Positions 1 through 64,000 of a stretch of DNA of 64,000 nt are shown piece by piece. Both the position numbers and the translations under genes were made by a program. The stretch is from Nitrospirota bacterium. GTDB lineage: Bacteria > Nitrospirota > Thermodesulfovibrionia > Thermodesulfovibrionales > SM23-35. Under the pieces are notes generated by a model that was not told where the DNA came from, made no database searches, and saw only the letters and a list, made by a program, of their open reading frames with translations. The stretch lies in contig JBFLZS010000003.1 in assembly GCA_040756135.1 (NCBI GenBank), positions 3,412-67,411 on the forward strand. The letters run 5' to 3'. The first letter of the stretch is position 1. The number at the start of each line of letters is the position of its first letter.

Positions 1-447
1 AACCTCAAAATAATAACCGCAAACAGCAGTTATCTCAAACAGGTCAAAAACACCATTGATAATGTCATAGGAAAACACTGCTATGAGGTCTCCCATCGTT
101 TTGATAAGCCATGTTATGAGAAAGGAGAAGAGTGCGGTATAAAAGATGTCTTTGAGACAGGTGAAAAATATGGTGCGATCCATACACATCATGACAAGGC
201 GGGCAATCCAATTTATGTGGAGATAAATTTATACCCAATAAAAGACTCTTCAGGGAATGTAACTTCTGTAATAGAGTGCATAGATGATGTCACAGAAAAG
301 ATGAAACTCGAAAAAGACTTGAAAAAGAGGGTAAAGGAGCTTGAGGAATTTTATGATATGGCTGTCGGCAGGGAGCTGAAGATGATTGAATTGAAAAAAG
401 AGATTGAGAGCCTGAAGAAAGAATTGGAGAGATATAAGAAATCATGA
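1..447 (+). CDS. PAS-domain sensor protein, C-terminal part (5' truncated by window edge)
   Basis: Open frame from the window start with a GKHCYEV..H...PC...ECG PAS motif, then PAC (YPIKDSSGNVTSVIECIDDVTE) and a coiled-coil RELKMIELKKEI tail. Confidence 0.75.
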   Translation, partial: NLKIITANSSYLKQVKNTIDNVIGKHCYEVSHRFDKPCYEKGEECGIKDVFETGEKYGAIHTHHDKAGNPIYVEINLYPIKDSSGNVTSVIECIDDVTEKMKLEKDLKKRVKELEEFYDMAVGRELKMIELKKEIESLKKELERYKKS

Positions 448-504
448 AATCGGCTTGCTTCCTTGACAACACAAAAATCGAATGGTTATTATTGAACAAT
501 CGTT

Positions 505-903
505 ATGAAAAAAATAGAACCCATCAAGTACATTGAGAATGCAAAGGAGATGTTGAGGAAGTCTCCAATAGAAGATAATTACTATACGGACATGAAATAT
601 GTAAAGACAGCCTTTGGTTGTGGTTATCTTGGTGTTTTAAAAGCGCTGGATGAGTTCTTAATAAGCAGGGGCTTGGAGAAAAGCAAGTTACCTAAAAAGA
701 TTGAGGAATACTCAAAGGCATTAAAGAAATATGGCGGAATGTATAATGGCAAATTAATGAGACAGTTTGATGCCTTATATGATGAGTTACATATAGGAGG
801 TTATTATAGAGGGACGCTTCGCTCTGTAAAGGTTGTAAAAGAGGCATTATCGGATGCAAAGAATTTTATTGAAAAACTCAGAAGTCTTACTAAGGAAATT
901 TAG
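505..903 (+). CDS. DUF5618-like (HEPN-like) small protein
   Basis: 132-aa ORF; YxDxKYVK..GxxYLGVLxALD and LHIxGYY motifs recalled for this family. Confidence 0.6.
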   Translation: MKKIEPIKYIENAKEMLRKSPIEDNYYTDMKYVKTAFGCGYLGVLKALDEFLISRGLEKSKLPKKIEEYSKALKKYGGMYNGKLMRQFDALYDELHIGGYYRGTLRSVKVVKEALSDAKNFIEKLRSLTKEI

Positions 904-953
904 CAGGCCCTGTAGGGCAATTAGATAAGATTTAAAGCAGTATTGAATCAAGG

Positions 954-996
954 CCATGAAGGCTTTCTACCAGGAGGTAGGCTTTCATGGCTTTTT
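954..996 (+). terminator. Probable intrinsic terminator
   Basis: Hairpin ccatgaagg...gctttcatgg followed by cttttt. Confidence 0.5.
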
Positions 997-1016
997 GTTT
1001 TTAAGAGAGGTGAAAA

Positions 1017-1187
1017 GTGGATGAACTTGAAAAACTAAAGATGCTTCTTCATCACCAGATGGAACACAACAATGAGCATGCAGCGATTTACAGAGATTGG
1101 GCCGAAAAGGCATCATCCCTCGGTAATAATGAATTGTCAAGGATTCTCGACCTGCTTTATCATGAAACAAAGAATACATTTTTATAA
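1017..1187 (+). CDS. Small His-rich helical protein (56 aa), possibly C-terminally clipped by a repeat
   Basis: Not in the ORF track. GTG after AGAGGTG reads MDELEKLKMLLHHQMEHNNEHAAIYRDWAEKA...; the stop abuts the repeat at 1186. Confidence 0.6.
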   Translation: MDELEKLKMLLHHQMEHNNEHAAIYRDWAEKASSLGNNELSRILDLLYHETKNTFL

Positions 1188-1253
1188 AATCCCTCCTAAC
1201 CTCCCTTTGCCCCTTCGACTACGCTCATGGCAGGCTCCGGGAGGATGATACCC
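1186..1253. repeat. Partial palindromic element (family B) with a nested REP-like hairpin
   Basis: aaaatccctcctaacctccctttgcc-ccttcgactacgctcatggcagg-ctccgggagg, nearly identical to 20533-20590. Confidence 0.8.
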
Positions 1254-1266
1254 ATAATATATCTTG

Positions 1267-1895
1267 CTACGCCCTTGACTTCAAGAAAGAGATAAACTGT
1301 TTGGCAACATCAGATAAGGAACGTTTCTTGTTTATAACGATATAAAAATTCCGGAATAACGGAACCCCTTCAATATCAAGGATTTTAACACGCCCGGCCT
1401 CTATAGCATTCCGGGCAGCCAAGGTAGAGATTATGGATATGCCTGCTCCACTTTCAACAGATTGGACACATGCCTCGGTATCACCGACCTCAGCGACGAT
1501 GTTCAAATCCTTCATGGAGAAACCTATCTTCTCGAAGGCCCGTTCATAGGTGGACCGAGTACCTGAGCCTAATTCCCTCGCGATAAAATTTTGTACCCGT
1601 AGCTCATCCAGTGTAATTTTCCCCTTTTTTGTTAGGGGACTATCTATCGGAACAATGAGAGATAGTTTATCATCTGTTATAAATGGTACGAGATCTACAT
1701 CCGGATGCTTATAGTGCGTTCCGATGATGCCAACCTCGATCTGGCCGGTGACCACCTTGTCAAAGGTCTTTTGGCTATCGGATATCTCTAATCTGAGTTC
1801 TACGCCGGGGATTTTTTGAATAATCTCTTTCAAAAGACCAGGGATAATGAATTGCCCAGGAATGGTGCTAACACCTACTAAAAGTTTTTTTTCAT
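1267..1895 (-). CDS. Stand-alone LysR substrate-binding-domain protein (no HTH), frameshifted in an A8 tract just after the ATG
   Basis: GVSTIPG, RELGSGTR and VESGAGISIIS motifs parallel the LysR at 6064; the ATG at 1895 with a GAGG SD is 1 nt out of frame. Confidence 0.7.
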
Positions 1896-1952
1896 GGCTT
1901 TCCTCATTTTATACCAATAGATTTTTAAAAAGGCTAAATAAAGGGCCCTTGA

Positions 1953-2792
1953 TCATTCTCGTTCTGCAAACAGTGCCGCTCCATAAGCCGCATGGAAATA
2001 AGGATTTTCATGAACATAAATATGCTTTTTTAAACGCTTCTCGAGCATCTTTTTAAGGCAGGGGTTTTTTGCACAACCACCTGCAAAGACTATATCATCC
2101 TTAACATCAATCCTTTTTATGAGTGCAACAACCCTATTTACTATAGATTCGTGTATGGCATGAGCAATTAACTCTCTTTTTTCACCCTTAGTAATTAAGC
2201 TAATAACCTCGGACTCTGCAAAAACAGTACACAAACTATTTATCTTTACAATTCTGGTTTCACCTGAAAATCCCCCCATCCCCCCTTTACTAAAGGGGGG
2301 TGAGGGGGGATTATTTTCATTATCATTTGTGTCGCTATGTAACATGATTGTTTCATTGTTATAATTGTTACCGAAATCCTCTATATTGTAATTGAGGCCC
2401 TTTGCCATGATCTCAAGGAATCTCCCCGTTCCGGCTGCACAACGATCATTCATTTCGAAGTTGATAACAGCACCATCTTCATCAAGACTTATTACTTTTG
2501 TATCCTGGCCACCTATGTCTATGATTGTTCTACAGTTTGGGAATATCTCATTGGCACCTTTTGCTACAGCTTTAATCTCAGTAATGGTTTTAACATTCCC
2601 ATGAACTTCGAGTAAATGCCTTCCATAGCCTGTTGCTACGAGTTTGTCAGGTTTGTTGTAATCAAGCAGTTCTCTGCAAACTGATAGAGGGTTATGTCCG
2701 GTATCTCTCCTTTGAAATTCGAGGAAACGGCTATCCTCTAAGAAAACATATTTAATATACCGTGAACCAATGTCAATGCCGCTGATCTTCAA
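1953..2792 (-). CDS. HgdC/BadFG-type ATP-dependent activase (ASKHA, [4Fe-4S]), copy 2, with a 31-aa repeat-derived insertion
   Basis: GIDIGS, ATGYGR, IDIGGQDTK, MNDRCAAGTG and CTVFAESE motifs; paralog of 9994..10740. Confidence 0.9.
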   Translation of the reverse strand: MKISGIDIGSRYIKYVFLEDSRFLEFQRRDTGHNPLSVCRELLDYNKPDKLVATGYGRHLLEVHGNVKTITEIKAVAKGANEIFPNCRTIIDIGGQDTKVISLDEDGAVINFEMNDRCAAGTGRFLEIMAKGLNYNIEDFGNNYNNETIMLHSDTNDNENNPPSPPFSKGGMGGFSGETRIVKINSLCTVFAESEVISLITKGEKRELIAHAIHESIVNRVVALIKRIDVKDDIVFAGGCAKNPCLKKMLEKRLKKHIYVHENPYFHAAYGAALFAERE

Positions 2793-2863
2793 GCCTTTAC
2801 ACCTTTTCCAATCATTTCAAGGAATGCCTCGACCCGAGTCTTCAACTGTCCCATGTCTCCCAT
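2789..2863 (-). pseudogene. C-terminal remnant (24 codons) of a second double-cubane reductase gene
   Basis: Translates to MGDMGQLKTRVEAFLEMIGKGVKA*, versus MEDMGQLKTRIEAFLEIMEKGVKA* at the end of 8702..9997; same TTGA overlap with the activase. Confidence 0.85.
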
Positions 2864-2868
2864 ACCTA

Positions 2869-3006
2869 TTAAAATTGAATAGGCATTATTCAGAAAATCT
2901 CCCCTCTCCCCTCTTTGCCAAAGAGGGGTATTATTCCTCCCTTTGGCAAAGGGAGGTTAGGAGGGATTTTACAAATCAATGTATTTATTATTTTGAGACT
3001 GTTAAT
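2869..3006. mobile_element. MITE-like element (family B), one TIR truncated
   Basis: ctctttgccaaagagggg and ctccctttggcaaagggagg palindromes; right end ttttgagactgttaat matches the TIRs at 42580/42726. Confidence 0.8.
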
Positions 3007-3866
3007 ATATTCTTTTTCAGTGCCATAGAAATGGCTTTTGGTATATGCCTTATGATCTCTGAAACCTGTGTTCCTGGATTGGGATGAGCAAGCTGTCCTG
3101 CTATGCGGTTAATTCTTGCAGCCAGTATAGCTGCCTCCTCAATTGCATACCCTCCATAAATCAGGGCCGAGACGATACCAGTCAGGGTATCACCGGTGCC
3201 TCCTATAGCTTCCAGTGCTTCCACATTGGGTTCTTCGATAATAGCTACAATCTCCCCTTTACTACAGATATAATCTTTTTCCCCTTTTACAATCATGGCC
3301 TTTGAGGCATTTTCACCCTGATAGGCTCTGGAGATTAGAGATGGGACATTGCTTTCCTCATGGCAGATAAATCCTCTTGTGTAAAAAGGGTGAGGGGCCA
3401 TATCATCAGCAAGAAAGGCAAGTTCTCCAATGTCTGGTGTAAAGAGGTCATATGATGGTGCATACCCGCTCATCTTTGCCACATACATAAATCCTGCATC
3501 GGCAATGAGTATGGGACGCTCTGCTCTTTCTTCAATGGCCCAGAAGACCTTATTATGCCAGTTGACATCAGGCATGAGATAATGAAAGGTGAGTACCTTA
3601 GCTGGAAGGTCGGTAAGTCTATTCTTTAGATACTCATATAGTCTTCGACTGCCATCTCCGAGACCAATGTCCCCCACTGTAAACCCGATGGGCGAAGAAA
3701 GTCCTAACTCTGCACAAACAATGGCAGCAGCCCCTATCATGGCTTGAAAGCCACGGTGAATAGGAAAGGACTCCCCTCCAATGGTGAGATTACCATCCTT
3801 TATTAAAATCTCTCTCGAAATAACAGGAAGGTTCGGATAGGGGATTGTGCCAATCAGAGCAAGCAT
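2988..3866 (-). CDS. YjeF C-terminal/ribokinase-like 'sugar kinase' family protein
   Basis: GGTGDTLTG anion-hole motif, IADAG, FTPDIGEL. Confidence 0.7.
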   Translation of the reverse strand: MLALIGTIPYPNLPVISREILIKDGNLTIGGESFPIHRGFQAMIGAAAIVCAELGLSSPIGFTVGDIGLGDGSRRLYEYLKNRLTDLPAKVLTFHYLMPDVNWHNKVFWAIEERAERPILIADAGFMYVAKMSGYAPSYDLFTPDIGELAFLADDMAPHPFYTRGFICHEESNVPSLISRAYQGENASKAMIVKGEKDYICSKGEIVAIIEEPNVEALEAIGGTGDTLTGIVSALIYGGYAIEEAAILAARINRIAGQLAHPNPGTQVSEIIRHIPKAISMALKKNILTVSK

Positions 3867-4393
3867 TTCTTTTTCAACTCCTCATAGGCCATATGTAAGG
3901 CATAGGCGCAAAGCGTGTGTCCGATTTCCTTTGGAGAAGGAGCCTCTTTAAGAATTTTCCCAACCAACTCCTCAGACACATAAGGAACATCAGGACAGCC
4001 GCCTCCTGAGATATTTACGATCTTTAAGGTATTTTTCTCCACAGTCATCTTCATATTGGCAGCCCGTACCATAATATAATCTCCGTAATCCTTCGTCCTG
4101 AATAAATCTATGGGCTTCATGAGTGGATTATCCACCGGAACTATCTCGATCGGAGGAATCCTGTTTTCCTTAAGGAGCCTGAGTATATTTAGCTGTTCCA
4201 CAAGCGGAAATTCGATGACCAGATCACAGCCTGTTCGAAGCTCAGGAGGGGGGCCCATGACACGGACATTCCATCCCCTTTTCTTTAGGATCGTTTCTGC
4301 CCGGATGACTTCACTCGTATTATGAAAGACGAGAAAGCCCCGATCAGGACTTTTCCCCTCCTTTCTTTCTTTTTTGGTTTTAAATATGGGCAA
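3854..4393 (-). CDS. DUF3343 family protein with Cys motifs
   Basis: F.NTSEVIRAE, PPELRTGCDL, SGGGCPDVP and TLC motifs. Confidence 0.7.
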   Translation of the reverse strand: MPIFKTKKERKEGKSPDRGFLVFHNTSEVIRAETILKKRGWNVRVMGPPPELRTGCDLVIEFPLVEQLNILRLLKENRIPPIEIVPVDNPLMKPIDLFRTKDYGDYIMVRAANMKMTVEKNTLKIVNISGGGCPDVPYVSEELVGKILKEAPSPKEIGHTLCAYALHMAYEELKKKCLL

Positions 4394-4395
4394 GA

Positions 4396-4614
4396 TTACT
4401 CCTTCCTGAGGACGAGAATATATCCCGAATCATGTGGCCTGATCTCTACCACTTTCCACCCCTCATTTTTTGCCAGACGGCCTATATTCTCACGAGATGT
4501 ATCCGTATCCACCATAACCTCAAAAGTTCCGCTTTTAAGCTCCTTCATCTTTTGACGAACCAGTATTACCGGCTGCGGGCAGGAAAGCCCTTTTGCATCA
4601 ATCTGTTCAGCCAT
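4396..4614 (-). CDS. TusA/SirA/YedF-family sulfur (selenium) carrier
   Basis: IDAKGLSCPQPV signature. Confidence 0.9.
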   Translation of the reverse strand: MAEQIDAKGLSCPQPVILVRQKMKELKSGTFEVMVDTDTSRENIGRLAKNEGWKVVEIRPHDSGYILVLRKE

Positions 4615-4651
4615 AATGACTCCCCCTTATTAATCCGAAGAATGCAATTCG

Positions 4652-4801
4652 TGGCAGGCATGTATGCAGCAAAAGCTCTTGAGCAGAACCTTTGTGAGCG
4701 GGTTAAAGACTTAAATCCAGTACGTTTTCATTCGTATCGCTTAGACACAATACAAACGCAAATCCTGCATTCAAGAGGTTTTGATGCATATGTGCCTGCC
4801 A
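4652..4801. repeat. 31-bp imperfect inverted repeat pair between yedE and yedF
   Basis: tggcaggcatgtatgcagcaaaagctcttga (4652-4682) versus the reverse complement of 4771-4801, tggcaggcacatatgcatcaaaacctcttga. Confidence 0.8.
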
Positions 4802-4811
4802 TCTTTTAAAA

Positions 4812-5921
4812 TCAAATGCATGTTCGGTTTAAATTTTTTTCCCTCATAGTAAGGCCAATATAAAAACATACCAGGAGTCCAATGATTACAGCATGTGGTC
4901 CATAAAGTCCCACACCTGCTGGTGAGCTTGCTAGAGAAAAATTATGGGAAAATCCAGCACCGATAATCATGCCGAGCACAAATATGGCAGCGTCACCATC
5001 TCCTTCGCCTGCCAGAAATAGCTGCCTTCCGGGGCAGCCACCCGCAAGCGCAAAGGCAAGACCAGCTAAAGACATGCCAAGGAAATTCCAGATCTGGTTT
5101 GTTTGGGCTATAGGCTGACCTGCAAACCCTGCATGGAATTGGCCAACAATAAGATTGGTTATAAAGGCTGCAATTAAAAAGGCAAAGGCTCCACTTGCAA
5201 GGTGAAAATTGCGAATAAGTATAATGTCCCTGATAGCACCCATTGTGCAAAACCTGCTCCTCTGAGCCAGAAAACCTATAGCTAATCCGATAATAATGGA
5301 AAGAGCTATTGGAGCATGCATGGAGCCAGGGCCTTTCTCACTGAAGAATATAGGTCCTGATTTCCCCCCATCTCCCATTAGCGGGGCAATGACAAGAAAG
5401 GCAAAAAAGCTGAGCATAATCAGGGGCATGACCCAGCCAACAGAGGTGTATGTATTTTGATTTCTTCCAAGGTTATAGCCATTCTTAAGAAAAAGAACAC
5501 CTACAGCCACCCCTGCCACGAGGCCGGCAAGGCCAAAAATGGCATTGCCATCTCCACCAGCAAGCCTCAGGAGCGTCCTCCATGGACATCCAAGGAAGAC
5601 TAAGGCGCCAATCATTGCAAAAAATCCTAAAATAAAACGAACAATAGGGGCAGAGCCAACCCTGGGTCTGAACTCCTTAAAGATATAGGCAGCAATCAGA
5701 GAGCCTAATACAAAACCGATAATCTCAGGGCGAATGTACTGGACAACGGCTGCACGATGCAATCCAAGGGCCCCTGCAATATCCCTTTCAAAACATGCGA
5801 CACAGATGCCCATGTTAGGAGGGTTACCCCACTTCTGAAGCAAAGGTGCAAGAATACCGATGCAGATACCCACCAGAATAATACCCCATCGAGTTCCAAA
5901 AAAAGTTTTAAGATCAGACAT
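4812..5921 (-). CDS. yedE: YedE/YeeE-family putative selenium/thiosulfate transporter
   Basis: GNPxNMGICVACF, LGCPWR, QRSRFC and GGCPGRQ motifs; multiple TM segments. Confidence 0.85.
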   Translation of the reverse strand: MSDLKTFFGTRWGIILVGICIGILAPLLQKWGNPPNMGICVACFERDIAGALGLHRAAVVQYIRPEIIGFVLGSLIAAYIFKEFRPRVGSAPIVRFILGFFAMIGALVFLGCPWRTLLRLAGGDGNAIFGLAGLVAGVAVGVLFLKNGYNLGRNQNTYTSVGWVMPLIMLSFFAFLVIAPLMGDGGKSGPIFFSEKGPGSMHAPIALSIIIGLAIGFLAQRSRFCTMGAIRDIILIRNFHLASGAFAFLIAAFITNLIVGQFHAGFAGQPIAQTNQIWNFLGMSLAGLAFALAGGCPGRQLFLAGEGDGDAAIFVLGMIIGAGFSHNFSLASSPAGVGLYGPHAVIIGLLVCFYIGLTMREKNLNRTCI

Positions 5922-5961
5922 AGGTGAATCCCTTTCTCCTTGAGATTATATAAATTATAGT

Positions 5962-5999
5962 CATAGAAAAAATAGATAAGTCAAATAGATAATTTCGAT
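5962..5999 (-). promoter_or_regulatory. Putative LysR box overlapping the yedE promoter
   Basis: Reverse complement atcgaaattatctatTTGACTtatctattttttctatg then TATAAT; resembles the motifs at 7035 and 8629. Confidence 0.6.
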
Positions 6000-6063
6000 A
6001 ACAAAAACAGTTTCGATGGGAATTAACTATTTTGTAGATGAATTGAGTGTGCTAAAATTAGAC

Positions 6064-6957
6064 ATGGATATTCATGAGCTAAAGGTATTTGTGTCGGTAT
6101 TTAAAAACAAAAGCTTTACAAAGGCTGCTGAGGAGATTCATCTGAGTCAGCCAACCATAAGTGACCACATCAAGTCGCTCGAAGAGGAATTTAACTGTAA
6201 GCTATTTGATAGATTAGGAAGAACGACCATTCCCACAAAGGAAGCTGAGGCATTATATAGTCACGCGGAAGAAATTATAGAAAAAGCCGGTACCCTTAAA
6301 GAGGTCGTCGGGCAATTTAAAAAGGAGATCGCAGGCGAGTTGATCATCGGTGCAAGCACAATCCCGGGCACATATCTAATGCCTCCCATGATGGCGGTAT
6401 TTCAGAAAAGATATCCATCCATTTCCTTTCAGATACTTGTATCCGATTCAAGAGATATTGTGGAAAAAATATCAAGACACGAATTACTCATGGGATCTGT
6501 AGGTGCAAAAATAACTAACGCACAGATAAATTACACTCCTTTTATAGATGACGAATTAATCGTTGTATCCTCACCATCTCTCATAAAAAAAGAAGAGATG
6601 ACAATAAGGGAATTAATCGAATTTCCCATGGTCCTGCGGGAGGAAGGATCGGGTACAAGGAAAGAGACAGAAAAGATTCTGGAGGGCAAAGGCATCTCTT
6701 TTGAAAACATTAAAATTGCAGGTATTTTTGGTTCAACAGATGCAGTAAAACAGGCTGTAAAAGCAGGAATGGGGGTTTCAATACTATCAAGATTCTCTGT
6801 AACTGACGAATTAAGATATAATATACTCAAGGAGATAAGGCTCAAAGATATCAAAATGAAACGAAAATTTTATCTTGTAACACATAAAAAAAGGACACTC
6901 CCCTCTATATATAATATCTTCATAGAACATATTAAGACTGAGTCAAAGAAAATCTGA
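6064..6957 (+). CDS. LysR-family regulator (selenium/sulfur-metabolism-associated, CysL-like)
   Basis: SFTKAAEEIHLSQPTIS HTH, GASTIPG and REEGSGTR; ATG 6064 preferred over 6016. Confidence 0.9.
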   Translation: MDIHELKVFVSVFKNKSFTKAAEEIHLSQPTISDHIKSLEEEFNCKLFDRLGRTTIPTKEAEALYSHAEEIIEKAGTLKEVVGQFKKEIAGELIIGASTIPGTYLMPPMMAVFQKRYPSISFQILVSDSRDIVEKISRHELLMGSVGAKITNAQINYTPFIDDELIVVSSPSLIKKEEMTIRELIEFPMVLREEGSGTRKETEKILEGKGISFENIKIAGIFGSTDAVKQAVKAGMGVSILSRFSVTDELRYNILKEIRLKDIKMKRKFYLVTHKKRTLPSIYNIFIEHIKTESKKI

Positions 6958-7034
6958 ATCCTCCAAAAATCATAGTCAGCACCGCTGCCCTCTATAAAAT
7001 TTCCCATGCAATTCATCTATAGGTTTATATTGTT

Positions 7035-7079
7035 CATAGATATTTCCTATTTGACATATTTAATATATCTATGTAAATT
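7035..7079 (+). promoter_or_regulatory. LysR box (ATAG-N7-CTAT) plus sigma70 promoter
   Basis: catagatatttcctatTTGACA-17bp-TAAATT. Confidence 0.7.
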
Positions 7080-7157
7080 TTTAAATACTACTGCCTGTGT
7101 TGTCTGCCAACATGGCAGATGCAAAGACCTTAATTCCTGTAATTATGGAGGTAACCC

Positions 7158-8555
7158 ATGGCTGAAGTCATAGCAAAAGTTATTGAACCGAGATTAGATA
7201 AGATAAGAATTAGAAGAAAAGAGGTTTCAGATCCAGGCATTGATGAGACAATAAAAAAACTTACTCCGGAAAAGATAGAAAAGGCAATTAACGCTGTTTT
7301 GAATCTGAGAAGGAGTGCCGCGACATTCGCAGCTCCTTTAGAGACATGCATCCATTGTGCCCTATGTTCGGGGGCATGCCACCACTATCTCTCCCATGAT
7401 AAAGATCCCACATATGCACCTGTAGCGAAAGTAAGGATGACTCTATGGGAGATGATAAAGAGAAAAGGAAAGGTTAGCCCGGAATTCATAAAACAGTGTG
7501 CGAGAATAGCCTTTGCTGAATGCAATCTTTGCCGCCGTTGTAGTATGTATTGCCCCTTCGGGCTCGATATAGCCTTTCAGATGGGCATGGTTCGCCGCAT
7601 GTGTTTTGTGCTCGGCGTGGTGCCTCAAATTTTAATGGATTATGTCAACAGCCTCTCTGCTACCTTGACCCAGTTATGGATAAACCAGGCAGACTGGATT
7701 GATACCATGCAGTGGCAGGAAGAAGAGGCAAGATCAGAGATAAAAAATGCCCGGATCCCTATTGAAAAAGAAGATGCTGATGTAATGTGGTTAACTATCG
7801 GTACAGAACCCAAAATAGCTACCTATCATATTGCCCGTATAACAAAAATTATGAATGTTGCCGGCATTGACTGGACAGTGCCTGCAAGGGATGGATGGGA
7901 CCATTTTAATGCGGCTATGTTTGCACGTGACATGGAGACGATGCAGAGGGTTGTTCGTGGACTTTTTGAAAATGCCCTCCGATTAAGGGTGAAACGAATA
8001 GTAGCGAATGAGTGTGGACATGCAATTACTGCCACAACTTATATGGCACCGCCTCTCCTGGGATGGAAAGAAGGTTCATCACTTCCTTTAGAAACCCTTC
8101 ATGCCGTTGAGTTTTACTATGAGCTTGTCAGCACTGGAAGAATAAAGATAGATAAAAATAAGAAACTTAAAGGTCCGGTTACCATCCAGGATCCATGCAA
8201 CCTCGTAAGGCTTAGAGGTGCAGGAGAGAAGATTAGATACCTTGTCCGTGAAACATTTGATGGTGAAATTATAGAGATGCAACCCAACCGTGAGCACAAT
8301 TTCTGCTGCAATGCTGGTGGAGGGTTGGTTGCCGCTGGCCCGCCATGGAAAGGTATCAGAGTTGAGAGTAATCGCATAAAAGCCGAACAAATAAAAGCTA
8401 CGGGCTGTCACATTGTAGTGACGCCGTGCCATAACTGTTATGTCGGTATTAATGACATAATGAAGTATTATCATCTCGATGGCCATGCAAAATTTTTAGA
8501 TGAAATTATAACCGAAACAATGGAGATCCCTGAGGAGATGAAGGCAGGGGGTTAA
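7158..8555 (+). CDS. HmcF/TmcB/HdrD-like (Fe-S)-binding oxidoreductase
   Basis: CxxCxxCxxxC twice, ECGH, QDPCNLVR, CCNAGGG and PCHNC (CCG domain). Confidence 0.85.
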   Translation: MAEVIAKVIEPRLDKIRIRRKEVSDPGIDETIKKLTPEKIEKAINAVLNLRRSAATFAAPLETCIHCALCSGACHHYLSHDKDPTYAPVAKVRMTLWEMIKRKGKVSPEFIKQCARIAFAECNLCRRCSMYCPFGLDIAFQMGMVRRMCFVLGVVPQILMDYVNSLSATLTQLWINQADWIDTMQWQEEEARSEIKNARIPIEKEDADVMWLTIGTEPKIATYHIARITKIMNVAGIDWTVPARDGWDHFNAAMFARDMETMQRVVRGLFENALRLRVKRIVANECGHAITATTYMAPPLLGWKEGSSLPLETLHAVEFYYELVSTGRIKIDKNKKLKGPVTIQDPCNLVRLRGAGEKIRYLVRETFDGEIIEMQPNREHNFCCNAGGGLVAAGPPWKGIRVESNRIKAEQIKATGCHIVVTPCHNCYVGINDIMKYYHLDGHAKFLDEIITETMEIPEEMKAGG

Positions 8556-8628
8556 GTATCATGAGGGACATTTATGTTAATATTGTTTCTAATCCTTGTA
8601 AATCATTACCTATAACTTCCGCATTTTA

Positions 8629-8674
8629 CATAGATATTTCCTATTTGAATTATTAATCATATCTATTTTAAATT
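8629..8674 (+). promoter_or_regulatory. LysR box plus promoter
   Basis: catagatatttcctatTTGAAT..., first 20 bp identical to 7035. Confidence 0.7.
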
Positions 8675-8701
8675 TAAAAAACTCATCTTAAGGAGGATTA
8701 A

Positions 8702-9997
8702 ATGTCAAAAGACTACAACAAGATGTGGAGCGATCTTGATTTAAATCTTACCGCTCATGACGGTTTGTTAGGAGTACTTACAGATGCTTACAAGAATATT
8801 TATCTCTCTCAAAAAAATCGTCCTGAGGGTATGAAATATTTTGATTTTGTTATATCAGAAGTTCACGGCTTAAGAATTGAAGAAATATTAGAGGCTAAAA
8901 AAGAAAAAAGAAAGGTGATCGGAACATTTTGCGTGTATGTGCCGGAAGAACTTATTCTCGCTGTTGATGGTGTTGATATCGGTCTCTGTGCCGGTGCCGA
9001 AGTTGGTACGGATGGGGCAGAAAAATATATTCCAAGGAATACATGTGCACTCATAAAAGCTTTCATGGGGTTCAAACTCGCTGGTCTCTGCCCATATGTC
9101 CAAACGACTGATTTGATAGTAGGAGAAACGACCTGTGATGGTAAGAAGAAGGCATATGAAATTTTTGATGAAATAACACGTGGTAAAGTATATGTGATGG
9201 AGGTACCCAACAAGAAAGGCAAGGAAGGGATAACACTTTGGCGAAATGAGGTAAAACGGTTTGCTAAGAAACTGGAAGAATTATCTGGTAAAAAAATTAA
9301 TCTGGAAAAATTAAAAGAAGCCTCACAGATCGTGAAAGAAAAAAGAAGGGCATTACAAAGATTGTCTCTTTTGAGGGCTTTCGACCCATCCCCTATTTCT
9401 GGACTCGATGCCCTCCTTGTGAATCAGATCTCATTTTACGACGATCCTGTGCGTTTTACGGTAAAGCTTACTGAACTCTGTGATGAACTTGATGAAAGAG
9501 TAAAGAAAGGGATAGGTGTGACTGAGAAAGGAAGCAAGAGAATTCTCATCTCTGGTTCACCGATGGCTATTCCTAACTGGAAATTGCATACGATTATTGA
9601 AGGATGTGGCGCTTCAGTGGTTGGAGAAGAGTCATGTGTCGGTGAAAGAAATTTCATGGCTACTCTTGACGATAGTTTCTCTTCTGTTGAAGATGGAATT
9701 CAAAAGATTGCCGATAGGTATATGAATATACATTGTGCATGCTTTACTCCAAATGAAGAACGTATAAAAGACATAGGAGATATGATAAAAAGACTCAAGG
9801 CTGACGGAGTAATTCATTATGCTATTCAGTTCTGTACACCATACATGATGGAATCATATAAAGCAAAAAAAGCTGTTGAGACATTGAAGGTCCCTTTTTT
9901 GCGAATTGAAACCGATTACAGCATGGAGGATATGGGACAGTTGAAGACGCGAATTGAAGCATTTTTGGAGATCATGGAAAAAGGTGTAAAAGCTTGA
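8702..9997 (+). CDS. Double-cubane-cluster-type anaerobic reductase (2-hydroxyacyl-CoA dehydratase/HgdB-FldC family)
   Basis: GTFCVYVPEE, CALIK, CPY, ETTCDGKKK, EESC, CACF, QFC and ETDYS motifs; coupled to an activase. Confidence 0.8.
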   Translation: MSKDYNKMWSDLDLNLTAHDGLLGVLTDAYKNIYLSQKNRPEGMKYFDFVISEVHGLRIEEILEAKKEKRKVIGTFCVYVPEELILAVDGVDIGLCAGAEVGTDGAEKYIPRNTCALIKAFMGFKLAGLCPYVQTTDLIVGETTCDGKKKAYEIFDEITRGKVYVMEVPNKKGKEGITLWRNEVKRFAKKLEELSGKKINLEKLKEASQIVKEKRRALQRLSLLRAFDPSPISGLDALLVNQISFYDDPVRFTVKLTELCDELDERVKKGIGVTEKGSKRILISGSPMAIPNWKLHTIIEGCGASVVGEESCVGERNFMATLDDSFSSVEDGIQKIADRYMNIHCACFTPNEERIKDIGDMIKRLKADGVIHYAIQFCTPYMMESYKAKKAVETLKVPFLRIETDYSMEDMGQLKTRIEAFLEIMEKGVKA

Positions 9998-10740
9998 AGA
10001 TTGGTGGCATCGATATTGGTTCTCGGTACATTAAATACGTTATCTTAGAGGGTAATCATCTTATCGAATTTCAAAAGAGAGAAACAGGACATAACCCTCT
10101 ATCAGTATGTAGAAAGTTGATTGACAATTGCAAAACTGGCAAACTCGTAGCGACAGGCTATGGAAGGCACTTACTTGAAGTTCATGGTAATGTTAAAACT
10201 ATCACTGAAATTAAAGCAGTGGCAAAGGGGGCAAGGGAGGTATTCCCCCGCTGTCAAACAATTATAGACATAGGGGGACAGGACACAAAGATAATAAGTC
10301 TCCGTGAAGATGGGACTGTCACAAACTTTGAAATGAACGATCGATGTGCAGCAGGAACCGGGAGATTTCTTGAAATCATGGCAAAGGTTCTTGGGTATGA
10401 TCTGGAAAATTTCGGTGACTACTGCAACAATAAAAATGGCACTGTTAAAATAAACAGTTTGTGTACAGTATTTGCTGAATCTGAGGTTATTAGCTTAATT
10501 ACTAAAGGAGAAAAGAGAGAGGTCGTTGCTCATGCCCTCCATGAATCTATAGTTAGCAGGGTTATCGCATTAATCAAGCGGGTTGAGGTTAGAGATGACA
10601 TTGTCTTTGCAGGCGGGTGCGCCAAAAATTCCTGCCTTAAAAGGATGATCGAGGAGCGTTTACAGAAGGAAATCCATGTTCATAATAATCCATACATGCA
10701 CGCTGCCCATGGGGCAGCACTTTATGCAATGGAAATGTAG
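9994..10740 (+). CDS. HgdC-type ATP-dependent activase (DCCP-R-like), copy 1
   Basis: GIDIGS, IDIGGQD, CAAGTG and CTVFAESE; TTGA overlap with the upstream gene. Confidence 0.9.
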   Translation: MKIGGIDIGSRYIKYVILEGNHLIEFQKRETGHNPLSVCRKLIDNCKTGKLVATGYGRHLLEVHGNVKTITEIKAVAKGAREVFPRCQTIIDIGGQDTKIISLREDGTVTNFEMNDRCAAGTGRFLEIMAKVLGYDLENFGDYCNNKNGTVKINSLCTVFAESEVISLITKGEKREVVAHALHESIVSRVIALIKRVEVRDDIVFAGGCAKNSCLKRMIEERLQKEIHVHNNPYMHAAHGAALYAMEM

Positions 10741-11027
10741 CCTATCTAAACCTTAATGTTGCATAAATTTCTCAAAAAAGACGAGTAAAAATTTATGCAA
10801 CTTTCTCTAATGGCATTCTTAAAACTGTTTTATTTAACTCATCTCCTGCGACTTCCAAAAACAAGGGTCCAATAAGTTCTGAAAGTCTTACTCTTTACAT
10901 AAGCAGAGCCTACTTGAAAGTAATGAATGCAATGGAAATAAGCCGAATGGTAAATCCTCCTTAAGATAACTTCTACTCAAATATCTCTGTTTTTCTTTTT
11001 AATAAATGTGAATAATAATATCACAAG

Positions 11028-11948
11028 ATGAATAGGAATTCACGAATAGTACTAAAGAAGGGCACTTTGTGGCAGACCCTTGTGCAGACAACCGAAATCG
11101 CCCTCCGTACTGGTGCACAGCTTCCCATGCCGACCGATTATGAGTTCATCGAGGATGGAGGGATACAGTTTTTTGTGAGGATTCTTTCGAGTCTGCAGCG
11201 GAAGGATGAGGCCAAGCAGAAGCAGCAGGAGTCATCAGCATTGGGAAAGACGATCAACCCGTTTCTCCCTTACGAGAAAGCCCTTTTTGTGGCTGATATT
11301 TCAGATACACACGTTGCCCTCCTCAACAAATTCAATGTATTGGAGCATCACCTTCTCATCGTTACCCGTGATTTCGAAGACCAAGAAAACCTGCTCACCA
11401 TACAGGACTTTGAGGCGCTCTGGTCCTGTATGGGTGAATATAATGGGTTTGGATTTTACAACGGGGGAGAGGCGGCAGGAGCCAGCCAGCCGCATAAGCA
11501 CCTTCAGATGGTTCCGCTTCCCCTCGCTCCTGTAGGTCCAGAGGTTCCCATAGAGCCTTTATTCGACGATGCGAGGTTCGAAGATGGTCTCGGCATTGTC
11601 CCAGGCTTACCCTTTCTGCATGTCTTTACCAGACTTGAAGATAATATTGTGGCTTCACCCCTTGATGCTGCCAGAATGACCTTTGATCTCTATGCTGCTA
11701 TGCTTAACAGGGTGGGACTGGAATCTCCTTCTGCTGACGTTCTAAAGCAACAGTCTACACCTTATTGTTTCCTCACGACGCGGAAGTGGATGTTCCTTGT
11801 CCCGAGATCCAAGGAGTTTTTTGACTCGATTTCTATCAACTCGCTCGGTTTTGCAGGCGCCCTTTTGGTGAGAAATAGAGAGCAGATGGACCGCCTGAAA
11901 AAGTGCGGCCCCGTAGCGGCATTGAAGAGTGTTGCATTACCTGTTTAA
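11028..11948 (+). CDS. ATP adenylyltransferase / Ap4A phosphorylase II family
   Basis: NPFLPYE, LLNKFNV, FYNGG..AGASQPHKHLQ and INSLGFAG. Confidence 0.85.
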   Translation: MNRNSRIVLKKGTLWQTLVQTTEIALRTGAQLPMPTDYEFIEDGGIQFFVRILSSLQRKDEAKQKQQESSALGKTINPFLPYEKALFVADISDTHVALLNKFNVLEHHLLIVTRDFEDQENLLTIQDFEALWSCMGEYNGFGFYNGGEAAGASQPHKHLQMVPLPLAPVGPEVPIEPLFDDARFEDGLGIVPGLPFLHVFTRLEDNIVASPLDAARMTFDLYAAMLNRVGLESPSADVLKQQSTPYCFLTTRKWMFLVPRSKEFFDSISINSLGFAGALLVRNREQMDRLKKCGPVAALKSVALPV

Positions 11949-12986
11949 ACTTTTTGTCCAGAGTGCCAATTTTCTCTTGATGATTTTGTAAACCTTTTCC
12001 ACTGATAAATCATTCATGCACTTTATATTCTTACACGTCCTCTTGAAGCATGGTGCACACGAGACATCTTCCCTGATTATTGTATGTCCTTCTCTGTAAG
12101 GGCCTGTTCTCAATGGGTCAGTAGGTCCGAAGATTGCGAAGACAGGGATACCAAGTGCTGCAGCAATATGCATTGGGCCTGAGTCATTGCTTACCACAAA
12201 CTTTGCACCTCTCATTACCTCGATTAATTCCTTCAAGTCTGTCTTTCCGGCAAGAGATATCGAATTCCCATTTGATTGAGCTACAATTTTATTTGCAATA
12301 TCCGTATCTTTTTTGCTACCTACTATCACTGTACTTAAGGGCAACTTTGATGAGAGTTCCCCAAAATTCTCCGGAGGCCATCTCTTTGTCTTCCATCTTG
12401 CACCGGGTACTAAGACAGCGTAATCTTTCGAAGGATGAAGGATGAGGGATGAAGGATGAAAAATCGAAGACGTGGACTGATTATAATTATAAAAAGGGAA
12501 CGGAAAACAAATATCTGACGTGTCGCATCCTAAAAATCCAGCTATTTTTAAATATCTGTCAACTGCGTGAATGTTTTTTCCACCTTTAACCTTATGTGTA
12601 TAAAAAACCCTGCTGCCTTCACGTGCCTCTGAAAATCCAACCCTTACAGGAGCACCTGTAGCTGCTGTTATAACACCACTACGTAGAAGACCCTGCAAAT
12701 CTACTACAATGTCAAAGTGTTCATTTTTTAATTCCCAAAACAAAACCTTCAGTTCCTTAACCGTGCTCCCGACATTCTTAATGTTTTTCCATGCATCCTT
12801 ATTGATAATCCAGAATCTGTTAATCATGGGGTGTCCTTCAAGGAGTTCTTCAATGCCTTTAGCAATAACCCAGTGTATCTCAGCTTTTGAAAAACAGGTC
12901 CTTAATGCGTTGAGAAACGGCAGGCTATGCACAACATCGCCGAGGGAGCTTGGTTTGATGATAAGGATTTTTCGGGGATCTTTCAT
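11937..12986 (-). CDS. waaC: LPS heptosyltransferase I (GT9)
   Basis: IKPSSLGDVVH, DLQGLLRS and NDSGPMHIAAA; ATGA overlap at 12983-12986. Confidence 0.75.
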   Translation of the reverse strand: MKDPRKILIIKPSSLGDVVHSLPFLNALRTCFSKAEIHWVIAKGIEELLEGHPMINRFWIINKDAWKNIKNVGSTVKELKVLFWELKNEHFDIVVDLQGLLRSGVITAATGAPVRVGFSEAREGSRVFYTHKVKGGKNIHAVDRYLKIAGFLGCDTSDICFPFPFYNYNQSTSSIFHPSSLILHPSKDYAVLVPGARWKTKRWPPENFGELSSKLPLSTVIVGSKKDTDIANKIVAQSNGNSISLAGKTDLKELIEVMRGAKFVVSNDSGPMHIAAALGIPVFAIFGPTDPLRTGPYREGHTIIREDVSCAPCFKRTCKNIKCMNDLSVEKVYKIIKRKLALWTKSLNR

Positions 12987-14533
12987 GAGACCTTTTCTAA
13001 TATCCAATTGACTGCCTCTTTAATGCCTTTAGCAATAAAATCAGCGTATTCCGATTCTTTTGCCTCTCCTGTCTGTACAAGGATACCTTTTGCACCAACT
13101 GACTTTGAAAGAAGCATATCCGCATCTTTGTCTCCAATGACATATGATTTTTTAAAATCAATTCTATGTTCAGCCCTCGCTCTTAAAAGCATCTTTGGCT
13201 CAGGTTTCCTGCAAGGACAGCGCTCATCAGGGTGATGAGGGCAGTAATAAAAATCATCAAAACCGTATTGTTTTATAAATATGTTATTGACCTCTTTTAC
13301 AAACTCTTCATCAATTATGCCCCTCGCAATGCCTGACTGGTTGGTAACACCGATAAGTTTGAAGCCTCTTTCTTTAAGAAGTTTTAAAGTATTAATATCA
13401 TTAAAAATATGGAGGTCATCATATTTATTAAGATATCCTGCATCTCTGCATAATGTACCATCCCTGTCAAAAAATACAGCAGGCTTGTCCGGCAATATTT
13501 TTTTTATTCCATAATAAACATCATCAGATGTTATTGCATACATGCATCTCATATCATTATTCTTACAGGTGCGTTCAAAACAAGGGCTGCATGGGAGGTC
13601 AGGAGTCATTACCACATTGCTATTTCCATTTGCCCCAGGTGGAGGACCTGTCAATTCAGGGTCTGTGGAGCCAAATATTGCTACCAGAGGTGTCCCAACT
13701 GCATAAGCAATGTGTAACGGGCCTGAATCATTAGTAACAAAGACATCGCATTCTGAAATCAGTGAAATAAGTTCTCTGAGGGATGTCTTTCCTGCCATGC
13801 TGAGGACAGAGTCTGAATTTCGGAATTCAGGGTTCATATTTTTGTATATCTCATCTGCTTTACCGATTTCTGATATTGCTCCAAAGATCACTACGCTTCC
13901 ACCGGTATCTTTTATAAACCAATTTGCAATCTCAGCAAACCTCTCGGGAAGCCATCTTTTAGCTGAACCATATGTTGCGCCGTGATTAATTCCAAATATC
14001 GGCCTTTTCATATCCTGTAAGAATTTTCTTGCCTGCAATCTTTCATCGAGCGTGAGATATATGTAGGGATATGAGTATCCAGCGTTTATTCCTAACTGCT
14101 CAAGGAGGTTTAGATAATAATTAATTTGATGTACTTTCCCCTCATCTTTAGGCACAGGGACCGCAGATGTCAAAAGAGGGCCTCTGCCGTCTCTGTTATA
14201 TCCAGCCCTTTCCTTTATACCTGCAAGAAACGTAATCAGGGCAGCGTCAAATGCATTTTGGAACAGGATTGCACCACAGAAATTTTTTTTATTTAGCATC
14301 CCTGAGAGTTTTATCTTACCTATGATCCCTTTATGTTTATCACTATAAGTAATTAACTCGTCTATATTCGGATTATTCTCAAAAAGAGGTGATACCCAGG
14401 GTTTTACAAGAAGGGAGATTTTGGTTTCTGGCATTGACTTTCTTAATGCCCGTAATGCAGGCAGGGTCATAACGCTGTCCCCAATCCAATTAACTCCCCT
14501 GACCAGGACTTTTTTACATGATTTGTCAAACAT
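12983..14533 (-). CDS. waaF: LPS heptosyltransferase II fused to a GmhB-like HAD phosphatase
   Basis: NWIGDSVM and GATYGSAKRW; C-terminal DRDGT, TNQSG, CPH..C.CRKP and IGDK. Confidence 0.85.
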   Translation of the reverse strand: MFDKSCKKVLVRGVNWIGDSVMTLPALRALRKSMPETKISLLVKPWVSPLFENNPNIDELITYSDKHKGIIGKIKLSGMLNKKNFCGAILFQNAFDAALITFLAGIKERAGYNRDGRGPLLTSAVPVPKDEGKVHQINYYLNLLEQLGINAGYSYPYIYLTLDERLQARKFLQDMKRPIFGINHGATYGSAKRWLPERFAEIANWFIKDTGGSVVIFGAISEIGKADEIYKNMNPEFRNSDSVLSMAGKTSLRELISLISECDVFVTNDSGPLHIAYAVGTPLVAIFGSTDPELTGPPPGANGNSNVVMTPDLPCSPCFERTCKNNDMRCMYAITSDDVYYGIKKILPDKPAVFFDRDGTLCRDAGYLNKYDDLHIFNDINTLKLLKERGFKLIGVTNQSGIARGIIDEEFVKEVNNIFIKQYGFDDFYYCPHHPDERCPCRKPEPKMLLRARAEHRIDFKKSYVIGDKDADMLLSKSVGAKGILVQTGEAKESEYADFIAKGIKEAVNWILEKVS

Positions 14534-14658
14534 GTAATAGTTTAACCCATATTGCGGAGACTTCTCAAAACATCATCAATTCAATAGTTCTTGAAGGATG
14601 TAAAAAATAACAATAACACCGAATTTTGCCGATTGAAGATTAACGCATTGATTTACCT

Positions 14659-14738
14659 GTCATTGCGAGTCCCGAAGGCATTCGGGACGTGGCAATCCCA
14701 TTAGGAATGAGATTGCTTCGGCTTTACCTCGCAATGAC
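14659..14738. repeat. REP-like pair (gtcattgcgag...gcaatc / gattgc...ctcgcaatgac)
   Basis: Inverted ends gtcattgcgag and ctcgcaatgac. Confidence 0.8.
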
Positions 14739-14831
14739 ACCTTGCTATCGGCAATTCTTAGATAACAAGATAACATATTTTTCTTGACAGCAATAGAGGA
14801 AAGTTTTAAGATGTTTTCAATATAAATAAAT

Positions 14832-14950
14832 TGTAGCCGAAATCCATGTAAGATGGATGCGGGGGACCCAAATTGGGGCGTATTTCTCGGAATATCCCGG
14901 GAATAGGGTACTTCCAAGCCCGAGCCCGACAGCTAACCTCGTAGGCATTT
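14832..14950 (+). ncRNA. c-di-AMP (ydaO/yuaA) riboswitch
   Basis: gccgaaatcc...gcgggggaccca..ttggggcg...cccgagcccgacagctaacctcgtaggc matches the recalled consensus; lies upstream of a K+ transporter. Confidence 0.9.
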
Positions 14951-14976
14951 GGAAGGGCAATGGACAGGAGACTGAT

Positions 14977-15006
14977 CCCGCTAAATTGCCTGGCGGGTTT
15001 TTTATT
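14977..15006 (+). terminator. Riboswitch expression-platform terminator
   Basis: cccgcta...tggcggg followed by a T-run. Confidence 0.8.
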
Positions 15007-15035
15007 ACTCCTTCTTTGCCCTCAAAGGAGGAGTA

Positions 15036-16849
15036 ATGTCAAATAAGTACCACTCTATAAAAGAGATAATAAAATCCCTCGGTCTTGTTTTTGGAGACAT
15101 TGGAACAAGTCCCATATACACCATCACAGTCGTCTTTCTCCTCATAAAACCAACCGAAGCCAATGTAATAGGAGTTCTCTCCCTTATAGCATGGACAATG
15201 ACTATTCTTGTAACAATTGAATATGTATGGCTTGCAATGAGCCTGGGTAAAAAAGGTGAGGGAGGGACAATTGTTCTTAAAGAGATACTCGTCCCTTTGC
15301 TCAAAAAAGGCAGACAGGTATCTTTTATTACTCTTCTCTCTTTCATCGGGATATCTCTTCTCATAGGTGACGGAGTAATTACACCTGCAATCAGCATATT
15401 AAGTGCTGTTGAAGGTTCACTCCTGATTCCCGGATTCGAAAAGATGGGACAAGAGGCGTTGATAATCATTGCAGGTATTATTGCAATAATTCTGTTTTCT
15501 TTCCAAAGAAAAGGAACCGAAAGGGTTGCTTGGGCATTCGGTCCAATAATGGTAATATGGTTTCTATCGCTCTCCATTTCAGGATTGTTCTCTATATTAC
15601 ATGCCCCATTTGTTGTAAAAGCGATAAACCCATACTATGCTTTTAGATTTCTGATGGATAACGGCCTTTCAGGTTTTTTAATTCTTTCCGAGGTTTTTCT
15701 CTGTGCGACAGGTGGAGAAGCGTTATATGCTGATATGGGACATCTGGGAAGGAAACCCATAGTCAGAGCAGGTATCTTGTGTTCTTTGCTCTTCTGCTTA
15801 ATTATCTCGGGCAGGGAGCGTTTCTCATTGAGCATCCTCATGCGAAGAGTACACTCTTTGAGATGATATTTCATCAAACGTCTGTACTTTATGTTCCATT
15901 CCTTATTCTCACCATTCTCGCTACAGTCATCGCCTCTCAGGCTATGATAAGCGGGATGTTCTCAATTATCTATCAGGCAATAAATACACATATTATGCCA
16001 ATGTTTAAAATTGATTATACATCTCCTGAACTGAGGTCCCAGGTATATATAGGTTTTGTTAACTGGTTTCTTCTTATTTCCGTGTTATTTATTATGGTTG
16101 AATTTAAGGAATCCCATCGCCTTGCTGCTGCCTATGGCCTTGCGGTCACCGGAACCATGACCCTTACAGGCATAATGATGACATGGATTTTTTATTTGAA
16201 GAAAAAGAAGATGCTATCAGTCTTTTCCCTTATTGTTACATTTGTTGATATAGTATATCTCGTTGCTAACTTTTATAAAATACCCCACGGTGGTTATTGG
16301 TCTCTCATCCTTGCCTCTATCCCCCTTACGATAATAGTCCTTTATACAAGGGGACAGAAGAGACTTTACCGAATGATAGATTTTATGCCTTTAGAAGAAT
16401 TTCTACATAAGTTTTCAAGGGTACACGCAACAACTGAAAGGATTAGAGGCACAGCATTATTTTTATTAAAAGATATTAAAGAGATACCATTTTATATTGT
16501 GCAAACAATGTTTTTTCACAGCGTCATTTATGAGGACAACATCTTTGTGTCAATTATCAAGAGGAGTGATCCCTTTGCTGTTATCGGTCTCTTTAAAGAA
16601 GATATTGTAGAAGGTCTCAGGGTGTTTGAAATACAGATGGGATATATGGAAGTAATTAACATTGAAGAGGTCTTAAGGGAAGCGGGGATAGAGGAAAAGA
16701 CAATATATTATGGAATAGAGGATATAGTAACAAGGAATATTTTCTGGGAATTGTTTTCAATAATCAAAAAGGTAACACACCCTTTTGTACAATTTTATAA
16801 ATTCCCTTCCCGCAAACTCCACGGAGTTGTCACGCGAGTTGAAATGTAA
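15036..16849 (+). pseudogene. kup: KUP/HAK/KT potassium transporter, split by a 1-nt frameshift near 15770
   Basis: GDIGTSPIY, GDGVITPAIS and GGEALYADMGH in the first ORF; LNYLGQGA and AAAYG in the second; AGAGCA(T)GGTAT would restore RAWY. Confidence 0.85.
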
Positions 16850-16893
16850 GTCGTTTACTTGTCATTTGAAAATTTCATCGCTATAATTTTTTT

Positions 16894-17733
16894 ATGTATA
16901 AAAAGATTCTTGCCGCAGTGAATGAACACCTCAATTCAGAAATCTCTGCAAGGTATGCGTTAAATCTTACAAAGACCTGCGGTGCAAAGTTCTATATATG
17001 CTTTATCGCTGAGAAGGGAATGCCAAAATCCAGCTTTGATAAAGCTGAAGATGCCATTAAGAGGCTATTTATTAAGGCAGAGGAAATGGATATTCAGATA
17101 GAAAGTATAACAGAGACCGGTGACCCGGTAAGAGAAATCGAAAAGATTGTAAGACACGAAAAAATCAGCTTAGTTTTTGCGTCAACAAGGAGACAGGACG
17201 TTGAGAGAAGATTCTATGCCGGCACTATTGCACGTAGTCTGTCTTTATCGCTTCCATGCTCAGTAGCTCTGATTAGAGTCGTGCACATGGGAAGGATACA
17301 TCCAAGAGATATCCTTGTTCCGCTAAAGGCAAAGATTGATCACGTGAAGGAAAGGGCATATTTTACTGCAAAAATGGCAGAGAGTTTTGGTTCAAAGGTA
17401 TTTATCTTTCATGCTACCAAACCTATAACGAAGTTTTTTCATGGCGAGATCCAACTTACTCCCGTTGAATGGGAGAAAAGATTACCTAAGGACATCTCGT
17501 ACCTTATGGAGTACCTCAGGAAATACGGGACTGCTTATGAAGGCAGGCTTTCACCTGGTGCCGCTGCAAGAGGTATTACCATAGAGGCAAGTACAAAAAG
17601 ACATGACCTTATAATAATGGGAGCGAGTGAGAGAAGCCTTTTGAGTTCAATATTCAAAGGCAATCCTGTAGAGGCTGTTCTGAGAGAGACGCCCTGTGAC
17701 CTCATAATTTTAAAGCCAAGGCATGAAGATTAA
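16894..17733 (+). CDS. Tandem universal stress protein (USP)
   Basis: YKKILAAV, DLIIMGAS..., VLRETPCDLIIL. Confidence 0.85.
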   Translation: MYKKILAAVNEHLNSEISARYALNLTKTCGAKFYICFIAEKGMPKSSFDKAEDAIKRLFIKAEEMDIQIESITETGDPVREIEKIVRHEKISLVFASTRRQDVERRFYAGTIARSLSLSLPCSVALIRVVHMGRIHPRDILVPLKAKIDHVKERAYFTAKMAESFGSKVFIFHATKPITKFFHGEIQLTPVEWEKRLPKDISYLMEYLRKYGTAYEGRLSPGAAARGITIEASTKRHDLIIMGASERSLLSSIFKGNPVEAVLRETPCDLIILKPRHED

Positions 17734-20362
17734 TAATCTCACAAAAGAAGATGTCCTCCGCAGTCTTGTAACTTCAGAAAGTGGTCTTACCGAAGAAGAG
17801 GCAAAAAAACGATTCCTTGAGTTCGGCCCGAATGAAATTAAAGAGGTAAAAAAGAAATCCTTATTTGCTAAGTTTCTTAAACAATTCACCCATTTCCTCG
17901 CTATACTCCTCTGGATAGGAGCAGGGCTCGCCTTTTTATCAGAGTACCTGCATCCAGGAGAAGGTATGATTACCCTTGGCCTTGCAATCGTGGGGGTAAT
18001 ATTTATTAACGCAATATTTACATTCATACAGGAATATAAGGCTGAGAAAGCCATCGAGAAATTAAAACTCCTCCTGCCTTTTTATGTAAAGGTAATAAGA
18101 AGTGGAATAGAAAAGGAGATACCTGCCAGGGAAATAGTAATTGGTGATTTAATAACCCTCTCAGAGGGAGATAAAGTGCCCGCAGATTCAAGGCTTATAG
18201 ATACAGCATACCTTATGGTAAATAATGCATCCCTTACAGGTGAATCTGAGCCTGTGCCTTTAAATCATGAGCCCTGTGATGGAGAACTAATTCAAAGCAG
18301 GAATATCTCTTTTGCAGGTACAACCGTTGTGAGTGGTTCAGGGAGAAGCGTGGTCTTTGCAACAGGGATGAGAACAGAATTCGGAAGGATCGCCCAACTT
18401 ACAGGGACAGTTACCTCGGGTCTCAGCCCTCTTCAAAGAGAGATAATAAAGATAACGAGGGTCATCGCAGCGATAGCTACAATTATGGGGGTTGTTTTCT
18501 TTGTAACAGGACATCTCATAGGCAGAACATTCTGGGAAAACTTTATCTTTGCAGTAGGGATAATTGTTGCCAATGTGCCGGAAGGGTTACTTCCAACAGT
18601 AACACTTTCCCTTGCCATGGGCAGCCAGAGGATGGCAAAGAGAAAGGCGTTGATAAAGACCCTGACATCTGTAGAAACGCTCGGTTCTGTGTCTGTCATC
18701 TGCACTGATAAAACAGGAACACTTACCCAGAACAAAATGGATGTAAAAAGGATAGCCTTTATTGGTGAAGATATAAAGACAGAAGGACAAAGAACTTTTT
18801 TGCTCACTGTTGCACAGCTTTGCAACAACACGAAGGAGATAGAAGGGGATCTGAAGGGTGAGCCAACAGAGGTTGCACTTTACAGGGCATCAGTCGAGTC
18901 CATAGGACGTGTGGAAAGTAAAAGAATAAAGGAGTTTCCCTTCGACTCCGAGAGGAAGAGAATGAGCACAATAAATTCCATAGATGGCGGTAAATATGTG
19001 ATGACAAAAGGTGCACCCGAAAGCATATTCACAATATGTAGCCATTGTCTTATAGACAGCAAATTTCAGAACTTTGAAGGAGCCAAGGATAGGGCTATCT
19101 CCCTTTATCAATCAATGATGGATGAAGGTCTAAGGGTACTTGCATTTGCATATAGGGAAGTAGTGGATGGCGAAGGTATTACAAACATAGAAGATGTAGA
19201 AAGGAATATGATTTTTCTGGGTTTGATAGGTCTTGAAGACCCTCCAAGACCAGAGGTACCAGAGGCAATAAAGAAATGTAGAGAAGCAGGGATAAAGGTA
19301 ATAATGATCACAGGTGATGGCTCGAGGACAGCTCTTGCAATTGCGAAGGAGATTGGCCTTGTGAAGGGAAATGCCTCAATAGTAGAAGGGAGTAATTTCC
19401 TGAGGATGTCTGATAAAGAACTCCGCACGGTCTTATCTAAAGAGGAGGTAATATTTTCGAGGATGACACCGAAGCATAAGCTCAGGGTTGTAAATATCCT
19501 GAAGGAAGAAGGTGAAAGGGTTGCTGTTACAGGTGATGGTGTCAACGACGCCCCAGCCTTAAAAAGGGCAGATATAGGCATTGCCATGGGTATTACAGGG
19601 ACGGATGTTGCAAAAGAGGCATCCGACATGATACTCCTTGATGATAACTTTGCCACAATTGTGAATGCTATTGAGGAGGGCAGGGCTGTTTATGAGAATA
19701 TCAGAAAATTTATAAGCTATATCTTTTCTTCCAACATCCCTGAGATAGTCCCTTATCTTTCATATGCTCTATTGAGGATCCCCCTTCCTCTAACCATCAT
19801 ACAAATACTCGCTGTTGATCTCGGAACAGATATGCTTCCAGCCCTTGCATTGGGAGCAGAAAAGCCCTCCCCGGCCATTATGAAAGTACCTCCGAGAAGC
19901 CCAAAGGAGAGACTCCTGAATCTTCCATTACTGACAAGGGCATACCTATTCCTTGGCCCTATCGAGGCCGCAGCAGGGTTATTCGGGTTCTTCTATATAT
20001 TGAACAAAGGTGGGTGGGAGTGGGGTCAGATGCTTGCATCTAACAATATGCTTTATCTACAGGCAACAACTGCATGTCTTACAGCAATAATAATTACTCA
20101 GATAGGGAATGTCTTTGCATGTCGTTCTTCAAGGGAATCTGTATTCAGCATAGGTTTTTTATCGAACAGGCTTATATTTGCTGGTATCATAGTTGAAATC
20201 CTGCTCCAGTTATTCATCGTTTATCATCCGTTCGGAAATAAGATTTTTGGAACAGCACCAATAGGCTTAAATGCGTGGTTAGTACTGATACCTTTCAGCG
20301 TTGCATTGCTTTTAGCAGAGGAGGTAAGGAAATTTTATGTGAGAAAATGGAGCAGGGTTTAA
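17723..20362 (+). CDS. P-type ATPase, Na+/K+-ATPase-like (P2C-type)
   Basis: TGES, VANVPEGLL, DKTGT, GDGVND, SNIPEI and DLGTD. Confidence 0.9.
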   Translation: MKINNLTKEDVLRSLVTSESGLTEEEAKKRFLEFGPNEIKEVKKKSLFAKFLKQFTHFLAILLWIGAGLAFLSEYLHPGEGMITLGLAIVGVIFINAIFTFIQEYKAEKAIEKLKLLLPFYVKVIRSGIEKEIPAREIVIGDLITLSEGDKVPADSRLIDTAYLMVNNASLTGESEPVPLNHEPCDGELIQSRNISFAGTTVVSGSGRSVVFATGMRTEFGRIAQLTGTVTSGLSPLQREIIKITRVIAAIATIMGVVFFVTGHLIGRTFWENFIFAVGIIVANVPEGLLPTVTLSLAMGSQRMAKRKALIKTLTSVETLGSVSVICTDKTGTLTQNKMDVKRIAFIGEDIKTEGQRTFLLTVAQLCNNTKEIEGDLKGEPTEVALYRASVESIGRVESKRIKEFPFDSERKRMSTINSIDGGKYVMTKGAPESIFTICSHCLIDSKFQNFEGAKDRAISLYQSMMDEGLRVLAFAYREVVDGEGITNIEDVERNMIFLGLIGLEDPPRPEVPEAIKKCREAGIKVIMITGDGSRTALAIAKEIGLVKGNASIVEGSNFLRMSDKELRTVLSKEEVIFSRMTPKHKLRVVNILKEEGERVAVTGDGVNDAPALKRADIGIAMGITGTDVAKEASDMILLDDNFATIVNAIEEGRAVYENIRKFISYIFSSNIPEIVPYLSYALLRIPLPLTIIQILAVDLGTDMLPALALGAEKPSPAIMKVPPRSPKERLLNLPLLTRAYLFLGPIEAAAGLFGFFYILNKGGWEWGQMLASNNMLYLQATTACLTAIIITQIGNVFACRSSRESVFSIGFLSNRLIFAGIIVEILLQLFIVYHPFGNKIFGTAPIGLNAWLVLIPFSVALLLAEEVRKFYVRKWSRV

Positions 20363-20496
20363 AGCACGCAAGTTGCCAGAATAGTGGTCTGAGGGATGAC
20401 CATAAAAAGATGGTCGAGATGAGAAGGCTTCTGAAAGAATCAGAGCCTGCTTTTTTCTTAGAATAGATGGGACGGATTTGTTCACAACATCATAAG

Positions 20497-20703
20497 TAAG
20501 GGTCTCATAATAATACCGACATTAACTTTATAAAATCCCTCCTACCCTCCCTTTGCCCCTTCGACTACGCTCAGGGCAGGCTCCGGGAGGAATGGTTCTA
20601 CAGGCTCACCATGACATTTGTCATCCTGAGCCTGTCGAAGGATGGCAAAGAGGGGAGAGGGAGATTTTCTGAATAATGCGCATTCTATTTTAAGATTGTT
20701 AAT
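20497..20703. mobile_element. MITE-like element (family B shell) with nested REP cargo
   Basis: Ends taagggtctcataat and attttaagattgttaat; internal cttcgactacgctcaggg and cctgagcctgtcgaagg. Confidence 0.8.
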
Positions 20704-20871
20704 AATTGTTTGGTGCCCTGACGGCTTGACTGAGAAGATTAAAAAACATAAAAGGAAACAGGATAATGATAACCATAGAACCTGAAGAAACTTTGTGCAG
20801 CTTAAAGGTTACAATACAAAAGGGAGAAAAAATAGAAAGCTTCAAATGCCACTTACGTATTTGCGATAATC

Positions 20872-21054
20872 CTATCTGCAATTGTACATCAGTTTCCTGC
20901 AGGTAAGGACAACCTTTTGATACATCTGCGTTGACTCCGAAAGGTGATCAATCTCCTCGAGGACTTTGTCCTTGTCAAAAGTGGTTGACAGCTCATCAAA
21001 GCCATCAAGAAAAAGAACGATCTTTTCTCTCTGTCCGCTGGTTCCACTTGACAA
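20872..21054 (-). pseudogene. NACHT-type NTPase fragment
   Basis: LFLDGFDEL Walker B and KVVLTCR motif only. Confidence 0.55.
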
Positions 21055-21085
21055 TTTTAATTTCTTTTAATGATACTATTGTCAT

Positions 21086-21373
21086 ATGATAGTATCATTT
21101 CACGATGATGAAACAGAGCTTATATGGAAAGGAAGATTCTCAAAGAAAATAAAATTGCCTTCCCATCTGCATAACCTTGCAAGGAGAAAGCTGAGAATGA
21201 TTTTTGCTGCTACAACACTTGGAACATTAAAAGTTCCTCCAAACAACAGGCTTGAATCTCTTAAAGGAGACAGGGAAGGACAATGGAGTATAAGAATAAA
21301 TGAGCAATGGCGAATCTGTTTTAGATGGCAAGGTGGAAATGCCCATGATGTTGAAATAACAGATTACCATTAA
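21086..21373 (+). CDS. higB: HigB (RelE-like) toxin
   Basis: PPNNRLESLKGDREGQWSIRINEQWRICF...DYH. Confidence 0.9.
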   Translation: MIVSFHDDETELIWKGRFSKKIKLPSHLHNLARRKLRMIFAATTLGTLKVPPNNRLESLKGDREGQWSIRINEQWRICFRWQGGNAHDVEITDYH

Positions 21374-21408
21374 AAATCAATGAATAATTAGTTGGAGGAG
21401 TGAGGATT

Positions 21409-21723
21409 ATGAGAAAGCTAAAAAATATACACCCGGGTGAAATTTTGAAGGAAGAATTTTTGGACCCGATGGGGGTAACTGTCTACCGTCTTTCAAGGGA
21501 GACAGGTCTCTCACAGACGAGATTGAGCCAGATTATCAAAGGAGAGAGGAGCATCACTGCGGAAACAGCTTTAAAACTCGGGAAATTTTTTAATGTCCCC
21601 GCTGAATTCTGGATGAATTTGCAATCGCTTTATGATATTGAAGAAGCTCAAAAACAGTATAGAAAAGAGCTTAAGTCTATCCATTCAATCCAGGAACTTA
21701 AAAGCGCTAAGGCATTAACCTAA
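21409..21723 (+). CDS. higA: HigA antitoxin (HTH)
   Basis: IHPGEILKEEFL...ITAETALKL...FWMNLQ. Confidence 0.9.
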   Translation: MRKLKNIHPGEILKEEFLDPMGVTVYRLSRETGLSQTRLSQIIKGERSITAETALKLGKFFNVPAEFWMNLQSLYDIEEAQKQYRKELKSIHSIQELKSAKALT

Positions 21724-22859
21724 TGATACAAGAAATATTTAATGTCCCTCAACCATTCGAGCATGGCGGAAATATCTATAGGTTCGCAGAGGAACTTAAG
21801 ATACAGGAAAGAAAGATAATAGATTTTAGTTCCTCTGTAAATCCTCTCGGTGTATCTAAGAAGGTGAAGGCAGAGATACGGAAACATCTGAAATATCTTC
21901 ATAATTATCCAGATCCTGAAACAAAAAGATTGAGAAAGAGACTCGCCCAATATCACGGGATCGACCCGGAGACAATTCTCTGCGGGAACGGCAGCACAGA
22001 ACTTATTTATCTGATAGTAAAGACATTAAAACCTCAAAGGGTTCTTATACCGGCACCGACATTTTCGGAGTATGAAAGGGCATGTAAAACAAGTTATGAG
22101 TTACGAGTTATGAGTTACGAGTTGAAAAGAGAAAACAATTTTGAGATAAAGCCTGAAGAATTCATATCAGCAATGAAGGGAGATATAAACTCTGAACTCA
22201 GAACTCAGAACTCCGAACTTCATTGCGACATAGCATTTCTGTGTAATCCCAATAATCCAACGGGGAGTTTACTTACAAGAGAGGATGTCAAAAGAATTGC
22301 AGATGCAGCAAAGGAACTTAAATGTTACCTCATTGTTGATGAGGCTTTTATAGATTTCTCTCCAGAAGAAACAGTAATAAATGAGGTTCAGAATAATCCT
22401 TGTCTTATTGTCTTAAGGTCTATGACACCTTTTTACGCACTTTCTGGGTTAAGGATCGGATACGGTGTCTTCCCGCTGCATCTGATCAGGCTATTAAAGG
22501 AGCATAAAGAGCCATGGACTGTGAACAGTCTTGCACAAAGGGCAGCAGTGGTGGCACTCAAAGATAAAGTTTATAGAAAAGAGACAATTAGATTGATAAA
22601 TGAAGAGAAGCGATTTCTTGAAAGGAGTTTCAATAAAATAGGCATAGAATTTTTTCATTCTGATACTAATTTCTATCTGTTGAAAATAAGCACCGCAAAT
22701 GAGATATGCCAGCAGCTAAAGAGAAAAGGTATTCTTGTCAGGGACTGCTCGAATTTTAGAGGGCTTGACAGTACATATTTAAGGATTGCTGTAAAATTAC
22801 ACAGGGGAAACTCGATTTTAATAAAGGAGCTTACAGCGATTTTAAACAGGGGGGATTGA
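21723..22859 (+). CDS. cobD: Threonine-phosphate decarboxylase (PLP, class I/II)
   Basis: HGGN, DFSSSVNP, CNPNNPTG and VDEAF; two 7-mer repeat insertions. The expected PLP lysine motif reads RSMTP. Confidence 0.75.
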   Translation: MIQEIFNVPQPFEHGGNIYRFAEELKIQERKIIDFSSSVNPLGVSKKVKAEIRKHLKYLHNYPDPETKRLRKRLAQYHGIDPETILCGNGSTELIYLIVKTLKPQRVLIPAPTFSEYERACKTSYELRVMSYELKRENNFEIKPEEFISAMKGDINSELRTQNSELHCDIAFLCNPNNPTGSLLTREDVKRIADAAKELKCYLIVDEAFIDFSPEETVINEVQNNPCLIVLRSMTPFYALSGLRIGYGVFPLHLIRLLKEHKEPWTVNSLAQRAAVVALKDKVYRKETIRLINEEKRFLERSFNKIGIEFFHSDTNFYLLKISTANEICQQLKRKGILVRDCSNFRGLDSTYLRIAVKLHRGNSILIKELTAILNRGD

Positions 22860-22863
22860 TGCT

Positions 22864-23562
22864 GTGCCATTCAGGCAGTGGGTAAAGAGTGTTAACTTTG
22901 CAATAGAAGGGATCCTTCACGCTGCGAGGACGCAGAGACATGTTCGCTATCATTTCTTTAGCGCCGCTATTGTACTCCTTATGAGTTATATCCTCGGTGT
23001 ATCACGCACAGAGTTTCTCATTATTGCTCTTTCTGTAATAGCAGTACTTCTTGCTGAAATGTTCAATACCACAATAGAGACAATAGTTGATATTATCTCG
23101 CCTGAGCATAGTGAGAAAGCACGCATAGCAAAGGATATAGCAGCAGGCGCAGTGCTGATAACAGCATTTGGTGTTACAGTTATTGGATATATTATTTTAT
23201 TTCCCTATCTCCGGGATTCATTTCACAAAGGACTATCGATAACAAAGCACTCAAAAGAAGAAATTGTCCTTTTAGCGTTCATCATTGTACTTATTTTTGT
23301 TGTAATAACAAAAGCATATTTAGGAAAGGGGCTTCCACTAAGAGGTGGTATGCCGAGCGGACATGCTGCACTCGCATTTTCAGTGTGGGTAGCAACAACA
23401 TATATTACAGAAAATTTCACAGTATCATTACTTACTTTCGTTATCGCTGCAATAATTGCACAAAGCAGAGTTGTAACAAAAGCACATACCATCTGGGAAG
23501 TAATTCTCGGTAGTTTAATGGGAGCGTCGGTTACCTTTCTGTTGTTCAGGATATTTTCATAA
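22864..23562 (+). CDS. dgkA: Diacylglycerol/undecaprenol kinase fused to a PAP2 domain
   Basis: EMFNTTIE..VD and AKDIAAGAV; C-terminal MPSGH and SRV...H. Confidence 0.85.
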   Translation: MPFRQWVKSVNFAIEGILHAARTQRHVRYHFFSAAIVLLMSYILGVSRTEFLIIALSVIAVLLAEMFNTTIETIVDIISPEHSEKARIAKDIAAGAVLITAFGVTVIGYIILFPYLRDSFHKGLSITKHSKEEIVLLAFIIVLIFVVITKAYLGKGLPLRGGMPSGHAALAFSVWVATTYITENFTVSLLTFVIAAIIAQSRVVTKAHTIWEVILGSLMGASVTFLLFRIFS

Positions 23563-23583
23563 TGGGAAAATGATATATTAAAA

Positions 23584-24462
23584 ATGATGAAACTTCGTGA
23601 TGCAGTAGTAAAGCTTTACAAAAAGGCGGCAACATCATTACCTTCGGATGTTGAGACTGCATTAAAATGTGCATATTCAGAAGAGGAAAAAAACTCAAAT
23701 GCTAAAGCTGCGATATTGGCGATCCTTGAGAACATAAGGATTGCTAGGGAAACTGAAAGGCCAATCTGCCAGGATACAGGCGTGCCTGTATTTTTTATAA
23801 TGGCTCCTTTTGGTATTAGTCACATTGAGTTAAAGAGTACGATAATCGAAGCAACTCGAATTGCTACTAAAAAAGTCCCTTTGAGGGCCAATGCTGTTGA
23901 TGCACTAACAGATAAAAATTCTGGAGACAACACGGGTATTGGCTTCCCCATTATATACCTCGAAGGAACCAGGGAGAAAAAACTTACAATTGACCTTATG
24001 CTAAAAGGTGCTGGATGCGAAAATGCAGGTCAGTTATACAGACTGCCTTTCGAAGAGCTTAAGGCAGAGAGAGATTTGGAAGGGGTGAGAAGGTGTGTGC
24101 TTGATACTGTATACAAGGCCCAGGGTAAGGGTTGCCCACCATATATTATTGGGGTAGGAATTGGTGCTGCAAAGGATCAGGTAACAAGGCTTGCTAAAGA
24201 ACAGCTCATGAGAAATCTTGGAAATACAAACAAATATAAAGTTTTGTCAGAACTTGAAAATAGACTATTAAAAGATATAAATCGGCTTGGGATAGGTCCA
24301 CTCGGCCTTGGTGGTAAAACGACGGCCATCGGGGTAAAGATCGGTGTAAATCATAGACACCCCGCATCATATTTTGTTGATGTTTCAGTCAGCTGTTGGG
24401 CAGATAGAAGGGCAAGATTGACATGGCAAATTCAAAATTCAAAATTCAAAATTCAAGATTGA
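23584..24462 (+). CDS. Class I fumarate/tartrate hydratase alpha subunit
   Basis: PICQDTG, KGAGCEN, GCPP and GIGPLGLGG. Confidence 0.9.
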   Translation: MMKLRDAVVKLYKKAATSLPSDVETALKCAYSEEEKNSNAKAAILAILENIRIARETERPICQDTGVPVFFIMAPFGISHIELKSTIIEATRIATKKVPLRANAVDALTDKNSGDNTGIGFPIIYLEGTREKKLTIDLMLKGAGCENAGQLYRLPFEELKAERDLEGVRRCVLDTVYKAQGKGCPPYIIGVGIGAAKDQVTRLAKEQLMRNLGNTNKYKVLSELENRLLKDINRLGIGPLGLGGKTTAIGVKIGVNHRHPASYFVDVSVSCWADRRARLTWQIQNSKFKIQD

Positions 24463-24497
24463 GCTACTCAACGGCAAAACATTGCTGTATCAAGTTT

Positions 24498-24593
24498 GTC
24501 ATTCCGCACTTGATGCGGAATCCAGAAACAAAGAAACTGGATTCCCCGATCAAGCCCGCCCTCGAAGGTTGTAATCGGGGGTCGGGGAATGAC
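24498..24593. repeat. REP-like pair
   Basis: gtcattccgcacttgatgcggaatccag ... ctggattccccgatc...gtcggggaatgac. Confidence 0.8.
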
Positions 24594-24654
24594 ATTTTTA
24601 AAAGTATTTTTGGGTCAATGACAATACCGTATAAATCGCAAATTATAAATCCAC

Positions 24655-25251
24655 ATGATTAAGGCAATGACAATAAACCTTCCTTTGACTAAAGACGCTG
24701 TTTATTCCATTAATGTAGGGGATATGGTTTTAATTAATGGTACTCTTGTAACAGGAAGGGACAGGGTGCATAAATATTTATTCAATGAAAGGCCATCAAA
24801 AAAAGAATTGCCAATCAATATAGAAGGGACAATCCTCTATCACTGTGGTCCTATAGTAAGAAAGACCAAAAAAGGCTTCGAGCTTATTGCTGGAGGCCCG
24901 ACAACAAGCATGCGGGTTGAGATGTACGAACATCAAATTATCTCGGAATACGGGTTGGGGGGCATTATGGGGAAAGGAGGCATGGGGAAACAGACCCTGA
25001 ATGCACTTAAAAAGAACGGCTGTGCATATTTTCATACTATAGGCGGTGCTGCTGTTTATCTTGCTGATAGGGTAAAAAGGGTGGTTGATGTATGGAAGCT
25101 TGAGGAGTTTGGTGCGACCGAGGCGATGTGGGTATTGGAGGTTGAGGAGTTTCCAGCAATAGTTACAATGGATGCACATGGCAGGAGTCTTCATGAGGAG
25201 ATAGAGAAGAAGTCATATAAAGAGTTTAAAAGACTTATCGGTTTAGATTGA
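24655..25251 (+). CDS. Class I fumarate/tartrate hydratase beta subunit
   Basis: GRD..H, YHCGP, GPTTSMR, GKGG and MDAHG. Confidence 0.9.
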   Translation: MIKAMTINLPLTKDAVYSINVGDMVLINGTLVTGRDRVHKYLFNERPSKKELPINIEGTILYHCGPIVRKTKKGFELIAGGPTTSMRVEMYEHQIISEYGLGGIMGKGGMGKQTLNALKKNGCAYFHTIGGAAVYLADRVKRVVDVWKLEEFGATEAMWVLEVEEFPAIVTMDAHGRSLHEEIEKKSYKEFKRLIGLD

Positions 25252-25295
25252 AATGCGCCAATAGTACCTTTAAGCTCCGCTGCAGCTTGATGCCA

Positions 25296-25380
25296 ATGGA
25301 AAAATCCATCAGGGTTGGGGATTTTGTGAAATTCGAGACGGGACAGGAAGCTACATTGAAGATATCACATAGAGGACTAA
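25296..25380 (+). pseudogene. Short MscS-like remnant
   Basis: EKSIRVGDFVKFETGQE then, after a frameshift, YIEDIT*RT; resembles the MscS beta-domain. Confidence 0.4.
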
Positions 25381-25397
25381 TAGGGTGAGATAAAAAT

Positions 25398-27767
25398 ATG
25401 ACGCCATACGATGAATTAATCAATGAGTTATCTGAACTATGTGGAATTGTTCCAGAATACTGGGATATCTTTGGTGAAAAGTGTATAACTTCTATTGAAA
25501 CTAAAAAATCTGTGCTCAGGGCAATGAGACTGAAGATTGATTCAGTGGAGGACATATTAAAGGAGATTAATGAACGAAAGTACAGACCATGGAAAAGTTT
25601 CATTGAACCTGTACATGTCATATCAGTAAATGACCAGCCATTGAAAATCCCTGTTTATATTCCCATCGAGGAAGGTGGAGAGAAAAAACTATCACTGTTA
25701 TGGTCTATAGAGGATGAAAATAATTCCCATGAATCCCCCCACACCCCCCTTTGCAAAAGGGATAATCCCCCTCAGTCCCCCTTTAGTAAAGGGGGATTTG
25801 AGGGGGATTTTAAAGGGGGGATGGGGGGATTTTCAGGTGAAAACAGTCAAAGAAATGTATTTACGCTTTCAGGGGAAGCAATAACTGTTTCAGAACAGCA
25901 GTGGATAGATGGGATAAGATATATAAAGATAATCCTCTTTGATATGATAGTCCGAGATATAGGGTATTATGTGATTCATGTGGAATGTAAGCATCCTGAA
26001 AGTATCTTCCCATGTGGAACAAACCTTTTATGGAAAACATCTAAGGTCATTGTAACCCCCGATACTTGTTATATGCCACCTGGACTATATGATAGAAGAA
26101 CATGGGGGCTTTCTATTAACCTTTACTCACTTCGTTCATTTAGGAACTGGGGCATTGGCGATTTTTCTGACCTTAAAAAAATTGTTGAACGGGTTGCTGA
26201 TTTAAATGGCGGTTTTGTTGGAATTAATCCATTACATGCTATTCCAAACACAACCCCTTTCGGTATCAGTCCGTATTCTCCCATAAGCAGGTTGTATAAA
26301 AATTTTATTTATTTGGACATTGAAAGTATTCCCGAGGTTATAGAATCTGAAGATGCACAGTCAATTACAAAATCCTCGTCATTTAAAGAAGAGATTAAAA
26401 AACTCAAAAAAAGAAAATTGATTGATTATGAACAGTTAGCTTCACTAAAGGAAAGAATATTGCGACACGCCTTTGAACTCTTCTATAAAAAGCACTATGC
26501 CCAAGATACCCTGAGGGGAAGGGACTTCCAAGAATATATCTCAGAAGAAGGCATTGTCCTTGAGTCCTTTGCCATATTTATGACGCTGTGGGAAAACATG
26601 AAGAAGGCGCATAATGTATATACATGGCAACAATGGCCTGAGGGATACCAAAGCCCAACGGATGACGCTGTTCAGGGGTTCAAAAAGAAATATGAAAAAG
26701 AGATACTCTTTTATAAATATATTCAATGGCTCATTGATGGTCAACTCGGAGAAACAGCAGAACTGGCCAGAGAACTTGGAATGGTTGTGGGTCTTTACCA
26801 TGATCTCGCTATCGGCTCGGTTGACGGAGGCAGTGATGTATGGAATTATCAGAATGTTGTTGGAAAGGCAGATGTTGGCTCTCCTCCAGATGATTTTAAT
26901 CCAAATGGTCAGAACTGGGGTTTCCCTCCTGTGATTCCCGAGAGGTTAAGGGAAACAGGATATGAATTATTCATTCAAACAATGAGAAAAAATATGAAAT
27001 ACGGCGGTGCCCTGAGAATAGACCATGCACCGGGCTTGTTCAGGCTTTTCTGGATACCCTATGGAACATCTCCTAAAGAAGGTACGTATGTATTGTATCC
27101 ATCTGAGGACCTTCTCAGAATCATTGCGCTGGAGAGTGTACGAAACAGGACAATGATTATTGCAGAAGACCTTGGAACAGTAGGGGAGAATGTCAGAGAA
27201 ACGCTTAAGAGATTCCAGATGCTTTCTTACAAACTTTTCTATTTTGAAAGGAATTATCCTGACCCTTCGTTTATTCTTCCTGAGGAATACACTGATATGG
27301 CATTATGTGCTATAACCACCCACGACCTGCCGACAATATACGGTTACTGGAAAGGCGAGGATCTGAAGATTAGAAAAAAACTGGGTATGTATCCAGATGA
27401 TGCCCTTTGGAAAAAGCAAGTCAAAGAGAGAAAGAGGGATAAAAAACTTATCCTCTCTGCCCTTAAATCTCAAGGTATCATCCCGGATGATTTCCCATCA
27501 GAACCAAAAAAGATACTACAGATGACTCCGGAACTATGCCTTGCCATATACCGGTATCTTGCAAAAACTCCGTGTAAATTAGTGCTTGTAAGCCTTGATG
27601 ACATTATTGGGACATTAAATCAGCAGAACATGCCGGGCACGGTTGATTCATATCCCAATTGGATGCAAAAGACATCACTGACTCTTGAAGAAATAATTTT
27701 GGACAGGCGCTTCCTTGACCTTCCCGAGATGTTTAAAAAAACATTAAAGCTCAGTGAAGGTCGATGA
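25398..27767 (+). CDS. malQ: 4-alpha-glucanotransferase (GH77) with an in-frame palindrome insertion
   Basis: WGIGDF, SPYSP, DLAIG, GQNWG, RIDH, AEDLG and TTHD. Confidence 0.92.
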   Translation: MTPYDELINELSELCGIVPEYWDIFGEKCITSIETKKSVLRAMRLKIDSVEDILKEINERKYRPWKSFIEPVHVISVNDQPLKIPVYIPIEEGGEKKLSLLWSIEDENNSHESPHTPLCKRDNPPQSPFSKGGFEGDFKGGMGGFSGENSQRNVFTLSGEAITVSEQQWIDGIRYIKIILFDMIVRDIGYYVIHVECKHPESIFPCGTNLLWKTSKVIVTPDTCYMPPGLYDRRTWGLSINLYSLRSFRNWGIGDFSDLKKIVERVADLNGGFVGINPLHAIPNTTPFGISPYSPISRLYKNFIYLDIESIPEVIESEDAQSITKSSSFKEEIKKLKKRKLIDYEQLASLKERILRHAFELFYKKHYAQDTLRGRDFQEYISEEGIVLESFAIFMTLWENMKKAHNVYTWQQWPEGYQSPTDDAVQGFKKKYEKEILFYKYIQWLIDGQLGETAELARELGMVVGLYHDLAIGSVDGGSDVWNYQNVVGKADVGSPPDDFNPNGQNWGFPPVIPERLRETGYELFIQTMRKNMKYGGALRIDHAPGLFRLFWIPYGTSPKEGTYVLYPSEDLLRIIALESVRNRTMIIAEDLGTVGENVRETLKRFQMLSYKLFYFERNYPDPSFILPEEYTDMALCAITTHDLPTIYGYWKGEDLKIRKKLGMYPDDALWKKQVKERKRDKKLILSALKSQGIIPDDFPSEPKKILQMTPELCLAIYRYLAKTPCKLVLVSLDDIIGTLNQQNMPGTVDSYPNWMQKTSLTLEEIILDRRFLDLPEMFKKTLKLSEGR

Positions 27768-28146
27768 AATTTTTTATCTTTTCCATTTTTTTCTTCCTCT
27801 ATGCTTCTAATGCCTGGGATATGTACCCCACGAATATCCTGCAATTTACACTCACCAGCTGGCACGGATTTTTCTTTTTATTGCATTTATCTGCGTTTTG
27901 TGGGCTATTGTTCATAATCGTTTACATAAACTGTACGGCTGGAGATACCTTTTTCTTTCTGTAATATTCTTCATCGTATGGGATATAGATGTGTTCGTCG
28001 GCCGTACTGCTGAATTCATTAAGCTACCTCCTACAGTAGGTGGCACGGAAGGATGGCAGTATTTCATAAGGAATATCATAGTTGAAGAAAGAGATACTCC
28101 TCTAAATTTTTATCATTTCGCCCCTGTCTCAATAGTATTTATATAA
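27764..28146 (+). pseudogene. Membrane protein, frameshifted near 27816 and probably truncated
   Basis: Adding one G joins ...ASNAW to GYVPHEYPAIYTHQLARIFL...GWRYLFLSVIFFIVW. Confidence 0.5.
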
Positions 28147-28435
28147 ACTTCAAGCCCACCCGATATTTGTTGCCATTAATTTTTTCTGCCCATCTTACAA
28201 CAGCGGACTTTGCTGTAATGTCATCCATCTTTACCTCATTATCAAAGTCTAAGATATGTCCTGTCTTTAAGGGATAGTTTGTTATAATCCCAAGTCCTCC
28301 TTTACTAATATCAATAGAAACAGCAGTATCTTGGATACGTTTCAATTCCTTCATATCTAAGACAGATATAGAATACCTTATGGTTCTAACAAACTGAGTT
28401 CTTGAATACTCGCGTAAATTGCCTGTAATAAACAT
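28139..28435 (-). CDS. PilZ-domain protein
   Basis: RxxxR (REYSR), DISKGG and VGLKF. Confidence 0.8.
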   Translation of the reverse strand: MFITGNLREYSRTQFVRTIRYSISVLDMKELKRIQDTAVSIDISKGGLGIITNYPLKTGHILDFDNEVKMDDITAKSAVVRWAEKINGNKYRVGLKFI

Positions 28436-28449
28436 ATTGCCTTAACACT

Positions 28450-29370
28450 CTAATTTTCGATTGTACCTTCAAAAACCTCTACAGCAGGCCCTGTCATATA
28501 GATGTGATTGTCATCTGCCCATTCTATAAAAAGGTCGCCACCCAGAAGGTGAATAGTGACATTTTTACTGGTAAGACCCTTAATGTTTGACGCTGCAGCC
28601 ACGGCTGAAGCGCCTGTACCACATGCCATGGTCTCTCCGGAGCCGCGTTCCCATACCCGCATCGTTATCTCTGCAGGATTCGCCACCTTTATAAACTCTA
28701 CATTTGTTCTTTTAGGGAATATAGGGTGACTCTCGATCATAGGGCCATAATATGTTACAGGAAAATTAGGAAGATCGTCAACTGCAATAATTGCATGTGG
28801 ATTTCCCATAGATACACATGTAATTTTAAATTCTTTGTCTTCAATCTGCAACGGGTAGTCAATAATTAATTTTGAATTTTGAGTTTTTAAACTTTGAACT
28901 TTGAACTTTGAACTTTGAACTATCCTTACCGGTATTTTCTCAGGATCAAAAATCGGTTCCCCCATGTCAACCTTCACCATCTCACCTGCTTTCTCTGGCC
29001 TGATAATGCCTGCGAGGGTATCTATTTCAAGGGTGTTTTTACGAGAAAGATTTCTGTCCCATATATATTTTGCAAGGCATCGTATTCCATTGCCACACAT
29101 CTCTACTTCACTTCCATCTGCATTAAAAATCCTCATCTTGAAGTCTGCAGATGTAGATGGGTAGAGAAGCAGAATCTGATCAGCACCGATCCCAAAACGT
29201 CTGTTACATAATCGTTTTGCTAATTCTCCAATTTCAGAAGGATACCCCCCCATCTCCCCCCCTTGACAAGGGGGGGATTGAGGGGGGGTAAATCTGCAAT
29301 CTTGATTCAGGCAGTCTATCAGGATAAAATCATTGCCGAGCCCTTGCATCTTTGTGAAATTTATCTTCAT
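28450..29370 (-). CDS. dapF: Diaminopimelate epimerase with two repeat-derived insertions
   Basis: GLGNDF, MCGNG, GNPH and ERGSGETMACGTG. Confidence 0.95.
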   Translation of the reverse strand: MKINFTKMQGLGNDFILIDCLNQDCRFTPPQSPPCQGGEMGGYPSEIGELAKRLCNRRFGIGADQILLLYPSTSADFKMRIFNADGSEVEMCGNGIRCLAKYIWDRNLSRKNTLEIDTLAGIIRPEKAGEMVKVDMGEPIFDPEKIPVRIVQSSKFKVQSLKTQNSKLIIDYPLQIEDKEFKITCVSMGNPHAIIAVDDLPNFPVTYYGPMIESHPIFPKRTNVEFIKVANPAEITMRVWERGSGETMACGTGASAVAAASNIKGLTSKNVTIHLLGGDLFIEWADDNHIYMTGPAVEVFEGTIEN

Positions 29371-30623
29371 TTCAAGAACTCAGGGATCCTCTCATTACTC
29401 ACAAGGTCGCTGTATGTCTCGCGCTCCCTTATCAAGAAGTGATCCCTGTTTCTGACTAAAACCTCTGCAGCCCTCGGCCGGCAGTTGTAGTTTGAACTCA
29501 TGGAAAATCCATATGCGCCTGCACCCATAACAGCGATATACTCTCCCCTTTTTACACTCTTAAGTTCTCTTTCCTTTGCAAGGAAATCGCTAGATTCGCA
29601 TATCGGGCCAACGACATCACATAGAACTGTATTTCTTTTTTTTCTGACAACAGGGAGCAGATTGTGATAAGCGCCGTATAGAGATGGCCTTATCAGGTCA
29701 TTCATCCCTGCATCTACAATGATAAATTCCTTCTCCTCACCTTTCTTCAGGTAGAGTGTCTTTGTAACAAGTATGCCGGCATTGCCTGCTATAGACCTAC
29801 CGGGTTCGATAATCAGGGTAAGCCTTCTGCCTTTAAGAAAAGGAATAAGATTTCTTGCAAGGTCTTTCGGGTGCGGGGGGGTCTCATCCCTGTAAGAGAT
29901 GCCAAGCCCACCTCCAACGTTGAGGTACTCTATATTCGCTCCTTGAATTGTAAGTTTATCTATGAGGAGTAATATCCTCTTCAGGGCATCAACAAAAGGA
30001 GAGATTTTGGTTATCTGTGAACCTATATGCTTGTGTATGCCGATAACATTGATATTCTTCAGTCTCGCTGCAAGTCTGTAATACTCCAATGCTTTCTCTA
30101 TTAGTAACCCGAATTTATGTGTCCTTAGTCCTGTTGCTATATAAGGATGCGTTTCAGGGTCAATGTCAGGGTTGATCCTCAATGCAATTGGGGCTTTTGT
30201 CTTTATCATCCCTGCAACTCTGTCAATCTCTCTAAGCTCATCCTCGGATTCCACATTGAACATGAGTATCTTTGACCTCAAAGCAAATCTTATCTCATCC
30301 TCAGTCTTTCCTACACCGGCATACACTATTCTTTTAGTCGGGATACCTGCCTTTAATGCCGTGTAGAGTTCTCCTCCGGAGGCAATGTCAGCGCCTCCCC
30401 CGTTTTTTGCAAATAATCTGAGGATTGCAGTATTTGAATTAGATTTGATAGCAAAGCAGATTATGTGTGGATAGTCATTAAAGGCATCGGTATATGCCCT
30501 AAGGTGTCTTAAAAGTGTATTATAGCTGTAGATGTATAACGGTGTGCCATATTTTTCAGCAAGTTTTTTGACGGGTACTTCTTCAGCATACAGTTCACCA
30601 GCCCGATATTTAAAAAAATGCAT
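29367..30623 (-). CDS. lysA: Diaminopimelate decarboxylase
   Basis: FAIKSN, HIGSQ, EPGR, GPICES and GAYG. Confidence 0.95.
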   Translation of the reverse strand: MHFFKYRAGELYAEEVPVKKLAEKYGTPLYIYSYNTLLRHLRAYTDAFNDYPHIICFAIKSNSNTAILRLFAKNGGGADIASGGELYTALKAGIPTKRIVYAGVGKTEDEIRFALRSKILMFNVESEDELREIDRVAGMIKTKAPIALRINPDIDPETHPYIATGLRTHKFGLLIEKALEYYRLAARLKNINVIGIHKHIGSQITKISPFVDALKRILLLIDKLTIQGANIEYLNVGGGLGISYRDETPPHPKDLARNLIPFLKGRRLTLIIEPGRSIAGNAGILVTKTLYLKKGEEKEFIIVDAGMNDLIRPSLYGAYHNLLPVVRKKRNTVLCDVVGPICESSDFLAKERELKSVKRGEYIAVMGAGAYGFSMSSNYNCRPRAAEVLVRNRDHFLIRERETYSDLVSNERIPEFLK

Positions 30624-30701
30624 CGATTGTCTCCGTGTTGAGTATTTTTATTTTTCTATATTTTATACATATCTTCTTTTTATCTCAAGACAAGGATATC
30701 A

Positions 30702-30841
30702 CCCAAATCTCGACTTAGAGAATGCCTAAATCTCAAAAATCCAGTATGACAGCCGTCTCGGCTGTCAGAGGGATTTTACCTTTCAGGACAGGCGAGACGC
30801 CTGTCCTACCAATGTTTGCTATTTCTAAATCGGGATTTGGG
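30702..30841. mobile_element. TIR-bounded miniature element with two hairpins
   Basis: cccaaatctcgacttagaga / tttctaaatcgggatttggg ends; internal tgacagccgtctcggctgtca and ggacaggcgagacgcctgtcc. Confidence 0.7.
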
Positions 30842-31061
30842 CTCATATTGTATTTGGATTTAATCGCACAAAATATGTTAAATTTTCTGTATTAGCTATT
30901 TTAATTTTTATAGAATCCTTTTCAACTTATAGTCATTCCTCCGCCTTGGGTGGATTGGGAATCTTTTTTAAAAGAAGGATTCTGGACAGGCTCGGAACGA
31001 GTCACGCCAACCAGAATGAGAAACTATAAGAACTAAAATAGCACTCATATCGGAGGAGAAA

Positions 31062-33011
31062 TTGGGGAAGAACATTGTAGAAAAGATATTTGAAGCACAT
31101 AGGGTTTATGGCGATCTAAAGATAGACACGCCTGTCGGGTTAAGGGTTGACCATGTATATACACAAGATGCAACAGGCACAATGACCTGGCTACAATTTG
31201 AAGCAATAGGAATTGACAAAGTAAAGGTACCACTTGTTGTTTCTTATGTAGATCACAATATGATTCAGTCGAATTATATGAACTCTGATGACCACCTCTT
31301 TCTCCAGAGTGTTGCAGCAAGATATGGGGCATACTTTTCAAGGCCCGGGAATGGCATAAGTCATCAGGTACATCTTGAACGCTTTGCTACCCCTGGTAAA
31401 ATTGCCCTTGGCACGGATAGCCACACACCAACATGCGGAGGTACAGGCATGATAGCCATAGGAGTTGGGGGACTCGATGCTGCAACTGTCATGGCAGGTA
31501 CCCCTTTTGAACTCAATATGCCAGAGGTTATGCTTGTAAAGCTAACAGGCAAACTGAGCAGGCCGTGGGTCACAGCAATGGACGTGATACTCGAAATATT
31601 AAGGAGGCTTACTGTTAAGGGAGGAGCTAAAAAAATTCTTGAGTATGGTGGTACCGGGGTAAAGGACTTAAATGTTACTGAAAGGGCTACTGTTACAAAT
31701 ATGGGTGCAGAACTTGGGGCAACGACTTCTATCTTCCCAAGTGATAAAAGAACAAGGTATTTTCTTAGGGCACAAGGAAGAGAATCAGATTGGATCGAGC
31801 TTGATGCTGATGAAGATGCAAAATACGTTGATATCGTCGAGATAGATTTGAATTCGATCGAGCCTATGATAGCTCAGCCTCACAGCCCCGATAACGTTAT
31901 ACCGATAAGAGAGATCACTGGGACAAAAGTGGACCAAGTCTGCATCGGAAGCTGTACTAATTCGTCATATCAGTCCTTGAAGACTGTTGCTTCTATCCTG
32001 AAAGGCAAGCCGGTAGCAGAAAACGTAAATCTCCTGATTAACGCCGGTTCAAGGCAGGTCTATGAAATGCTTTCACGAAAGAGACTTATTGCAGATATGA
32101 TTGCATCTGGTGCAAGGATGCTCGAATGTTCATGTGGCCCATGTATAGGCATGGGAGGTTCACCCGGTACAGAACAAATATCTGTCAGGTCATACAATAG
32201 AAATTTCAAAGGCAGAAGCGGCAACAAGGATGCATTTGTGTACCTTGCAAGCGCTGTTTCATGTGCGGTATTTGCTGTTAAAGGAGAAATAGTTGACCCG
32301 CGTGATTCCGGTCTTTTTATACCGATATCGCGTGAACCGTCAAAATACATTATCAATGACAATATGTTTATAAACCCCAGAGAAGATACAAAGGATTTAA
32401 AAGTCTTAAAGGGGCCTAATATTAAAGAAGTTCCTGTTAAAGAACCTCTTGGGGAAAAGATCGAGGCAGATGTCTTGCTGAAACTTGGTGACAACATAAC
32501 TACTGACGACATAATGCCGGCTGGTTCTGCTATCCTTCCATTGCGTTCAAATATACCTGCGATATCGGAATTTGTGTTCTTCAATCTTGACAACACATTT
32601 AGTAAAAGAGCAAAGGAGGCAAAGTTAAAGGATGGTGGGATTGTTGTTGGAGGCGAGAATTATGGCCAGGGTTCCTCAAGGGAACATGCTGCAATTGCAC
32701 CGATGTACCTTGGTATCCATGTGGTGATTGCAAGATCTTTTGCACGAATCCACAGGTCAAACCTTATAAACTTCGGGATTCTTCCTCTTCATTTCAACAA
32801 TACAAGTGATTACGAAAGAGTAGAAAAAGGTGATAGGCTACTTATACCTGACGCAAAAAATTCATTAAAAGGGAACCAGTCTTATACTGTATATAATCTG
32901 ACAAAAAATTATTCATTCGGGGTATCTTCACACCTCAATGATAGGGAAAAGGAAATCTTATTGGCAGGTGGTCTGCTTCCTTACACAAAGAAACACCTTA
33001 AGGATATTTGA
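31062..33011 (+). CDS. Aconitate hydratase (short type)
   Basis: QDATG, DSHT, IGSCTN, CGPCIG, NRNF and GSSREHA. Confidence 0.9.
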   Translation: MGKNIVEKIFEAHRVYGDLKIDTPVGLRVDHVYTQDATGTMTWLQFEAIGIDKVKVPLVVSYVDHNMIQSNYMNSDDHLFLQSVAARYGAYFSRPGNGISHQVHLERFATPGKIALGTDSHTPTCGGTGMIAIGVGGLDAATVMAGTPFELNMPEVMLVKLTGKLSRPWVTAMDVILEILRRLTVKGGAKKILEYGGTGVKDLNVTERATVTNMGAELGATTSIFPSDKRTRYFLRAQGRESDWIELDADEDAKYVDIVEIDLNSIEPMIAQPHSPDNVIPIREITGTKVDQVCIGSCTNSSYQSLKTVASILKGKPVAENVNLLINAGSRQVYEMLSRKRLIADMIASGARMLECSCGPCIGMGGSPGTEQISVRSYNRNFKGRSGNKDAFVYLASAVSCAVFAVKGEIVDPRDSGLFIPISREPSKYIINDNMFINPREDTKDLKVLKGPNIKEVPVKEPLGEKIEADVLLKLGDNITTDDIMPAGSAILPLRSNIPAISEFVFFNLDNTFSKRAKEAKLKDGGIVVGGENYGQGSSREHAAIAPMYLGIHVVIARSFARIHRSNLINFGILPLHFNNTSDYERVEKGDRLLIPDAKNSLKGNQSYTVYNLTKNYSFGVSSHLNDREKEILLAGGLLPYTKKHLKDI

Positions 33012-33049
33012 CAAGAAATCTCTTTAATAGGTAAAGTAAAAATACCTTC

Positions 33050-33125
33050 GGGCCGCTAGCTCAGTAGGTAGAGCAACGCCCTTTTAAGGCGTGGGTCGTT
33101 GGTTCGAATCCAACGCGGCTCACCA
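33050..33125 (+). tRNA. tRNA-Lys(TTT)
   Basis: Cloverleaf; anticodon arm acgcc-ctTTTaa-ggcgt; GGTTCGAATCC; CCA end. Confidence 0.97.
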
Positions 33126-33130
33126 GAAAC

Positions 33131-33208
33131 GTCCCCATCGTCTAGCTCGGCCTAGGACATCGCCCTTTCAAGGCGGTAACACGGGTTCAAATCCCGTTGG
33201 GGACGCCA
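33131..33208 (+). tRNA. tRNA-Glu(TTC)
   Basis: Cloverleaf; anticodon loop ctTTCaa; GGTTCAAATCC; CCA end. Confidence 0.97.
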
Positions 33209-33345
33209 TTTAAATCAAGGGGTTCAGCAATGCAACCTTTTTCTTTTTCTTCACTGTGATAAAATTGTGATAGAATTGAGGCTGTCCCTGCATTGTCTAT
33301 CGCTGCAAATGCTTCTTTCAAGTCATCTGGCAATAGGTGCGACAA
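33187..33345 (-). pseudogene. Possible C-terminal remnant of a tyrosine integrase reading into tRNA-Glu
   Basis: SHLLPDDLKEAFAAID...SILSQ resembles the Y-x-HL-x-P tail of tRNA-targeting integrases. Confidence 0.4.
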
Positions 33346-34321
33346 GATCATCTCTCGGAGTCTCGTAACGGATACGGTTATTTCCATGATCAGCCACATA
33401 AGTCTCTCCGCTTGCCTTATCAATTACTATATGATATGGATACATAAAGGCTGCATCGGATCCCGGTCCATCTTTGTAACCCCACGAACCACCGGCCCAT
33501 GTGGTAATATCCTCTGTAACTGCATCAATCCTGCTAATCTTATGGCCATAATACTCAGAGACATAGATGTTTCCTGCTGCATCGATATCGATTCCGGACG
33601 GATATGAGAATGGGCCAGAACAAGTGCAACAACCAACAGAAGCAGATACTTTTTTACCACCCTTTTTACCTACAGTAGTAACATTACCTTTAAGGTCTAT
33701 TTTTCGCACGCTACAGGTTCCCCAGTCTGCAACTAAGATATTACCTTCGCTATCTACTACCACAGCAGATGGGGAATAAAAGAGTGCCTCTGTTGGTGGT
33801 GAAATGCTCTCGGGAACCGGTGTACTTACAGAACACGGTTCTTTGTCATTCTGACATTCTTTCGGTGCCGTAAGCGCTTTTCTGCACTGCCCAGCAATGG
33901 TTGTTACCAAGCCAGCAGGAGTAATTTTTCTGATAACATGATTAGCCTGGTCCGCAATGTAATAATTGCCAGCGTTGTCTCTGGCAACATCTACAGGTGT
34001 TCTGAACGTAGCTGTAGTTAATACATTGCCGTCATCACAACCGGCAGTCCCTGTGCCTGCAAAGGGTGTGACATTATTTGGGCCATGTACAATCTGCCTT
34101 ATTTTATTACAGTTTGAATCAGCAACATAAATATTCTGCCATGGGTCAGTAACCAACCCGACTGGTGAACTTAATGTTGCCGCCAATCCAGGACCGTCAG
34201 CACATCCGGACGTACCTGTCCCCGCAATTGTCTTGACTGTTGTGCAACTGGCCAATAGAATTAATGAACATATTCCCAAAATGACTATAAACGAGTTTAA
34301 AATTCCGTTTACTTTACTCAT
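33323..34321 (-). CDS. NHL-repeat (beta-propeller) lipoprotein, Cys-rich
   Basis: Lipobox LLASC; repeated P.G...D..GN.YVAD..N..IRKI units. Confidence 0.85.
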   Translation of the reverse strand: MSKVNGILNSFIVILGICSLILLASCTTVKTIAGTGTSGCADGPGLAATLSSPVGLVTDPWQNIYVADSNCNKIRQIVHGPNNVTPFAGTGTAGCDDGNVLTTATFRTPVDVARDNAGNYYIADQANHVIRKITPAGLVTTIAGQCRKALTAPKECQNDKEPCSVSTPVPESISPPTEALFYSPSAVVVDSEGNILVADWGTCSVRKIDLKGNVTTVGKKGGKKVSASVGCCTCSGPFSYPSGIDIDAAGNIYVSEYYGHKISRIDAVTEDITTWAGGSWGYKDGPGSDAAFMYPYHIVIDKASGETYVADHGNNRIRYETPRDDLVAPIAR

Positions 34322-34682
34322 AATCAACACCCCCTCTTGATTTAGTCTTTAGATGGTTTAACATTGCCTTGCCTTCAACGCTATTTCATATAGACATTCA
34401 ACCACCTCCTTTTAAGTCAATTAAATCCTCTTTCAGTCATTCTTATTCCTCCTTAAGACTAAGGTTCTGCATTCCCTCTTGCTGTATGTTCTACACATCA
34501 CCTCCTTTTTGTACGCCAGCAAAATGTCACTAACTTCTCGAATCTACACCTTAAACACCCCTGTATCCACCCACTCCTTCTTCAATATTGACCAGAAGTC
34601 TTCGACGAGGCCTTTCAGGACATATTCATAAGGAAGCCAGCTACCTTTATTTCAAAGCCTTATTTATTCTCCCGTAGTAAAT

Positions 34683-34726
34683 AAAAAAGCCGAGCTTACC
34701 ATTGGTTCATCCTTCGGCAGCTCGGC
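34683..34726 (-). terminator. Terminator overlapping the 3' side of the riboswitch aptamer
   Basis: gccgagct...agctcggc followed by TTTTTT on the minus strand. Confidence 0.75.
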
Positions 34727-34795
34727 CATGCTTCGACTTGCTCAGCACCCGCCGCTTTCCGTCCCCCTCTTACGAAAGGTTTAGCTTTATCGGGA
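34710..34795 (-). ncRNA. c-di-GMP-I (GEMM) riboswitch
   Basis: Minus strand GCTAAACCtttcGTAAgagGGGGACGGAAAGC...CCGAGCTGCCGAA. Confidence 0.85.
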
Positions 34796-34802
34796 GTTCC
34801 TC

Positions 34803-34980
34803 TAATTAGAGTCTGTGTATAAACTGCTGTTCAGATAATCCGTCATTCCCCGACTTGATCGGGGAATCCACCCTTCGGCAGGCTCAGGGTGACAATTGTC
34901 ATGGTGAGCTTGTCGAACCATGGATTATCCGGTCAAGCCGGATAATGACAAAATACGACTTTATACACAGATACTAATTA
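34803..34980. mobile_element. MITE-like shell (taattagagtctgtgtataaa TIR) carrying REP hairpins
   Basis: TIRs taattagagtctgtgtataaa and tttatacacagatactaatta; the last 60 bp are the reverse complement of the element starting near 62124. Confidence 0.85.
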
Positions 34981-35106
34981 ATAATGAGGTAGAAAGTGTT
35001 ATCCACTTTAAGTATCTCAAGATTGACATAAAAAGTCTATGCATTTCTTGCTTTTTATTAAGCATTTATTGCAGATAAAAAATTAACAAGTGAAATCATT
35101 GGTTTT

Positions 35107-35262
35107 ATGTAACCTTTCAGTTATGAGTGCATGAATAGTTGCATATTGTTGTTCCCCTCTTTGGCAAAGAGGGGTTAGGGGAGATTTTTTAATGATATTA
35201 TAAAATCCCCCTCATTCCCCCTTTTCCAAAGGGGGATTTGTTAACCCGTAACTGAAGGGATA
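35107..35262. mobile_element. 156-bp miniature element, copy 1
   Basis: Near-identical inverted copy at 39116-39271. Confidence 0.9.
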
Positions 35263-35292
35263 TGGTTTTATTTTATATGTTGACGGATCTCG

Positions 35293-36303
35293 TCATAACG
35301 AATTACTAACCCTCTTTACATCTTCAAGTTTCCTTAATGCCCTTCCAGAATCTATCGCATCTTCTGCCATGGTAAGGGCGGGCTTGAAATCCTCTGTCTT
35401 CCCTGCGACTATAAGGGCAGCGGCTGAATTCATGAGGACTATATCTCGTCTCGGTCCTTTTTCACCATTAAGGATGGATAGGGTGATGGCTATGTTGTCT
35501 TCCTTGTTGCCACCACGTATATATTCAATCTTGTTTCTCCTGATGCCAAAATCCTCCGGTCCGATATAGAAGTTTTCGACTTTCCCATCTTTAAATCTTG
35601 AGACCTTTGTGCCATCAGAAATACTTATCTCATCAAGCCCATCCTCACCGTGGACAACCATTGCATCAATAGCGCCTAAGTTTCCAAGAACCATCGCAAG
35701 TGTCTCTGTAAGTTTATCGGCAAACACACCCAGTATCTGTCTCTTTGCACCAGCAGGGTTTGTTATAGGGCCGAGTATATTGAATATAGTCCTTATGCCC
35801 ATTTCCCGTCTGGGGCCGATTGCATATTTCATTGCCGGGTGAAATAAGGGGGCAAAGAGAAAGCCAAAGCCTGTCTCGAAAAGACATTTTTCTACCTTCT
35901 CAGGCAGCAGGTCTATTTTTACTCCGAGGGCCTCAAGCACGTCAGCACTCCCGCACTGGCTTGAGACAGAACGATTTCCATGTTTAGCAACAGGGATTCC
36001 AGCCCCTGCAACCACAAAGGCTGTCGTTGTCGAGATATTAAATGTATGCGACATATCGCCGCCAGTTCCACATGTGTCGAGAACACCATCAGGCGCCTTG
36101 ATGGTCGTTGCCTTCTCCCTCATGATCCTCGCAGCCCCTGTTATCTCATCAACAGTCTCGCCTTTGATCCTTAAGGCAGTAAGAAAAGCTCCAATCTGTG
36201 CCTCGGTAGCCTTCCCTTCCATTATCTCCTTCATACACTCAGCCATCTCGGCCTCTGAAAGGCTTATATTGTTGACAAGCATGTTTATTGCTTCCTTGAT
36301 CAT
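35293..36303 (-). CDS. trpD: Anthranilate phosphoribosyltransferase
   Basis: DTCGTGGD, NIST and KHGNRSVSS. Confidence 0.97.
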   Translation of the reverse strand: MIKEAINMLVNNISLSEAEMAECMKEIMEGKATEAQIGAFLTALRIKGETVDEITGAARIMREKATTIKAPDGVLDTCGTGGDMSHTFNISTTTAFVVAGAGIPVAKHGNRSVSSQCGSADVLEALGVKIDLLPEKVEKCLFETGFGFLFAPLFHPAMKYAIGPRREMGIRTIFNILGPITNPAGAKRQILGVFADKLTETLAMVLGNLGAIDAMVVHGEDGLDEISISDGTKVSRFKDGKVENFYIGPEDFGIRRNKIEYIRGGNKEDNIAITLSILNGEKGPRRDIVLMNSAAALIVAGKTEDFKPALTMAEDAIDSGRALRKLEDVKRVSNSL

Positions 36304-36420
36304 AAAGTCTCTCCAAATACTAAACGAGGCAGGATGCCTCGACTATTTTTGGTGTCGTATATTAACCGTAGTTTAATAAAAATTTTACAGTAATAAAATT
36401 CTCCAATTAAATAAAATAGG

Positions 36421-37008
36421 TCAGGCGTCCCGCCTGACATTAATTTTTAGTCTTATAAAGTTTCTTAGCAAATCCTTCCCCACCTTTGTAAGTATTGACT
36501 CGGGATGGAATTGAACACCCTCAACGATAAACTCTTTATGTCTAACGCCCATTATCTCACCTATATCTGTCCATGCAGTTATTTCAAGGCAGTCAGGCAT
36601 AGTTTCTTTTTCGATCACAAGGGAGTGATACCTTGTTGCCTCAAATGGATTTGGAAGTCCTTCAAATATTGTCTTCCCATCGTGATATATCATTGATATC
36701 TTCCCGTGCATAAGCCGCGGGGCACTTATTATCTCTCCTCCAAATGCAGCACCTATGGATTGATGACCAAGGCATACACCGAGAATCGGAATCTTTCCGG
36801 AAAAATGTTTTATCAGTTCTACAGAAATACCAGCCTCTTTAGGCGTACACGGGCCTGGTGAGATTACAATCCTTTCAGGCTTCAATCTTTCTATCTCATG
36901 AATTGTAATCTTATCATTCCTGAAGACCTTTATATCCTCACCAAGCTCTCCAAGGTACTGGACAAGGTTATATGTAAATGAATCGTAATTATCAATCATT
37001 AATAACAT
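36421..37008 (-). CDS. trpG: Anthranilate synthase component II
   Basis: [20 protein letters not shown] and QFHPES. Confidence 0.95.
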
Positions 37009-37057
37009 GAATTCTTACCTTATTTAATAAACAAATAACAAATAGATTTAATTCAAT

Positions 37058-37103
37058 AAATCCCCCTTAATCCCCCTTTACTAAAGGGGGACTGAGGGGG
37101 ATT
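37058..37103. repeat. Family A C-run/G-run palindrome abutting the trpE stop
   Basis: aaatcccccttaatccccctttactaaagggggactgagggggatt. Confidence 0.85.
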
Positions 37104-38607
37104 AACTTAACTCCTTTTCTGCCATATCAACTGCCCTCATCATACCCATTGCCTTGTTTACTGTCTCCATATACTCTCTGTCTGGAACCGAGTCGGCAAC
37201 TATCCCAGCACCTGCCTGAACGTACACCCTGTCTCCCTTTATGATAAGGGTTCTAATAGTAATACAGGTGTCCATGTTCCCCGAATAACTGAGGTATCCG
37301 ACAGCACCTGCATACGGCCCTCTCCTCATTGGCTCAAGCTCCTCTATTATCTCCATTGCCCTGACCTTCGGCGCCCCTGTCACCGTGCCAGCAGGAAAAC
37401 ATGCCCTTAATACATCAAAGGCATCGAGTCCATTCTTCAAATCACCCTCGACATTCGAGACAAGATGCATAACATGACTATACCTTTCAACAGTCATCAA
37501 CTCTGTTACCTTTACAGTACCTGTTTCTGCGACCCTTCCCACATCGTTTCTTCCAAGGTCAACGAGCATTATATGTTCTGCTATCTCCTTAGGATCTTTC
37601 CTGAGTTCTTCCTCAAAAAACTTATCCTCTTCTTCTGTCTCTCCTCTTTTTCGGGTGCCTGCAATAGGTCTCAGGATTATCTTTCTACCTTCGAGCCTGA
37701 CTAATATCTCGGGTGAAGAGCCAACAAGCTGTGCATCACCTGTATCAATATAATACATATAGGGAGAGGGATTGATAACACGCAGTGCCCTGTATATATT
37801 AAATGGCTTTATATCAGACTCGCGCTCAAACCTCTGCGATAGCACGACCTGAATCACATCTCCTGACGTTATGTAATCCTTCCCACGACGCACTGCATTC
37901 TCAAATGCCTCTTTTGTAAAAGATGATGTATAACCATAGAGTTCAGAGTTTTTTTCTTTGACTTTTAACCTTTGACTTTTAACCTTTGACCTTTGACCTT
38001 TGACCTTTGACTTTCCTAATTTTTCTATAATATTTTCTATTTTCTCCTCCGCCTCTCGGTATACCTCTTCAGGAGATTTGTTATTAATATGGGCATTCGA
38101 GACAACCTTTATTTTCCCTTTAAGGTTATCAAATATAACAACCGTATCTGTAACCATAAAAAAAATATCAGGAAGTTCAAACCCTATCCGTTTCTCATCG
38201 GGAATGTTTTCAAAAAATCTGACCATATCGTAACCTATATAGCCAACAAGACCACCGTAAAACCTCGGCAAACCAGCAACGTCAACCGTACTGTATGCCT
38301 TAATCTCTTTTTTTATAATCTCAAAAGGATTCTCGGTTTCAAATATTTGAGTGCCTGTTTCGTTGTCTTTTATCTCTACCTTCTTACCCCAGCATTTTAT
38401 TATTCTCGATGGTCTCGAACCGAGGAAAGAATATCTTGCCCATTTTTCGCCTCCGATCATACTTTCGAGCAAGAATGAAGGTGAACCTCCAAGCTTCAGG
38501 GTTGCTGACACAGGTGTTTCTGTATCAGCAAGTATTTCCCTATAAACAGGGATGAGGTTTCCCTTCGATGAAAGAGATTTGAACTCTTCTAAGTCAGGAT
38601 ATAGCAT
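37102..38607 (-). CDS. trpE: Anthranilate synthase component I with a 7-mer repeat insertion
   Basis: [27 protein letters not shown] and GAPKVRAM. Confidence 0.96.
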
Positions 38608-38785
38608 ATTGACAAAATCTACCCTTTTTATTAGTATTTTGAAATAGTTCTTTTTATTTCGTTAACTAACTATTATACCCAAATCCAGCGATAAAAGACG
38701 AGATTGCTTCATAACGGTTCGCAATCCCCAAAAGGTATGCAATTTACCGCGGGATTTAGGTATAATAATTAAGCGCTTTTTAATT

Positions 38786-38861
<76 letters not shown>

Positions 38862-38966
38862 TAAAAAACAGCGAATAGCATTTAGCATAGAGTTCGTAGC
38901 TAAGAGTTATAAGCCAAATTCTTTTTAATTACTCTGAACTCGTTGCTCATAGCTCATTGCTAAAAT

Positions 38967-39042
38967 GGCGGCGTACCCAAGTGGCTAAGGGAGAGGTCTG
39001 CAAAACCTTTATGCAGCGGTTCAAATCCGCTCGCCGCCTCCA
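38967..39042 (+). tRNA. tRNA-Cys(GCA)
   Basis: Cloverleaf; anticodon loop ctGCAaa; CCA end. Confidence 0.96.
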
Positions 39043-39115
39043 GTATGCGAAAGCAAATTCCTTCTCTTTAATTCAAGAAGTCAAGAAGTGTAAGATCAAG
39101 CCCCGTATCTTCAAG

Positions 39116-39271
39116 TATCCCTTCAGTTACGGGTTAACAAATCCCCCTTTGGAAAAGGGGGAATGAGGGGGATTTTATAATATCATTGAAAAATCTCCCC
39201 TAACCCCTCTTTGCCAAAGAGGGGAATAACAATATGCAACTATTCATGCACTCATAACTGAAAGGTTACAT
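39116..39271. mobile_element. 156-bp miniature element, copy 2 (inverted)
   Basis: Reverse complement of 35107-35262 with about 2 mismatches by eye. Confidence 0.9.
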
Positions 39272-39288
39272 CTCCAAAATATTCTTTC

Positions 39289-40674
39289 TCAAGTATATGC
39301 TGTTAGCCTCTTCAAGATCTCAAAAAATCCCGGGAATGATATGTCTACAGATGAAATGCCATTTATCGTCGTAGTCCCATCAGCAATAAGGGCTGCTATT
39401 GACATCGCCATTGCAATCCTGTGGTCTCTATAGCTTTCTACAACAGTACCTTTTAATCCCCCCTTACCCGTGATACTCAGACCGTCATCAAATTCTTCGA
39501 TTTCTGCTCCCATTTTTCTAAGTTCTGTTGCCATGCTCTTGATTCTATCTGATTCTTTTACCCGCAATTCCTCTGCTCCCCTGATAGTTGTGGTGCCTGT
39601 AGCCTGAGTTGCCGCTACACAGAGGATTGGAAATTCATCAATAAGCGTTGGGATCTCTTCTTTTGTTATATTTATAGCCTTCAGCTTTGCACCGCCTTTG
39701 CAGTGGATATCTGCAACAGGTTCACCTACAAAAAGTGACGAGTGACGAGTGACGAGTGACGAGTTAACAGAAACGTCCCTTATATTAGTTAATTCTATAT
39801 TTGCTCCCATCTCTTTGAGGACATTAAGGAGGCCTGTACGCGTAGGATTAATTCCTACCCCTTCTATTGTTATATCAGAATCTTTGATCAGTAATGCACC
39901 GATTATGAAGAATGCAGCAGATGAGAAGTCCCCTGGCACGTGAACCTCCGTACCTTTTAATTCTATTCCGCCTCTTATTCTGACACGGAGTCCGTCAACC
40001 TTTATCCTGGCGCCAAAGGCAGGCAGCATACGTTCAGTATGGTCCCGTGATTTGAGAGGTTCTATTATCTCTGTCTCTCCATCAGCATAAAGACCTGCAA
40101 GAAGGATCGCTGATTTCACCTGCGCACTTGCTACAGGCAAGGTATATTTTATTGGCCTTAATCTTTTCCCTTTTATAGCGATGGGGGGATATTTGTCCTC
40201 ACCCCTTGCCATTATCTCGGCGCCCATCTGCCTTAATGGATTAATGACCCGGGCCATGGGCCTTTTTCTCAGGGATTCATCACCGGTAAGTACAGAGAAA
40301 AACGGGTTCCCTGAAAGCACTCCTGACAGGAGTCTCATCGTCGTTCCAGAATTTCCGCAGTTTATGACATCAAAGGGCTCTTTAAGACCATATAATCCTT
40401 TACCTTTGACTATCAGTTCACCTGAAAATCCCCCCTCACCCCCCTTTTCTAAAGGGGGGGATGGGGGGATTACAATCTCCTGAATTTCCATACCAAGCTT
40501 CCTGAAGGCATTAATTGTGCTTATTGTATCTTCTGCCATTAGAAGATTTCTTATAATACTTTTCCCTTTTGATAGGGAAGAGAAGATTACTGCCCTGTGG
40601 GATATGGATTTATCAGGGGTAGGAGAAAACTTGCCTTTAAAGCTCCTTGCCTTGCTGATTTCAATTCTATCCAA
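39289..40674 (-). CDS. aroA: EPSP synthase with two repeat-derived insertions
   Basis: DKSISHR, GNSGTT, SAQVKS, KESDR and DHRIAM. Confidence 0.96.
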   Translation of the reverse strand: MDRIEISKARSFKGKFSPTPDKSISHRAVIFSSLSKGKSIIRNLLMAEDTISTINAFRKLGMEIQEIVIPPSPPLEKGGEGGFSGELIVKGKGLYGLKEPFDVINCGNSGTTMRLLSGVLSGNPFFSVLTGDESLRKRPMARVINPLRQMGAEIMARGEDKYPPIAIKGKRLRPIKYTLPVASAQVKSAILLAGLYADGETEIIEPLKSRDHTERMLPAFGARIKVDGLRVRIRGGIELKGTEVHVPGDFSSAAFFIIGALLIKDSDITIEGVGINPTRTGLLNVLKEMGANIELTNIRDVSVNSSLVTRHSSLFVGEPVADIHCKGGAKLKAINITKEEIPTLIDEFPILCVAATQATGTTTIRGAEELRVKESDRIKSMATELRKMGAEIEEFDDGLSITGKGGLKGTVVESYRDHRIAMAMSIAALIADGTTTINGISSVDISFPGFFEILKRLTAYT

Positions 40675-41542
40675 TACCTTCCCTTAGTGTCTGGGCCTTT
40701 TTAAAATCCCTTTCGAGGGATTCAGAATCATATGCCCTGAGATACTGACTTGCCCTATTGAGATTTTTTTTAAAAATCTCAATAGATTCAAGGAGATTTT
40801 CCTTATTAAGGATACATATATCGCGCCATAGCTCTGGTGAACTCGACGCTATCCTTGTGGTATCTATAAGGCCCTGTCCTGAAAATTTAAGATACGAGCT
40901 ATCTATGTCAGCTACTGTATTTATTATTAAATATGCAATTAGATGAGGCAGGTGGCTTACTGACGCATATATCCTGTCATGTTCTTCAGGATTGATCAGT
41001 TTTACAGTGGAGCCGAGGGCCTTCCATAGGGCGATAACCTTTTCGAGGGCATTTTTATCTGTCTTGTCTGTAGGTGTAATAATACACTTTGCACCATTGA
41101 AGATATCTGCTTCTGCCGTATCAATTCCTGAACGGTCGCTGCCAGCTATAGGATGTCCACCAACAAAATAGACACCTTCAGGCATCAATGCCTCCATGTC
41201 GCTTACAAGTTTTCCTTTCACACTTCCGACATCAGTAACTATGGCGCCTCTGTGTAATGAACCATGTATTCTCTTAGCAATATCAATAAAGCTCCCAACC
41301 GGGGTTGCAAACAATACAAGGTCTGAACTGTCACAAGCCTTAGCAGGGTCAAGCTCAAACGAGTCAATTATCGCTTTCTCTTTTGCCCTTTGCAGGTTTT
41401 CGGGATTCCTGCCATGTCCGGTAATCTGGTTGCAGAGTTTACGCTTTTTCAATGCAAGGGCGAAAGACGCCCCGATAAGCCCAACACCAAGTATTGTTAC
41501 CTTATTAAAAAAAATATTACTCGGTGACTCGGATTTAATCAT
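40667..41542 (-). CDS. tyrA: Prephenate/arogenate dehydrogenase
   Basis: GVGLIG, DVGSVK, HPIAG and SHLPH. Confidence 0.92.
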
Positions 41543-42564
41543 ATCTCTCTTCCAATAGCAGCAGCTATCGATTTTAATTCTCCCATTAACTTTTTAAATG
41601 CCTCTGGCCTTAGAGACTGCTCTCCATCTGATAATGCTTCTTCAGGATTCGTATGAACCTCTATGAGAAGTCCATCTGCCCCTACTGCTACTGCTGCCCT
41701 TGACATAGGCGTAACAAGGTCCCATTTACCTACACCATGGCTTGGATCAACAATAACAGGAAGATGAGTAAGTTGCTTAAGCACTGGAACGGCGCTCAGG
41801 TCAAGTGTATTCCTTGTTGCGGTCTCGAATGTCCTTATGCCCCTTTCACAGAGGATTACCTCTTGATTACCCCCCGACATTATATACTCGGCAGCCATAA
41901 GAAATTCTTTTATTGTTGCTGATAGACCTCGTTTAAGCAGGACCGGTTTTTTGCATGTGCCGACCTCAAGAAGCAATCTGAAGTTCTGCATGTTCCTTGC
42001 CCCTATCTGTACTATATCTGTATATTTTAAAATGACCTCGATATCCCTAGGGTCCATCAACTCAGTCACAACCGGTAGCCCTGTCTTTTCCCTTACATCC
42101 GCAAGGTATCTTAAACCCTCTTCACCGAGGCCCTGGAATGAATAAGGTGAAGTGCGCGGCTTAAATGCACCGCCCCTGAGAAATGTAGCACCTGCGTCCT
42201 TGACCTTTTCTGCTATGCCCATTAATATGGTTTTGTTTTCTACGGCACATGGGCCTGCAATAACCTGTATCTTTTTACCCCCGATAACATGGCCTTTTAC
42301 ATCAATGGTTGTATCCTCTAACTTGAAATCCCTGCTTGCAAGTTTGTAGGGTTTAAGTATTCTCATCACATCTTCTACACCCGGCATTACCCTTATAGTG
42401 TCTTCTTCCTCTTCTGTTATCTTTGAGGTGTCACCGATAACGCCGACTATAGTTCTCTCGGTTCCTTTTGAGATATTTCCCTTTAGACCGCGGCTTTCAA
42501 GTTTCTTTACAATGCGCTTCAGGTCTTCTTCAGTTGCACCTGGTTTTAAAACAATAATGTCCAT
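41539..42564 (-). CDS. aroF: DAHP synthase (class I beta, N-terminal regulatory domain)
   Basis: [25 protein letters not shown] and DPSH. Confidence 0.95.
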
Positions 42565-42579
42565 TTATTCCTCCAAAAT

Positions 42580-42726
42580 ATTAATGGTCTCATAATAATG
42601 ACAACATTATTTATAAAATCCCTCCTAACCTCCCTTTGCCAAAGGGAGGATTTATACCCCTCTTTAGCAAAGAGGGGTGAGGGGAGATTTTATGATTTAT
42701 GTAAATTCAATTTTGAGACCCTTAAT
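42580..42726. mobile_element. Complete family B MITE-like element
   Basis: TIRs attaatggtctcataat and attttgagacccttaat around two palindromes. Confidence 0.85.
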
Positions 42727-42758
42727 AAGTCATTGGTCATCGGTCAATAGTCATCAGT

Positions 42759-43934
42759 TTAAAAACCGATAACCAATGACTTTTTCAATGCTTCAATAAA
42801 TCTCTTATTCTCCTCTGGCAATCCGATTGTAACCCTTATCTCTTTTGGTCCTACAGGCCTGACAATTACCCCTTGTCTTAGTAATTCATTGTATAATCCC
42901 CCCGAATCCCCCCACACCCCCCTTTGGAAAAGGGGGGCTGAGGGGGATTTTAAAGGGGGGGAGGGGGGATTTTCCTGTCCCAACAGTATATATATAAAGT
43001 TTGCCTCTGTTGGAATATATTTCAGATTGAGGGAGTCCAGTTCTCTGTAAAGGTAGTTTTTGCCCTGTTCATTTATTTCCCTCGTGTGCTTGACGTGATT
43101 GTTGTCTTTAAGGGCCCACAATGCTGCATTCTGTGCTATAGAATTTGTGTTAAAAGGCGGCCTGAGTTTGTTCATTTCTGAGATTATATCCTGTCTTGCA
43201 ATCCCATAGCCAATCCTGAGACCTGCAAGGCCATAAATCTTAGAAAATGTTCTGAGTGTCAGTATATCTCTTCCGTCTCTGAAATATTTCATGCTATCGG
43301 CATAATCAGGGTCGGTAACGTATTCATAGTAAGCCTCATCGGCCACAACTAATATCCCTCCAGGAAGCCTGTCCATGAGGCGGTCAAATTCAGTCCTTTT
43401 ATTTATAGTGCCGGTTGGATTATTCGGATTCGCTATAAACAGCATCTTTGTTTTAGAGGTAACCGCATCCGCCATCGCTTCGAGGTCATGTGTGTAATTT
43501 TTCAAGGGTGTCTGAACAGGTTTTCCACCTCCTGCCTGAACTGCCATAGGATAGACGATAAACGATGGATGGGCCATAACAGCCTCGTCATCGGGTTGGA
43601 GGAATGTCCTTACAGCAATATCAATCAGTTCGTTCGAGCCATTACCAAGGATTATCTCATCTTCACCCACAGATAATTTGTCGGATAACGCCTTTTTGAT
43701 GTAATATCCGCTCCCATCAGGGTATCTATTTAAACTATTGGAGCTATTGGAACTTATTAAACTGCCTATTATCGCCTTTATAGCTAAAGGTGATGGGCCA
43801 ATAGGGTTCTCATTGGATGCAAGCTTTATAGAGTCCTTAATGCCGAACTCCCGTTCAAGCTCTTCTATCGGTTTGCCGGGTATATAAGGCTTGATGTCCG
43901 AGATGTAATCCGGTGGTTTAATCATTCGGCACAC
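42759..43934 (-). CDS. hisC: Histidinol-phosphate/aromatic aminotransferase with a palindrome insertion
   Basis: KLASNENP, NPNNPTG, DEAY and RTFSKIYGLAGLR; start may be 43925. Confidence 0.93.
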   Translation of the reverse strand: MCRMIKPPDYISDIKPYIPGKPIEELEREFGIKDSIKLASNENPIGPSPLAIKAIIGSLISSNSSNSLNRYPDGSGYYIKKALSDKLSVGEDEIILGNGSNELIDIAVRTFLQPDDEAVMAHPSFIVYPMAVQAGGGKPVQTPLKNYTHDLEAMADAVTSKTKMLFIANPNNPTGTINKRTEFDRLMDRLPGGILVVADEAYYEYVTDPDYADSMKYFRDGRDILTLRTFSKIYGLAGLRIGYGIARQDIISEMNKLRPPFNTNSIAQNAALWALKDNNHVKHTREINEQGKNYLYRELDSLNLKYIPTEANFIYILLGQENPPSPPLKSPSAPLFQRGVWGDSGGLYNELLRQGVIVRPVGPKEIRVTIGLPEENKRFIEALKKSLVIGF

Positions 43935-43940
43935 TCATGA

Positions 43941-45011
43941 TCAAGTTCCACCAAGAGGATAGGAACCAAGAATCTTGAGATAAAGACAGCTATCTTTTAT
44001 GCTATCAATCGCCTTCTTTACCTTCTTATCATCAATATGTCCTTCCATATCCACAAAGAATATATATTCCCATGCCTTTCTTTTGGAGGGTCTCGACTCT
44101 ATCTTTGTCAGATTAATCTTAGCCTTTTTAAAAGGTGAAAGGATGTCATAGAGGGCTCCTGGCCGATCTTTAATAGAAAACATAATAGAGGTCTTGTCCC
44201 TTCCTGTCTTTGGAGAAAGTTCATTTGAAATAACAAGGAATCGTGTAAAGTTATGCTTGCTGTCTTCGATATTTTTCTCTATAAAATTTAAATCATACAC
44301 CTTTGCTGCCAGTTCGCTTGCAATAGCTGCTGCCTCGTCATCTTTTGATGCAAGTTCTGCTGCCCTTGCTGTACTCGTAGATTCAAGTATCGGAATACCC
44401 GGTAGATTCAACTCAATCCATCTTCTGCATTGTGCTGTTGCAGGAGGATGGGAATAAATCTTTTTGACTTTCGCCTTATCCCCACTCTTAGAGAGAAGGT
44501 TCTGGGCTATCTCGAGCATTATCTCGGCAGAGACTTTAAGATCATAGTCCATGAACAGATCTAATGTAGAGATGACAACCCCCTCGTTTGAATTTTCTAT
44601 AGGTACAACCCCATATTCAGCTTTGCCAGCCTCGACTGCATCGAATACACCTTTGATACTCTCAACCGGCACGAAGGTGGCTGATGAGCCGAAATGTCTC
44701 AATGCTGCAAGATGCGTAAAGGTTGCCAAAGGGCCTAAACAAGCAACCTTTAGGGGGTTCTCAAGGGAAAGGGATGCTGAGAGGATTTCCCTGTATATAA
44801 CTTTCAGGGTATCATTCGGAAAATGCCCCCTGTTAAGGGCTGTAAGGCGCTCGAGGATTTCACGTTCACGTTCAGGTGAATAAAATTTTGCCTTCTCATT
44901 TCTTTTGATATGGGCAATTTCGATAACAACATCAGCCCTCTTATTCAATAGATTAAGAATCTCATTATCAATCTCGTCAATCTCTTTTCTTAATTTTTCA
45001 AGTTCTTTCAT
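43941..45011 (-). CDS. pheA: Chorismate mutase / prephenate dehydratase
   Basis: LRKEIDEID, PIENS, NFTRF and TKIESRP. Confidence 0.95.
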   Translation of the reverse strand: MKELEKLRKEIDEIDNEILNLLNKRADVVIEIAHIKRNEKAKFYSPEREREILERLTALNRGHFPNDTLKVIYREILSASLSLENPLKVACLGPLATFTHLAALRHFGSSATFVPVESIKGVFDAVEAGKAEYGVVPIENSNEGVVISTLDLFMDYDLKVSAEIMLEIAQNLLSKSGDKAKVKKIYSHPPATAQCRRWIELNLPGIPILESTSTARAAELASKDDEAAAIASELAAKVYDLNFIEKNIEDSKHNFTRFLVISNELSPKTGRDKTSIMFSIKDRPGALYDILSPFKKAKINLTKIESRPSKRKAWEYIFFVDMEGHIDDKKVKKAIDSIKDSCLYLKILGSYPLGGT

Positions 45012-45115
45012 ATAACCTTTAGTAAAAAGTAAACATTATAGTCTGGTATGGATAGAATTAAATATTACTAATTTTTCTCTATTTTTTCAATTCGTATGGT
45101 AACATTAATAAAATT

Positions 45116-46754
<1,639 letters not shown>

Positions 46755-46821
46755 TTCAGTAATTGAACACTTGAATTTGTTTTATAGCAAAATGCATAAT
46801 TAAACTTAGAAGGATTTTGTC

Positions 46822-47172
46822 ATGTTAAGGTGTATACTCAGGGCAAAGATACATATTGCAACTGTTACAGAATCCAACCTGTCATATGATGGAAGTATCA
46901 CAATTGATAAGGCGATACTCAAAAAGGCAGGGATACTCCCATACGAACAGGTGATGGTGAGCAACCTCAATAACGGAGAAAGGTTTGATACCTATGTTAT
47001 TGCCGGTAAGGAAGGAGAGATTTGCCTTAATGGTCCTACTGCAAGAAAGGGTGTTGTTGGAGATAAAGTTATAATCTTCTGCTACAGCTTTGTTGAAGAT
47101 AATAAATTAAAGAGATTCAAGCCAAAGATAGTCCTTCTTAACGAGAAGAATAAGATTCTCAAGGTGAAATAA
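46822..47172 (+). CDS. panD: Aspartate 1-decarboxylase
   Basis: AKIH, YDGSITID, NGERFDTY and LNG.TAR. Confidence 0.93.
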   Translation: MLRCILRAKIHIATVTESNLSYDGSITIDKAILKKAGILPYEQVMVSNLNNGERFDTYVIAGKEGEICLNGPTARKGVVGDKVIIFCYSFVEDNKLKRFKPKIVLLNEKNKILKVK

Positions 47173-47196
47173 TCACCAACCAGAAAACAGAAAAAA

Positions 47197-48090
47197 TTAA
47201 ACAATCTGCTCCTCAAATCTATTGGCAAGCCTTGCAAGTTCTTCTATGCTCAGAGTTTCTGGCCTCCTTTTAGGGTCAATCCCTGTTCTATTCAGCCATC
47301 CTTTAGGATCTGAACAAATACCTTTCAAGGAATTAGAAAGCATCTTTCTTCTCTGGGAAAAAGTGGTCTTTACAATCCTAAAAAATAATTCTTTATTTTT
47401 TACTTCAACAGAAGGTTTTTCAAGAATTTCGATATGTATAACAGATGAATCAACCTTTGGCACAGGTCTAAAAGCCCCTTTCGGGATTATGAATTTAAGG
47501 CTCGGCTTTGCATAATACTGAACCATTATTGAAAGAACACCGTAGTCCTTCCCACCCGGTTTTGCTATTATTCTTTCTGCAACCTCTTTCTGAACGGTCA
47601 AGGTCATCGAATTGAGATTACATTTTCCTTGATAATTTTCCTTTCCCCCTTTTTCTAAATACCCCCTATTACCCCCCTTTGCTAAAGTGGGGTGAGGGGG
47701 GATTATTTCCTTTGCTCTTTGTGAATCCATAGGTCGCGTACGGCCTATTTCAAGAAGCCTGAAGATTATAGGGGTTGTTATATAATAAGGTATGTTTGCA
47801 ACAATCTTAAATTCCGGCAGATTTTCGTAAGAATATTTCAATGCGTCTTCGTGTATCAATTCCACATTTTTGTATTCAGCAAGTTCAATCTTTAATTTTT
47901 CGAACAACTCCTCATCGAGTTCGATAGCAATAACCCTTTTTACTTTTTCCGCAAGCATCCGCGTCAGCCTGCCCGGGCCAGGACCTATCTCTACAACGAG
48001 GTCTTCAGTGTTAAGCTGTGCAACCTGTATAATCCTTTCAAGTATTGAGGGATCATAAAGAAAATTCTGTCCTAAATATCTTTTTGCCAT
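47197..48090 (-). CDS. rsmA: 16S rRNA m6,2A dimethyltransferase with a palindrome-derived insertion
   Basis: LGQNFL, EIGPGPG, ANIPYYIT, QKEVAER and F.P.PKVDS. Confidence 0.95.
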   Translation of the reverse strand: MAKRYLGQNFLYDPSILERIIQVAQLNTEDLVVEIGPGPGRLTRMLAEKVKRVIAIELDEELFEKLKIELAEYKNVELIHEDALKYSYENLPEFKIVANIPYYITTPIIFRLLEIGRTRPMDSQRAKEIIPPHPTLAKGGNRGYLEKGGKENYQGKCNLNSMTLTVQKEVAERIIAKPGGKDYGVLSIMVQYYAKPSLKFIIPKGAFRPVPKVDSSVIHIEILEKPSVEVKNKELFFRIVKTTFSQRRKMLSNSLKGICSDPKGWLNRTGIDPKRRPETLSIEELARLANRFEEQIV

Positions 48091-48111
48091 TTTCTTATGT
48101 TATGTTCCCTT

Positions 48112-49902
48112 TTATTTTCCTGTGACCCTTAAAACCTCATCATAGGTTGTTACACCTTGCAGAAACTTATTAATAGCGCATTCCTTCAGGATTACCATAC
48201 CTTCGCTTTTAGCGATTTTCTTGATCTGTGCTGGTGTTGCTTTCTCATCAACTGCATCTCTAATCTTTTCTGTCATCTCCATGATCTCAAATATCCCGGT
48301 TCTTCCAAGATATCCCGTACCCCTGCACTGAGGACATCCCCAACCGAAGGAGACCCTGTATTGTTTTACTTTCTCATAGTTAAGTCCGAGGACGTAACAT
48401 TCATCCATAGAAGGATTATAACGTTCAATACAATGCGGGCAGACTTTTCTCACAAGCCTCTGGGCAACAATCCCGAGGAGCGTGGCATTAATGAGGAAAG
48501 GCTGAACTCCGAGGTCGAGTAGGCGGGTAATGGCACTTGGAGCGTCATTGGTATGGAGTGTTGACAGAACAAGATGCCCTGTTAGGGCAGCTTGAATAGC
48601 ATTCTCTGCTGTCTCAAGATCCCTGATTTCACCAACCATAATGATGTCAGGATCCTGCCTGAGGATTGTTCTTAAACTGCTTGCAAAGGTAAGGCCTATC
48701 TGTGGATGGACTGCTGTCTGATTAAACCGTTCATAAACCATCTCTATGGGGTCCTCAATTGTGGTTATATTGACTTCAGGGGTAGAGAGTATTTTCAAGG
48801 CCGAGTAAAGTGTTGTGGTCTTCCCGCTTCCTGTGGGGCCGGTGACAAGTATAAGGCCATTGGGATTGGCTATAAAAGACTTAAACAATTCCAGTTCTCT
48901 CGGAAAAAATCCCATGTCTTCAATATCCTGCATTAATACAGTCGGATCAAAGATTCTCATGACAACTTTTTCACCGAAAGTGGTAGGTAGTGTTGATATT
49001 CTCAGTTCGACCTCCTTCCCTTCATGTTCTGTTTTAATCCTTCCGTCCTGAGGTCGCCTTTTTTCTGAGATATCCATTCGTGAAAGGGTCTTTATCCTTG
49101 ATATAACAGCAGGATGCACTGCCTTGGGTATTTTGTGGATATTATGAAGTATTCCATCGATGCGGAAGCGGATGAGACTGAAATCTCTTTTTGGCTCAAC
49201 ATGGATATCTGAGGCCCTCTGAGAATAGGCGTAGTGAAGTAAATACTCCACAGCATTGATAACATGTTGGTCTGTTGCTTCAAGGTCATTTATGGACTTT
49301 AGTCTGACATATTGTTCAAGATTACCAAGGTCAGTTTTTATGTCAAGTTCTTTCTGTGCAGCAGCAATGGCAGATTTAAATCCAAAGAATTCCGTAATAA
49401 TCTTAAAGACATCTTCTTTGGTCGTAACAACTAACCTTACCTTATAACCTTTGGCCAGCTCTATTCCATCAATGGCTTCATGGTCAAAAGGATTTGCTGT
49501 AGCAACTGTTAATGTATCATCAGAAAGGTCTATCGGCACAAGCTGGTGTCTTATGGCATAGGGTTTGGATATGACCTTTGTAACAACATCAGCGTCTAAT
49601 TTTAAAGGGTCTATCTTTAAAAAGGGCAAATTAAGATGTTTTGCAATTGTCTCCATTATTACATCTGCAGTAAGAATCCTGTTATCTATTTTTTGGGAAG
49701 TAATTTTGAGGGACTCAATAATATCAACCGGAGATATAAACGATTGGTGTCGAACGTTATATCTTAAATCCGAACCTTTCGATTTGAGAAGTTTTGCCCT
49801 CTGTAATACCTCCTTGGATCTGATAAGCTGTATTTGCTCCTTATTAATAAATCCTTCTGCAGACAGGATTTCGAGTATCTGGTCTTTATTCCTTTCACCC
49901 AT
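48112..49902 (-). CDS. GspE/PilB-family secretion/pilus ATPase
   Basis: ASDIHVEP, GPTGSGKTT, TIEDPIE, LRQDPD and CxxC pairs; ATG 49902 preferred. Confidence 0.92.
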   Translation of the reverse strand: MGERNKDQILEILSAEGFINKEQIQLIRSKEVLQRAKLLKSKGSDLRYNVRHQSFISPVDIIESLKITSQKIDNRILTADVIMETIAKHLNLPFLKIDPLKLDADVVTKVISKPYAIRHQLVPIDLSDDTLTVATANPFDHEAIDGIELAKGYKVRLVVTTKEDVFKIITEFFGFKSAIAAAQKELDIKTDLGNLEQYVRLKSINDLEATDQHVINAVEYLLHYAYSQRASDIHVEPKRDFSLIRFRIDGILHNIHKIPKAVHPAVISRIKTLSRMDISEKRRPQDGRIKTEHEGKEVELRISTLPTTFGEKVVMRIFDPTVLMQDIEDMGFFPRELELFKSFIANPNGLILVTGPTGSGKTTTLYSALKILSTPEVNITTIEDPIEMVYERFNQTAVHPQIGLTFASSLRTILRQDPDIIMVGEIRDLETAENAIQAALTGHLVLSTLHTNDAPSAITRLLDLGVQPFLINATLLGIVAQRLVRKVCPHCIERYNPSMDECYVLGLNYEKVKQYRVSFGWGCPQCRGTGYLGRTGIFEIMEMTEKIRDAVDEKATPAQIKKIAKSEGMVILKECAINKFLQGVTTYDEVLRVTGK

Positions 49903-50064
49903 AAAATATAATAACATGGTAATAACTGAAAGTGGGATGTGACGGATGCCATAAGCACTACGCCTACCCATGTTCGTGCAGAGCAGGTATTTTTGGAGTA
50001 GAGCGCAGTGTATGGGTCTTTAGCTTGCCTTGAAAAATTAAGGAATTTTTTGTTAATATTTTTG

Positions 50065-50490
50065 ATGTCCGAGGAATTTAAAAGGGCAGGTTTGCTCCTC
50101 AGAACTGTCGCTAAAATCCTTGACTTCATCATTATCGCAGCAGCAGTAGAGATAGTACCAAAGGCGGGCTTTTTTGCAGGGCTTGTCTATCTTTTGATAG
50201 GGGATGGCCTTTTTGAGGGGGAAAGCTTGGGAAAAAAACTTATAGGACTCAGGGTTGTCTCAGTAGATACAAATACACCCTGTACATTCAGAGATTCTAT
50301 ATTAAGGAACAGTATATTTGGCATCGGGTTTCTTTTTTATAAGATGCCATGGTTTGGATGGATAGTTACAGCAATCATTTCTGTTCTTGAATTCATTATT
50401 TTGTTGGGGAGCAGGAACGGGATGCGCATTGGTGATGAGATTGCGAAAACTGTTGTGATAGAAGGCCCTCGGATAAAACAGGAGGCATAA
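50065..50490 (+). CDS. RDD-family membrane protein
   Basis: [18 protein letters not shown] and RIGD..A.T.V. Confidence 0.8.
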
Positions 50491-51521
50491 TGTTTTTCCA
50501 TAAAGTTCTCGGATTATTTTCAAACGATCTCGCTATAGACCTTGGTACAGCAAACACCCTTGTATTCGTTAGAGGAAAAGGTATCGTATGTAACGAGCCC
50601 TCCGTAGTTGTGATAAGAAAAGACGATAAAAAACCTGTGGCGGTTGGAGCTGAAGCAAAAAGAATGCTCGGTAAAACTCCTGCTAACATAGTACCAATAA
50701 GACCTATGAAGGACGGAGTTATAGCCGACTTTGACGCCACAGGGGAGATGCTGAAATACTTTATAACAAAAGTCCATAACAGGAGAAGCTTCGTATCTCC
50801 CAGGGTAATCATCGGAGTACCTTCAGGCATCACACAGGTTGAACAGCGCGCAGTAAAAGATGCTGCTCAGGTGTCAGGAGCAAGAGAGGTCTATCTAATA
50901 GGAGAACCCATAGCTGCTGCGGTAGGGGTAGGGCTGCCAGTGGGTGAACCCTCAGGCAATATGATTGTAGACATAGGCGGTGGTACTACGGATGTTGCTG
51001 TCATATCCCTTGACGGGGTAGTTTACAGTAAGGCTGTAAGGGTTGGTGGTGACAAGATGGATGAGGCTATTATGGCTTATATTAAACGGAGATATAACCT
51101 TATGATAGGAGATACGACCGCCGAACAGATAAAGAATACAATCGGCTCAGCTCATAATACAGGCGGAGAGCAGCGTGTAATGGATATAAAGGGAAGGGAC
51201 CTTATCTCAGGCATACCCAAGACCCTGACAATTAATGAAGCAGAAATCCGTGAAGCCCTCAATGAGCCTGTTAACATAATACTTGATACGATTAAGGTAG
51301 TTCTTGAGAATACACCTCCTGAACTTGCAGCAGATATTGTAGACAGAGGGATTGTCCTTGCCGGAGGCGGTGCCCTTCTCAGGGGAATTGACTCACTCAT
51401 AAGAGAAGAGACAGGGCTTCCAGTCATAGTAGCAGAGGATCCCCTCACAGCAGTTGTCCGTGGAGTTGGCAAGATGCTCGATGAAATTGACCTGCTTAAA
51501 AGGGTAGCCCTCAGCGTGTAA
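50490..51521 (+). CDS. mreB: Rod shape-determining protein MreB
   Basis: [15 protein letters not shown] and GGGALL. Confidence 0.97.
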
Positions 51522-52303
51522 TGCCTAAGAAAAGGCTCCTGCTTTTTATCTTTATCATCGCATCTTTAAGTTTGATGACTTACCAGAGTAACAGAGGGCC
51601 CATCGTCCCACTTAAATTCCTGAATAATCCGCTCAATAGTTTTCACAGGATAAAAAATTCTGTAAAGGACTCTGTTACATCGCCGTTCAGAAGGATGTTT
51701 CTCAGAGAGGAGGAGAACATAAGACTTAAAAAAGAACTTAGCAGCATGCTCAAAGAGCAGCAGAAATATCGAGAGGTCTTTCTTGAAAATAAAAGGCTGA
51801 AAGAACTCCTCTCACTTAAAGAAAAAGAGCCCAGATATGTCACCGCTGCGCGTGTTATTGCAAAGGGTATAGATCAGTGGTCAAATACACTTGTCCTTGA
51901 TAAAGGAGCATCGGACGGTGTAAAAAAAGACATGATAGGCATAACACAAAGGGGGATAGTGGGAAAAATTTCAAGTATATCTGATTCTTATTCCTCACTG
52001 CTTTTTATCACCGATATAAATTTTTCTGCTGGAGCGAGACTTCAGGAAAGTAGAACAGAAGGTATACTCTCAGGGACAGGCTTTAGAAAATGCCAGTTAA
52101 AATATATCCCTTATGAAGAAAGGGTTGAGAAGGGCAATATTGTCATAACATCAGGACTTGATTCATTGTTCCCACAGGGAATTCCGATGGGATATATTTC
52201 AAAGGTTAATAAAAAGAGCACAGGGCTTTTCCAGGACATAGAAGTAATACCATTTGAAGATAGTGCAAAAATTGAGGAGATAATAATAATAAAAAAAGAA
52301 TGA
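51521..52303 (+). CDS. mreC: MreC
   Basis: EN.RLKELL, DKG..DGV and TSG....FP.GIP.G. Confidence 0.92.
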   Translation: MPKKRLLLFIFIIASLSLMTYQSNRGPIVPLKFLNNPLNSFHRIKNSVKDSVTSPFRRMFLREEENIRLKKELSSMLKEQQKYREVFLENKRLKELLSLKEKEPRYVTAARVIAKGIDQWSNTLVLDKGASDGVKKDMIGITQRGIVGKISSISDSYSSLLFITDINFSAGARLQESRTEGILSGTGFRKCQLKYIPYEERVEKGNIVITSGLDSLFPQGIPMGYISKVNKKSTGLFQDIEVIPFEDSAKIEEIIIIKKE

Positions 52304-52803
52304 AATACCTCCTCTGGGCATCTATAATCTTTTTGACCTTCATTATACAGGAGAGCGTATCATTATTTAATATTACCCCGAACCTTACGCTTGTTTTAGT
52401 ATTCTATGTGGGTATACGAAAAGGGGAGGCCAGGGGAATATTCTTCGGTTCTCTTATTGGAATAGTAGAAGACAGCCTCTCAGGTACATTACTCGGCCCT
52501 AACCTTCTGAGCAAGGGGCTTGTAGGCTATCTTTCTTCTTTGACTTATAGCAGATTCTTCATATGGACCCCCCTTTTAGGCATCATCAGCATCTCAGCTC
52601 TCACTTTAATAGACAGTTCTATTGTTTTTATATCAAAGAGTATCTTTGATAAAATACCATCTGGCATCGGCGCAGCTTTCTTTGCAATTGTCATACAGTC
52701 AGTCTTAAATGCCCCTTTGGGGATATTGTTCAGGCCGAAGGATGCACTAAATCCCCCTCAGTCCCCCTTTACTAAAGGGGGATTAATGGGGATTATAAAA
52801 TAG
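52300..52803 (+). CDS. mreD: MreD, with its C-terminus supplied by a palindrome
   Basis: Hydrophobic, PNL..., G...D..SG; position in the mre operon. Confidence 0.85.
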   Translation: MKYLLWASIIFLTFIIQESVSLFNITPNLTLVLVFYVGIRKGEARGIFFGSLIGIVEDSLSGTLLGPNLLSKGLVGYLSSLTYSRFFIWTPLLGIISISALTLIDSSIVFISKSIFDKIPSGIGAAFFAIVIQSVLNAPLGILFRPKDALNPPQSPFTKGGLMGIIK

Positions 52804-52818
52804 AGATAGGGGTTTCAA

Positions 52819-54573
52819 ATGATAGTAAAAGGGCAATCTGACAAGATCCAAATAATAACCTACATTGTAGTAATGGCTTTCCTTCTGCTTGTCATGAGGC
52901 TCTGGCAATTACAAATTTTACAGGGCAGTGAATACAGGAGACTCTCTGAGGCCAATAGGCTAAGGGTAATAACAATACCAGCGCCTCGTGGAATAATTTT
53001 TGACAGAAATGGTATCCCTCTTGTTAAAAATTCTCCTTACTACAATGCGGCAGTAATCCCAAATGAATTCGATAAAAGCAAAGTTGATTTGCTTTCAAAT
53101 GTCCTCAACCTCTCTAAAGATGAGATACTCAAAAAATTAAATGAAAGTGGTTCGAGCCCCCTTATACCCATAAGACTAAAGGAGGGGTTGTCTTTCCGTG
53201 ACGTTGCCTATATTGAATCGAGAAGATCTGACTTTCCAGGTCTTATTATCGAAGTTGAGGTCAGCAGGGAATACATTTATGGTGATGTCGCTTCACACCT
53301 CATAGGTTACCTCGGAAAACTTACGCCCGCTCAATCAAAAGACCCCGCGTTCAGGGATGTACCACCCGATGCATTTATAGGACAGTGGGGCATCGAAAAA
53401 ATACTCGATGAATCACTCAGGGGCTCACCTGGCAAAAGGGTTATTGAGGTCAATGCACTCGGCAGAGAGATAAGATTGTTACAGGTAAAACCACCTGTAA
53501 AAGGTGAAGATATCACATTAAGTTTAGATATTAATCTCCATAAAGAGGCTGAGAGGGCATTTGGAGAAAAGGCTGGCGCACTTGTTGCGATTAAACCTGG
53601 TACCGGAGAGATACTCGGGATGCTAAGTAAACCATCCTTTGACCCCAATCTTTTTGCGAAGGGAATAAGCTATGAGGAATGGAAAGCCCTCACCCATGAT
53701 AAAAAAAATCCCATGCTTAACAGGGCATTACAAAGCCAGTATCCACCTGGCTCAACATTCAAGATTGTCACTGCAATCGCAGCGCTTGAGGAAGGAGTTA
53801 TTACCCCTACGACAAAGGTAGATTGCAGGGGTGGAATAACCTACGGCAGGTGGCATTTTGGCTGCTGGCGTAAACATGGGCATGGCGTGGTTTCTCTGCA
53901 CAGGGCAATAGTCGAATCATGCGATACATATTTCTATGAGGCTGGTAAACGGCTCGGCATAGATAAAATTTATGATTATGCCACAAGCCTCGGTTTAGGA
54001 AGAAAGACAGGCATCGAACTTGTTAGAGAACGGCAGGGATTGATACCAAATACAAATTGGAAGCTTGAAAACAAAAAACTTCCCTGGTTCTTAGGCGAAA
54101 CCTTCAACACAGCAATAGGGCAGGGATATGTTGCTGCAACACCCCTACAACTGGCAGTCATGACAAGCACAATAGCAAACGGCGGAGATCTATATAAGCC
54201 AACATTGATAAAAGACGCCCCCCCAATAATTTTAGGGAAGGCGAAGGCAAGACCTGAGACCCTTGAAATCATTAAAAAAGGACTTTCTGGTGTTGTAAAT
54301 GAGCCCAGTGGGACCGGCTGGGCTGCAAGGTCACAGATCATGAGTATTGGCGGCAAGACAGGTACAGCACAGGTTGTGGCGATAAAGAGGGACTCTCAAA
54401 GCCTTCCTGAGAAGTTCAGAGACCATGCATGGTTTGTCGCCTTTGCCCCTGTTGAACAACCGGAGATAGCACTTGCGGTATTCGTGGAACACGGCGGGCA
54501 TGGCGGAGGTGCTGCAGCACCAATTGCAAAGAGGGCGATAGAGGGATATATGAACTCCAAAAACAAAAAATAG
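52819..54573 (+). CDS. mrdA: Penicillin-binding protein 2
   Basis: APRG.I.DRNG, STFK, SCD, KTGT and DHAWF. Confidence 0.95.
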   Translation: MIVKGQSDKIQIITYIVVMAFLLLVMRLWQLQILQGSEYRRLSEANRLRVITIPAPRGIIFDRNGIPLVKNSPYYNAAVIPNEFDKSKVDLLSNVLNLSKDEILKKLNESGSSPLIPIRLKEGLSFRDVAYIESRRSDFPGLIIEVEVSREYIYGDVASHLIGYLGKLTPAQSKDPAFRDVPPDAFIGQWGIEKILDESLRGSPGKRVIEVNALGREIRLLQVKPPVKGEDITLSLDINLHKEAERAFGEKAGALVAIKPGTGEILGMLSKPSFDPNLFAKGISYEEWKALTHDKKNPMLNRALQSQYPPGSTFKIVTAIAALEEGVITPTTKVDCRGGITYGRWHFGCWRKHGHGVVSLHRAIVESCDTYFYEAGKRLGIDKIYDYATSLGLGRKTGIELVRERQGLIPNTNWKLENKKLPWFLGETFNTAIGQGYVAATPLQLAVMTSTIANGGDLYKPTLIKDAPPIILGKAKARPETLEIIKKGLSGVVNEPSGTGWAARSQIMSIGGKTGTAQVVAIKRDSQSLPEKFRDHAWFVAFAPVEQPEIALAVFVEHGGHGGGAAAPIAKRAIEGYMNSKNKK

Positions 54574-54599
54574 AGTTCAAAAGGTTATCTGGCAATTTG

Positions 54600-54779
54600 T
54601 GTAAACATTCTCGAAATAGTATGTACATGATTATCAGAAAATCCCTCCTAACCTCCCTTTGCCAAAGGGAGGAACAACCCCCTTAATCCCCCTTTGATAA
54701 GGGGGATTACCCCTCTTTGGCAAAGAGGGGCGAGGGGAGATTTTCTGAATAATATGAATTCTATTATGCGACCCTTAAT
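54600..54779. mobile_element. Family B MITE with a family A palindrome nested inside
   Basis: ccccttaatccccctttgataaggggga sits between the two family B hairpins; right end attatgcgacccttaat. Confidence 0.8.
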
Positions 54780-54800
54780 AAATATTCGGAGGTAAATCGT

Positions 54801-56537
54801 TTGAAAATAATCCTCATCTATCCCTACTTTCTTGATGACAGGCTCTATGCGGAGGATGTTCGTGTTGTGCCAATCGGCCTGTATTACATCGGCGCACTTT
54901 TAAAGGAGAATCAATACGATGTCGAAATATTGAACTGGCACGATATCAACAAGACTCCGCATAAGATAGAAGAAACACTCAAAGATAAAAAGCCTGACGT
55001 GATTGGATTTTCCATCGTACATGCAAACCGATGGGGCGGTATAGATATTGCTAAAATCGCAAAACGAATTCTTCCGGAAGTAAAAATTGTATTTGGTGGA
55101 GTCGGCACAACCTTCCTGTGGAAGCATCTGCTAACACATTTCAAGGAAATCGACTTCGCCATCCTGGGAGAAGGGGAATACAGCTTTCTAAATCTGATAC
55201 AGTGCATCGAGGGAAAAAACTACGAGAAAATCAACGAGATTAAGGGGATTGCATTCAGAAAGGGAAAAAAGGTTTTTAAGACAAGTGATGCTGAAGTTAT
55301 TCAGGATCTGGACCGATTGCCCATGCCTTCAAAATATTTTGAGTTTCAGCACCTGTCATCTTCTCGCGGCTGTCCCGCTAACTGCAGTTTTTGCGGATCT
55401 CCTCAGTTCTGGGGACGTAAGGTCAGATTCCACTCCCCGGAGTACTTTGTAGAACAATTGGAGCGGCTTTACCGAAAAGGCATTACCTTCTTCTACGTCT
55501 CCGATGACACCTTTACCATGAGAAAGGATCGGGTAATCCAGATCTGCAAAAAGATCATCGAAAAGGACTTAAAGATCAACTGGTTTGCAATTTCACGGGT
55601 CAATTATATAGATGAAGAGATACTTTACTGGATGAGAAAGGCGGGTTGTATTCAGATAAGTTACGGGGTGGAGAGTGGATCAGAGGAGATCAGGGATGTA
55701 CTGAACAAGAAGATCAAGACTGATGATATCAAGAGGGCCTTTGCCCTGACTACTATGTATGGTATTCTTGCACGCGCCTACTTCATCTATGGATCACCTG
55801 GAGAAAGCTATAAGACCATTCAAGAGACCATAGACCTGATACACGAGATCAAGCCCCTGAGTGTGATCTTTTATATCCTGGATATCTTCCCTGGCACTGC
55901 ACTGTATGAAGACTTTAAACGGAGGACAAAGCTAAACGATGATATCTGGTTAAAGAGGATGGAAGACATTATGTATTTTGAGTCGGATACTCGATTGTCC
56001 CAGGATATAATCTTAGCCTTCGGTCAAAAGCTTAGATCAGACTATTATCGTCATCTTACCGAGTTTGCAGATGCGATCGAACTCCTTGATAAAAAGGACA
56101 TATACGAAAGCCACGCAAATTTTCTCTCAAGGCTTGCTATGACCTTTAGCCATGGTGATTACGCGGCAATTGAGGCCATACCTGAAAAAGATGAAGTTGC
56201 TCAACGGCTTTATGAGAGATCATTGTCATACCATCCCAACCATAGTGCCTATCTCTGTTTGGGAATTATCAAGCAAAAGCGGGGGGAATACAAGGAATCT
56301 ATACAGATAATCTCCGAGGGAATGAAACATTTTCCGGATAGCGAACCTTTGGCTAAATGTATGGGTATAAGTTACATGAACCTTGGCCAATATGAAGAAG
56401 CTCTGAAATACTTCCTGAGGTTTCCGGATTCACGTGAAGCATTACAATACATTGCCACCTGTTATCATGCTCTGGGGGATTCTGAAAATGAATCATCAGT
56501 GTTTAGAAGATTGGAAAGGCTATCTCGCTCAGAGTAA
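54801..56537 (+). CDS. B12-binding radical SAM protein with C-terminal TPR
   Basis: PIGL..., SRGCPANCSFC, DDTF and GVESGS; helical TPR-like tail. Confidence 0.88.
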   Translation: MKIILIYPYFLDDRLYAEDVRVVPIGLYYIGALLKENQYDVEILNWHDINKTPHKIEETLKDKKPDVIGFSIVHANRWGGIDIAKIAKRILPEVKIVFGGVGTTFLWKHLLTHFKEIDFAILGEGEYSFLNLIQCIEGKNYEKINEIKGIAFRKGKKVFKTSDAEVIQDLDRLPMPSKYFEFQHLSSSRGCPANCSFCGSPQFWGRKVRFHSPEYFVEQLERLYRKGITFFYVSDDTFTMRKDRVIQICKKIIEKDLKINWFAISRVNYIDEEILYWMRKAGCIQISYGVESGSEEIRDVLNKKIKTDDIKRAFALTTMYGILARAYFIYGSPGESYKTIQETIDLIHEIKPLSVIFYILDIFPGTALYEDFKRRTKLNDDIWLKRMEDIMYFESDTRLSQDIILAFGQKLRSDYYRHLTEFADAIELLDKKDIYESHANFLSRLAMTFSHGDYAAIEAIPEKDEVAQRLYERSLSYHPNHSAYLCLGIIKQKRGEYKESIQIISEGMKHFPDSEPLAKCMGISYMNLGQYEEALKYFLRFPDSREALQYIATCYHALGDSENESSVFRRLERLSRSE

Positions 56538-56571
56538 GAATTATTAATAAAATCAATACAGTAATTATTTT

Positions 56572-56754
56572 TTAGTGTGTGCGTACCTGTTCTTTGGGTT
56601 CGACAATTTTCAATCCCAGTGACTTAATGGTCTCCTCTGTTGCCTTGCGGGTCTTTTCAATTAACTCCTTTGGTGATAAGTCCTTTGTATTTTTATAGTC
56701 TTCTTCTCTTACCTTGTGGATCCACTCAAGGGATTTATACTTCCATTTCTCCAT
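56572..56754 (-). CDS. Small hypothetical protein (putative antitoxin partner)
   Basis: 60 aa; overlaps the end of the PIN gene. Confidence 0.55.
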   Translation of the reverse strand: MEKWKYKSLEWIHKVREEDYKNTKDLSPKELIEKTRKATEETIKSLGLKIVEPKEQVRTH

Positions 56755-57220
56755 CTGCGGTTACCTCCTCTGGAGATATTATCTCAATAGGATTATATCC
56801 CATCTTCAGGTTAGTGCTATTAATCAACCTTCTCACAGCAATATTGACCATATGCTTGTAATTCCATGAGACAATATAATCAAGTTCGTGGAAAACACCA
56901 GTAGCAATGTGTCTCGCATCATTCCGATTCTTCTCCGGAATTGCACCGTCTTTCACATAGGCATTTGATAAATTTATGGTTTCTTCGGTCTCCTCTAAGA
57001 CTTTAAATCCTGTCTCTGCGACTTTATTCTTTAGCTCCTCATTAATCTTGTTTGGGGCCTTTAAGATCTCCTCAACTGTTAACCGGGAGATATAACCTTC
57101 GTAGACTCCATCTTTGATTAACTGAAAAAGCCTCTCCGCAGTATCTACCCTCTTGGAATCTTCTGTGTCAAATAGTGCACCTAAAACCGATGTATCAATA
57201 TAAAGCTTAAGTTTCTTCAT
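56735..57220 (-). CDS. PIN-domain (VapC-like) protein
   Basis: LYIDTSV, DARHIA and IVSWNYKH. Confidence 0.85.
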   Translation of the reverse strand: MKKLKLYIDTSVLGALFDTEDSKRVDTAERLFQLIKDGVYEGYISRLTVEEILKAPNKINEELKNKVAETGFKVLEETEETINLSNAYVKDGAIPEKNRNDARHIATGVFHELDYIVSWNYKHMVNIAVRRLINSTNLKMGYNPIEIISPEEVTADGEMEV

Positions 57221-57396
57221 CCCTTAGCATACCATAATATTATTTTATCATTCAGCGAATTTTTACTTCCGCATGCACACTCTCCAATGGATATCGAGTA
57301 AGCTGAAAAACCAGAGGAATGTATATTTTCCAAAACTCTACCATCATTCCCTTTTACTCATTCGGTCCTTAATAAGGTCACTTAAAATGTCATTGT

Positions 57397-57575
57397 TGTC
57401 ATGCCCATCCCGAAGGCTTTCGGGATAATCGGGCATCCATGGTTCGACAAGCCTTCGGCGTGAGCTCAGTCGAACGCTCACTATTACAAACCCACAATAT
57501 GTCGTATACTGTCACCCCTGATGGTTCGACAAGCTCACCATAACAGTTGTCATCCTGAGCTTGTCGAAGGATGTC
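57397..57575. repeat. Cluster of REP-like hairpins
   Basis: atgcccatcccgaaggctttcgggataatcgggcat, ggttcgacaagctcacc and gtcatcctgagcttgtcgaagga. Confidence 0.8.
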
Positions 57576-57700
57576 GAAGAGTGCACCACTTTTGTGAGCC
57601 GTCATGCTTCACTGAATAATTACAATCGCAGGGCTTTTTTATAAGCTGAATGGGCTTTATATCTGGTATAATATGACAAACAAAAATCAAAAGAGGTTAT

Positions 57701-58018
57701 GTGGGAGAGAAAGAATTTACAAAAGAACTAACTCCAGATGGTGATGATAGATTAAGAATAAAAATCAATACAGAAAGGGGTAAAATAGTAGATATTGTCG
57801 TCCAGTATGAATCAAGAGTAAAGGAGAAATGGCATCCAATAGTAAGATATGATTGTTCTCATGGTTTTTTCCATCGTGATATATTAAATCCTAAGGGAGA
57901 GAAGATAAAGCAGGCAATCCCTATAAATAATCTTAAGGATGCTTTAACATACGCAGAGCAAGATATAAAAGACAGATGGGAATGGTACAAAGAAAAATTT
58001 AAAAGGAGAATAAGATAA
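57701..58018 (+). CDS. Putative toxin-like small protein (IVRYD..HG..H motif)
   Basis: VVQYE...W..IVRYDCSHGFFHRD; translationally adjacent to a small partner. Confidence 0.6.
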   Translation: MGEKEFTKELTPDGDDRLRIKINTERGKIVDIVVQYESRVKEKWHPIVRYDCSHGFFHRDILNPKGEKIKQAIPINNLKDALTYAEQDIKDRWEWYKEKFKRRIR

Positions 58019-58020
58019 CA

Positions 58021-58230
58021 GTGACAAGAAAAGAATACGCAGAGAGAAATATTGGTATGACATTTGATTTTATAAAATACCTAATAGACCATCCCGATGT
58101 TATAGAAAGAATGCCAGATGGTGCTGAACTTGACTTTATAGATAAAGACATGCCTTTTAAAGTCAAACAACGGGTAAAAGCCAAAAAAGTTGCAAGGTAT
58201 AAAGTAGGGCATGTGTTTGAACCGGTTTAA
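58021..58230 (+). CDS. DUF5647-like putative antitoxin
   Basis: N.....F..Y...HP......P.GA motif. Confidence 0.55.
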   Translation: MTRKEYAERNIGMTFDFIKYLIDHPDVIERMPDGAELDFIDKDMPFKVKQRVKAKKVARYKVGHVFEPV

Positions 58231-58481
58231 ATAAAAAAATTTGTAAATATTGAAATCATGATAAAGTGTATGGAAAAATCAGCTATGGAACAATTAAAAG
58301 AATTATACCTTTGAGAAAGTTCTATTCAGAAGCCGGAGGGCTTTTTTGATGAGCTGATAATAGTAATGCCGCCGGAATTTTTGAGGGAACTGTTACACAT
58401 AATCTTGCGGGGTGTGAAAGAATTGCTGATATAAGTCTTCAATCCACAGAGTTCTTTTTTGATAGAAATTTCAGGTTTTGG

Positions 58482-59069
58482 GTGTATATTGATGTCCCAA
58501 GTGATATTCCAGATGTAGTAACTATTGAACCAAATGATAATGATTTTGACGGTTATCAGTATGCAACATGGCGAGTCATTCCGCCTGGTGCTCACGCAGC
58601 TTTCAGAGCTTCTTTCAAATCGCCAGGTACCATAGCTTTTGGTCTTAGCCTTACCGATCCAAGAGTCTATGGGTATACTCTAAGTGATATTTTATTAGCA
58701 AGCTTTGGGGTAGTATCTGTCGAAGACATAATATCATTTTCTAATGCAGTATTTAGTATTCCTTCACTCAATTCATTTTATATTCATATCGGTAATGCAA
58801 TGAATGCTGAATCAATGGGCGATTTGGCAAAAGAACTTAAAGAAGCTCGAAAAGATATAAAAGAACTCATTAAAAATCCATCTCAATTAGAACCGATAGT
58901 AGAGGAACTTTCAAAAATAGGAATAAAGGAGGTAACAACTAAATCATTAAAGAATCCCTTATTAAAAGCTGGCATGGAAGCAATTAAAGCTTTTGTTGAT
59001 ATTGTGGTTTACAGCATACAAACCGGATTTAATACTAAAACGATGCAGATAAATGTTATTGCTTATTAA
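58482..59069 (+). CDS. Hypothetical protein, probably a fragment
   Basis: AT-rich 195-aa ORF without a clear RBS or recognised motif. Confidence 0.4.
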   Translation: MYIDVPSDIPDVVTIEPNDNDFDGYQYATWRVIPPGAHAAFRASFKSPGTIAFGLSLTDPRVYGYTLSDILLASFGVVSVEDIISFSNAVFSIPSLNSFYIHIGNAMNAESMGDLAKELKEARKDIKELIKNPSQLEPIVEELSKIGIKEVTTKSLKNPLLKAGMEAIKAFVDIVVYSIQTGFNTKTMQINVIAY

Positions 59070-59173
59070 AACAAATTAAAACAATTTTTCTACCAAACAA
59101 CTTAGCAGGCGCAAAGGTCATAATAGCGAAAATAGAGACGATCTTGATGTTCTTTCATACAGGGAAGATGAAT

Positions 59174-59321
59174 TACTAATAAGGTCATAAGTATAAAGAC
59201 ATTGATTATAAAATCCCTCCTACCCTCCCTTTGCCAAAGGGAGGAAATGTACCCCTCTTTGGCAAAGAGGGGTAAGGGGAGATTTTTCAATAATGATGCC
59301 TTACTTATGAACTCCTTAGTA
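59174..59321. mobile_element. Family B core inside a different TIR shell
   Basis: TIRs tactaataaggtcataagta and tacttatgaactccttagta. Confidence 0.8.
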
Positions 59322-59404
59322 TCTCTAAGATATTTCAAACTGATTTAGTTGTTAAAGTGTGCTAATTTTGTGTTAATCGTTTTTTGAAAAAGCAAACTAA
59401 GTTG

Positions 59405-60487
59405 CTATGGCTTAGAGGTTTTTATTTCGTTGATCATTTCCTTCTCTATATAATCTGAGACCCACGCCCTATCACGGTTATTCTTCCTTAAAGAGAGCAT
59501 TCTCTCTGCATATCCCATGGCCTTTTTGTAACCAGCCTTTCGAGCCTCTTCAATTAGTTCCCAATCTCCTGACTCAACAAATTTCTCGAATGCCCTGGCT
59601 ATCTCGGGAAAAAGAAGTTTTCTGTAACCACCAATGAATACTATATAAAAGCCGAGAGACCCCTCCTTCCGGTTTTCTATGATATATTTTATCATGCCCC
59701 GCTCAGAGGTATCTGATAGCAGGTCTTTAACACCACGGGAAAAGAATTCAGCCTTTCTGCCGGAAAGATCCAATAGTAAGTTCTTCCATTCATCCCCCAG
59801 CTTTTCTCCTTCAATTGCCTCACCAAGTTCATGGTAGATATATGTCTCTACCTCAGACAAGGCAATTAGGGATACTTTCCTTTCTACATCCTCTGATGGC
59901 TTCTCTTCAGGAGTAATACCGTATTTTGAAAATGCGAATGCAAAAGGACTCTTTGGGTCTCTGGATCTCAGTTCCTCAAATCTTTCCCAGAGGAGGAGCT
60001 TTGTCGTATCTAACCTTGCAAAGATGACCCCATCCTGTACCATCGCAGGATGTTGTGCTAAGTCCCTTGCATATTCACTTCCTGCTATATATACCACATA
60101 GCCATCTACTGTTCGCCTGGATATGAGGTCTGCGAGGAAAAAAGATGGCTTCATGCGAATGCCGTAGCCGGCACCATAGATTAAGTTTTTTTTCTCTAAA
60201 GTTGTATTGATCCTTGCAACCTCAAAAGGCCCGTAGGTAGCTTCGCCAATAACAATATCTTCAAGGTATTTATCCTGGAGCTCTTTCCAAAGGGCTTCCC
60301 TCTCTGACATCCACTCGGAAATCTCTTTTTGAGGTATACCTTCCCAGAGTTTTAATCCTCTTTCACTTCGATACAACTCTCTAAGTCGGAGCAGAAGACC
60401 ACAAATGGAATACTCACCCCAGAAATTTGCATCAGAGATATTGCAGTTTCTTTTAACCTGGGTTATAACAGTATCTAAGTTCATCAA
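59405..60487 (-). CDS. Conserved hypothetical protein (Sfum_1244-like)
   Basis: NCNISDA...YSICGLLLRLR, P.FFLA and HE.GE motifs. Confidence 0.65.
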   Translation of the reverse strand: MMNLDTVITQVKRNCNISDANFWGEYSICGLLLRLRELYRSERGLKLWEGIPQKEISEWMSEREALWKELQDKYLEDIVIGEATYGPFEVARINTTLEKKNLIYGAGYGIRMKPSFFLADLISRRTVDGYVVYIAGSEYARDLAQHPAMVQDGVIFARLDTTKLLLWERFEELRSRDPKSPFAFAFSKYGITPEEKPSEDVERKVSLIALSEVETYIYHELGEAIEGEKLGDEWKNLLLDLSGRKAEFFSRGVKDLLSDTSERGMIKYIIENRKEGSLGFYIVFIGGYRKLLFPEIARAFEKFVESGDWELIEEARKAGYKKAMGYAERMLSLRKNNRDRAWVSDYIEKEMINEIKTSKP

Positions 60488-60580
60488 TTTTATCCTCAGA
60501 AAGTATTTTATCAGAAAAAAGGAAGAAAAGTAATTTGCTTTTGTATTGATACTATAAAGCAGGGTTTAATATAATAAACA

Positions 60581-61252
60581 ATGGGTAAAGGGAAAAATCA
60601 GAAAGAAATACTTAGGAATAGCTGTATACGATGCGGTACATGTTGCCTGAAAGGCGGCCCGACACTGCACCATGAGGATAAAAAAATCCTTCTTGCAGGC
60701 CATATCGGATATCAGCATTTAATAACCATCAGAAAAGGTGAATTGGCGTTTGATCCCGTCCGTAACAAGTTAGAACCTGTTCGTCAGGAGCTGGTTAAGA
60801 TAATCGGCAAAGGAAAAGATTGGTCCTGTTATTTTTATGATGAAGAAGGGTCTTCCTGCACGATTTACGAACACCGCTTGTTGGAATGCCGGCTGCTGAA
60901 ATGTTGGGCACCCTCTGAACTCATAACCGTCATAGGTAAGAACACTATAATACGAGCCGACATTATCAACTCTACTGACCCGATCATGGAGGTTATTGAG
61001 ACACACGAGCGTGAGTGTCCTTGCGAAGAGATAGAAAATTTAATCTCCAACCTGTCTCAGGAAACAGACAGGTCAAAAACCCTCGCTAAGCTGAATGAGT
61101 TTGTCCGTAAAGACTTAGCCATGCGCTTCTATGCAATATCCGAACTCGGATTAAAGAAGGAATTTGAACTTTTTATTTTTGGCCGCCCCTTTTTTAAGAT
61201 ACTGGACGCTCGTAGTATACCTGTTCGTGTGGCTTACGATAATAAATTCTGA
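60581..61252 (+). CDS. YkgJ-family CxxCxxCC cysteine-cluster protein
   Basis: CIRCGTCC, C.FY....C.IYE.R...CR. Confidence 0.8.
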   Translation: MGKGKNQKEILRNSCIRCGTCCLKGGPTLHHEDKKILLAGHIGYQHLITIRKGELAFDPVRNKLEPVRQELVKIIGKGKDWSCYFYDEEGSSCTIYEHRLLECRLLKCWAPSELITVIGKNTIIRADIINSTDPIMEVIETHERECPCEEIENLISNLSQETDRSKTLAKLNEFVRKDLAMRFYAISELGLKKEFELFIFGRPFFKILDARSIPVRVAYDNKF

Positions 61253-62110
61253 CTATGCCTTCACCACCATGACCGCGGAGTTCGTATATCCAATAACCCT
61301 TTCGGTCACACTTCCCATAAAGAGTCTTTCTATACCAGTCCTCCCATGGCTCCCAACGAATATGACATCCGCATCTTTTTTCTCTGCGGTCTCAACTATA
61401 ACCTCGTATGGTGTGCCTTTCGGGGTAAGGACCTCTATCTTTATGCCTTCTTTCTCTGCAATCTTTTTTACCTCGTTAACACTCTTCTTTGCCGCCGGGA
61501 GATTCTTATCTTTTGTAGCAACAGAAATAGCAATCATGTCACTTCCACAGCGTTTTGCTATGCTAATAGCCTCACGTGATGCAGCTTCACTATATTTTGA
61601 ACCATCTGTGGCAATAAGGATCTTTTTATAGGCTACTGTAGCAGCCTTCGGGACAACCAATACCTTGCACGGTGCATGACCTATGACCTTTGCGGTCACA
61701 CTTCCCATCATAACCCTCTTAAGCCCTGTCCTTCCACGCCTGCCCATAATTATCATTTCTACATTGTTTCTTGCTGCCTCATCAACAATGTATTGGTAAG
61801 GCTCTTCTCCTTCGTGTACAATAATCTCGCAGTCAGCACCTTCCTTTGATGCCCTCTCCTTAACCGATTCAAGATACTGCCTTGTCTCTTTTTCCATCTT
61901 TTCGACAAGCCCAGGTGCAAGGGCTTCAAACTCGGGATTTACCTCTACAACAGAGATTGCGTAGAGCTTACTGCCACATGTCTTTGCTAAGGCAATAGAT
62001 TCCCTTACCGCACCCTCACTTAATTCAGAACCATCTGTGGATAAAAGTACTTTTTCCAGTTTTGCTACCGGACATATCATCAAGTCTTTTACAACTTTAC
62101 CTTTTGACAT
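61253..62110 (-). CDS. Tandem universal stress protein
   Basis: TDGS and MG..GRTG...MGSV, each twice. Confidence 0.92.
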   Translation of the reverse strand: MSKGKVVKDLMICPVAKLEKVLLSTDGSELSEGAVRESIALAKTCGSKLYAISVVEVNPEFEALAPGLVEKMEKETRQYLESVKERASKEGADCEIIVHEGEEPYQYIVDEAARNNVEMIIMGRRGRTGLKRVMMGSVTAKVIGHAPCKVLVVPKAATVAYKKILIATDGSKYSEAASREAISIAKRCGSDMIAISVATKDKNLPAAKKSVNEVKKIAEKEGIKIEVLTPKGTPYEVIVETAEKKDADVIFVGSHGRTGIERLFMGSVTERVIGYTNSAVMVVKA

Positions 62111-62123
62111 AAAGCCTCCTTCT

Positions 62124-62406
62124 TAATTAGTATCTGTGTATAAAGTCGTATTTTGTCATTATCCGGCTTGACCGGATAATCCAGAATATATTTAAAATAC
62201 TGGATTCCCGCCTTCGCGGGAATGACGCATTTGAGTTGAAATCGGCATTTATGGACAGACTCTAATTAGAGTCTGTGTATAAACTATGATTTTTGTCACC
62301 CTGAGCTTGTCGAAGGGTGGCTAACCGCTTGATTTTATGTCATAGTTCGACAGGCTCACTATGACATTTAGGCATTATGCCTGAATTTATACACAGACAC
62401 TAATTA
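62124..62406. mobile_element. Two tandem MITE-like shells sharing a central ctaattag
   Basis: taattagtatctgtgtataaa...tttatggacagactctaattagagtctgtgtataaa...tttatacacagacactaatta with different REP cargo. Confidence 0.85.
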
Positions 62407-63066
62407 AAGCTTCCACACCAGAACGGCACATTTTGCATGCCCTATCACCCTTTCAGTCACGCTGCCCATGAGTAGTTTTGATATGCCGGTCCTTCCATGG
62501 CTCCCAACAACCATGAGACCAACATCCTTCTGGGCGGCTGTATTAACGATAACCTCATGAGGCATACCTGTCCTGATTAAAGTTTCCACCTTTATGCCTT
62601 CCTTTTCTGCAACCTCTCTTACCCTGTCAACACTTTCCTTTGCCGCTGGTAGGGTTTCGTCCTTTTTAGCAACGGAAAGGATGATCAGATTACTCCCACA
62701 GCGTTTTGCAATGTCTATGGCCTCCTCGGATGCAAAATCGCTATGCATTGAGCCATCTGTAGCGATAAGTATTTTTTCAAAGGAGAGTTTTGCATCTATT
62801 GGCACAACCAGAACCCTGCAGAGTGTATAACCTATGACCTTAGCAGTCACACTTCCCATAAGAACCCTTTCAAGCCTGCCCATCCTCTTTTTTCCCAAAA
62901 TTATTAGGTCACATTTTTCAGCCTGTGCTATGTCAACAATTCCCTCATATGGTTCAACGGTTATCCAGCTCTGCTCCTTCGTGGCAAGCTTGAAGGATTC
63001 CCTTAATGCATGCATGCTGGATTCAGAGCCGTCAATCGCAACAAGTATCTTTCTATATCTTCCCAT
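62404..63066 (-). CDS. Tandem universal stress protein with an internal deletion in domain 1
   Basis: DGS and GSV motifs twice; 220 aa versus 285 aa for the neighbouring paralog. Confidence 0.85.
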   Translation of the reverse strand: MGRYRKILVAIDGSESSMHALRESFKLATKEQSWITVEPYEGIVDIAQAEKCDLIILGKKRMGRLERVLMGSVTAKVIGYTLCRVLVVPIDAKLSFEKILIATDGSMHSDFASEEAIDIAKRCGSNLIILSVAKKDETLPAAKESVDRVREVAEKEGIKVETLIRTGMPHEVIVNTAAQKDVGLMVVGSHGRTGISKLLMGSVTERVIGHAKCAVLVWKL

Positions 63067-63112
63067 ATTCTACCCACCCGTTGCATGGACAAACTCTAAG
63101 GAATCATCTCGG

Positions 63113-63517
63113 CTATTTTTCCCTTTTTAAAGAATCGATTTCCTTTTTCATCTCTTTCCATTCTAATGACCTATTAATAGCAATCAGGATCTGTTCTTTA
63201 CGGAAGGGCTTGGTGATATAATCATAGGCGCCTTTATGTATAGCCTCTTCTGCCGATTCTATAGAGCCATATGCGGTAATGATAAGTATGGGGATAGATT
63301 TATCTATCTTTCTAACCTCATCTATGAGTTCTATACCATCCATACCTGGCATCTTGAGATCAGCGATTAGTAAATCGAAAGCCCCTTCTTTAATTAGCTT
63401 TGTCACCTCCAAAGGATTATTAGTGGTTGTTGCCCTGTGATTAGTCTTTTCCGTAATGATCATAGCAAGAAGGGCAAGCATATCCACTTCATCATCCACA
63501 ATTAAAATCTGTGCCAT
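63113..63517 (-). CDS. Single-domain response regulator (receiver)
   Basis: ILIVDDE, DLKMPGMDG, TAYG and KPF. Confidence 0.92.
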   Translation of the reverse strand: MAQILIVDDEVDMLALLAMIITEKTNHRATTTNNPLEVTKLIKEGAFDLLIADLKMPGMDGIELIDEVRKIDKSIPILIITAYGSIESAEEAIHKGAYDYITKPFRKEQILIAINRSLEWKEMKKEIDSLKREK

Positions 63518-63536
63518 TTTACCTCCTCTTCAAATT

Positions 63537-63588
63537 CCCCTCACCTTAATCCTCTCCCCTGAGGGGAGAGGGATGGGTGAGAGGGGTT
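63537..63588. repeat. REP-like palindrome
   Basis: cccctcaccttaatcctctcccctgaggggagagggatgggtgagagggg. Confidence 0.75.
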
Positions 63589-63641
63589 AAATTAAGTTTA
63601 AGTTTGTTCAGAGATTTGTTCACCCCTGTTAGAAAAATTTT

Positions 63642-64000
63642 CTAACCAGGTGAACTTTCCGAAGGAACAACAGGCATAGACACAGTAAAGGTAGTGCCTT
63701 TTCTCTCCCTGTCCTCCTCTTCAGCTACTGTCTCGAAGGTTATTTCTCCACCGTACCTGGTCACTATACCATAACAGACTGAGAGTCCCAATCCTGTCCC
63801 CTCTCCTACCCTTTTCGTAGTGAAAAATGCCTCAAATATCTTGTCTCTGTATTCCCTTTTAATACCATGCCCTGTATCCTTGAAAAGTATCTCTACTCTG
63901 TTACCAGGCTCATTAAGTCTGGTAGTAATAGTCAAAACCCCTCCTTCTTCCATAGCAGCAACAGCGTTGGTGATTAAATTCATGAAGACCTGCTGTAAAT
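63642..64000 (-). CDS. Sensor histidine kinase, C-terminal HATPase domain (runs off the window)
   Basis: NLITNA, DTGHGI, FFTTK and GTGLGL. Confidence 0.92.
   Translation of the reverse strand, partial: LQQVFMNLITNAVAAMEEGGVLTITTRLNEPGNRVEILFKDTGHGIKREYRDKIFEAFFTTKRVGEGTGLGLSVCYGIVTRYGGEITFETVAEEEDRERKGTTFTVSMPVVPSESSPG

Follow-up and report, generated by a model that had tools for sequence, protein, structure and literature searches.

A 93-bp insert in an activase gene as a probable miniature of an IS110-family, bridge-RNA-guided element

The window analysed here, a 64,000-nucleotide stretch of a Nitrospirota genome, contains two acyl-CoA dehydratase activase genes, one of which carries 93 bp that the other lacks. 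We conclude, with a probability of about 0.88, that this insert is a non-autonomous miniature of the IS110 family, which a full-length relative, supplying the recombinase and the bridge RNA, probably mobilised in trans. [quoted passage not shown] Insertions at gene starts would be tolerated because ATG-AAA starts are common and the right end reads GTG- or ATG-AAA behind a purine-rich tract. Within genes, only stop-free 93-bp copies would be retained, in this case in a variable loop, and the copy in the activase would by now be old and immobile.

The activase pair and the history of its site

1953..2792, minus strand: activase copy 2, an acyl-CoA dehydratase activase of 279 aa, its frame open through the insert
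9994..10740, plus strand: activase copy 1, the insert-free paralogue of 248 aa, with TAAAA at the site (10431-10435)
2789..2863, minus strand: remnant, 24 codons long, from the C-terminal end of a dehydratase D-component gene, before copy 2, compared with the ORF at 8702-9997

Both copies match BcrAD_BadFG / CoA_E_activ in a domain search. The original prediction held that they are colinear save for one 93-bp insertion, and their pairwise alignment bears this out, with a single 93-nt gap and zero further indels. The GTTTCA direct repeat that it described is likewise present at 2257-2262 and 2350-2355, spaced 93 bp apart; across 20,000 random 18-nt junction windows of the source genome, a repeat of at least 6 nt at this spacing arises by chance in 0.6%. 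The paralogues agree at 579 of 747 nt (77%; 168 substitutions), and no fewer than 12 placements of the gap, between 437 and 449, share the top alignment score, so that the boundaries of the element cannot be fixed from the activase pair alone. Inspection of the flanks of other genomic copies, which had been proposed as a check, indicates that TGAAA is common to the family across 25 complete copies in the source genome. The sixth base agrees with the right end in 3 of the 25: a C is invariant after the left TGAAA and follows the right TGAAA in those 3 copies. The true repeat is 5 bp and its sixth base is coincidental; of the predicted TGAAA(C/A) consensus, a TGAAA-like target holds across the family, whereas the 6-bp repeat does not. 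The two genes had also been read as the filled and empty states of one event, and here the insertion stands, but copy 1, which reads TAAAA where the target TGAAA is expected, is a diverged paralogue without the target.

It is barely credible that the insert was ancestral to both paralogues and was lost from copy 1 by recombination between the repeats. The two copies do differ by exactly one repeat-to-repeat unit, yet such a loss would leave TGAAA, whereas copy 1 has TAAAA, with a K codon common to insert-free homologues, and among 14 homologues the insert is confined to copy 2 and the activase of one other genome, G017. In the G017 gene this insert has a decayed right half, and the gene groups with copy 2 (support 91/92, below the star threshold). 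Contigs from two sequencing runs, X5 and X9, are 88-90% identical to copy 2 and insert-free, the G017 orthologue being 78-82% identical; because these contigs are closer than G017 yet lack the insert, the history of the site is not that of a simple filled and empty pair. X5 reads TAAAA at the insertion site, and a clean single TGAAA is absent there from the 10 + 1 insert-free homologues and from the X5 contig; none of the contigs obtained from sequencing runs supplied an intact empty allele. Identity between copy 2 and the G017 gene is highest around the insert (55/60 in both adjoining windows), with third positions agreeing at 36/48 near the insert and 115/199 far from it; the insert may have entered copy 2 by recombination, as a patch.

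At the protein level, the insert residues (147-178) are predicted to be disordered, the rest of an alignment-based model being confident, and the insert falls between the aligned blocks of solved activators. Both cluster cysteines are kept in copy 2. The use of this copy is uncertain, because it is preceded only by the 24-codon dehydratase remnant. Positions 2789-2970 of the window hold this remnant together with a double C/G hairpin repeat, which stands in place of the remaining dehydratase gene.

A dispersed mini-element family and its autonomous relatives

Aligned with its relatives, the insert resolves into the following parts:

2258..2350, minus strand: 93-bp mini-element (left end, cargo and right end, including the AA core), with boundaries from 25 complete copies and autonomous elements
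2351..2359, minus strand: host DNA, left half of the target (ACAATGA) plus the putative core AA (2351-2352), fitting the target-guide type N3-ATGAAA of autonomous relatives
2313..2350, minus strand: left end, 38 bp, the same as is found 5' of the IS110 recombinase gene in autonomous copies
2330..2344, minus strand: left-end hairpin, decayed here, with covariation over 110 distinct left ends
2324..2330, minus strand: distal left-end motif ACAAATG (ACAAAGG in the family), matching a segment of the RNA donor loop
2313..2319, minus strand: inner inverted repeat TGAAAAT, pairing with ATTTTCA at 2265-2271
2269..2312, no strand assigned: palindromic cargo of 44 bp, C-run/G-run, of the type that flanks DUF559 genes and is dispersed genome-wide
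2258..2266, minus strand: right-end donor 9-mer CAGGTGAAA, source of the second TGAAA and the same as the donor guide of 13 autonomous elements

BLAST and a profile scan together found 29 left ends in the source genome and 0 in a reversed-genome control; a pattern search added 3 more, and 25 of the 32 in total have a recognisable right end. All share one layout, in which an ATGAAA target is followed by a 38-bp hairpin left end, variable cargo and a right end finishing CAG(G/A)TGAAA. The pattern recurs in 15 of 301 genomes of the phylum and at no fewer than 120 GTDB loci, with about ten phyla among the matches listed. Minis with both ends number 97 distinct sequences that are short (59-262 bp), gene-less and multicopy, and that carry at least five unrelated palindrome or tandem families as cargo, or none, the cargo-less ones measuring 59-75 bp. 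Ten loci searched against Rfam gave no match to the mini-element.

The four variable pairs of the left-end hairpin are Watson-Crick in 97, 96, 101 and 82 of 110 distinct left ends, as against 45, 55, 36 and 32 of 110 in a shuffled control, kin having been kept in the set. In the activase insert, one mismatch and one G-T occur among these pairs and the fold is weak (z -1.0). The inner inverted repeat co-changes with the right end in a sister clade; inverted repeats of the IS1111 subterminal type (7 bp and 3 bp from the ends) are absent, the 7-bp repeat lying ~31 bp inside the left end.

Three of the 25 source-genome copies, namely the three of 93 bp, are translated in frame. Besides the activase insert, one of these (L312, copy C6) lies inside a 653-codon ORF and another (L314, copy C8) forms an N-terminal extension of a secretin gene. 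The source genome also has six DUF559 loci (L041-L047) that have C/G-run hairpins of the cargo type on their flanks wherever these were assembled; we rejected the DUF559 genes as a partner, as their flanks are the cargo hairpin and not mini-element ends. Family right ends behind hairpin cargo, with no recognisable left end, are seen in the window at 25830-25842 and 40416-40428, and two inverted 156-bp copies of a repeat unit, 99% complementary, at 35107-35262 and 39116-39271.

The variety of cargo bears on how the insert was built. An IS110 origin in steps, with a cargo-less mini arriving first and an independent 44-bp hairpin later, would fit both the cargo-less minis and the unrelated cargo families, as well as the independent dispersal of the hairpin, which is found beside DUF559 genes too. 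We nevertheless consider it unlikely, as copies C6 and C8 share the 93-bp build and cargo type tracks left-end lineage in other genomes; ends plus cargo therefore travel together as units.

The ends of the minis recur, left and right, in full-length elements of ~1.6 kb, where they enclose a DEDD/serine recombinase gene and a two-loop, RNA-like sequence downstream of it. Among the 120 GTDB matches listed, 5 have the left end ahead of an IS110 motif, and the recombinase scores above cut-off for Pfam DEDD_Tnp_IS110 and Transposase_20 and for NCBIfam NF033542, and matches the IS621 and ISCro4 proteins in the PDB. From 272 metagenome relatives of this recombinase we kept 77 loci. In 54 of the 57 loci that are at least 65% identical to the query, the left end lies 5' of the recombinase; the remaining 20 loci (below 65% identity) show the strict left-end pattern in 0 of 20 and have the same build in different letters. 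With the catalytic residues described for IS621 in the accessible part of PMC11208158 as reference, the catalytic D, E and DxxD are present in 57/57 of the loci with at least 65% identity and the serine motif in 51/57. Of the 38 recombinase genes that could be scored, 32 (loci L231-L305, L137, L186 and L354 among them) are split by a conserved -1 shift at an A-run directly behind the catalytic serine, as against 0 of 10 in an outer clade; the shift is likely to represent programmed recoding. One outer-clade recombinase, searched against viral contigs, gave no match. Locus L175 derives from an L137-type element by internal deletion. Relatives at 47-60% identity (L428, L430, L295-L302, L432-L439) keep the hairpin left end, but their RNA lies upstream of the gene, and their cores (AC, GT, GA, AG) and targets are different.

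The source genome itself yielded no cognate recombinase or RNA in its 172 contigs, an assembly in which repeats may be unassembled. Its sole IS110 match was discarded as a partner, being 25% identical and having different flanks. A close cognate recombinase gene occurs in 5 of 401 genomes of the phylum, and an autonomous copy whose right end is that of most source-genome minis is present in G012, a genome of the source's own family.

A hairpin at one end also raises the possibility of a single-strand HUH element (of IS200/IS605, RAYT/REP or IS91 type), whose target would be regenerated on insertion. This reading, which we hold to be very improbable, would accommodate the covarying subterminal hairpin and the head-to-tail arrays, and the source genome has 6 matches to Y1 transposase genes; mini ends, however, occur at 0 of these 6 Y1 loci and at 0 of 12 Y1/Y2 loci elsewhere, and instead border IS110 genes, with guide covariation.

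Guides, junctions and gene starts

Downstream of the recombinase in the main subclade lies a conserved sequence, predicted to be an RNA, whose predicted fold has two internal loops; 6 of the 28 pairs in a consensus fold of 18 sequences are compensatory. Guides could be parsed in 44 of 79 loci. The donor guide, a 9-mer in the second loop, is identical to the right end wherever an element has one (41 of 41), the autonomous elements compared being kin and their donor guides of only 7 types. The target guide, a 9-mer in the first loop, gives 131 matches with the left flank (positions 1-6, 28 unique pairs), as compared with 89 for the shuffled guide (maximum 110); with one pair per target guide, there are 74 matches as against 48.5 shuffled. 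The complement of a first-loop 4-mer predicts the first base to the right of the core in 25 of 32 cases (13.4 in the control), and crossed-guide controls gave a null result. The target layout is 7 nt plus AA on the left and AA plus 1-2 nt on the right (7 + 2 + 2), the AA core being placed, provisionally, by the overlap of the guides. The order of the guides is that of IS1111, with the top-strand complement 5' of the bottom-strand match. The right donor guide, which would pair with the start of the left end, is invariant (..TGTT) and complementary to AAC. By eye, each right guide is followed by two bases (AC, GC) that look like the handshake positions of IS621; such bases could explain an invariant G common to target and donor.

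The guides also bear on the origin of the flanking repeat, which had been attributed either to a target-site duplication or to an element end that regenerates its target. The two guides differ at 49 positions. There the left flank agrees with the target guide in 43 cases and with the donor guide in 3, and the right junction agrees with the donor guide in 49 of 49. Target-site duplication is therefore excluded, and the repeat consists of the target's TGAAA on one side and an element-borne TGAAA on the other, so that the second of the two proposals is the one that survives. These junctions make it scarcely tenable that a DDE transposase moved the insert as a classical MITE, duplicating 5-6 bp of target: a direct repeat does border the insert and an inner 7-bp inverted repeat is present, but the right copy of the repeat agrees with the donor guide and not with the target at every informative position, the apparent repeat varies between 4 and 9 nt with guide similarity, and tsaB changes from ATG to ATG...GTG. 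Of the hallmarks of such an element, terminal inverted repeats and target-site duplication, neither is present, and elements with a left flank of TTGAAA but a right end of GGGAAA refute it outright.

Minis follow the guides of a resident autonomous copy as well. Genome G354 holds such a copy together with 48 left ends (47 with flanks, 18 with a parsed right end); minis whose right end equals the resident donor guide lie in 7 of 7 cases at TATGAAA, the resident target guide, whereas of the minis that end differently 1 of 11 does so (p 2.5e-4). The target guides of L236, L256, L257, L262, L278 and L280 include some that match sister right ends, giving head-to-tail arrays; a strict count found such arrays in 3 of the 97 minis, below the by-eye impression.

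Comparison with homologues indicates that clean empty sites exist at tsaB and inside a cognate transposase. For tsaB, 29 of 30 loci were parsed, and 28 of 28 relatives start with ATG, 23 of them with ATGAAA; the source-genome gene begins ATGAAA-element-GTGAAA. In the second case (L357; G004:C69), a 138-bp mini interrupts a cognate recombinase gene at a site that fits the interrupted element's own target guide at 8 of 9 positions, and with the mini removed the frame is colinear with intact homologues. By eye, the tsaB orthologues (L324-L353) have a promoter-like motif ~10 nt before the ATG and no obvious Shine-Dalgarno, which suggests that their messages are near-leaderless; the element appears to supply the source-genome tsaB with a leader.

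Association with start codons extends beyond tsaB. From the right-end GTG/ATG, 13 of the 25 source-genome copies head an ORF of at least 100 codons, the background being 8.0% of 4,661 ATGAAA sites; outside gene interiors the comparison is 13/23 with 22.6% of sites (p 4e-4, on crude gene calls). A Pfam domain starts no more than 3 residues from the new start in 7 of 13 proteins scanned, and a Shine-Dalgarno-like motif accompanies 11/13 new starts, 2/13 old starts and 174/394 background sites. Elsewhere, 28 of 55 minis in other genomes head such an ORF, as against 7 in the one other open frame, and a Shine-Dalgarno-like motif is also present in 15 of 17 autonomous right ends that have ATG/GTG. 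The enrichment is compatible with either targeting or selection, between which these counts cannot separate.

The donor loop holds, on its 5' strand, a further segment with a match to the left-end motif that lies just past the hairpin. Scored with one sequence per 70% protein cluster (10 representatives of 67 parsed, 95 examined), the match is 66/90 as against 48.8 shuffled (maximum 64), and at 60% clustering it is 38/54 as against 29.2 (p 0.003). Two earlier anchor rules gave 42/49 against 31.7 and 42/63 against 34.0; three rules were thus compared, the second of which mis-anchored 2 of 7 rows, and a G/C change in the distal motif belongs to one clade and was not scored as independent. We tentatively suggest, at somewhat less than even odds, that this segment is a third donor guide (7-9 nt, 5' of the right donor guide) and that the guides have converged on RTG-AAA, parasitising start codons. 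Probably pairing with the bottom strand, the segment would match the left-end motif ~20-28 bp from the core, which hairpin extrusion would bring beside the core; the element and its cargo-swapping minis would then exploit gene starts, giving the gene a new start and ribosome-binding site. Alternatives for the distal match are shared protein recognition and sequence copying.

Relation to known systems

In the accessible parts of the literature, bridge RNAs, their natural reprogramming, an IS110 mini (MITEPpu9) and insertion sequences at translation starts are already published. The sources covered, among them 10.64898/2026.03.19.712850 and few subscription journals, with ISfinder outside their range, hold in their accessible parts no account of the mini family, of a donor guide that rebuilds start codons or of any distal guide, nor of the recombinase frameshift, and published tables of predicted bridge RNAs may still include the clade. 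Longer contiguous guides are described in the available text of 10.64898/2026.10.21.760802. That of PMC13626964 and 10.64898/2026.08.31.748434 describes excised circles that are single-stranded; these would suit a donor hairpin.

Our reading assigns an enzyme and a guide to a widespread, anonymous repeat family of anaerobe genomes, and provides a natural, multi-phylum set of reprogrammed bridge RNAs (16 target guides and 7 donor guides, cores that vary among relatives, and minimal donors of 59 bp). Minis that replace the leaders and starts of genes such as tsaB, dnaJ and lpdA can rewire translation and mislead start annotation. A third, hairpin-dependent donor guide, if true, would extend the bridge-RNA model and could raise the donor specificity of genome-engineering tools. 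The activase insert itself is best seen as a fossil in a tolerant loop.

IS900 and IS901 are members of the IS110 family. Like these elements of Mycobacterium avium (cited in PMC2942039), the present family inserts at translation-initiation signals; as described in the part of that paper available, IS900 and IS901 enter between the Shine-Dalgarno and the start codon, whereas the family cuts just after ATG-AAA, and its right end rebuilds the start codon and leader. The accessible part of PMC4607514 holds nothing on IS900 targets.

As in IS621 and ISCro4, so far as the available sections of PMC11208160 and PMC11208158 describe them, a DEDD RuvC and a serine Tnp domain are combined with a two-loop RNA, a 7 + 2 + 2 target and a short core at both junctions without duplication. 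Unlike them, the family has an AA instead of a CT core, an RNA downstream of the gene (in the subclade), a 38-bp structured left end, a gene split by a conserved -1 frameshift and many gene-less minis, and its recombinase is ~25% identical to theirs. With the IS1111 group it shares the non-coding region downstream of the gene, in the main subclade, and the order of the guides. From IS1111 seekRNA elements such as ISEc11, as excerpted from PMC11187229, it differs in that its 7-bp inverted repeat lies ~31 bp inside the left end and not 7, and in that its close relatives carry the RNA upstream.

The nearest counterpart of the minis is MITEPpu9 / ssr9 of ISPpu9, which the accessible text of PMC12288879 describes as a non-autonomous IS110-family mini with parental ends and tandem copies. 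MITEPpu9 is found in one species, with REP targets and a small RNA, whereas here the minis span many phyla, with start-codon targets and swappable palindromic cargo. Experimental precedent for movement in trans exists for both ISEc11 and MITEPpu9 (PMC11187229 and PMC12288879, in their accessible parts), and by analogy the present minis would have moved in the same way. Finally, like the Rickettsia palindromic elements, as portrayed in the available part of PMC10969869, the insert is palindromic DNA translated in frame within an enzyme; unlike those elements, only 3 of 25 copies are in frame and a mobilising enzyme is identified. The family behaves like a Rickettsia palindromic element at the activase site only.
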